Notes under the pieces: generated by a model
Told to the model about the DNA's origin: nothing
Databases searched by the model: none
Seen by the model: only the letters and a program-made list of their open reading frames with translations
Source: an uncultured Actinomycetales bacterium
GTDB taxonomy: Bacteria; Actinomycetota; Actinomycetes; CAXTBU01
Reading direction: 5' to 3'
NCBI GenBank assembly: GCA_964237095.1
Contig: CAXSIB010000001.1
Location: 1-28,011 of the forward strand
Length of the DNA: 28,011 nucleotides
Translations under genes and position numbers: made by a program
Part shown: positions 1-28,011 of the stretch, in pieces
How the letters are laid out: each line of letters starts with the position of its first letter
How positions within the stretch are numbered: the first letter of the stretch is position 1

Positions 1-134
1 CTTCGGTGCCGAGCCGTTGCACTCGACCGTGGGGCGGCCGCCGCGGGGCCCGCGGCCCCGAAGGCGGTCGCGCCGAGCAGCGACAGGGCCGCACCCGCGG
101 CCAGCGCGGTCGACTTGGACGGACGTCTCTTCAT
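1..134 (-). CDS. Secreted protein, 5' end only (truncated by window edge)
   Basis: ATG at 134 with GGAG 5 nt upstream; reads MKRRPSKSTALAAGAALSLLGATAFGAAGPAAAAHGRVQRLGTE (basic n-region, hydrophobic h-region, AAA cleavage motif); frame open to the edge; not in the ORF track. Confidence 0.75.
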   Translation of the reverse strand, partial: MKRRPSKSTALAAGAALSLLGATAFGAAGPAAAAPRSSATARHR

Positions 135-326
135 GCGACTCCAGTCGGGTGGGGGCGGCAGCGCCCCAGCTCCGGGCGCGACCCCCGACGGGGCGGCGTC
201 CACGACGGGCGTCAACGTACGCGGCGGTCACCTGCACCGCCAGGGTGGCGCCCCGATCTCCGGCGTGGTGCGGGGGTGGGGGACACCGGTCGCGGGTCGT
301 GGGTCCGCGGGGCTCGGCGGCGAAGG

Positions 327-1304
327 TCAGCCGGTGGTGAGGCGGGACTCGTCCAGCTCGAGCTGGAGGGTCGTCCCGCCCACGGTGATCCGGGAGCCGT
401 CCCGCACGGGTGCCTGGGACACGCGCCGGCCGTCGACGACGGACCCGTTGGTCGAGCCGAGGTCCACGACCTCGAGGGTGTAGCGGGTGCCCGACCACTG
501 GATGCGGAGCTCCGCGTGGTGACGGGACACCCCGGGATCGTCGACCCGCACGTCGGCGTCCGACGCGCGGCCGATGACCACCCCGGGGGGCTCGACGGCG
601 ATCCGGTCGCCCCCGAGCACCTGCAGGTGGGCGAACGGGACCGGCTCGCGACGGTCCGCGGCCCGGTCCGCGCCGTCGTCGTCCGCCGCGCCGGACCTGG
701 TCACCCCGGTCACCCCGGTGGGTTCGGGGTCGTCCCAGTCCTGGGCCCAGCCGCCGCCGTTCCAGTCCTCGGCGGCCTCGTCGCCGGCCGCCGAGCTGTC
801 GCCCGGGGTGAACCCGGGCACCATCCCCACGGCGGGCTCGGCGACGGGCCCGGCGTAGCGCGGGTCGTAGCCCGGTTGCGACGCCGGCGGCGCGCCGGCC
901 GCCCATGCGCCGGCGGCGGCCGCGTCGGACTCGTCGGCCACGACCGCGGACCTGATCGCGAACCGCCCGGTGGACAGCCGGTCGTCGCGGGCGAGGTCGA
1001 TGTGCAGCGGGCCCGGGAAGAGGTAGCCCTGCATGCCGGCGTACTCCCGGGTCGAGCTGGACAGCTCCCGGACGAGGGCGACCTGGAAGGGGGCGAGCTT
1101 GTCGTGGTCGTGCGGGGACAGGTCGACCACGAAGTCGTTCGGCACGAGCCGGCGGTCGCGCGAGACGATCCGGGCGGAGCCGTCGAGCTCCCGCTGGAGC
1201 GCCGCGGCCACCTCGACCGGCTGGACGTCGGCCTTGAAGGCGCGGGCGAAGACGCCGTTCACGGCCCCCTCGAGCCCGCGCTCGACCCGGCGGATGATGC
1301 TCAC
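327..1304 (-). CDS. fhaA: DUF3662 + FHA domain protein (FhaA-like), 325 aa
   Basis: N-term VSIIRRVERGLEGAVNGVFARAFKADVQPVEVAAALQRELD...LVPNDF; C-terminal FHA motifs IGR, GVSRHHA, DLGSTNG; GTG start 6 nt after CACACT box; upstream part of ORF 327..1667 treated as non-coding. Confidence 0.85.
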   Translation of the reverse strand: MSIIRRVERGLEGAVNGVFARAFKADVQPVEVAAALQRELDGSARIVSRDRRLVPNDFVVDLSPHDHDKLAPFQVALVRELSSSTREYAGMQGYLFPGPLHIDLARDDRLSTGRFAIRSAVVADESDAAAAGAWAAGAPPASQPGYDPRYAGPVAEPAVGMVPGFTPGDSSAAGDEAAEDWNGGGWAQDWDDPEPTGVTGVTRSGAADDDGADRAADRREPVPFAHLQVLGGDRIAVEPPGVVIGRASDADVRVDDPGVSRHHAELRIQWSGTRYTLEVVDLGSTNGSVVDGRRVSQAPVRDGSRITVGGTTLQLELDESRLTTG

Positions 1305-1425
1305 CGGGCCAGTGTGGCGCACCGCTGCGAGGATCCCGCGGTGTCCGGGGCCGGGGCCGTCCCGCGGTGGCCGGATCGCACCCCGCCCGACCCGCCGAGA
1401 CGGCGGCGGGTTGGCCCCGGCCCGC

Positions 1426-1455
1426 GCGGTGGGTGAGAGTGCGGTGGGTGAGAGT
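1426..1455. repeat. Perfect 15-bp tandem direct repeat GCGGTGGGTGAGAGT x2
   Basis: Copies at 1426-1440 and 1441-1455, degenerate third copy at 1473-1485, in the divergent fhaA/idi intergenic region. Confidence 0.9.
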
Positions 1456-1530
1456 GGAGCCCGGGCCGGGCCGCGGGTGGGAGTGCTGCCCCGGTGCCGG
1501 CCGCATCCCACGGTCGGACGGGGCGGCGGC

Positions 1531-2121
1531 ATGAGGCTGGTCGGGAGCGGGGCCGACGGGACCACCGGCGTCGCCGGTGCGGTCCGCGACGACCTCGTCG
1601 TCCTGCTCGACGCCGACCACCGGCCGGTCGGGACCGCGTCGAAGGTGGCGGTCCACACCGCCGACACCCCGCTCCACCTGGCGTTCTCGACCTACCTCTT
1701 CGATCGTGCGGGCCGTTTCCTGCTGACCCGCCGGGCCGTCGACAAGCTGACGTTCCCGGGGGTGTGGACGAACTCCGCGTGCGGGCACCCCGCCCCGGGC
1801 GAGGACCCGGTCGCCGCCGTCCACCGGCGGGTCGGGGGCGAGCTCGGGCTGGCGGTCACCGGACTGCGGTGTGTGCTGCCGGACTTCGCCTACACCGCGA
1901 CCGACTCCCGGGGGACCGTGGAGAACGAGTTCTGCCCGGTCTGGGCCGGGCTGGTCGAGGGCCCCCCGGACCCGGACCCGGCCGAGGTCGAGCAGTGGGA
2001 GTGGATCGACTGGCCGGACATGGTCAGCGCCGCCGCCGCCGCCCCGCAGCTGATCAGCCCGTGGGCGGCGCTGCAGGTCGGCCGCCTGGTCGCCGCCGAC
2101 TTCACCCCGCCCTCGGCCTGA
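1531..2121 (+). CDS. idi: Isopentenyl-diphosphate delta-isomerase (type 1, Nudix fold)
   Basis: HLAFSTYLF, TFPGVWTNSACGHP (catalytic Cys), ENEFCPV, SPW motifs; start uncertain, ATG 1531 chosen. Confidence 0.92.
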   Translation: MRLVGSGADGTTGVAGAVRDDLVVLLDADHRPVGTASKVAVHTADTPLHLAFSTYLFDRAGRFLLTRRAVDKLTFPGVWTNSACGHPAPGEDPVAAVHRRVGGELGLAVTGLRCVLPDFAYTATDSRGTVENEFCPVWAGLVEGPPDPDPAEVEQWEWIDWPDMVSAAAAAPQLISPWAALQVGRLVAADFTPPSA

Positions 2122-2235
2122 CCGCGACGGGTCGTCCCGGCGGATCCCGACGGGACCCGGACGGGTCCCGAAGGATCAGTCGACCGGTCCCTGACGGGTC
2201 CCGGCGGGGTCAGTCGACGGGACCGATCCACCGGC
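2122..2235. repeat. Degenerate 10-13 bp tandem repeat with embedded hairpin between convergent genes
   Basis: Units gtcccggcgg/atcccgacgg/gacccggacgg/gtcccgaagg/atcagtcgaccg/gtccctgacgg/gtcccggcgg/ggtcagtcgacgg; inverted repeat cgggaccc-ggac-gggtcccg at 2151-2170. Confidence 0.7.
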
Positions 2236-5200
2236 TCAGCCGACGGGGACCGAGCCGGCCGGCTCGGCCGGGGCGACCGCGTAGGCCGCGTCCGCGGAAC
2301 CCACCCGGTCCCCCGCCGACCCGTCGGCGGCCCACAGCCCGGCGTAGAGCCCGTCGGCGTGCAGGAGCTGGGCGTGGGTGCCGTCCTCGACGACCCGGCC
2401 GGCGTCCATCACGATGATCCGGTCGGCCTGCGCGGCGGTGGCGAGGCGGTGGGCGATGAGGACCGTCGTGCGGGGGCCGCCCGCCCGCGCCCCGGCGCGG
2501 CGGCGGAGGCGGTCGCCGGCGTCGAGGACGCTGCGTTCGGCCGCCGGGTCCAGCGCCGCGGTCGCCTCGTCGAGCAGCAGCAGGTCGGGGTCGACGAGCT
2601 CGGCCCGGGCCAGGGCGACGAGCTGCTTCTGACCGGCGGACAGGCCGCCGCCGCGCTCGGAGACCGGGTGCCGGAAGCCCGCCGGCAGCGCGTGCAGCAT
2701 GCCGATGGCCCCGACCGACCGGGCCGCCGCCTCGACGTCGGCGGCCGTGGACTCCGGCCGGCCGTAGGCGATGTTCGTCGCGACGTCGCCGGAGAAGAGG
2801 TGCGCCTCCTGCGGCACGACCCCGAGGCGGGCGCGGTAGCCGGCCAGGTCGTAGTGGCGCAGGTCGACCCCGCCCACCTCGAGGGCGCCGTCGGTCACGT
2901 CGTAGAAGCGGGCGAGCAGCTTGACCAGCGTCGACTTGCCCGCGCCGGTCGGCCCGACGAGGGCGACGGACTGGCCCGGCACCAGGGTCAGGTCGATGCC
3001 GCGCAGCGCCTCGGTGGCTGCGCCGGCGTAGCGGAAGTGGACGTCGCGGAACCGGATCGGGCCGGCGAGGTGCGCGGGCACCGCGAGGGCGTCGGGCTCC
3101 GAGACGATGCTCGACGGCGTCCGCAGCAGCGTGCCGATGCGCCGCAGCCCGACCCGGGCCTGCTGGTAGCCGTCGAACACCTGCGACAGCTGCTGGATCG
3201 GGGCGAAGAACAGCGTCAGGTACAGCAGGAACGCGGTGAGCACCCCTGCGGACAGGCCACCCCGCGCGACCTGGCGCGCGCCGATCGCGAGCACCACGGC
3301 GGTCGCGAGGTCCGACAGGAGGTTGACGAACGGGAAGAACGTGGCGATGTAGCGCTGGGCCCGCATGCGGGACTCCAGGTAGGCCTCGCCGCGGCCGGCG
3401 AGACGCGCGTAGGAGATGTCCTCGTGGGTGTAGGCCTGCGAGACCCGCAGCCCGGAGATGTTCTCCTGCAGGTCGGCGTTGACCACGCTGATCCGCTCCC
3501 GGGCCTCGCTGTAGGCGAGCCCGGACAGGTGCCGGAAGACCAGCGTCGCCACGGCCAGCACCGGCATCGGCGCCAGGGCGACCAGCGACAGCTCGGGGTC
3601 GACCCCGACCAGCACCCCCGCGACCCCGGCGACGGTGATGATCGACACGACGGCCTGGTTGAGCCCCGTCTGCAGGAACTGCGACAGCGCGTCGACGTCG
3701 GTCGTCATCCGCGTCATGATCCGACCGCCGAGCTCGCGCTCGTAGAAGTCCAGCCCGAGGCGCTGCAGGTGCGCGAAGCTGCGGATCCGGAGCCCGAAGA
3801 GCAGCCGCTCCCCGGCACGCGCGGCGACCACGGTCTGTCCCGCCACGAAGACCCAGTCCGCCGCGACGACGACGAGCCCGATCGAGGCCGCGATCCACAG
3901 CGCCTGCTCGGAGTGCTTCATGACCCCGCCGTCGACGGCGTAGCGGGCGAGGAGCGGGAAGGCGATCGAGGCGAGGGCGTCCCCGACGACGAGCAGCAGT
4001 GCGAGCACCAGCAGGCCGCGGACCGGGCGGATCAGCCGGGAGAAGCGGAAGTCGGGCTGGGGCGCCCGGATGTCCTCCCCGGGCAGCACCGGCTCCTCCG
4101 TCGACGGCGGGAGCGCCGCCACCAGCTCGAGCAGCTCCGGGCTCGCGGGGATCGCCCCGGCGATCGCGGCCATGCCGCCCATCCCGCCGCCACCGCCGCC
4201 GCCACCGCCGCGTCCGGCCCGCATCCCGGGCATCCCCGAGATGCCCGCGCCGACCCGCGCGGTCGAGCCGGCGTGGACCCCGACCCCGTCGTGGTCCGTG
4301 TGGTCGGCACCGGCGCCGAGAGGGTCGTCGAGGCGTGGGCGGTCCGCGTCGTCCCGCTCGCTCGCGGCGGACCCGTCGCCGTCCATGACCCGGTCCCGCT
4401 CGGCCATGAGCCGGGCGATCTCGTCGACCGCGGGCACCGCCGGCCACAGTGCGGGGGTGATGCCCGTGGCCGCGTCCGGCCGGTCGGCGGCGTTCGCCGT
4501 GCGGTCGCTGTCGGCCTGCAGTGTGGCCCGGACCAGCGCCGCGGCGTCCGCGGCGACCAGCTGGGCGGGCGTCCGCGCGATCTCCGCCCCGGCGGCGTCC
4601 AGCTGGACGGCGTCGGGGTCGAGGGCGTCGTCCGGGCCCGCGAGCATCGCGACGAACTGCGCGTTGCGGGCCGTCAGCTCCGCCTCGGTGCCGATGTCGA
4701 CGACCCGGCCGCGGTCGAGGACCGCGATCCGGTCGGCGAGGGCCAGGGTGGAGCGGCGGTGCGCGATGAGGACGGTGGTGAGCCCGCGCGTGACCTCGGC
4801 GAGGGCGTCGTGGATCCGGGCCTCGGTGGCGGTGTCCACGGCGGAGGTCGCGTCGTCCAGGACGAGCACCCGGGGCCGGCAGAGCAGGGCGCGGGCGAGG
4901 GCGATCCGCTGGCGCTGGCCGCCGGACAGGGTCAGCCCGCGCTCGCCGACCACGGTGTCGTACCCGTCGGGGAGGGCCTCCACGAAGTCCTCGGCGGCGG
5001 CCGCCCGGGCCGCGGCGCGGACCTCGGCATCGCTCGCGTCGGGGCGGCCGTAGGCGATGTTGGCCCGGATGCTGTCGGAGAAGAGGAAGGCCTCCTCGAA
5101 GACCAGCCCGACGGCCCGGCGCAGCTCGTGCATCGACACGTCGGTGACGTCGACGCCGCCGAGGGAGATCGAGCCGGCCGACGGGTCGTAGAAGCGGCCG

Positions 5201-6393
5201 AGCAGCAGGGACACCGTGGACTTGCCCGACCCGGAGCCGCCGACGAGGGCGACCGTCTCCCCGGGCGCCACGCTCAGGTCGAGTCCGACGAGGACCGGGT
5301 CGGCGGCGGTGTACCCGAAGTGGACGTCGCGGAGCTCCAGCCCGAGGGGGCCGTCGGGCACCGCCACCGGGTGGGCGGCCTCGGTGATCGTCGGCCGGGT
5401 GTCGACGAGGTCGTAGACCCGGTCGATGCCCGCCCGTGCCAGCTGGGAGGTCACGACGACGCTGGACAGGATCCGGGCGACGTTGGACAGCATCGCCAGG
5501 TACGCCGCGAAGGCGACGAACGTGCCGAGGTCGATCCGGCCGGTCAGCGCGAGGTACCCGCCGAGCCCGAGGACCCCGACCTGCCCGAGCTGCGGCAGCG
5601 CCCCCAGGGTCGGGGCGAAGCGGGAGTTGATCTTCGCGGAGAGCATCCGGTCGGCGAACAGCAGCCGCCCGGCCCGCTCCATCCGGGAGATCTCCCGCTC
5701 CTCCTGACCGAAGCCCTTGACGACCCGAACGCCGGTGACCGTCTCCTCGACGACCTGCGAGACGTCCGCCGCCCGCTGGGCCGCGAGCCACGTCGCCGGC
5801 AGCAGCCGCCGGCGGGAGCGCCCGGCCGTGAGGGCCGCGAGCGGCACGATCAGCACCGCGACCAGGGTCAGCACCGGCGACAGGTAGAGCATCGCGACGA
5901 TCGAGACCACGAGGAGCACGACGCTGCCGAAGGACAGCGGCACGATCATCAGCAGGCCCTGGACCAGCTGCAGGTCATTGATCACGCGGGACACGACCTG
6001 CCCGACGCGCAGCTCGTCCTGCTTGGCCCCGTCCAGGCGCTGCAGGGCCCGGAAGATCGAGTTCCGCAGGTCGAGCTGGACGTTCAGGGACAGCGCGCCG
6101 CCGAGGTAGCGCCGCGCGAAGGTCATCACGAAGTTGACGGCCGCGAGGATGCCGAGCGCGACCACCGTCGCCGTCAGCGCCGTCGTCCGGTGGTCGACGG
6201 CCTGGTTCACCGCGTGCGCGGTGAAGAGCGGGACCACGCCCTGGACCGCCGTGCCGATCGCCGAGGTGGCCAGACACAGACCCAGCAGCCACGGATGGGT
6301 CGCGCAGGCGGCGACCAGCCGCCGGATCCAGCCTGGACGCGGGACGGGGGAGACCGCAGCGCCGTCGCCGGCCTGGGTGTGAGCGTCTGACAT
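2236..6393 (-). CDS. Fused ABC exporter (TMD-NBD-TMD-NBD), multidrug/lipid exporter type
   Basis: NBD1 GGSGSGKST, LSGGQRQ, VLVLDDATS, IAHR; NBD2 GPTGAGKST, LSAGQKQ, LLLLDEAT, IAHR; two multi-helix hydrophobic domains; start ATG 6393 or TTG 6396. Confidence 0.95.
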   Translation of the reverse strand: MSDAHTQAGDGAAVSPVPRPGWIRRLVAACATHPWLLGLCLATSAIGTAVQGVVPLFTAHAVNQAVDHRTTALTATVVALGILAAVNFVMTFARRYLGGALSLNVQLDLRNSIFRALQRLDGAKQDELRVGQVVSRVINDLQLVQGLLMIVPLSFGSVVLLVVSIVAMLYLSPVLTLVAVLIVPLAALTAGRSRRRLLPATWLAAQRAADVSQVVEETVTGVRVVKGFGQEEREISRMERAGRLLFADRMLSAKINSRFAPTLGALPQLGQVGVLGLGGYLALTGRIDLGTFVAFAAYLAMLSNVARILSSVVVTSQLARAGIDRVYDLVDTRPTITEAAHPVAVPDGPLGLELRDVHFGYTAADPVLVGLDLSVAPGETVALVGGSGSGKSTVSLLLGRFYDPSAGSISLGGVDVTDVSMHELRRAVGLVFEEAFLFSDSIRANIAYGRPDASDAEVRAAARAAAAEDFVEALPDGYDTVVGERGLTLSGGQRQRIALARALLCRPRVLVLDDATSAVDTATEARIHDALAEVTRGLTTVLIAHRRSTLALADRIAVLDRGRVVDIGTEAELTARNAQFVAMLAGPDDALDPDAVQLDAAGAEIARTPAQLVAADAAALVRATLQADSDRTANAADRPDAATGITPALWPAVPAVDEIARLMAERDRVMDGDGSAASERDDADRPRLDDPLGAGADHTDHDGVGVHAGSTARVGAGISGMPGMRAGRGGGGGGGGGMGGMAAIAGAIPASPELLELVAALPPSTEEPVLPGEDIRAPQPDFRFSRLIRPVRGLLVLALLLVVGDALASIAFPLLARYAVDGGVMKHSEQALWIAASIGLVVVAADWVFVAGQTVVAARAGERLLFGLRIRSFAHLQRLGLDFYERELGGRIMTRMTTDVDALSQFLQTGLNQAVVSIITVAGVAGVLVGVDPELSLVALAPMPVLAVATLVFRHLSGLAYSEARERISVVNADLQENISGLRVSQAYTHEDISYARLAGRGEAYLESRMRAQRYIATFFPFVNLLSDLATAVVLAIGARQVARGGLSAGVLTAFLLYLTLFFAPIQQLSQVFDGYQQARVGLRRIGTLLRTPSSIVSEPDALAVPAHLAGPIRFRDVHFRYAGAATEALRGIDLTLVPGQSVALVGPTGAGKSTLVKLLARFYDVTDGALEVGGVDLRHYDLAGYRARLGVVPQEAHLFSGDVATNIAYGRPESTAADVEAAARSVGAIGMLHALPAGFRHPVSERGGGLSAGQKQLVALARAELVDPDLLLLDEATAALDPAAERSVLDAGDRLRRRAGARAGGPRTTVLIAHRLATAAQADRIIVMDAGRVVEDGTHAQLLHADGLYAGLWAADGSAGDRVGSADAAYAVAPAEPAGSVPVG

Positions 6394-6489
6394 CAATTGC
6401 CCAGGCTAGGTGTCGCCGGGACCGGCCGCCCCGCGGCGGTGGCCGGCGGGATCGGCGGGCCGGGTGGGACGCGGCGGGCCGGGGGCACC

Positions 6490-7257
6490 TCACGCCTCGC
6501 AGGTCCCGAGCATGTCGGCGAGGGACCGGCGGTCGGCCACGGTGACCGTGAGGGAGTAGGTGCGGCAGACCAGCACGTACCGCTCGGCGAGGGCGCAGCG
6601 GATCCCGGGACGCGGGAACCAGACGGCCGGGACCGCGTGCTCGCAGGGCCCCGGCGCCCGCAGGCAGCCGGCCCAGTCGCCCGGGATCTCGTCGCTCTTG
6701 AGCTGGTTCTCCGCCGCGGAGACCGACAGGAGCTCCCGCGGGTCGTTGGCGAAGTCCAGGCGCTCCCGGGCCGGCCACGTCCGGGCGCCGAGGTCCCACG
6801 CGGCGGCGAGGGGGACGAGGTGGTCGATCTGGATGGTGGTCGTCGCCCGCCCCGAGTAGGGGTCGCGGAGGACGGCCGCCGACCCGCGGTCCCGGCGGAT
6901 GACGTCGGTGCGGGTGTCGACCCCGTCGTGGCCGTCGGCCACGTCGACGTCGTCCGACCAGGCCGGGCCGAAGACGCAGGTGTGCCCGCTCCCGCAGGAG
7001 CGGTCGTACCCCGCGACGTGCGGGCGGGCGGGGACGACCGCGAGAGCGGCGAGGGCGGCGCGGCTGGCGGCCGCCGGCCCGAGGGGGACCAGCGGGACCG
7101 ACAGGTCGGCCGCGACCGGCACCGGACGGCCGTCGCCGCGCAGCGCTCCCAGCAGGAGCGAGGTGGTGACGGCGAACAGCGCGACCAGCAGCGCGTCACG
7201 CGCCAGCCGCACGGCGCGCCGGGCCGGCGGCACCTGGTCCCCCTCGTCGACGGCCAC
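6490..7257 (-). CDS. DUF1524/GmrSD-C-type HNH nuclease with N-terminal hydrophobic anchor
   Basis: YDR..FGPAWSDD, DPYSG, IQIDHLVPLAAAWDLGA, FANDP.ELLSVSAAENQLKSD; hydrophobic ALLVALFAVTTSLLLGAL near N-terminus. Confidence 0.85.
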   Translation of the reverse strand: MAVDEGDQVPPARRAVRLARDALLVALFAVTTSLLLGALRGDGRPVPVAADLSVPLVPLGPAAASRAALAALAVVPARPHVAGYDRSCGSGHTCVFGPAWSDDVDVADGHDGVDTRTDVIRRDRGSAAVLRDPYSGRATTTIQIDHLVPLAAAWDLGARTWPARERLDFANDPRELLSVSAAENQLKSDEIPGDWAGCLRAPGPCEHAVPAVWFPRPGIRCALAERYVLVCRTYSLTVTVADRRSLADMLGTCEA

Positions 7258-7347
7258 AGCCCGACCCTGGGGCGCCGACCCCGGACCGGCCGCGTCGGGG
7301 GAACACGGCTGGGGACGGTGTCCCCGCCGGTACCGCCCTGTGGACGA

Positions 7348-7376
7348 CGGTCACCCGGTCACCCGGTCACCCGGTC
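7348..7376. repeat. 8-bp tandem repeat CGGTCACC x3.6
   Basis: cggtcacc cggtcacc cggtcacc cggtc read directly. Confidence 0.9.
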
Positions 7377-7413
7377 GGACTGTCGGGTGGGGCGGGAGTG
7401 GGTGGACCGGACC

Positions 7414-8127
7414 TCAGGGGCGCCGGGGCGCGCTGGCCCGGCGGACCGGCAGTTGCGACCGGACGCCGTTGGCCACGTACCAGGTCCCGGCGGCGTCCGC
7501 GCCGGCGCCGACGATGCCCCCGAGGACCGGCACCCGGCGGGCGACGGCGACGACCATGCGCTTGCCGCCGACCCGGGACATCAGCGCGGCCAGGACCGCG
7601 TCGGAGACCGTCCCGAAGACCGCGGGGTCGTAGACCGGCGCGGTGGCCAGGCCCAGCGCCGTGCTGGGGAGGCGGCCGGAGCGGACCAGGCCGTCGATCT
7701 CCTTCTCCGCCAGCAGGCTCGTCAGCACGGCGAGGCGGACCCGGTCGTCGTCGACGTCGTAGCCGTGGATGTGCGCGATCGTGGCCGCGAGACGGACCTG
7801 GAGGACGGCGAGCCCGAGCAGGTTCGCGGGCAGCGTGACCGCCGCGGCGAGGACCCCGCCGAGCCCGGACAGAAAGCCCTGCGCCCCGGCCATGCTGGTG
7901 GTGATGGCCACGGCGTCCCGGGTCGCCGCGTCGACCGAGCCGGCCCGGTTGCGCAGCAGCGTGTCGCCCCAGGCGGCCGCCCCGCGGACCGGCCCGGTGC
8001 CCTCGACCGCCCGCTCGACGATCTGGTGCATGAGCCCGCCGACCGCGACCGGGGCCAGCCGGTTCGCGGCCTCCGCGCTCGCCCGGAGCAGCGAGCGGCC
8101 GCCGCCGACCGAGCGGGGCGTGGCCAC
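7414..8127 (-). CDS. EcsC-family protein
   Basis: AGAQGFLSGLGGVLAAAVTLPANL...QVRLAATIAHIHGYDVDD..VR and terminal RRVPVLGGIVGAGADA; GTG 8127 lies 6 nt after TAGATT (GTG 8130 is the alternative). Confidence 0.8.
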   Translation of the reverse strand: MATPRSVGGGRSLLRASAEAANRLAPVAVGGLMHQIVERAVEGTGPVRGAAAWGDTLLRNRAGSVDAATRDAVAITTSMAGAQGFLSGLGGVLAAAVTLPANLLGLAVLQVRLAATIAHIHGYDVDDDRVRLAVLTSLLAEKEIDGLVRSGRLPSTALGLATAPVYDPAVFGTVSDAVLAALMSRVGGKRMVVAVARRVPVLGGIVGAGADAAGTWYVANGVRSQLPVRRASAPRRP

Positions 8128-8203
8128 CACGCCAATCTAGGTCGGCCCCTGCGCGCGGGCCCGACGGCACCCGCAGCGGCCGCCGCGGGACGAGGATCGG
8201 AGG

Positions 8204-9286
8204 ATGGCGCAGCCGGGTCCGACCGAGACCGACGACGTCCACCCGCCCCTCCGGGACGTCGGGGGACCCTCCTCACGGGCCGTCACCTTCCTGCGGTCCG
8301 CGCTGCTCGGCCGGCCGGCGGGGGCGTTCACCGCGGCCGACGTCCCCGACCAGACCGGCCGGACGGTGCTGGTCACGGGCGCGACGTCCGGGCTCGGTCT
8401 CCGCTCGGCGCAGCTCCTCGCACGGGCGGGGGCGCGGGTACTGCTGACCGCACGCGACGCCGGGCGGGGGGAGGTCGCGTTCCGCCGGGTGGCGGCGACC
8501 GCGTCCGGGCCTGTCCCCGAGATGGTCGCCCTCGACCTCGCGGACCTCGCCTCCGTCGCCGCGGCGGCCGCCGACGTCGCGGCGCGGGTCGACCGCCTCG
8601 ACCTCGTCCTGGCCAACGCCGGGGTCATGGCGACTCCGCGCGGGCGCACCGTCGACGGCTTCGAGACCCAGATCGGCACCAACCACCTGGGCCACTTCGC
8701 CCTCGTCGGGCGGCTGCTGCCGCTGCTGCGCCCGCGCCCGGGTCCGGTGCCGCTCTCGCAGTCCGGGTCGACCCCGGACGGCACACCGCGGGTCGTGGTG
8801 GTCACCTCGCCGGCGCACCGCGTCGGGCGGGTGACGGTCTCCGACCTGAACGGGGAGGGGCGCCGCTACTCGCCGTGGGGCGCCTACGGCCAGTCCAAGC
8901 TCGCCAACCTCCTGTTCGCGCGGGAGCTGCAGCACCGGGCGGACGAGCACGGGCGGTCGCTGCTCGCCGTCGCCGCCCACCCCGGCTTCGCCTCGACCGG
9001 CCTCGTCGCGAGCTCGAAAGTGGGCTCCGGGCTGCTCCGGCCGCTCGCCCGGTCGGTCGCCCACGTCCTGGCGCAGTCCCCGCAGGCCGGCGTGCTCCCC
9101 CAGCTGTACGCCGCGACCATGCCCGACGTCCGGCCGCTGGAGGTCTTCGGCCCCGCCGGCCCCGGCCAGTGGGTCGGCGCCCCCGTCCGGGTCCCCGTCG
9201 CTCCGGCGGCCCACGACGACGTGACCGCCGCCGCGCTCTGGATCGTGTCCGAGCAGCTCACGGGCGTCACCTACGAGTGGAGCTGA
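8204..9286 (+). CDS. Classical SDR oxidoreductase (retinol dehydrogenase/WWOX-like)
   Basis: VTGATSGLG, LDLADLAS, ANAG, TNHLGHF, YGQSKLAN (YxxxK), AAHPG. Confidence 0.93.
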   Translation: MAQPGPTETDDVHPPLRDVGGPSSRAVTFLRSALLGRPAGAFTAADVPDQTGRTVLVTGATSGLGLRSAQLLARAGARVLLTARDAGRGEVAFRRVAATASGPVPEMVALDLADLASVAAAAADVAARVDRLDLVLANAGVMATPRGRTVDGFETQIGTNHLGHFALVGRLLPLLRPRPGPVPLSQSGSTPDGTPRVVVVTSPAHRVGRVTVSDLNGEGRRYSPWGAYGQSKLANLLFARELQHRADEHGRSLLAVAAHPGFASTGLVASSKVGSGLLRPLARSVAHVLAQSPQAGVLPQLYAATMPDVRPLEVFGPAGPGQWVGAPVRVPVAPAAHDDVTAAALWIVSEQLTGVTYEWS

Positions 9287-10149
9287 CGCTGCCCGTCGAG
9301 CCGCCGCCCTCCCGCTGGGTCTTCGACACGACGGCCTTCACCCGAGGCGGGCCGCCGGCGTGCCCCGACCCGCGCGTCGCCCCCACGGCCGCCGCCGCCC
9401 CGGCCGACGGGTCCGGGGACGGCTCCGTCGGTTCCGACGGCTCCGACCGGGCCGACCCCGAACTGGACCAGGGCCCCGACGACGTCGTCGGCCGCGGCGC
9501 CGACCTCGAGGCCGGGACCCTGCTGGCGGCCTACCGCGCCGGGGTCTTCCCGATGCCGGTGGCCCGGCGGGGCGCCCCCGTCTGGTGGTGCCCGGCGCGG
9601 CGGGGGGTGCTCGAGCCGGCCGCGCTGGTGGTCGCCCGCTCGCTGGCGAAGTCCGCACGACGGTTCGAGGTCCGCGTCGACACGGCGTTCGACGCGGTGA
9701 TCGGCGCGTGCGCCCGGACCTCGCGGCCCGGGGGGTGGATCACCCGCGACCTGGTCCGGGCCTACACCCGCCTCCACGCGCTCGGCTGGGCCCACTCGGT
9801 CGAGGCCTGGACACCGGCGGGCGAGCTCGCGGGCGGTCTCTACGGGGTCGCGATCGGCGGGTTGTTCGCCGGGGAGTCGATGTTCCACGCCGAGGGTCCC
9901 TGGGCGCGCGACGCCAGCAAGGTCGCGCTCGCGGGGCTCGTCGAGCTGCTCACCGGCGACGACCGCGGCGGCGGTGACCACGGCGGCGGCGGTGACCGCG
10001 GGGCCGGCGGCGGCCGCGACCGGCTCGTCGACGTGCAGTGGCTCACCCCCCACCTGCGCTCCCTCGGCGCGGGCACCGTCTCCCGCCGCGACTACCTGAC
10101 CCGTCTCCCGGGTCTGTTCGAGACGCCGCTCCCGCGCCGCTGGCGGTGA
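9277..10149 (+). CDS. aat: Leucyl/phenylalanyl-tRNA--protein transferase
   Basis: GADLEAGTLLAAYRAGVFPMP, WWCP.RRGVL, VDTAFDAVI.AC, GWIT, LH.LGWAHSVEAW, LAGGLYGVAIGGLFAGESMF, ASKVAL, DVQW.TPHL.SLGA; start uncertain (GTG 9277 overlaps SDR stop). Confidence 0.93.
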   Translation: MELTLPVEPPPSRWVFDTTAFTRGGPPACPDPRVAPTAAAAPADGSGDGSVGSDGSDRADPELDQGPDDVVGRGADLEAGTLLAAYRAGVFPMPVARRGAPVWWCPARRGVLEPAALVVARSLAKSARRFEVRVDTAFDAVIGACARTSRPGGWITRDLVRAYTRLHALGWAHSVEAWTPAGELAGGLYGVAIGGLFAGESMFHAEGPWARDASKVALAGLVELLTGDDRGGGDHGGGGDRGAGGGRDRLVDVQWLTPHLRSLGAGTVSRRDYLTRLPGLFETPLPRRWR

Positions 10150-10214
10150 GATCAGCCGGGCGCCGGGGGTGACTCCGGCCGGGCGCCGGGGGCGCCCCGC
10201 TAGCGTCGGCGGAC

Positions 10215-11978
10215 ATGGTGACCCGCATGTCGACCCTGTTCCTGCGCACCCTGCGGGACAACCCGGCCGACGCCGAGCTCCCGGGGCACCGCCTCCTCGT
10301 CCGCGGCGGTTACATCCGTCGCGCCGCCCCCGGCATCTCGTCCTGGCTGCCGATGGGCCTGCGGGTGCTCCGCCGGGTCGAGGCGATCGTGCGGGCGGAG
10401 ATGGACGCCGCGGGTGCGCAGGAGGTGCACTTCCCGGCGCTGCTGCCCCGCGAGCCCTACGAGGCCACGGGCCGTTGGACGGAGTACGGCGACGGGATCT
10501 TCCGGCTGAAGGACCGCCGGGGCGGTGACTACCTCCTGGGCCCGACGCACGAGGAGATGTTCACGCTCCTCGTGAAGGACCTCTACTCCTCCTACAAGGA
10601 CCTGCCGCTCGCGCTCTACCAGATCCAGACGAAGTACCGCGACGAGGCCCGCCCCCGGGCCGGTCTCCTGCGGGGGCGCGAGTTCATCATGAAGGACTCG
10701 TACTCCTTCGACCTCGACGAGGAGGGCCTGGCGCGCTCCTACGAGGTCCACCGCGCCGCCTACGAGGCGATCTTCGTGCGTCTCGGGCTGCCCTACGTGA
10801 TCGTCTCGGCGATGGCGGGGGCCATGGGCGGGTCGCGCAGCGAGGAGTTCCTCGCGCCGGCGGAGAACGGCGAGGACACCTACGTGCGCAGCCCCGGCGG
10901 GTACGCGGCCAACGTGGAGGCGGTGCGCACGGTCGTGCCGCCGGACCTGCCGCTCGACGGACTCCCCCCGGCGCAGGTGCACGACACCCCCGACAGCCCG
11001 ACGATCGCCAGCCTCGTGGCCCTGCTGCAGGAGCGTCTGCCCCGGCCGGACCGGGCGTGGACCGCCGCGGACACGCTGAAGAACGTGATCGTGCGGCTCG
11101 TCGCCCCGGACGGCTCGTGGGAGCCCCTCGCGATCGGCCTGCCCGGCGACCGCGACGTCGACCCCGTGCGACTGGAGGCCGCGGTGTACCCGGCGTCCGT
11201 GGAGCCGTTCACCGACGAGGACTTCGCGGCCCACCCCACCCTCGTCAAGGGCTACATCGGCCCCGGCGGGCTGGGCACGGCGTCGCCCGGCGGCATCCGG
11301 TACCTCCTCGACCCTCGGGTCGTCACCGGGACCGCGTGGGTCACGGGCGCGAACGAGCGGGGACGCCACGTCCTCGGGCTCGTCGCGGGCCGGGACTTCA
11401 CCGGCGACGGCACGGTGGAGGCGGCGGAGGTCCGCGTCGGGGACCCGGCCCCGGACGGCTCCGGCCCGCTCGCGGCCGCCCGCGGCATCGAGATCGGGCA
11501 CGTCTTCGCCCTGGGGCGGAAGTTCGCCGAAGCCCTCGGGCTGACCGTCCTGGACGAGAGGGGACAGCAGGTCACGGTGACGATGGGCTCCTACGGCCTC
11601 GGCGTCACCCGCGCGGTCGCGGCCGTCGCGGAGCTCCACCACGACGACCGCGGCCTGCGCTGGCCGCGGTCGGTGGCGCCGTTCGACGTGTACGTGGTCG
11701 CGGTCGGGCGTACCCCCGAAGCAGTCGAGGCCACCGCGGCCCTGGCCACGGCGCTGGAGGCCGCGGGCCTGTCGGTGCTGCTCGACGACCGGCCGCGGGT
11801 GAGTGTCGGGGTGAAGCTGACCGACGCCGAGCTGCTCGGGATCCCCGACATCGTGGTCGCCGGGCGCGGCCTCGCGACCGGGACCGTCGAGCACGTCGAC
11901 CGCATCTCCGGCGACCGCCTCGAGGTGGGGCTGGCCGAGATCGCGGGTCGCCTCGCCGCTCTGCGTCCGGCCGCCTGA
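10215..11978 (+). CDS. proS: Proline--tRNA ligase, bacterial type with INS editing domain
   Basis: [54 protein letters not shown], editing-domain TLKNV and [17 protein letters not shown]-terminal anticodon domain. Confidence 0.97.
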
Positions 11979-12072
11979 CGACGCGTCCCGACGACACCGG
12001 CCGACGAGGCGGCCGACGGCTCCGCGTTCGGCGGGCTGACCATCGGGAACTCCGGCTCGGCTGGGTCCGTCT

Positions 12073-12139
12073 GAGGTCGATCCGCCGCCTCGGCAGATCA
12101 TGGAGCCCGGACACATGATCATCGGCGGATCGAGACCTC
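12073..12139. repeat. Interrupted palindrome (REP-like element or terminator) downstream of first proS
   Basis: GAGGTC GATCCGCCG ..ATCATG..CATGAT.. CGGCGGATC .. GACCTC; three nested complementary segments of 6, 9 and 6 bp. Confidence 0.7.
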
Positions 12140-12146
12140 CTGCCCA

Positions 12147-12175
12147 TTGACTGTGAATGGCCCACCTGTGAGGGT
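12147..12175 (+). promoter_or_regulatory. Putative housekeeping-sigma promoter of the S53 peptidase
   Basis: TTGACT-17 nt-GAGGGT (with TGn), short CCATT/AATGG inverted repeat over the -35; GAGGAG SD at 12269-12274. Confidence 0.4.
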
Positions 12176-12280
12176 TCCGTCACCGACAGCAGCGAGCGTC
12201 CGCTGCCGCCGCGCGTCCCGGCGCCGTCCCGGGAGCCGCACCGACCGGCCGGGGGCCGGTCCCTGCTCGAGGAGTCCTGC

Positions 12281-13663
12281 ATGAGGTCGTGGATGCGAAC
12301 GGGTGCGGTGGCGGTCGCCGTCGCCGGGCTGCTGGGGGTGCCCGCCGCGAGCGGCTGGGCACGGACGCCGGCACCGGTGCGGGGGCTGACCACCCAGCGG
12401 GCGGCGGCGAACACCGTCCCCCGGCTGCGGGCCCAGCTCCGGGCGGGGACGCTGGCGAGCAGCCACGGCACCCTCGCCGTCTGCGCGGTGCACCACCTGG
12501 CCTGCCGGGCCGAGGTGCTGACCTCGTCGAAGACGTCGAAGGACCTGCTGATCACCGGGACGCCCGTCGGGTACGGCGCCACCGACCTCGAGGCCGCCTA
12601 CGGGACCAACGCGACCGACGGCGGGACCGGGACGATCGCGATCATCGACGCCGGGGCGTACCCGACGCTCGAGTCCGACCTCACGATCTACCGCGACGCC
12701 TACGGCCTGCCCCGGTGCACCGTCGCGAGCGGCTGCTTCAAGCAGGTCACCTACAAGGGTGGTGCGCCCTACCAGCCGTCGACGGACGAGTTCACCTCCT
12801 TCGTCGAGGAGCTGGTCTCCCTGGAGACGGCGCTGGACGTCGACATGGCGTCGGCGGCCTGTCCGCGTTGCAAGATCGTCGAGATCCAGATCCCGGCCCT
12901 CGACGCGGCTCCGGAGAGCCAGGCCGACGAGGACGTCGCGACGCTGCACTTCGCGCAGGCGACGCAGGAGGCGGTCCGCCTCGGCGCGAAGTCCGCGAGC
13001 ATCAGCTACGGCTACGACGCGGACACCTACACCGACACGGGCAGCCCGGCGGCCGACATGCGCCACCACGGCATCGCCGTCGTCGCCTCCAGCGGGGACA
13101 GCGGGGTCAACCTCGGCGGCAACAGCTGGCCGGCGGACCTGACCACGGTGATCGCCGCGGGTGGCACGTCCCTCTACACCGACACGACGGTGGCGCGCGG
13201 CTACACCGAGACCGCCTGGAACGGCGCGGGCAGCGGGTGCACGTTCGACCTCGGACCGGCGGTCGGGCAGCCCGAGTCGGTGGCCGCGGCGTGCTTCGGC
13301 AACCGGACCGACACCGACATCTCGGCCGTCGCGGACCCCTACACCGGGGTCGCGGTCTACAACAGCTACGCCCCGGCCACGGGCTTCCCCTACGGGTTCG
13401 TCGTCGTCGGCGGGACCAGCGCGTCCTCGCCGTTCATCGCGGGGATGTACGCCCGCGCCGGGGTGCCGTCGACGGTGGTCGGCCCGAGCGCCCTCTACAC
13501 GGGTTCCGGGACGCGGTTCAACGACGTCCTCATCGGCGCCAACGACTACCCGGGGGAGTGCGAGTCCTACGGCTACGACGACACGCGGCTCTGCACCTCC
13601 GGACCCGGCTGGGACGGGCCGACCGGGCGCGGCACCCCGAAGGGCCTGAAGACCTTCCGCTGA
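12281..13663 (+). CDS. Secreted S53 (sedolisin-like) serine peptidase
   Basis: Signal peptide; ETALDVDM (Glu/Asp of triad), ASSGDSG (oxyanion Asp), GGTSASSP (Ser nucleophile), GWDGPTGRGTP Ca-binding end. Confidence 0.9.
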   Translation: MRSWMRTGAVAVAVAGLLGVPAASGWARTPAPVRGLTTQRAAANTVPRLRAQLRAGTLASSHGTLAVCAVHHLACRAEVLTSSKTSKDLLITGTPVGYGATDLEAAYGTNATDGGTGTIAIIDAGAYPTLESDLTIYRDAYGLPRCTVASGCFKQVTYKGGAPYQPSTDEFTSFVEELVSLETALDVDMASAACPRCKIVEIQIPALDAAPESQADEDVATLHFAQATQEAVRLGAKSASISYGYDADTYTDTGSPAADMRHHGIAVVASSGDSGVNLGGNSWPADLTTVIAAGGTSLYTDTTVARGYTETAWNGAGSGCTFDLGPAVGQPESVAAACFGNRTDTDISAVADPYTGVAVYNSYAPATGFPYGFVVVGGTSASSPFIAGMYARAGVPSTVVGPSALYTGSGTRFNDVLIGANDYPGECESYGYDDTRLCTSGPGWDGPTGRGTPKGLKTFR

Positions 13664-13686
13664 CCCCGTCCCCGCGCGCCTGAGCA

Positions 13687-13722
13687 CCGCCGGCCCGCTC
13701 CCGCCCGGGAGCGGGCCGGCGG
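13687..13722 (+). terminator. 16-bp perfect stem-loop after S53 gene
   Basis: CCGCCGGCCCGCTCCC-gccc-GGGAGCGGGCCGGCGG; no U-tract. Confidence 0.75.
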
Positions 13723-13730
13723 CCGTCGTC

Positions 13731-13763
13731 CCGGGGATCGCCGGGGTTCGCCGGGGCTCGCCG
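13731..13763. repeat. 10-bp tandem repeat CCGGGG(A/T/C)TCG x3 upstream of second proS -10
   Basis: ccggggatcg ccggggttcg ccggggctcg ccg, then TAGGAT at 13767-13772. Confidence 0.85.
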
Positions 13764-13780
13764 CCCTAGGATCAGCGCCC

Positions 13781-15193
13781 GTGGCCCGTCAGCGCGTCCT
13801 CACCCCGCAGGGGGAGGACTTCCCCGCCTGGTACCAGGACGTCGTGGCGAAGGCGGAGCTGGCCGAGTCCGGGCCGGTCCGCGGGACGATGGTCATCCGG
13901 CCCTACGGCTACGCGCTCTGGGAGCGGATGCAGGCCGAGCTCGACGCGCGGATCAAGGCCACCGGCGCGCGCAACGCCTACTTCCCGCTGTTCATCCCGG
14001 AGTCCTACCTGCACCGGGAGGCCGAGCACGTCGCCGGCTTCAGTCCCGAGCTCGCGGTCGTGACCCACGCCGGCGGGAAGGTCCTCGAGGAGCCGGTCGT
14101 CGTGCGGCCCACCTCGGAGACCGTGGTCGGGGAGTACCTCGGGAAGTGGGTCCAGTCCTGGCGGGACCTGCCCCTGCTGCTCAACCAGTGGGCGAACGTG
14201 GTGCGCTGGGAGCTGCGGCCGCGGATCTTCCTGCGCACGACGGAGTTCCTCTGGCAGGAGGGGCACACCGCGCACGCGGACGCCGCCGACGCGAGCGCCT
14301 ACGCACGGCGGATCCTCGACGACGTCTACGCGGACTTCATGGTGTCGGTGCTGGCGATCCCGGTCGTCCGCGGGCGGAAGACCGCGAAGGAGCGCTTCGC
14401 CGGGGCGGTGGACACCCTCACCTGCGAGGCGATGATGGGCGACGGGCGCGCCCTGCAGATGGGCACGTCGCACGAGCTCGGCCAGAACTTCGCGCGGGCG
14501 TTCGGCATCGACTTCCTCGACGCGGCCGGCGAGCGCCGCCTCGCGCACACCACGTCCTGGGGCTCGTCGACCCGCATGGTCGGCGGCCTGATCATGTGCC
14601 ACGGCGACGATGCGGGGCTCCGGGTGCCGCCCGCGCTGGCCGCGGTCCAGGTGCTGGTGACCCTCGTGCGGGCCGATCCCGAGGTCGACCGGGTCGCGCG
14701 AGCACTGCTCTCGGAGCTGCTGGCGGCCGGGGTCCGCGCCGAGCTCGACGACCGGGTCGACGTCCAGTACGGCCGCCGCGCCGTCGACGCCGAGCTGAAG
14801 GGCTACCCCGTGCGGGTGGAGGTCGGGCCGCGCGACCTCGCGACCGGGGTCGTCACCGTCGTCCGGCGGATCCCCGGCGAGTACACCACGGTCGCCCTCG
14901 CGGCGGTCGCGGACACCGTGGTCGACGCCCTCGCCCGGGACCAGGCGGCGCTGCTCGCCGAGGCCACCCGCCGGCGCGACGAGCGGACCGTCGACGTCGA
15001 CACCGTCGAGGATGCCGCGGCGGCCGCGGCGACCGGGTGGGCCCGCATCGCGTGGTCCACCCTCGGCGTCGCCGGCGAGGAGACCCTGTCCCAGCGGGGT
15101 GTCACCGTGCGCTGCCTCGTCCGCGAGGACGGCGGCGTCCCCGATGCCGGCGACGACGCCGGGCTGGTCGCGGTGGTCGCCCGCGCGTACTGA
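13781..15193 (+). CDS. proS: Proline--tRNA ligase, eukaryote/archaeal-like type (no INS domain)
   Basis: DFPAWYQDVV.KAELA, VRGTMVIRPYGYALWE, YFPLFIP, RPTSET, NQWANVVRWE.R.R.FLRTTEFLWQEGHTAH, ERFAGA, LQMGTSH.LGQNF, TSWG.STRMVG, terminal ARAY. Confidence 0.96.
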   Translation: MARQRVLTPQGEDFPAWYQDVVAKAELAESGPVRGTMVIRPYGYALWERMQAELDARIKATGARNAYFPLFIPESYLHREAEHVAGFSPELAVVTHAGGKVLEEPVVVRPTSETVVGEYLGKWVQSWRDLPLLLNQWANVVRWELRPRIFLRTTEFLWQEGHTAHADAADASAYARRILDDVYADFMVSVLAIPVVRGRKTAKERFAGAVDTLTCEAMMGDGRALQMGTSHELGQNFARAFGIDFLDAAGERRLAHTTSWGSSTRMVGGLIMCHGDDAGLRVPPALAAVQVLVTLVRADPEVDRVARALLSELLAAGVRAELDDRVDVQYGRRAVDAELKGYPVRVEVGPRDLATGVVTVVRRIPGEYTTVALAAVADTVVDALARDQAALLAEATRRRDERTVDVDTVEDAAAAAATGWARIAWSTLGVAGEETLSQRGVTVRCLVREDGGVPDAGDDAGLVAVVARAY

Positions 15194-15231
15194 CCGGAGC
15201 CGGTGTGCCCCGGGGTCGGTATGGTCCCGCG

Positions 15232-17235
15232 ATGACGCGTCACCGCCTGCTCTGCGGGCTCGCCCTCTCGGTGTCCCTGCTGCTGCCGGCGGCCGGCCCG
15301 GCGGTCGGTCCCGCGGCCGCGGCCGGCACGGCGTCGGGACGGGACGCCGGGTCGGGACGAGCGGTGACGGTGTCGACGACGGCACCGGCGCCCGCGGTGC
15401 AGCTCCGGGTCGACCAGGCCGGCTACCTGCCCGGTGACCGCAAGACCGCGTACGTCCTGTCGCCGCGGGCGTTGCCGGGCGCGGTGGTCGACGTGGTGGA
15501 CCGCCGGGGCCGGCGGGTCGCCCGGGTCCACCTGGTCCGGCGCGGGGCGTGGAGCGCCGCGTTCCCCGACGTCTACAGCGCGGACTTCAGCCGCGTGACC
15601 CGGAGGGGGCGCTACCACCTCGTCCTGCCCGGGACCGCCGTCCGGTCGGTGGCGTTCCCGGTGCTGACCCGCGCCGAGCTGTGGGATCCCGTGCTGAGCA
15701 AGGGGATCGCGTTCGACCGGGTGCAGCGCGACGGCGCCGGCGTCGTCGCCGGCCCGCTGCGCCGCCGGCCGTCCCACCTCGACGACGCGGCCGCGCAGCT
15801 GTACCTGTGGCCGGACTTCGAGCCCGACTCCGACGCGATCACCGACGCCGACCTCACCCCGTCCGGCGGGACGGTCGACGTCGAGGGCGGCTGGTTCGAC
15901 GCCGGGGACTACCTGAAGCTGACCCACTCGACCGCCTACGCCGACGTGCTCCTCTACGAGGCGGCCCGCAGCCTCGGCCCGGCCGCGCCGGCCTCGCTGC
16001 TCGCGGAGGCCCGCCACGGCTCGGACTGGCTCGCCAGGATGTGGGACTCGCGGACGAAGACCCTGTACCTGCAGGTGGGCATCGGCTCCGGCAACGACGC
16101 CGGCACCTTCACCGGGGACCACGACCTGTGGCGGCTGCCCGAGCGCGACGATTCCGACCGCGCGGCCGTCGACCGCTACGCCGCCGCCCACCGCCCGGTG
16201 TTCCGGGCCGCGCCGCCGGGCCGCCCGATCAGTCCCAACCTCGCCGGCCGGGTCTCGGCCGCCTTCGCCCTGGCCGCGCAGGCCGACGCGCGCGCCCACC
16301 CCCGCCGCGCCCGGGCCGAGCTGGCCGACGCGACGTCCCTGTACGCGATGGCCGACACGGCGTCCCCGCCCGTGCCGCTCGTCACCGCGCTGCCGAACGC
16401 GTTCTACCCGGAGGCCGGCTGGCACGACGACATGGAGCTCGGCGCGGTCGAGACCGCCCGCGCGCGGCTCGCCCTGCACCGACCCGCGCAGCCCTACCTG
16501 GGCGACGCGGCGCACTGGGCCCGGGCGTACCTGCGCGACGACGTCCACCACGGCGCGGGCGACACCTTCAACCTGTACGACGTGAGCGCCCTCGCGCACA
16601 CCGATCTCGCCCGGACGATACGCGCGGTCCGCGGGCAGGCGACGGGCCACCTCGCTGTCACGCGCGCCGCGCTCGTGGCCGACCTCCGCCGGCAGCTGGC
16701 CGGCGCGGCCCGGCGGTCGGCCGCCGAGCCGTTCGGGGCCGGGGTGGACGACACGCAGTTCGACGTCGACTCCCACACCCTCGGCCTGGTCGCCACCGAG
16801 GGCTGGTACCGCTCGCTCACCGGCGACCGCCGCTTCGATGATCTCGCGGCCTCCCTGCGGGGCTGGGTGTTCGGGGCGAACGCGTGGGGCGTGAGCTTCA
16901 TGGTCGGCGTGGGCACCACCTATCCGCACTGCATGCAGCACCAGGTCGCCAACCTCAGGGGCAGCACCGACGGCCGCGCCCCGCTGGCGGTCGGCGCCGT
17001 CGTCAACGGCCCGAACGGCGCCGCCCAGTTCGACGGCGGCCTCGGGGGACTGCAGGACGGCATGGTCGCCTGCCCCGCGGCCGGCACCACCGCCGCGGTC
17101 CCGGCCGGGGTCTACGACGGGTCGGGCAGTGTGTACCTGGACGACGTGCGGTCGTGGCAGACCGACGAGCCCGCCCTCGACATGACCGGCGCGGCGATCA
17201 TCGCGGCCGCCGCCCAGCTCGGCCGTCCCCGGTGA
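15232..17235 (+). CDS. Secreted glycoside hydrolase family 9 with N-terminal Ig-like domain, 667 aa
   Basis: Signal peptide; RVDQAGYLPGDRK (CelD_N-like); DVEGGWFDAGDYLK; GANAWGVSFMVGVG; YLDDVRSWQTDEPALD; ATG 6 nt after TATGGT. Confidence 0.88.
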   Translation: MTRHRLLCGLALSVSLLLPAAGPAVGPAAAAGTASGRDAGSGRAVTVSTTAPAPAVQLRVDQAGYLPGDRKTAYVLSPRALPGAVVDVVDRRGRRVARVHLVRRGAWSAAFPDVYSADFSRVTRRGRYHLVLPGTAVRSVAFPVLTRAELWDPVLSKGIAFDRVQRDGAGVVAGPLRRRPSHLDDAAAQLYLWPDFEPDSDAITDADLTPSGGTVDVEGGWFDAGDYLKLTHSTAYADVLLYEAARSLGPAAPASLLAEARHGSDWLARMWDSRTKTLYLQVGIGSGNDAGTFTGDHDLWRLPERDDSDRAAVDRYAAAHRPVFRAAPPGRPISPNLAGRVSAAFALAAQADARAHPRRARAELADATSLYAMADTASPPVPLVTALPNAFYPEAGWHDDMELGAVETARARLALHRPAQPYLGDAAHWARAYLRDDVHHGAGDTFNLYDVSALAHTDLARTIRAVRGQATGHLAVTRAALVADLRRQLAGAARRSAAEPFGAGVDDTQFDVDSHTLGLVATEGWYRSLTGDRRFDDLAASLRGWVFGANAWGVSFMVGVGTTYPHCMQHQVANLRGSTDGRAPLAVGAVVNGPNGAAQFDGGLGGLQDGMVACPAAGTTAAVPAGVYDGSGSVYLDDVRSWQTDEPALDMTGAAIIAAAAQLGRPR

Positions 17236-17254
17236 TGCTCCCGCCGCCGGCCTC

Positions 17255-18409
17255 TCACCAGGGGGCGACGGCCCCGTCCGCGGTGTGCCACACCGGCAGC
17301 GCCCAGGCGCCGTCGAAGACCCGGTCGGCGAGGTCGGCGTCGGGGAGGAGCTCGATGCCGAGACCGGGCCCGGTGGGCAGCTCGAGGTGGCCGTCGACGA
17401 CCTCGAACGGCTGCCGGAGCAGGCCCTCGCCGAGGTGCAGCTGCTCCTGGGCCAGGAAGCCGGGGACGGTCGCGGCCAGCTGCACGCTCGCCGCGAGGTT
17501 CACCGGCCCGAGCGGGTTGTGCGGGGCGAAGGCGGCGTAGTGGGCCTCGCCCATCGCCGCGATCTTCCGTCCCTGCGAGATCCCGCCGCAGTGGGCGAGG
17601 TCGGGCTGCAGCACGCTGGCCGCGCCCTTCTCGAGGACGTCGCGGAACCCCCAGGTCGTGAAGAGCCGTTCCCCGGTGGCGATCGGGACGCTGGTGCCCC
17701 GGGCGATGCGGGCCATCGCGTCGACGTTCTCCGGCTGGCACGGCTCCTCCACGAACAGCGGGGAGAGCGGCGCCAGCTCGGCGATGAGGACCGCGGCCAG
17801 GGCCGGGGAGACCCGGCCGTGGAAGTCGATCGCGATGTCGACCGTGTCCCCGACCGCGTCCCGCAGGGCGGCGAACCGCTCGACCTGCGCGGCCACGAAC
17901 GCCCGGGACTCCAGCGGCCGGGCCGGGCCGGGGAGCGCCGTCTTGATCATCGTGAAGCCCGCGGTGACCGCCGCCCGGGCCAGGCCGGTGAGCTCGGCGA
18001 GCTGCTCGTCCCCGCGGACCGGGTCGAACGCCTCGAAGTCGCCGACGTTGACGTGCCGGTACAGCCGGATCCGGTCGCGGACGGCCCCGCCGAGCAGGAC
18101 GTGCACCGGTGCCCCGAGGTGCCGGCCGAGGATGTCCCACAGGGCCTGGTCGACCGCGGAGATGGCGCTGCAGATGATCGAGCCCGCCGGGTAGAACGTC
18201 GACCGGTACATCAGCTGCCACAGGTGCTCGATGCGCCGCGGGTCCCGCCCGACGAGGAGCTCCTCGAACTCCGCGAGGGCGGCCGCCACGACCCGGGCCT
18301 TGCCCTCCAGGCAGGCCTCGCCCAGCCCCACCAGGCCGTCGTCGGTGTGGATCCGCAGGACGGAGTACCTCGGCCGCAGGTGGACGACCTCGAACCGGGT
18401 GATCTTCAT
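17255..18409 (-). CDS. dgoD: Galactonate dehydratase-like enolase-superfamily enzyme
   Basis: MKIT..., TDDGLVGLGEA, GGAVRDRIRLY, IDFHGR, FVEEP, ATGER, QPD..HCGGI, APHNPLGP, QEQ; GAGGAG SD; exact substrate not established. Confidence 0.8.
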   Translation of the reverse strand: MKITRFEVVHLRPRYSVLRIHTDDGLVGLGEACLEGKARVVAAALAEFEELLVGRDPRRIEHLWQLMYRSTFYPAGSIICSAISAVDQALWDILGRHLGAPVHVLLGGAVRDRIRLYRHVNVGDFEAFDPVRGDEQLAELTGLARAAVTAGFTMIKTALPGPARPLESRAFVAAQVERFAALRDAVGDTVDIAIDFHGRVSPALAAVLIAELAPLSPLFVEEPCQPENVDAMARIARGTSVPIATGERLFTTWGFRDVLEKGAASVLQPDLAHCGGISQGRKIAAMGEAHYAAFAPHNPLGPVNLAASVQLAATVPGFLAQEQLHLGEGLLRQPFEVVDGHLELPTGPGLGIELLPDADLADRVFDGAWALPVWHTADGAVAPW

Positions 18410-19335
18410 GGGCTCTCCTCCGTCGGGTGGTCGCCGTTGTCGCCGGTCGGGTCGGCCGGCTCGGTCGGGTCGGCCGGTCGGGACCGGCGCCAGGTGCCGG
18501 CGGGGGAGAAGCCGATGAGCCGCTGCGCCCGCCCGGTCGTCCACGCGGCAGCCGTGCCGGGGATCGGCCGGCGGACCCCGACCGCCGGGAAGAAGCGGTG
18601 CAGGAGCTCCTCGGTGGGCAGTTCGGACAGGGTGTCCGGCGCGGTGATGGTGAGGACGTCGAAGCCGAGACCGGTGGTCCCGAGGCTCGCCGCGCACGCG
18701 CGGGCGAGGTCCTCGGCGAGCACGTAGCTCCACAGGTCTCGGGTCGCGGCACCCGCACCCGGGTCCTCGGCGACCTCCCGGACCCGGTCCCGGAGCGGTC
18801 CCGGCCCGAGCGCCACCCACGGGAACCTCAGCACGGTCGCGGCGATCCCGTGCCGGCGGTGGAACATGGCGGCGATCTCCTCGACCACCAGCTTGGACAG
18901 GCCGTACTCCTCCGCCGGGCGCAGCGGGTGGTCCTCGTCGATCGGGACGTACTGCGGCTCGAGGGGCGTGGCCGACCAGGCCATGCCCAGCGCCGACACA
19001 CTCGAGGCCAGCACCGCCCGGCGCACGCCCGCCTCGACCGCGGCCTGCAGCGCGACGAAGGTGCCGACCGTGTTGGTGTGGAAGACCTCGACCGGCCGGG
19101 CCGCGTCGGGGTGGGGGATCGCCGCCAGGTGCACCAGCTCGTCGCAGCCCTGCGCCGCCGTGCCCATCGCGGTGGGATCGGTCACGTCCGCCACGACCCG
19201 CGTCACCGCCGCGGTCGACGCCAGGCCGGTGTCGTGTCGGTCGACGGCGACCACGTGGCGGCCCCGCCGGACGAGCTCGTCGACGACGACGCGGCCGATC
19301 CCGCCGGCGGCGCCCGTCACCAGCACCCGCACCAT
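18406..19335 (-). CDS. NAD-dependent epimerase/dehydratase (extended SDR; uronate-dehydrogenase-like)
   Basis: MVRVLVTGAAGGIG, VHLAAIP, LASS, YGLSK; GGAGGG SD; stop overlaps dgoD start (ATGA). Confidence 0.9.
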   Translation of the reverse strand: MVRVLVTGAAGGIGRVVVDELVRRGRHVVAVDRHDTGLASTAAVTRVVADVTDPTAMGTAAQGCDELVHLAAIPHPDAARPVEVFHTNTVGTFVALQAAVEAGVRRAVLASSVSALGMAWSATPLEPQYVPIDEDHPLRPAEEYGLSKLVVEEIAAMFHRRHGIAATVLRFPWVALGPGPLRDRVREVAEDPGAGAATRDLWSYVLAEDLARACAASLGTTGLGFDVLTITAPDTLSELPTEELLHRFFPAVGVRRPIPGTAAAWTTGRAQRLIGFSPAGTWRRSRPADPTEPADPTGDNGDHPTEESP

Positions 19336-19415
19336 CGCACTCCCTCCACCGGCCATCGGGACCACCCGGCGCCGAGCCTCCCAGCGGCCCGGGAGGAGGT
19401 CACCCCGCCCGGCGG

Positions 19416-20573
19416 TCAGCCGGTCGCGGCCAGCGTGGTCTCGACGAGCCCCTCGGCCGCGGTGAGCGCCTTGCGGTCCGCCGCGTCCGCGGCCCGGCGG
19501 GCCTTGCGCGCACGGGTCTCGGCGACATCGGCGGCGGCGTCGGCCTTCGCGGCGGCGTGCTGAGCCGCGAGGAGCTTCAGGACCGCCGACTCGAGGCGGC
19601 CGTGGGACGCGGCGTCCCAGGCCTCGGGGTCCGCGCCGATCCGGCGCAGCGTGCCCGCGACCGTCAGCCCCGCATGGAAACGGTCGACGACGCGCGGGTC
19701 GACGTAGCTCTTGCGGGCCACGGCCGGGGTGTTGCCCAGCTGCTCCGAGACGGCCTTCATGACCTCGTTGACCGACCGCTTCTGCCGGGTCGCGCTCGCG
19801 CCGGCGTCGTAGCGGGCGGCGAGGTCGGCCGCCGCGAGCACGGTGCCGTGCCAGGTCCGGAAGTCCTTCGCGGTGACGCTGTCGCCGACGACCTCGTGCA
19901 GGTACCGGTTGATGTCGGTGCTCGTCACGTCGTGCCAGCGGTCGTTCTCCCGCCAGGCCAGGAGGTCGTCCCCGCCGCCGGTCCGCCGCTTCAGGGTGGA
20001 GATCGCATCCCGGACGGCGGGGTCGGTGATGACGATCCGGCGGTCCTTGCCGGCCTTGGCGATGTAGCGGAAGCGCACCTCGGACTTCCCGACCACGACG
20101 TGCTCGCGCAGCAGGGTGGCGAGGCCGTAGCTGTGGTTCTCCTCCGCGTACTCCTCGCTGCCGACCCGGAAGAAGCCCAGCTCCAGCAAGCGGAACGCGG
20201 TCGCGAGGGCACGCTCGCGCGGCATCCCCCGCAGCGCGAGGTGCTCCTGGACGACCTTCCGGGCGGCGGGGAGCCGGCGGGCCACGAACACGATCCGGTC
20301 GTGCTTCGCGCGGTCGCGCTGCTCGCGCCAGTCCGGGTGGTAGCGGTACTGGCGCCGGCCGCGGTCGTCGGTGCCGACCGCCTGGATGTGGCCGTTGGCG
20401 TACCGGCAGATCCACACGTCGGAGTAGGCGGGCGGGATCGCGAGGTGGGCGATGCGGTCGGTCACCTCGTGGTCGAGGATCCGTTTCCCGTCGGTGTCGA
20501 GGTAGGCCCAGCCCTTCCCCGACCGCCGCCGGCCGAAGCCGGGATCGGTGGGGGAGACGTGTCGCAGCCGCAT
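19416..20573 (-). CDS. Bacterial DNA topoisomerase IB
   Basis: AIPPAYSDVWIC...GHIQAVG.D.RGRRQYRYH; catalytic set FRVG (Arg), AKAG (Lys), KDFRTW (Arg), LGNT (Asn), RKSY (Tyr); ATG 6 nt after CACGCT. Confidence 0.93.
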   Translation of the reverse strand: MRLRHVSPTDPGFGRRRSGKGWAYLDTDGKRILDHEVTDRIAHLAIPPAYSDVWICRYANGHIQAVGTDDRGRRQYRYHPDWREQRDRAKHDRIVFVARRLPAARKVVQEHLALRGMPRERALATAFRLLELGFFRVGSEEYAEENHSYGLATLLREHVVVGKSEVRFRYIAKAGKDRRIVITDPAVRDAISTLKRRTGGGDDLLAWRENDRWHDVTSTDINRYLHEVVGDSVTAKDFRTWHGTVLAAADLAARYDAGASATRQKRSVNEVMKAVSEQLGNTPAVARKSYVDPRVVDRFHAGLTVAGTLRRIGADPEAWDAASHGRLESAVLKLLAAQHAAAKADAAADVAETRARKARRAADAADRKALTAAEGLVETTLAATG

Positions 20574-20691
20574 CGTCTCAGCGTGCAACGACCTCGGGCG
20601 GGGCGCACCCGGAGGGCGGGCGGTCGCGTGCCCGGCCGTGTCGTGCGGGTGGTGGTGCGATCCGCCGACGGTCGCCCCGAGTCCTCTCGCG

Positions 20692-21090
20692 CTAGGGAGC
20701 GGCGACCACGGTGAGCGCGTCGTGGATCCCGATGAAGTCCACCGCGTTCCTGGTGATCAGTGGGACTCCCAGCGCAACCGCCACTGCGGCGATGAGGAGG
20801 TCGAACCGGCGGGGCTTCGGGTCACGACCCGCGGCGCGGACGGCTGCACACAAGGCGCCGTACGTCCTCGCGGCGGCTCCGTCGAAGGGGATCGACTCGA
20901 ACGTCGAGCCGATCCAGTGGTAGCGCTGCTCGCGCGCGGCGTTCACCAGGGGATCACGCGTGTGGAGTCCGAAGGCGAGCTCGGCGAGGGTGATCGTGCT
21001 GACCGCAGCCGTCCTGGTCGCATCAGCGACCGCCGCGGCGGGGTAGTCGATGACGACAGAGGTGTCGAGCAGCGCCTGGTCGAACGTCAC
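20692..21090 (-). CDS. vapC: PIN-domain toxin (VapC)
   Basis: LLDTSVVID, ITLAEL, RFDLLIAAVA, LITRN..DF: PIN acidic residues intact; GTG 4 nt after antitoxin stop. Confidence 0.9.
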   Translation of the reverse strand: MTFDQALLDTSVVIDYPAAAVADATRTAAVSTITLAELAFGLHTRDPLVNAAREQRYHWIGSTFESIPFDGAAARTYGALCAAVRAAGRDPKPRRFDLLIAAVAVALGVPLITRNAVDFIGIHDALTVVAAP

Positions 21091-21094
21091 CGAG

Positions 21095-21388
21095 TCAGCG
21101 CCGAACGTCCCACGGGTCGACGTCACGGTCGTCCACAGCGAGATCGAGTTCGGCCCGTTCCCGGGCGAACCCGGCCAGACCCCATGCAGGAAGCTCCGTC
21201 GCACCGGCCGCGATGACCTCGACCGGCACGAAGCGCGTTCGGCGGCTGCGGTCGACGGCGTCGTGCGGCACCAGGTCGGCGACCGGGGTGCCGTTGCGGG
21301 TCACGGTGAAGGACTCCCCCTGCTCGACGCGGCGCATGATCACTCCGCTGTCGTTCCGCAGTTCTCGCTGGCTGATGGTCGTCTCCAC
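21095..21388 (-). CDS. Phd/YefM-family antitoxin
   Basis: TISQRELRNDSGVIMRRVEQGESFTVTRNGTPVADLVP; directly upstream of PIN gene. Confidence 0.9.
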   Translation of the reverse strand: METTISQRELRNDSGVIMRRVEQGESFTVTRNGTPVADLVPHDAVDRSRRTRFVPVEVIAAGATELPAWGLAGFARERAELDLAVDDRDVDPWDVRR

Positions 21389-21394
21389 CAGTCG

Positions 21395-21415
21395 ACCGTA
21401 GCACCACGGTGCTAC
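21395..21415 (-). promoter_or_regulatory. TA promoter: extended -10 overlapped by palindromic operator
   Basis: Perfect inverted repeat GTAGCACC-ac-GGTGCTAC (21398-21415) overlaps minus-strand TGC-TACGGT, which ends 6 nt before the antitoxin GTG. Confidence 0.8.
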
Positions 21416-21557
21416 AGGGGGCGGTCCGGTGGTCCCCGGACGCCGTCTCCGGGTGGCTAGTGTCCGATCGACCCGGACAGCATCCGGGACCACCCGGCAC
21501 CGACCGGGTCCGCCGCCCCCCGAGGGCCCTGCCGCGGCGCCGCGCGCCACACCCCAC

Positions 21558-23024
21558 ATGACCCCTCGCTCCACCGAAGGTCTCGACACCGACACCGACA
21601 CCGACCCGGCGCCGACCCCCGACCCGACGGTCGCCGCCGACCCGGCCGCCGTCCCCGGTCCCGGCTCGGTGCCCCCGCGGGCCGACGCGTCCGCGGTCTT
21701 CGACGACCAGCCGCACGCCGTGCGCACCGCGGTCGCCGGGCTCGCACGGGTGCTGACCGCGACCGCGGGCTCCGACGTCGGCGGCCTGCGCGCCCGCGCC
21801 GCCGCCCACGTCGGCTCGACTCCCGACCAGCTCGCGGTGGTCAACGCGGAGCTGCCGGTGACCGCCGCTCCGCTCGTCGTCCACGCCGTCGGCGAGCTGC
21901 TGCGCGCCCGACCCGAGCTGCGGGTCGCGGGCCGCGGCGGCAGCGGGTCGCCCGGGTACTCCCTGCTCACCCTCGACGTCGGCCGGCAGGTCGCCGAGCC
22001 CGCCAACGTGACGGTCTTCCTGGAGGCCACCGACCCCGACCCGGCCGAGGACGCGCCCCCGCCGCAGCCCCGCGGGGTGCTGCTGTGCGGACTGGACGAG
22101 ATGGACGAGTGGGTCCTCTGCCTGCACGTGCACCGCCGCGACGCCGTCACCGCCCAGCGCTGGCTGACCCGCTTCGTGGCCGACGCGCGCGGTCCCGGCA
22201 ACTTCTTCCGCGGCAAGACCCTGCTGGCGACGGCGCCCCGCGGCGACGTGCGGCTGCAGATCATCGCGCCCATGCAGGGTGATCGGGACGCCCTGGTGCT
22301 GCCGCCGGAGGTGTGGCGGGAGATCGAGACCAGCGTCGAGGGGCTGCGCCGGTACGGCGACGTCCTCGTCCGCTCCGGGCTCGGCGCCAACCGCGGCATC
22401 CTCATCGCCGGCCCGCCGGGCGTCGGCAAGACCGCGCTGTGCCGGGCGCTCGGCAGCGAGCTCGCCGGGGAGCGCACCGTCGTGACCCTGGATCCGGCCC
22501 TGCATCCCAGTGTGTGGGGCGATGTCTACGCCGCGGTCGCCGATCTCGGGCCCACGCTGGTGATCCTCGACGACCTCGACCTGGCCGTCGGCGACCGGCG
22601 CCTCGGCACGCCGGGACGGGGCCTCGCCGCGCTGCTCACCGCCCTGGACGGCACGTCCGGGGTCGGGTCGGTGCTGACGGTGGCGACCACCAACGACGCC
22701 TCGGCGCTGGACCCGGCGGCGATCCGGCCCGGGCGCTTCGACGTCCTGCTGCGGATCGAGGTCCCCGGAGCGGCCGCGGCGGCGGACATCCTGCGCGGCC
22801 ACCTCGACCGCCTCGCCCTGGCGGGCGGCGCCGAGGCCCCGGACGTGGACCTGACCCGGGTGACCCGCCTGGCCGCCGTCGCGACGATGTCGGGCGCGGA
22901 CCTGCGCGAGGTCGTCCGGCGCGCGGTGCTCGAGCACGGCACCGGCCTGCGGACCGAGCACCTGGTCGACATCGTCCGCAGCGGCCGCTGGAAGGCGGAG
23001 CAGCCGACCGGTGCCTTCCTGTGA
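21558..23024 (+). CDS. Standalone AAA+ ATPase with unrecognised N-terminal domain
   Basis: GPPGVGKT, LVILDDLD, TTNDASALDPAAIRPGRFD; start uncertain. Confidence 0.88.
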   Translation: MTPRSTEGLDTDTDTDPAPTPDPTVAADPAAVPGPGSVPPRADASAVFDDQPHAVRTAVAGLARVLTATAGSDVGGLRARAAAHVGSTPDQLAVVNAELPVTAAPLVVHAVGELLRARPELRVAGRGGSGSPGYSLLTLDVGRQVAEPANVTVFLEATDPDPAEDAPPPQPRGVLLCGLDEMDEWVLCLHVHRRDAVTAQRWLTRFVADARGPGNFFRGKTLLATAPRGDVRLQIIAPMQGDRDALVLPPEVWREIETSVEGLRRYGDVLVRSGLGANRGILIAGPPGVGKTALCRALGSELAGERTVVTLDPALHPSVWGDVYAAVADLGPTLVILDDLDLAVGDRRLGTPGRGLAALLTALDGTSGVGSVLTVATTNDASALDPAAIRPGRFDVLLRIEVPGAAAAADILRGHLDRLALAGGAEAPDVDLTRVTRLAAVATMSGADLREVVRRAVLEHGTGLRTEHLVDIVRSGRWKAEQPTGAFL

Positions 23025-23045
23025 GCCGCGTCCCTGGAGCCGGCC

Positions 23046-23498
23046 TCAGGCGGCCGGCGGGGTGGCGCGGACCACGAGGGCGTAGCTGCCGAGGCCGACC
23101 ACGGCGGACCCGGGGATCTCGGTTCGGTCGGTGACGACCGTCGTCAGCTCGCCGGTCCGGACGTCGAAGTCGACGTCGGCGACCTTGCCGAGGTCGGTGC
23201 CGGAGTCGTCGAGGACCCGCCGGCCGAGGATCTGGTGGTCCTTGTCGGCGAGGGTGGCCAGCTCCCCGTCCGGGGACACGAAGACCGCGGCCGACGGCAC
23301 CGTGACCGCGTCGCGCCCGAACGCGGTGAGGCCGGCCCAGGGCAGGACGTCGCCCTCGCCGGGGGTCTTCCGCAGCACGAGCGCGGCGACCCGGGCCGGG
23401 GCCGGGGTCGGTGCGACCACGAAGCGCGCCACCTTCCCGACCGTCGCCGCGTCGGACGTGCTCAGCACCTTCTGGCCTTTGGCCTCGGAGAACCTCAC
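23046..23498 (-). CDS. PRC-barrel protein (two barrels), 150 aa
   Basis: SEAKGQKVLSTSDAATVGKV..FVV and QILGRRVLDDSGTDLGKVADVDFD..TGEL; LPW..L.AFG.DAV; GTGA overlap with upstream gene. Confidence 0.85.
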   Translation of the reverse strand: MRFSEAKGQKVLSTSDAATVGKVARFVVAPTPAPARVAALVLRKTPGEGDVLPWAGLTAFGRDAVTVPSAAVFVSPDGELATLADKDHQILGRRVLDDSGTDLGKVADVDFDVRTGELTTVVTDRTEIPGSAVVGLGSYALVVRATPPAA

Positions 23499-24127
23499 GG
23501 GCGGCCACCACCCGTCACGCCGACGCGGGTGCTGCCGCCGGCCCCGGCCTGACCGGCGCCGGACCGGGTCCGGAAGGCGGTGACCGCCGCCCCGAAGCCG
23601 GCGAGGTCGTCGACGACGAAGTCCGTGATCGCCGCGGGCACGACGAGGGCCTCCCCCGACACCGCGATCGTGTCGGGCAGCGGGATGAGCGGGTGGTGGC
23701 GATTCGCGCCGAGGGCGTCGGACGGGTCGATCTGGTAGCCGCGGACGACCGCCGCCGCGGCGTCGACCTCGAGGACGACGTCGACCACCGAGCCCAGGTC
23801 GGTACCGCCGTCGGTGATCACCCGGGACCCGAGGACGAAGCCGCCCGAGCCGCCGTTGCGCCGCGCGGACCTCTCCACGACGGCGGCCTGCTCGACGAAC
23901 ACGTCGGCGCTCGCCACCATCAGCGCGTCCGGGCCGAGGGCGACGATCCCCGACCAGGGCAGCGACTCCTTGCGCGGGCCGGCGAACAGCCCGCGCCCGG
24001 CGAGGGTGAACCCGACCACGACGCCCTCGTCGTCGTAGACCACGTCGCGCACCTGCGCGAGGTCCTCCCCGCCGAGGGTCACCACCGGCCGCCCGACGAT
24101 CTCGGTCGCCTTCATCAGCAGGCTCAC
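23495..24127 (-). CDS. PRC-barrel protein (two barrels), 210 aa
   Basis: ATEIVGRPVVTLGGEDLAQVRDVVYD and VLGSRVITDGGTDLGSVVDVVLE; LPWSGIVALGPDALMV. Confidence 0.87.
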   Translation of the reverse strand: MSLLMKATEIVGRPVVTLGGEDLAQVRDVVYDDEGVVVGFTLAGRGLFAGPRKESLPWSGIVALGPDALMVASADVFVEQAAVVERSARRNGGSGGFVLGSRVITDGGTDLGSVVDVVLEVDAAAAVVRGYQIDPSDALGANRHHPLIPLPDTIAVSGEALVVPAAITDFVVDDLAGFGAAVTAFRTRSGAGQAGAGGSTRVGVTGGGRP

Positions 24128-24282
24128 CGCTTGCCGCCCTTCTCGTCGGGGGTGCCGGCGCGGGTGCCCTTAGGGGCCACCACCACGCCGCCGGTCCGGC
24201 GGCGCCGCTGGACGACCGCGAACGCGATCACCAGCACGACCACGACGACGACCACGAGCAGGACCCACTCCCACCAGTTCAC
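24124..24282 (-). CDS. 52-aa single-pass membrane microprotein
   Basis: MNWWEWVLLVVVVVVVLVIAFAVVQRRRRTGGVVVAPKGTRAGTPDEKGGKR*; NNS codon bias; TGA overlaps next GTG (GTGA); below ORF-track size cutoff. Confidence 0.8.
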   Translation of the reverse strand: MNWWEWVLLVVVVVVVLVIAFAVVQRRRRTGGVVVAPKGTRAGTPDEKGGKR

Positions 24283-24320
24283 GGGGGAACGATCCCACAC
24301 CGGTGGCTACCGTCGCAGGT

Positions 24321-25382
24321 GTGGAACCGGTCGCCGCGCTGCAACGGATCGCCTTTCTCCTCGAGCGCTCGCGCGGCGCCACCTACCGGGTGCAGGCGTT
24401 CCGGACGGCCGCCGCCACCCTGGCCGCGATCGACCCCGGCGAGGTCGCCGACCGCGCCCGCGCCGGGACCCTGACGCAGCTCCACGGGATCGGCGCCCGC
24501 ACCGCGGAGGTGGCCACCGAGGCCGTCGCGGGGGAGGTGCCGTCCTACCTCGTGCGGCTGGAGGCCGAGGCGGTCGACGCCGACCCGATCGCCGTCGGGG
24601 GCGAGACCCTGCTCGCGGCGCTGCAGGGGGACCTGCACAGCCACTCCACCGCCAGCGACGGCGGCAGCCCGCCCGCGGAGATGGCGGCGACCGCGGCGGT
24701 GCTCGGCCACCACTACCTCGCCCTCACCGACCACTCCCCGCGCCTCACCGTCGCGAACGGGCTCACCGCCGAGCGCCTCGCGACCCAGCTCGACGAGGTC
24801 GCCGCCATCAACGACGGACTCGCGACGGCGTCACCCGGTTTCCGGCTGCTCACGGGGATCGAGGTCGACATCGACGAGGACGGCGTGCTCGACCAGACCC
24901 CGGAGATGCTGGACCGCCTCGACGTCGTCGTCGCCTCGGTGCACTCCAAGCTGCGGATGGCGAGCGGGCCGATGACCCGCCGGATGCTCGACGCGGTCGC
25001 CGACCCGCACACCGACGTCCTCGGCCACTGCACCGGGCGGATGGTCGGCGACGGCGGCGCCCCGGGCTCCTCGCGCCGGACCGGCGGGCGGCCGGAGAGC
25101 ACGTTCGACGCCGCGCTGGTCTTCGCCGCGTGCGCCGAGCGCGCGGGCGCGGTGGAGATCAACTGCCGTCCCGAGCGGCTGGACCCGCCGCGCCGGCTGC
25201 TGCGGATGGCGGTCGAGGCCGGCTGTCTCTTCTCGATCGACACCGACGCCCACGCCCCGGGCCAGCTGGACTGGCGGCAGATCGGCTGCGCCCGCGCCGA
25301 GGAGTGCGGCGTGCCGGCCGACCGTGTGGTGAACACGTGGGACCTCGACCGCCTCCTGGCCTGGAGCCACCGCAACCGCTGA
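24321..25382 (+). CDS. PolX N-terminal/HhH domain fused to PHP domain, lacking polymerase core
   Basis: EPVAALQRIAFLLER...RVQAFRTAA, HhH LHGIGARTA; PHP ligands DLHSHS, TDH, GIEVD, VHS, GHC, DTDAH; GTG 7 nt after TACCGT. Confidence 0.88.
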   Translation: MEPVAALQRIAFLLERSRGATYRVQAFRTAAATLAAIDPGEVADRARAGTLTQLHGIGARTAEVATEAVAGEVPSYLVRLEAEAVDADPIAVGGETLLAALQGDLHSHSTASDGGSPPAEMAATAAVLGHHYLALTDHSPRLTVANGLTAERLATQLDEVAAINDGLATASPGFRLLTGIEVDIDEDGVLDQTPEMLDRLDVVVASVHSKLRMASGPMTRRMLDAVADPHTDVLGHCTGRMVGDGGAPGSSRRTGGRPESTFDAALVFAACAERAGAVEINCRPERLDPPRRLLRMAVEAGCLFSIDTDAHAPGQLDWRQIGCARAEECGVPADRVVNTWDLDRLLAWSHRNR

Positions 25383-25426
25383 CGCCGACCGGTGACAGCG
25401 GGCCGGCGCTGCCGGAGGATGGACGG

Positions 25427-26329
25427 ATGCCGGAACTGCCGGAGGTCCAGGCGCTCTCGTCGTTCCTGACCGAGCGCGCGGTCGGGCACGTCGTGCGCCG
25501 GGTCGACCCGGCGTCGTTCGCGGTGCTCAAGACCTTCGACCCGCCGGTGACCGCGCTCGCCGGCGGGACGGTCACGGCCGTCGCCCGCCACGGGAAGTTC
25601 CTCGACCTGACGGTCGCGCCGGCGGAGCCCGAGGTCGCGGGCACGCCCACGGGGCCGACGCTGCACCTGGTGTTCCACCTGTCCCGTGCGGGCTGGCTGC
25701 GCTGGAAGGACGAGCAGCCGGCGCTGCCGCCGAAGCCGGGGCGCGGCCCGCTCGGGCTCCGCGTCACCCTCGACGACGGCAGCGGCTTCGACCTCACCGA
25801 GCAGGGCACCCAGAAGCGGCTCGCGGTGTACGTCGTCACCGACCCGGCGCTGGTGCCGGGCATCGCGCGGCTCGGGCCCGACCCGTTCGACCCCCTGTTC
25901 ACCGCCGACACCCTCGACGCGATCCTGACCGCGGCCGGGCGCGCCCAGCTCAAGGGCATCCTGCGCGACCAGTCGGTGATCGCGGGGATCGGGAACGCCT
26001 ACTCCGACGAGATCCTGCACGCGGCCCGGCTGTCCCCGTTCAAGCCGGCGTCGGGGATGACCGCGGCCGAGCGGGCGACGCTGTTCGCCGCGATGCAGGA
26101 CACCCTCGCCGACGCCGTCGGCCGCTCCGCCGGGCTCGCGGCGGCCTCGCTGAAGGCGGAGAAGAAGGTGGGCCTGCGGGTCCACGCGCGGGCCGGCCAG
26201 CCCTGTCCGGTGTGCGGGGACACTGTGCGCGAGGTCTCGTTCGCGGACTCCGCCCTCCAGTACTGCCCGACCTGCCAGACCGGCGGCAAGCCCCTCGCCG
26301 ACCGCCGCCTCTCCCGCCTCGTCCGCTAG
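25427..26329 (+). CDS. Fpg/Nei-family DNA glycosylase/AP lyase (actinobacterial Fpg2-like)
   Basis: MPELPEV, RHGKFL, HLSRAGW, H2TH GIGNAYSDEILH, zinc finger C-x2-C-x16-C-x2-C. Confidence 0.93.
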   Translation: MPELPEVQALSSFLTERAVGHVVRRVDPASFAVLKTFDPPVTALAGGTVTAVARHGKFLDLTVAPAEPEVAGTPTGPTLHLVFHLSRAGWLRWKDEQPALPPKPGRGPLGLRVTLDDGSGFDLTEQGTQKRLAVYVVTDPALVPGIARLGPDPFDPLFTADTLDAILTAAGRAQLKGILRDQSVIAGIGNAYSDEILHAARLSPFKPASGMTAAERATLFAAMQDTLADAVGRSAGLAAASLKAEKKVGLRVHARAGQPCPVCGDTVREVSFADSALQYCPTCQTGGKPLADRRLSRLVR

Positions 26330-26349
26330 GGCTGCGGGAGGATGACGCC

Positions 26350-26685
26350 ATGACCTCCGGACCGCAGACCGTGCCCACCACCACGCTGGACACCTACGAC
26401 CACGACGCCGCGCTGCTCGACGTGCGCGAGCCCGGCGAGTTCGCCGCCGGCCACGCGCCGGGCGCGCTGAACATCCCCCTCGGCCAGCTGGCGGACCGTC
26501 TCGGGGAGATCCCGGCGGGCGACGTCGTGGTGACCTGCAAGCGCGGCGGCCGAGCCTCCAAGGCCACGGCCCAGCTGCTCGGGGCGGGCCGCAACGCGGT
26601 CAACCTCGACGGCGGGATGCAGGCGTGGTCCGACGACGGCCGCCCGATGGTGAGCGAGAACGGCGACGCGCCGACGGTCCTCTGA
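26350..26685 (+). CDS. Single-domain rhodanese
   Basis: LLDVREPGEF..GHAPGA.NIP, active loop CKRGGR, NLDGGMQAW; GGAGG SD. Confidence 0.92.
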   Translation: MTSGPQTVPTTTLDTYDHDAALLDVREPGEFAAGHAPGALNIPLGQLADRLGEIPAGDVVVTCKRGGRASKATAQLLGAGRNAVNLDGGMQAWSDDGRPMVSENGDAPTVL

Positions 26686-26695
26686 CCCGAGCGGG

Positions 26696-26830
26696 AGCTC
26701 CGGTGGACGCTGGGCAATGGTCGGTGGACCGAACGTGAAGGTCGCGGTTTCCTGCCTGTACCCCACCTGTGCGCAACGGAAACCCGCGTCCGGAGCTGGT
26801 GCGGAGGGTCTCCCAGCCCCTAGTCTGAGA
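26696..26830. ncRNA. Candidate structured non-coding region (unassigned)
   Basis: Less GC-rich than flanks; complementary segments 26696-26710/26786-26797 and 26743-26752/26778-26788; no known riboswitch consensus recognised. Confidence 0.3.
26758..26783 (-). promoter_or_regulatory. SigF/SigB-type stress promoter match, antisense to rhodanese
   Basis: Minus strand GTTT-16 nt-GGGTAC matches the actinobacterial SigF/SigB consensus GTTT-N15-17-GGGTA. Confidence 0.45.
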
Positions 26831-26833
26831 TCA

Positions 26834-26886
26834 CCCTCGGGGGCGACGCCAGGCGCTCGGCGACCGCCCCCGAGGGCTTTCTGCTG
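26834..26886 (+). terminator. Intrinsic terminator-like hairpin
   Basis: CCCTCGGGGGCG (26834-26845) / CGCCCCCGAGGG (26865-26876), 12-bp perfect stem with inner CGCC/GGCG, followed by CTTTCT. Confidence 0.75.
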
Positions 26887-26964
26887 CCTGGGTTCGGTTC
26901 TGCGCGGGCTCGACACCGTCGTGGTCGGTCCGGCGGTTCGCTTCGGCCGGGCGCGGGGGCCCGC

Positions 26965-27807
26965 GTGGCGATCGTGACCCCCGGGGGCGGCCTCCCGCGG
27001 GTGATCGCGCACCGCGGCTCGTCCCTGGCCTTCCCCGAGCACACCCGCGCGGCCTACCTCCGTGCCCTCGACGAGGGGGCCGACGGCCTCGAGTGCGACG
27101 TCCGGCTCACCCGCGACCTCGTGCCGGTGCTGCTCCACGACGGGCGCCTGGACGCGACGACCGACGCGTCGGGCCCGGTGGGCGAGCGGACCGCCGACGA
27201 GCTCGACGCGGTCCTGGTCTCGGCCCGCCGGACGCTGCGCCGGCGCCGGCGCGACGACCGCCGCGCGCGCCTCGACGGCCCTGGTGCATCAGTGGCCGGG
27301 GGCGGGGCCGGCGACGCCGGGGAGCGGGAGACCGGCGTCCTGCGGCTGGCGGACTTCCTGGCCGTCGCGGCCGCCGCCGGTCGGCCGGTGGAGCTGGCGC
27401 TGGAGACCAAGCACCCGGCGCGGTCCGGCCGCCAGATCGAGAGCGCGGTCGTGGCCGCGCTCGCCACCCAACCCGCGCTCCGGCCGGGCGCCCGGGTCAT
27501 GAGCTTCTCGGCGGCGGCCCTGCGGCGCCTGCGGGAGCTGGATCCGCAGCTGCCCACGGTGCTGCTGCTCGCCGACCCGCACGCGGGGCACCGGTCCGCG
27601 CTGCCGCCGTGGGTCGACTCGGCGGGGCCCTCGGTCCGCCAGCTCCACCGCGACCCCGAGCTGGTGGCCCGCATGCACGACGAGGGCCACGAGGTCCACG
27701 TCTGGACGGTCGACGCCGACGCCGACCTCGACCACTGCGTCGCCCTCGGCGTCGACGTCGTCATCACCAACCGCCCGGCCCACGTCCTGCGCCGCCTCGG
27801 CCGCTGA
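26965..27807 (+). CDS. Glycerophosphodiester phosphodiesterase (GlpQ/UgpQ family)
   Basis: VIAHRG, PEHT.AAY, GADGLECDVRLTRD..PVLLHD, ALETK, HVWTVD, GVDVVITNRP. Confidence 0.93.
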   Translation: MAIVTPGGGLPRVIAHRGSSLAFPEHTRAAYLRALDEGADGLECDVRLTRDLVPVLLHDGRLDATTDASGPVGERTADELDAVLVSARRTLRRRRRDDRRARLDGPGASVAGGGAGDAGERETGVLRLADFLAVAAAAGRPVELALETKHPARSGRQIESAVVAALATQPALRPGARVMSFSAAALRRLRELDPQLPTVLLLADPHAGHRSALPPWVDSAGPSVRQLHRDPELVARMHDEGHEVHVWTVDADADLDHCVALGVDVVITNRPAHVLRRLGR

Positions 27808-27906
27808 CCGTCCGGCACGCGCGTCAGCAGCTGACCTCGCTTCGACTGTCGACCCGTGCGCGCTCGGCGACGCGCCACCCATCGTGGGCCGACCGCCTTC
27901 GCCCTC

Positions 27907-28011
27907 CTAGGGCGTGTCTCCTAAGGGTTGTAGCCAGATGAGGACGGCGGCGAGGTGGACTCCGGCCCGGTAGATACGGGCGTGTTTGTCGTAGCGGGTC
28001 GCGAGCCCGCG
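27907..28011 (-). mobile_element. Right end of IS5-family insertion sequence (transposase C-terminus and terminal IR), truncated by window edge
   Basis: Minus strand reads RGLATRYDKHARIYRAGVHLAAVLIWLQPLGDTP*; ATRYDK..Y.A...LAA..IW is the IS5/IS427-group signature; ends GGAGACACGCCCTAG at a CTAG. Confidence 0.85.

Follow-up and report, generated by a model that had tools for sequence, protein, structure and literature searches.

The window, by which is meant the whole stretch of 28,011 nucleotides analysed here, comes from an uncultured Actinomycetales bacterium and contains two prolyl-tRNA synthetase (ProRS) genes of different evolutionary type. The first encodes a bacterial-type (P-type) enzyme and the second an archaeal/eukaryote-like (E-type) enzyme. 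Both are on the + strand, separated by a gap of 1802 nt that holds one other gene. The features of the region are as follows.

10201-10206, + strand: TAGCGT, a -10-like hexamer followed after 8 nt by the ATG of proS1; predicted leaderless-type promoter
10215-11978, + strand: proS1, P-type prolyl-tRNA synthetase with INS editing domain, 587 aa, assigned by profile and Pfam
12281-13663, + strand: putative secreted S8/S53-like serine peptidase, 460 aa, with a GAGGAG ribosome-binding site upstream and a signal-peptide-like N-terminus
13687-13722, + strand: GC-rich perfect hairpin 3' of the peptidase gene, with 17-nt inverted-repeat arms, 16 bp of which pair in the fold
13767-13772, + strand: TAGGAT, a -10-like hexamer followed after 8 nt by the GTG of proS2; predicted leaderless-type promoter
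13781-15193, + strand: proS2, archaeal/eukaryote-like (E-type) prolyl-tRNA synthetase without an editing domain, 470 aa

The first-pass annotation of this DNA had described two intact ProRS types 1.8 kb apart on the same strand, each start preceded at 8 nt by a TAGnnT box. The coordinates, protein lengths and boxes were all confirmed.

The proS1 product exceeds the cut-offs of two P-type profiles, with 718 bits against 558 for NF006625 and 497 bits against 307 for TIGR00409. Its class II core (PF00587) is split by a tRNA_edit domain (PF04073, residues 282-390), which constitutes the INS, and an anticodon-binding domain is also present. The protein aligns end to end with the P. aeruginosa ProRS 5UCM (E 1e-130). 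The INS is inserted between class II motifs 2 and 3, and its conserved Lys (in ..TLKNVIV..) and His (in ..GRHV..) match those of 5UCM. In the P-type tree, proS1 is sister to the proS of genome G001 from the same family (99 SH-aLRT) and the two have similar profile scores. The family has one other genus, represented by G001, which has the P-type alone, in a different gene context. The proS1 gene encodes the resident bacterial-type enzyme of the lineage, with editing in cis.

The proS2 product scores 454 bits against a cut-off of 437 for TIGR00408, the lowest E-type score of the sample. Its Pfam domains are a class II core and an anticodon-binding domain only, the INS being absent, and no Pfam family covers residues 380-470. 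The best solved relative is the Thermus thermophilus ProRS (1H4Q/1HC7), with 1H4Q aligning over residues 2-446 (478 bits, E 2.6e-142). Like proS2, this is a bacterial E-type enzyme with no editing domain that works with bacterial-type tRNAPro, however in Thermus the E-type is the only ProRS. Cysteines of the Thermus C-terminal domain serve as zinc ligands. Two of the three are replaced in the aligned C-terminal stretch of proS2, where ..HCGDKAC.. has become ..WSTLGVAG.., and one is retained, in ..RCV/RCL. The whole actinomycete clade shares this loss of Cys, which is therefore a trait of the clade rather than decay. That clade is old, actinomycete-specific, archaeal/eukaryote-like and editing-less, and proS2 is placed inside it with 100 SH-aLRT. 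The protein ends in ...VARAY, having the C-terminal Tyr of its clade members, and agrees with the clade at 148 of the 150 columns whose conservation there reaches 95%, the two deviations being within the normal range. There are no signs of decay in either proS and no odd tRNA. Both genes appear from their sequences to be intact and working, each with its own promoter-like signal.

The gene between them was called S53 in the first-pass annotation. The sole profile match of its product is a weak one to Peptidase_S8 (PF00082, 23.3 bits against a cut-off of 21.8), and a PDB sequence search gave no match. Sedolisins (MEROPS S53) have a Ser-Glu-Asp catalytic set (ExxLD, SGDxG, GTSxxxP), whereas S8 peptidases have Asp-His-Ser. 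The sedolisin-like motifs ExxLD, SGDSG and GGTSASSP can be seen by eye in the translation, and the S53 call rests on these. No homologue of the peptidase adjoins proS in any compared locus, and a repeat search around the gene found no flanking direct repeats as the mark of an insertion.

The hairpin 3' of the peptidase gene has a folding energy of -55.8 kcal/mol (z = -4.2), and none of 200 shuffled sequences folds as well. It is likely to be a terminator, which would insulate proS2 and separate the transcription units. Across both strands of the window there are 11 occurrences of TANNNT, six of which sit 6-9 nt before real gene starts. The TAGnnT box is the general leaderless -10 signal of this genome and is not specific to proS. 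A similar layout is found before the E-type gene of contig L118 (TAGGCT, 7 nt, GTG). Scanning with sigma-70 and terminator consensus sequences gave nothing useful in this high-GC DNA. A scan of 9000-16000 against Rfam (E up to 1) returned zero matches, therefore no T-box or other known leader is present.

The tRNAPro genes of the genome have the anticodons GGG, CGG and UGG and all carry C1...G72 and A73, the bacterial identity elements. No credible tRNAPro with another anticodon was found in this 82% complete genome, and the window has no tRNA genes. Both ProRS must charge this same bacterial-type set. Recognition of bacterial-type tRNAPro has been tied to the motif-2 loop (PMC11229370). This loop has diverged from the eukaryotic FKHPQ to TTR in the E-type enzyme of Bacillus thuringiensis (PMC11229370) and to RPR in proS2, where Thermus has RTR. 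B. thuringiensis resembles the window in having one P-type (ProRS1) and one E-type (ProRS2) enzyme in one genome, tRNAPro that are all of the bacterial G72/A73 type, and a C-terminal Tyr on ProRS2 (PMC11229370). The two differ in phylum and in E-type clade, and the Bacillus functions come from experiment while those of the window are read from sequence; the part available does not report adjacency of the Bacillus genes (PMC11229370).

The first-pass annotation had held that the editing-less enzyme would need a trans-editing factor, of which it saw none in the window. The window indeed encodes no tRNA_edit protein besides the INS domain of proS1. However, a 184-aa tRNA_edit protein (L006:1369-1923) is encoded outside the window in the same genome, and the P-type enzyme itself carries an editing domain. 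The one free-standing tRNA_edit copy is located on another contig of the genome (C103:6544-6918), and its product could not be usefully aligned with the INS domain by BLASTP. Ala-tRNAPro made by proS2 would presumably be cleared either by the editing domain of proS1 or by the free-standing protein.

E-type genes are present in 45 of 301 sampled Actinomycetes genomes, 21 with a P-type gene as well and 24 without, or approximately 7% and 8% of the sample. This agrees with the earlier statement that some actinomycetes encode both types. The 24 E-only genomes indicate that loss of the P-type is frequent. In a Streptomyces-like, large-genome genus, 9 of 20 genomes have both types at a conserved spacing of 73-118 kb; the dual state occurs across the whole genus and can therefore be long-lived. 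Adjacency was found in one of the 21 dual genomes, that of the window, and in none of 80 further species loci (flank up to 10 kb) does a P-type gene adjoin the E-type. Further adjacent pairs were found in six other contigs and two species genomes. By a rough post hoc estimate, adjacency is expected by chance in about 0.1 lineages and is observed in three. The question of whether such pairs are common and already described, which the first-pass annotation had named as a ground for refutation, has a divided answer: genomes with both types are common and have been described, whereas finding the two genes adjacent is rare. A literature search of limited scope found no account of adjacent P/E proS pairs or of in situ ProRS displacement in actinobacteria.

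In two of these lineages the adjacent pair can be compared with relatives that share its flanking genes and have a single ProRS type. In GTDB family f69, the gene order is X2-P-Y in five genomes and X2-E-P-Y in genomes G406 and G380 and contigs L131 and L132, with P and E being the two proS types. Contig L128, which is approximately 90% identical in DNA to L132, has a P gene broken by an internal deletion of approximately 900 bp and a stop codon. Genome G338 (97% complete) lacks the P-type, with 556 nt between E and Y. In the second series, contigs L110, L118 and L108 have the order A-B-P-E-C-D, and the sister clade L104-L109 has A-B-E-C-D. No P-type remnants are present in the E-only gaps of L104, L105, L106, L109 and G338. 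Across the two lineages, and in the same context, the steps are P only, P and E adjacent, broken P with E, and E only. This is replacement in situ.

The concept of xenologous gene displacement in situ is reportedly that of Omelchenko, Makarova, Wolf, Rogozin and Koonin (2003), who are said to have inferred it mostly from end states within operons. The likeness lies in the resident's position being taken by a functionally equivalent but non-orthologous gene, with relatives carrying either gene in the same context. Compared with that concept, family f69 and the L110 clade directly show the stage of coexistence and the decay of the resident gene. The window has two adjacent, non-orthologous genes on one strand that share a function, as expected of a coexisting intermediate. 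Neither G001 nor G015 shares its flanking genes, and with no relative having these flanks the locus itself shows neither the before nor the after state. The window pair illustrates a known process well.

The trees bear on how the window relates to the second series. The P-type tree places L110 and L118 as sister to the family of the window (97 SH-aLRT). The E-type tree keeps the window apart from L108, L110 and L118, and a test of these as one clade, a grouping chosen after the tree was seen, gave AU p = 0.024, which disfavours a single origin of adjacency for the four. The adjacency in the window is probably an independent event, or else is old and has since been rearranged.

It is probable, although by no means certain, that the window represents the two-enzyme stage of a recurrent replacement of P-type by E-type ProRS in Actinomycetota. 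The E-type gene would land beside the resident P-type gene, the two would coexist while both charge the same bacterial-type tRNAPro, and the P-type gene would later be broken and then deleted. The suggestion in the first-pass annotation of an acquisition caught mid-replacement gains from the series in two other lineages, but not from any relative sharing the flanks of the window. Since both genes are intact and there is no such relative, we infer the direction of replacement, and with it that the window is on the replacement path and has not settled stably at two enzymes. Constraint looks complete on both genes, and a stable two-enzyme state therefore fits equally well.

Such a state would be expected if there were a stable division of labour, with the E-type kept as a stress- or inhibitor-tolerant or condition-specific isoenzyme and adjacency due to chance or a shared neighbourhood. 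In B. thuringiensis, ProRS1 and ProRS2 are both expressed and both charge bacterial tRNAPro, and ProRS2 is better at tolerating heat, H2O2 and DTT (PMC11229370). The intact window genes with their separate promoter-like signals, and the retention of both types in the large-genome genus, are in keeping with this. However, the excess of adjacent lineages over chance, crude as that estimate is, the resolution of the pair to E-only in both lineages with comparable relatives, and the frequent loss of P-type genes in the class make a stable division of labour unlikely as the explanation of the window. Condition-specific use, put forward in the first-pass annotation and the published reading for the Bacillus pair (PMC11229370), is compatible with the window being mid-replacement. 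Inhibitor resistance, which was also put forward, fares worse. It would have proS2 guard against a febrifugine-, cispentacin- or phosmidosine-like ProRS inhibitor, produced by the organism itself or by its neighbours, and second aaRS copies often have this role, with examples in two reports (PMC11229370, PMC9437257). Pfam assignment of all 20 window genes (L/F-transferase, SDR, GH9 cellulase, enolase-family enzyme, epimerase, topoisomerase IB and others) identified no biosynthetic cluster near the pair, nor any biosynthetic, export-coupled or regulatory genes of the kind expected around an aaRS inhibitor. The E-type clade tracks actinomycete taxonomy, not clusters. The characterised bacterial E-type enzyme is itself halofuginone-tolerant (PMC11229370). 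The resistance role has no support at this locus and is very improbable.

An assembly artefact, in which DNA of a P-type organism is fused with that of an E-type organism, has to be considered because the source is a metagenome-assembled genome of 650 contigs, 82% complete with 3.7% contamination. The proS1-peptidase join (11979-12280) is carried by one contig of this assembly and was not found in a second; look-ups for exact copies of proS1 and the peptidase gene in other assemblies came back empty, with only proS2 having a second contig. Against this, composition and third-position GC are even across the region, proS1 and proS2 lack any DNA similarity through which they might have been misjoined, positions 12637-16276 (peptidase gene, proS2 and GH9) recur unchanged in an independent Logan contig, and adjacent pairs recur in the other contigs and genomes described above. 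A false join is thus highly unlikely. A recoding pair, in which one copy is ProRSx-like and uses a special tRNA to place proline at non-proline codons, has a precedent in plant-pathogenic Streptomyces, also actinomycetes with a second ProRS gene, where a ProRS paralogue has a dedicated tRNAProA (PMC9437257). That ProRSx is a bacterial-type duplicate coupled to a special tRNA gene (PMC9437257), whereas the second copy in the window is of the E-type, and no tRNA that combines proline identity with a non-proline anticodon adjoins it. With GGG, CGG and UGG as the only convincing tRNAPro of the genome, the recoding reading is close to refuted.

The landing of E-type genes beside P-type genes at a rate seemingly far above chance may tentatively be ascribed to biased integration, followed by a phase of trans-proofreading, as part of a directional switch still under way across Actinomycetota; this wider proposal is more doubtful than not. 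Integration might, for instance, proceed by one-sided homologous recombination, the donors being relatives whose proS slot an E-type gene already occupies. During coexistence, the editing-less newcomer may have its products proofread in trans by the P-type editing domain. On this view the window would capture one moment of a general, ongoing change of ProRS type.

That one aminoacyl-tRNA synthetase has replaced another through horizontal transfer is usually deduced from trees afterwards, but here the coexistence stage is physically visible, and two related lineages preserve every step in one gene context. This makes it possible to approach by experiment how an essential enzyme is swapped without a functional gap, whether the newcomer is active at once on the host tRNAPro, and which protein proofreads once the editing-less enzyme takes over. 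For annotation, genomes with both types or with the E-type only are common, therefore a second proS should not be taken for a resistance gene without context.

The orientation of the adjacent pairs varies over the three lineages, being tandem, tandem with a passenger gene, or back to back with 5-31 nt between the start codons. The window pair differs from the other adjacent pairs in that an unrelated gene separates proS1 from proS2.

The window carries two prolyl-tRNA synthetase (ProRS) genes side by side on the plus strand, as the first-pass annotation correctly observed. The first, proS1, encodes a P-type enzyme (bacterial type, with the INS editing domain) and the second, proS2, an E-type enzyme (archaeal/eukaryote-like). 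The features of this region are as follows.

2236–6396, minus strand, ABC exporter gene (1386 aa; both halves complete, comprising membrane domain and ATPase)
9283–10149, plus strand, leucyl/phenylalanyl-tRNA-protein transferase gene, aat (TIGR00667 score 149.7 bits, cut-off 143.55)
10215–11978, plus strand, proS1, P-type ProRS
12281–13663, plus strand, secreted peptidase gene
13687–13722, perfect GC-rich hairpin 3' of the peptidase gene (17-nt inverted-repeat arms, 16 bp in the fold)
13781–15193, plus strand, proS2, E-type ProRS
About 15232/15233 (ATG) to 17235, plus strand, GH9 cellulase gene, directly after proS2 in plus-strand order
19416–20588, minus strand, bacterial type IB topoisomerase gene (Topoisom_I and Top1B_N_bact), with a PIN-domain gene beside it

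Both synthetases are ordinary members of known families, and a check of the two genes found neither frameshifts nor stop codons. The proS1 product (587 aa) matches NF006625 at 718 bits (cut-off 558), about the same score as the proS of G001, a P-type-only genome from the only other genus of the family among those compared, and its alignment with P. aeruginosa ProRS is full-length. The proS2 product (470 aa) lacks the INS domain, matches TIGR00408 at 454 bits (cut-off 437) and has T. thermophilus ProRS as its best solved relative (E 2.6e-142). It terminates in Tyr, as is typical for the E-type, and its motif-2 loop reads RPR, compared with RTR in Thermus. Thermus ProRS uses C-terminal Cys as zinc ligands; of its three Cys in the aligned C-terminal stretch, one is kept in proS2 and two are replaced, and these substitutions are common to the whole clade of proS2. 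In an alignment of 79 clade members, proS2 retains 148 of the 150 columns with conservation of 95% or more, its two deviating columns being within the normal range of that set. The intervening gene had been assigned to family S53. Its profile match is weak and is to Peptidase_S8, yet ExxLD, SGDSG and GGTSASSP motifs are present, which are hallmarks of sedolisins (S53); membership is therefore plausible but not proven.

A synteny survey for adjacent proS pairs had been proposed. Coexistence of the types is known and common; adjacency is rare. The sample was 301 genomes from the class Actinomycetes, of which 294 reach 90% completeness or more. A P-type gene occurs in 274 of the 301, a tally that takes in the unpublished genomes G031, G042, G023 and G255. 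E-type scores exceed the cut-off in 45 genomes, which represent 19 of the 141 genera. Both types are present in 21 genomes, the E-type only in 24 and neither in 3. Both were found in Terrabacter terrae JCM 14283, Longispora albida DSM 44784, Asanoa ishikariensis DSM 44718 and Streptomyces sp. YU58; in Frankia nepalensis CN4 the E-type was found and the P-type was not. The unpublished genome G015 has both on separate contigs, its E-type being 72% identical to proS2. Only in the window's genome do the two genes lie within about 9 kb of each other (1 of the 21 dual genomes), and the 80 species loci that come closest to proS2 (flanks up to 10 kb) all lack a P-type neighbour.

In one large-genome genus, one member of which has an E-type that clusters with Streptomyces, both types occur in 9 of 20 genomes and same-contig pairs are 73–115 kb apart. 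A partial E-type match in this genus (G085:C1:6161691-6162578, model positions 150–448, 230 bits, below the cut-off) lies 118 kb from the P-type gene of the same genome. It may represent an E-type gene in decay, in which case coexistence would have ended the other way round. Four of the 21 dual genomes, all of one genus (G046, G092, G176 and G203; family f46, genus g47), carry a full E-type ProRS, but their sole P-type-like match is much weaker (E about 1e-81 to 1e-86, versus 1e-150 to 1e-180 elsewhere). It falls outside the 9 kb around the E-type gene and could be a shortened or repurposed P-type paralogue.

Outside the window, adjacent P-type and E-type genes belong to two lineages. A scan of metagenome contigs with proS2 found a P-type gene adjoining the E-type in six contigs, and two further pairs were among 40 E-type loci fetched from a 401-genome phylum sample (this tally takes in the unpublished G538, G677, G333, G454, G627, G361, G478, G526, G317, G565 and G428). 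The first lineage is GTDB family f69, of which the tally, and not the synteny series, takes in the unpublished G393. With P and E for the two proS types and other letters for flanking genes, the order is X2-P-Y in five P-only genomes (G445, G324, G366, G419 and G352) and X2-E-P-Y where both are present (G406, G380 and contigs L131 and L132). The adjacent P is the sole P-type gene of G406 and G380. E and P stand back to back with start codons 5–31 nt apart (5 nt in L226, 10560–10590; 31 nt in L222, 1580–1625; 25 nt in L132, 3800–3850), so close that each promoter must be embedded in the coding sequence of the neighbouring gene, unless the genes are leaderless with overlapping -10 boxes. Contig L128, with about 90% DNA identity to L132 and the same layout, has a P gene that contains an in-frame stop and is missing about 300 codons from its interior, which would encode motifs 1 and 2 and the greater part of INS. 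In the E-only genome G338 (97% complete), a gap of 556 nt free of any P remnant separates E from Y, and a P-type gene is absent from the genome.

In the second lineage, contigs L110, L108 and L118 have the order A-B-P-E-C-D. In L118 about 37 nt separate P and E, and E has its own TAGGCT box. In the sister clade, L104-L109, the order is A-B-E-C-D; the flanking genes are those of the L110 group and no P remnant is present. In both lineages the two-enzyme state thus resolves to the E-type only, the P-type gene being broken and then deleted where it stands. L110 and L118 are the sister group of the window's family in the P-type tree (97 SH-aLRT). The E-type tree has adjacent pairs in three separate places, and a single E-type group of the window with L108, L110 and L118 is disfavoured (AU p = 0.024). 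By a rough, post hoc estimate, two given genes lie by chance no more than 2 kb apart in about 0.1% of 4-Mb genomes; three adjacent lineages among roughly a hundred sampled are therefore far more than expected.

The E-type gene of the window is not a recent import from another phylum, since E-type protein trees place it within a clade almost wholly of Actinomycetota (100 SH-aLRT), its branch is longish (0.36–0.40) with a best identity to any sequence of 73%, and its codon usage is host-like. This clade broadly tracks taxonomy (Streptomycetaceae, Micromonosporaceae, Intrasporangiaceae, Frankia, Acidimicrobiia).

The window shows a two-enzyme state. By analogy with the two other lineages, it is most likely at the same stage of replacement. 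In-place acquisition caught mid-replacement, as previously suggested, gains support from the stepwise series, but no relatives with the window's flanks are among those compared and both genes of the pair are intact, with an unrelated peptidase gene between them. A serious alternative, compatible with replacement, is that the two-enzyme state is stable, as has been proposed for B. thuringiensis. What makes the adjacency informative is that it is probably an intermediate of in situ replacement, a process documented step by step in other lineages.

Redundancy for inhibitor resistance, also put forward in the first-pass annotation, would make proS2 a determinant of resistance to a ProRS inhibitor; nothing in the neighbouring genes supports this. 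A ProRSx-type recoding pair is ruled out on two counts, the type of enzyme and the lack of any tRNA gene in the window. The window is the entire contig C1 of a 3.76-Mb metagenome-assembled genome (650 contigs, 82% complete, 3.7% contamination), and the join at 11979–12280 is covered by this contig alone. A chimera of two organisms is nevertheless unlikely, as composition is uniform (GC 72–79% along the window, third-position GC about 0.95 in its real genes) and an independent Logan contig is identical over 12637–16276.

The credible tRNAPro genes of the whole genome have the anticodons GGG, CGG and UGG. Every one of them shows the bacterial identity set, a C1...G72 pair with A73, and therefore proS2 must serve bacterial-type tRNAPro. 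ARAGORN 'tRNA-Pro' calls of 88–96 nt were judged false, arising in GC-rich DNA. For the E-type ProRS2 of B. thuringiensis, charging of bacterial-type tRNAPro has been shown by experiment (PMC11229370). The suggested search for a trans-editing factor did find a free-standing tRNA_edit protein of the YbaK/ProX superfamily (184 aa; PF04073, 68 bits) on C103, another contig of this genome (L006:1369–1923, plus strand). However, it scores far below the YbaK equivalog cut-offs and, by eye, seems to have Asn at the family's conserved Lys position (..ESANCVVL..), so its activity is uncertain. Ala-tRNAPro released by proS2 could be cleared by the INS domain of proS1.

The TAGnnT boxes noted before both proS starts are real; they represent a general signal without a special tie to proS. 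TANNNT is extremely scarce in the window, with 11 sites in 28 kb when both strands are scanned (for example 15221–15226, and in the regions of 24321, 8127 and 6396). Over half (6 of 11) are 6–9 nt 5' of the start codon of a real gene, the GH9, PHP, EcsC-like and ABC genes included. These are the -10 signals of leaderless mRNAs, common among actinomycetes. This suggests that a large share of the window's genes are leaderless and that TANNNT alone can fix start codons. The hairpin at 13687–13722 folds far better than shuffled sequences (z = -4.2) and no comparable structure is present 3' of proS1. Given this arrangement and the -10-like boxes at gene starts, the transcription units are likely to be proS1 (perhaps reading into the peptidase gene), proS2 and GH9. 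A search of 9000–16000 for Rfam elements gave none.

The aat gene ends 65 nt before proS1, so that the synthetase pair adjoins a second enzyme that uses aminoacyl-tRNA; if the aat frame is used from near the beginning, about 78 residues precede the Pfam domain. Counterparts of the 1386-aa ABC exporter are near E-type proS in Terrabacter loci, and homologues of the type IB topoisomerase are likewise near E-type proS on metagenome contigs L142 and L145.

Follow-up and report, generated by a model that had tools for sequence, protein, structure and literature searches.

PRC-barrel proteins are widespread, and few of their roles are understood, namely those of the reaction-centre H subunit, RimM, CdvA and CdpB. 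The known system closest to the locus analysed here is that of the archaeal division proteins CdpB1 and CdpB2, which alternate in filaments that SepF links to the membrane (10.1101/2023.03.28.534543); they are represented by PDB entries 8qzo and 8onw and treated in 2023 preprints by Nussbaum et al. and Zhao et al. Zhao et al. point out that, RimM apart, the PRC-barrel proteins of bacteria lack characterisation, and that a role in division is still to be tested (10.1101/2023.03.28.534520). PRC proteins connected with stress are the cyanobacterial stress-induced AvaK, which also carries DUF2382 (PMC9804601), and SMb20522 of S. meliloti, a member of the RpoE2 regulon (PMC6180224). As the initial annotation of the locus had stated, no functional description of the present gene trio was found in the literature searched.

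The trio lies on the minus strand of a 28,011-nt stretch of DNA from an uncultured Actinomycetales bacterium, referred to in full as the window, and comprises the genes for a membrane microprotein and two PRC-barrel proteins, PRC-A and PRC-B:

24124–24282, minus strand: microprotein gene, 52 amino acids from the GTG at 24282, as defined by the ORF and the family alignment
24283–24300, minus strand: possible N-terminal extension of the microprotein (MWDRSP), only if the upstream GTG is used; the family has no conservation there
23495–24127, minus strand: PRC-A, 210 amino acids; two PRC barrels plus a conserved helix at the C-terminal end, with a short tail rich in Gly
23046–23498, minus strand: PRC-B, 150 amino acids, with two PRC barrels; paralog of PRC-A in register, without the C-terminal helix
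24124–24127, minus strand: GTGA overlap, TGA stop of the microprotein over the GTG start of PRC-A; translational coupling
23495–23498, minus strand: GTGA overlap, stop of PRC-A over the GTG start of PRC-B

Three minus-strand genes joined by two GTGA start/stop overlaps had been proposed for this region, and both overlaps are found, at 24127–24124 and 23498–23495. The overlaps and the conservation described below show the trio to be, as far as can be read from sequence, one translationally coupled, co-transcribed conserved operon. In the window's own genome the peptide, PRC-A and PRC-B genes are each present in a single copy. Scans for sigma-70 promoters and intrinsic terminators between 22700 and 24700 found nothing, and Rfam searches of the window and 13 loci returned only tRNAs, with the leaders empty. 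The trio is neighboured in the window by genes for an IetA-like AAA ATPase, a PolX-like PHP protein and an Fpg/Nei protein, with a Phd-like antitoxin gene nearby; the divergent HhH/PHP gene has its called start at 24303 on the plus strand, 2 nt past the possible peptide extension. Among public sequencing runs, the best DNA match is a lichen metagenome (share 0.92), which is probably the sample of origin, and no RNA run is listed as a match.

The microprotein starts with MNWWEW, followed by 18 hydrophobic residues that form the predicted TM helix (V7–V24), and then by QRRRR. The juxtamembrane motif after Q25 reads RRRR-T-GGVVV, and continues into a variable basic tail with Pro and Gly. From the first GTG, the ORF would span 24124–24300 and encode 58 amino acids, and the family alignment places the start at the GTG at 24282. 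The 52-residue peptide with a Trp-rich start, about 18 hydrophobic residues, QRRRR and one TM helix, as it was first described, is also the form given by the family alignment, with the consensus M-x-WW-x-W, TM helix, Q-x-RRR-x-GGVI. Q25 and R28 are invariant, while M1, W3, W4, W6, R29, G31 and G32 are conserved at 90% or above, and the strongest conservation is found in the cytoplasmic juxtamembrane motif, not in the TM helix alone. The family HMM detects the window peptide (3.4e-17) in the canonical spot immediately upstream of PRC-A, and 280 clusters (50% identity) with the same architecture are present in a library of 1.84 billion proteins. The peptide stays below the cut-off of every Pfam and NCBIfam model, and matches in the ESM Atlas are unnamed 'hypothetical protein' clusters only, with scores <0.9. 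The statement that annotation overlooks the peptide holds in part: only one of nine exact peptide look-ups in a large protein collection was successful, but RefSeq PGAP annotates the peptide as 'hypothetical protein' on three Rhodococcus plasmids. The fusion search found no natural fusion of the peptide with a PRC protein; the few long matches (P0198 and P0170) resemble assemblies with frameshifts and were not accepted as Rosetta-stone evidence.

Judged by its sequence, the ORF encodes a real, conserved protein that has a single TM segment and a predicted basic cytoplasmic tail, and whose topology is probably N-out, C-in. The ORF could instead be a mere translated leader that sets PRC-A expression by coupling and yields no functional protein, in keeping with its position directly upstream of PRC-A, the overlap with the PRC-A start, and the presence in the window copy of two candidate GTG starts with no obvious Shine-Dalgarno sequence. 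Such a role is very unlikely in view of the phylum-wide amino-acid conservation, which includes the WW-x-W and GG-V-I segments besides the two invariant residues, and of the many clusters that retain the architecture. The substitutions in the ORF peak at the third codon position (32451, vs 21327 at the first and 13689 at the second), and conservation of a TM helix together with a motif is not expected of a pure leader.

Analysis of the genomic neighbourhood, which had been suggested as a check, shows that the three genes are inherited together across Actinomycetota. In every one of the 81 loci, a homologue of the peptide ORF ends between −8 and +4 nt from the PRC-A start; in 59 of them the two overlap by 4 nt. 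PRC-B follows PRC-A in 79 of the 81, the remaining two contigs ending before that point, and 72 of these 79 loci have an overlap of 1 or 4 nt between the two PRC genes. This arrangement exceeds chance by far. In the class sample, all adjacent peptide matches (28/28) are beside a PRC-A match, and four further divergent loci encode a peptide with a TM segment and RRxRxG.V[IL] upstream of PRC-A. The peptide is present in 32 of the 33 PRC-A-positive genomes examined; genome G290 is PRC-A-positive and has no recognisable peptide. The trio occurs in 35 of 401 sampled genomes of the class (~9%), in 10 of 301 sampled genomes of the phylum (~3%), with the peptide present in other classes too, and in seven plasmid records. 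Beyond the trio there is no conserved neighbour: no other gene is common to more than 7 of the 81 loci, and the flanking genes spread over 157 different Pfam families. The cassette is an accessory, self-contained module of scattered occurrence in Actinomycetota, and some Rhodococcus plasmids bear it. Slight recurrence in the flanks is seen for Na+/H+ exchangers, MscS channels and DUF2254 (4–5 of 141 each); related loci share synteny. Culturable carriers of the cassette are found among Rhodococcus, Williamsia, Nakamurella and Streptantibioticus strains; Williamsia maris DSM 44693 and Rhodococcoides trifolii CCM 7905 are examples of carriers in culture.

A self-contained and patchy module, with variable context and plasmid copies, would also suit a mobile toxin- or defence-like cassette, in which the peptide is a membrane-active effector, comparable to type I toxins or holins, that the PRC proteins regulate or neutralise. 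The architecture of a short TM segment with a basic tail resembles that of small membrane toxins, there is a weak spanin-like, TM-type PHROG match (E 0.007), and the Phd-like and IetA-like genes lie nearby in the window. However, these neighbouring genes show no conservation alongside the trio, no family in PADLOC-DB 2.0 matches the peptide, PRC-A or PRC-B at E <= 0.1, and a phage collection contains no match to PRC-A. The conservation of the cytoplasmic motif goes beyond the need of a simple pore-former, and the peptide is encoded first in the operon, in coupling with genes for two highly conserved, larger proteins of scaffold type, an order that to our knowledge is not typical of known toxin–antitoxin types. 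We regard a toxin or defence function as unlikely.

PRC-A and PRC-B are shown by profile and model evidence to be double-barrel paralogs of cytoplasmic type. The Pfam PRC model (PF05239; cut-off 21.2) matches PRC-A in two stretches (7e-14, 52.0 bits) as well as PRC-B (3.5e-9, 37.0 bits), AlphaFold2 models both proteins with two barrels (pLDDT 89.3 for PRC-A and 95.5 for PRC-B), and hhalign relates the two with a probability of 98.8%, all of which agrees with the two barrels per paralog in the initial annotation. The conserved C-terminal helix of PRC-A, FVxDDLAGFGAAVxAFR, covers residues about 170–190. In Foldseek searches, 8qzo ranks first for both models, with TM scores of 0.70 for PRC-B and 0.66–0.69 (normalised to target) for PRC-A. 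The PRC-B model superposes on 8qzo (A. fulgidus CdpB1:CdpB2) with a Z-score of 14.7 and an rmsd of 2.2 Å for 128 residues (model range 1–146), a match that includes both barrels but compares a predicted model with a crystal structure, and that does not by its likeness imply polymerisation. The assignment of both CdpB1 and CdpB2 to the 8qzo chain is based on its length of 182 residues, vs 92 and 76 in 8onw. In the PRC-B model, the barrels are paired via a pseudo-twofold heterodimer interface as in CdpB1:CdpB2. CdpB1:CdpB2 is the closest solved structure, and the models of PRC-A and PRC-B each resemble this archaeal division-scaffold dimer fused into one chain. A complex prediction with PRC-A, PRC-B and the peptide tail (residues 21–52) gave a score of 0.05 (mark 0.32), which argues neither for nor against binding.

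The structural likeness raises the question of a division or development scaffold, with the PRC pair acting as CdpB1/CdpB2 at the Z ring together with SepF and FtsZ, and the peptide as an extra anchor. The best PDB sequence matches, although weak (profile E 2e-5 to 0.04), are CdpB entries and MTH1859, the window's genome does encode SepF, FtsZ and DivIVA, and this is the role that Zhao et al. leave to be tested for bacterial PRC-barrel proteins. The link to division, SepF and FtsZ put forward earlier nevertheless has no backing in the genomic data: in none of 88 loci does a homolog of SepF, FtsZ or DivIVA lie closer than about 4 kb to the trio, in the window's genome the three genes are on other contigs, and the accessory distribution, with trio genes plasmid-borne in several strains, is atypical for a divisome component. 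The trio PRC proteins are also not members of YlmC/YmxH (TIGR02888), since the NCBIfam score is 11.9 bits vs a cut-off of 44.2. A division or development role is therefore improbable.

Among the next structural matches are the C-terminal barrels of RimM, with Z-scores of 6.8–7.7 for one barrel only. The PRC barrel of RimM binds ribosomal protein S19, and the PRC pair could by analogy hold a partner from the ribosome or from RNA processing at the membrane in dormancy; plasmid NZ_CP046101 has a gene for the hibernation factor HPF/RaiA directly beside the trio, in divergent orientation. This adjacency is seen on one plasmid only, though, the single-barrel match is far below the CdpB score, the N-terminal domain of RimM is absent, and no ribosomal gene is recurrent among the flanking families shown, save S17 in 2 of 141 flanking proteins. 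We consider a ribosome- or RNA-linked role very unlikely.

The initial annotation offered a stress scaffold as an alternative to division, and here the loci differ. On a few Rhodococcus plasmids, the neighbours of the trio include HPF/RaiA, YegP, CsbD, DUF2254, superoxide dismutase, STAS and SPW-repeat genes. A SigF/SigB-like motif (GTTT-N15-17-GGGTA) is found at >=8/9 positions in 14 of 76 trio upstream regions, vs 5 of 231 regions upstream of genes in the neighbourhood, and at 9/9 positions in 5 of 76 vs 0 of 231; the loci with the motif are a minority of about one in five, and are partly interrelated, four being from Rhodococcus. Plasmid contexts and promoter motif lean towards stress, but the window has neither: there is no SigF/SigB-like motif upstream of its trio, and the neighbouring AAA ATPase, PolX-like PHP and Fpg/Nei genes are not stress genes.

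Because the cassette is accessory and sometimes plasmid-borne, with stress and dormancy neighbours and a promoter motif in about one-fifth of the loci, we read it as a conditional stress-linked scaffold. On balance, it seems somewhat probable that the trio forms a membrane-tethered CdpB-like PRC hetero-oligomer with its own microprotein anchor, and that it is such a scaffold rather than a core part of the divisome. The peptide would insert N-out, C-in, and the invariant juxtamembrane Q-x-RRR-x-GG-V-I would dock the soluble PRC-A/PRC-B pair on the inner face of the membrane, so that the peptide might act in trans as the N-terminal TM helix of RC-H, or as SepF does for archaeal CdpB. In this reading, the peptide would bind the PRC proteins and A would bind B, as in the physical 1:1:1 complex proposed initially. 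Since the 'heterodimer' interface would already be internal to each chain, the outward faces, counterparts of the surfaces by which CdpB1 meets CdpB1 and CdpB2 meets CdpB2, would be left for contacts between A and B, which could build a hetero-oligomer or a short polymer beneath the membrane. A bolder form of this model is a bacterial counterpart of the CdpB polymer, in which the double-barrel paralogs polymerise under the membrane, held by the TM microprotein, as a self-anchoring, horizontally mobile skeleton induced by stress such as desiccation; we propose it tentatively and think it rather doubtful.

The cassette offers a compact, genetically tractable three-gene test of CdpB-like PRC assemblies in bacteria and of their route to the membrane. 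If the stress link is true, it adds a structural component to actinobacterial stress biology, and should neither binding nor a phenotype be found, it stays a well-delimited conserved unknown. The microprotein family, with no family name and often unannotated, shows what default ORF cut-offs miss.

Compared with the other PRC-barrel systems, the trio shares individual elements with each. One barrel superposes on RimM, but RimM is a housekeeping protein with a single barrel, encoded in rpsP–trmD context, and has an N-terminal domain that the trio lacks. YlmC/YmxH of Firmicutes sporulation is likewise a small bacterial PRC-barrel protein, with predicted CdpB-like homomeric filaments; unlike the trio, it has a single barrel and no partner peptide. 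In the reaction-centre H subunit (PuhA), the cytoplasmic PRC barrel is borne by a single TM helix at the N-terminus. The same logic is seen in the trio, split across genes: PuhA combines the helix and one barrel in a single chain, whereas anchor and barrels are separate genes here. The structural match to H subunits is weak (Z 4.3–5.1), and no photosynthesis genes are seen among the window genes scanned. AvaK and SMb20522 are controlled by stress or dehydration, which parallels the stress-gene context and the SigF/SigB-like motif in part of the trio family, but the trio lacks DUF2382, neither of the two has a double barrel or a TM peptide, and only the Pfam domain is shared in sequence. As for CdpB1/CdpB2, the trio has two cytoplasmic-type paralogs of the PRC-barrel fold that would act together and need a separate membrane anchor. 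CdpB is a single-barrel protein of about 10 kDa, whereas PRC-A and PRC-B each hold a covalent double barrel, and the anchor is the amphipathic helix of SepF in one case and a putative dedicated TM microprotein from the same operon in the other. CdpB is a near-universal archaeal core gene; the trio is bacterial, accessory and sometimes plasmid-borne.

The trio in the window (G+C 75.6%) consists of three minus-strand ORFs, chained by two GTGA overlaps as the initial annotation had described:

Genes of the trio
23046-23498, minus strand, PRC-B, 150 aa; Pfam PRC (PF05239) 3.5e-9
23495-24127, minus strand, PRC-A, 210 aa; Pfam PRC (PF05239) 7e-14, in two stretches
24124-24300, minus strand, peptide ORF, 58 aa from the first GTG, 52 aa from the GTG at 24282

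In its 52-aa form, the peptide reads MNWWEW, 18 hydrophobic residues, QRRRR-T-GGVVV and a Gly/Pro/Lys tail, an exact match to the Trp-rich start, about 18 hydrophobic residues and QRRRR reported for it initially. No Pfam or NCBIfam family scored above its cut-off with the peptide. The window's own genome (a MAG in 650 contigs, 82% complete) holds one copy each of the peptide, PRC-A and PRC-B, and its remaining PRC-domain genes belong to families different from those of the trio.

PRC-A has 811 relatives in a collection of 5.8 billion proteins, all with generic names, e.g., 'PRC-barrel domain-containing protein' or 'YrrD'. A search with PRC-A in a species-level genome collection gave 379 matching places, 80 of which were retrieved and together with the window make up 81 loci. 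At every one of these loci, a small ORF abuts PRC-A, ending -8 to +4 nt from its start, and in 59 of them the two genes share 4 nt. The consensus of this ORF is M-x-W-W-x-W, about 20 hydrophobic residues, Q-A-R-R-R-(R/S)-G-G-V-I and a variable tail; in an alignment of 49 sequences, Gln25 and Arg28 are invariant, and Met1, Trp3, Trp4, Trp6, Arg29, Gly31 and Gly32 are conserved at 90% or above. Judged by the family consensus, translation probably starts at GTG 24282, with the upstream GTG 24300 as the alternative. Differences between peptide copies number 32451 at third codon positions versus 21327 at first and 13689 at second positions. A peptide profile retrieved 280 clusters at 50% identity from 1.84 billion representatives (78 at E <= 1e-10), nearly all of them stand-alone proteins of 38–140 aa. 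RefSeq calls the peptide a 'hypothetical protein' on three Rhodococcus plasmids, and only one of nine exact look-ups in a large protein collection retrieved it. These data show that the peptide is a real single-TM microprotein; the alternative, that the ORF is a mere leader for the genes behind it, is contradicted because the peptide sequence itself is conserved. One database protein matching the profile, P0243 (82 aa), opens with the TM and RRRR-A-GG-I-I segment of the family, and the remainder, in frame, resembles ribosomal protein L27 in its C-terminal half (VRQRGT..HPGVNVG.GKDHTLFA); either a genuine fusion or a chimeric gene call could explain this.

The grouping of the three genes proposed in the initial annotation recurs well beyond the window. 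In addition to the peptide at 81/81 loci, PRC-B lies 3' of PRC-A at 79, the contigs of the remaining two ending before its position, and PRC-A and PRC-B overlap by 1 or 4 nt at 72. Clustering of all high-GC3 ORFs within ~4 kb gave no other neighbour common to more than 7 of the 81 loci, and the 141 nearest flanking proteins span 157 Pfam families, the top family with at most six occurrences. As a reverse check, 401 genomes from across the class were searched with the peptide profile. Each of the 28 adjacent matches lies beside a PRC-A match, and three matches of comparable score elsewhere cover the TM part only, inside long ORFs. Seven PRC-A-positive genomes had no peptide match; among five inspected, four carry a more divergent peptide upstream of PRC-A (TM helix and RRSRxG.V[IL]), and one (G290) has none there. 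Outside this class, loci elsewhere in the phylum have the peptide too. The trio is shown to be a conserved, autonomous and translationally coupled operon. In another sampled genome (G335:C1:446203-446776), the PRC-A match falls into two abutting pieces (profile positions 3–85 and 79–193) in different open frames, which suggests a frameshifted or split copy.

PRC-A was found in 35/401 sampled genomes of the class (14/174 genera) and in 10/301 of the phylum. With tblastn, seven plasmid records were also found to carry it. Four come from Rhodococcus (one is typed conjugative), two are duplicate filings of the Streptantibioticus cattleyicolor megaplasmid, and the last is from Streptomyces fungicidicus. 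A search of a phage collection found none. Because of this minority occurrence and the plasmid copies, the cassette is accessory, and probably horizontally mobile.

The other genes noted in the window are:

Other genes in the window
327-1667, minus strand, FhaA (FhaA_N and FHA)
6490-7257, minus strand, protein with a weak GmrSD_C nuclease match (9e-6)
10215-11978, plus strand, ProRS-like class II aminoacyl-tRNA synthetase with editing domain
12281-13663, plus strand, 460-aa ORF, no Pfam match
13781-15193, plus strand, second, shorter class II synthetase-like gene (core and HGTP anticodon domain)
19416-20588, minus strand, bacterial type IB topoisomerase
21095-21400, minus strand, small ORF with Phd/YefM antitoxin-like N-terminus (Pfam 1.6e-6, just under gathering score)
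21429-23024, plus strand, AAA ATPase, 531 aa, convergent to PRC-B, stop codons 21 nt apart
24303-25382, plus strand, PolX-like HhH and PHP protein, divergent to the trio
25400-26329, plus strand, Fpg/Nei DNA glycosylase, divergent to the trio

The order of the ProRS-like gene, the 460-aa ORF and the shorter synthetase-like gene is unusual. The best PADLOC matches of the AAA ATPase are IetA models (1.6e-14) and TRIP13. A rival reading of the trio is a toxin- or defence-like module, to be weighed with the finding that this ATPase is not conserved beside the trio at other loci.

Upstream of the peptide, the SigF/SigB-type promoter motif GTTT-N15-17-GGGTA occurs with at least 8/9 positions in 14/76 regions, compared with 0.7% of 200-nt windows from the same loci and 5/231 upstream regions of neighbouring genes; perfect 9/9 motifs occur in 5/76 versus 0/231. 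The carriers, which are not independent, include Rhodococcus and Williamsia, several MAG lineages and an isolate of the Acidothermaceae. In the window itself, the motif is absent from the region upstream of the peptide, which overlaps the divergent HhH/PHP gene. The called PHP start is 2–20 nt from the candidate starts of the peptide, so each promoter must fall within the coding region of the opposite gene, unless one start is miscalled. A soil-MAG clade (L015, L019, L027, L034, L039, L041, L045, L048 and L052) shares a conserved 5' region, about 130 nt ahead of where the peptide begins, with a G-TAGCCT/TAGTCT -10-like box at ~100–115 nt, a CTGATC element, and CGCTCAGAGTC immediately ahead of the ribosome-binding site. 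A structured leader is one possibility for this region; no Rfam family matched.

A role in cell division is a rival to be considered for the trio, but no homologs of SepF, FtsZ or DivIVA were found within ~4 kb of it in 88 loci, using as queries the window genome's own proteins, which are encoded on other contigs. On the Rhodococcus plasmids, the cassette has neighbours of a kind often associated with dormancy or the general stress response, namely HPF/RaiA, YegP, CsbD, DUF2254, DUF4383, superoxide dismutase and proteins with STAS or SPW repeats. A ribosome-linked role is a further rival, and HPF/RaiA is one gene in this set. Stress induction is known for some PRC-barrel proteins of other architecture, for example AvaK in Anabaena (PMC9804601) and, as part of the RpoE2 regulon of S. 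meliloti, SMb20522 (PMC6180224). Because of the accessory, plasmid-borne distribution, the absence of division-gene linkage and the stress-type context, we favour a conditional stress scaffold over a role in the core division machinery.

Confident AlphaFold2 models based on family alignments have two barrels each, with a C-terminal helix (175–196) in PRC-A (pLDDT 89.3 for PRC-A, 95.5 for PRC-B), and the two proteins align in register as paralogs (hhalign probability 98.8%, E 1.4e-16), in agreement with the double-barrel paralogs initially annotated. In Nakamurella leprariae (L069:4001-5137), PRC-A has 378 aa, with a ~180-residue Pro/Ala-rich low-complexity tail after the conserved C-terminal helix where the window PRC-A has a short Gly-rich tail, so PRC-A ends in an appendage that varies and is probably disordered.

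The top Foldseek match for both models is the A. fulgidus CdpB1:CdpB2 heterodimer (PDB code 8qzo), with TM-scores of 0.70 for PRC-B in either normalisation and 0.66–0.69 for PRC-A, target-normalised. With VIA-align, residues 1–146 of the PRC-B model match 8qzo_D with Z 14.7 (rmsd 2.2 Å, 128 residues), the best single-barrel match has Z 9.1, and reaction-centre H subunits reach only 4.3–5.1. The predicted structures of both paralogs are thereby shown to be CdpB-like. The 8qzo chain has 182 residues (150–168 observed), versus 92 and 76 in the separate-chain entry 8onw, and residues 1–92 and 1–76 built in the CdpB1/CdpB2 preprint; because of these lengths, we infer that 8qzo joins the two proteins in one chain. 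Given this reading, the modelled PRC-B chain would be the covalent equivalent of a CdpB1:CdpB2 heterodimer, and the same probably holds for PRC-A. In archaea, CdpB1 and CdpB2 alternate along filaments built by both heterodimer and homodimer contacts, and SepF links them to the membrane (10.1101/2023.03.28.534543). In the trio, the cytoplasmic juxtamembrane motif of the peptide may hold a hetero-oligomer of PRC-A and PRC-B, perhaps a polymer, at the membrane.

As the initial annotation had stated for the function of the trio, the literature searched on PRC-barrel proteins of actinobacteria gave no description of the family or the peptide, and bacterial PRC-barrel proteins other than RimM are described as uncharacterised by Zhao et al. 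(10.1101/2023.03.28.534520). We regard the cassette as a putative scaffold made of two PRC-barrel proteins and a membrane anchor.
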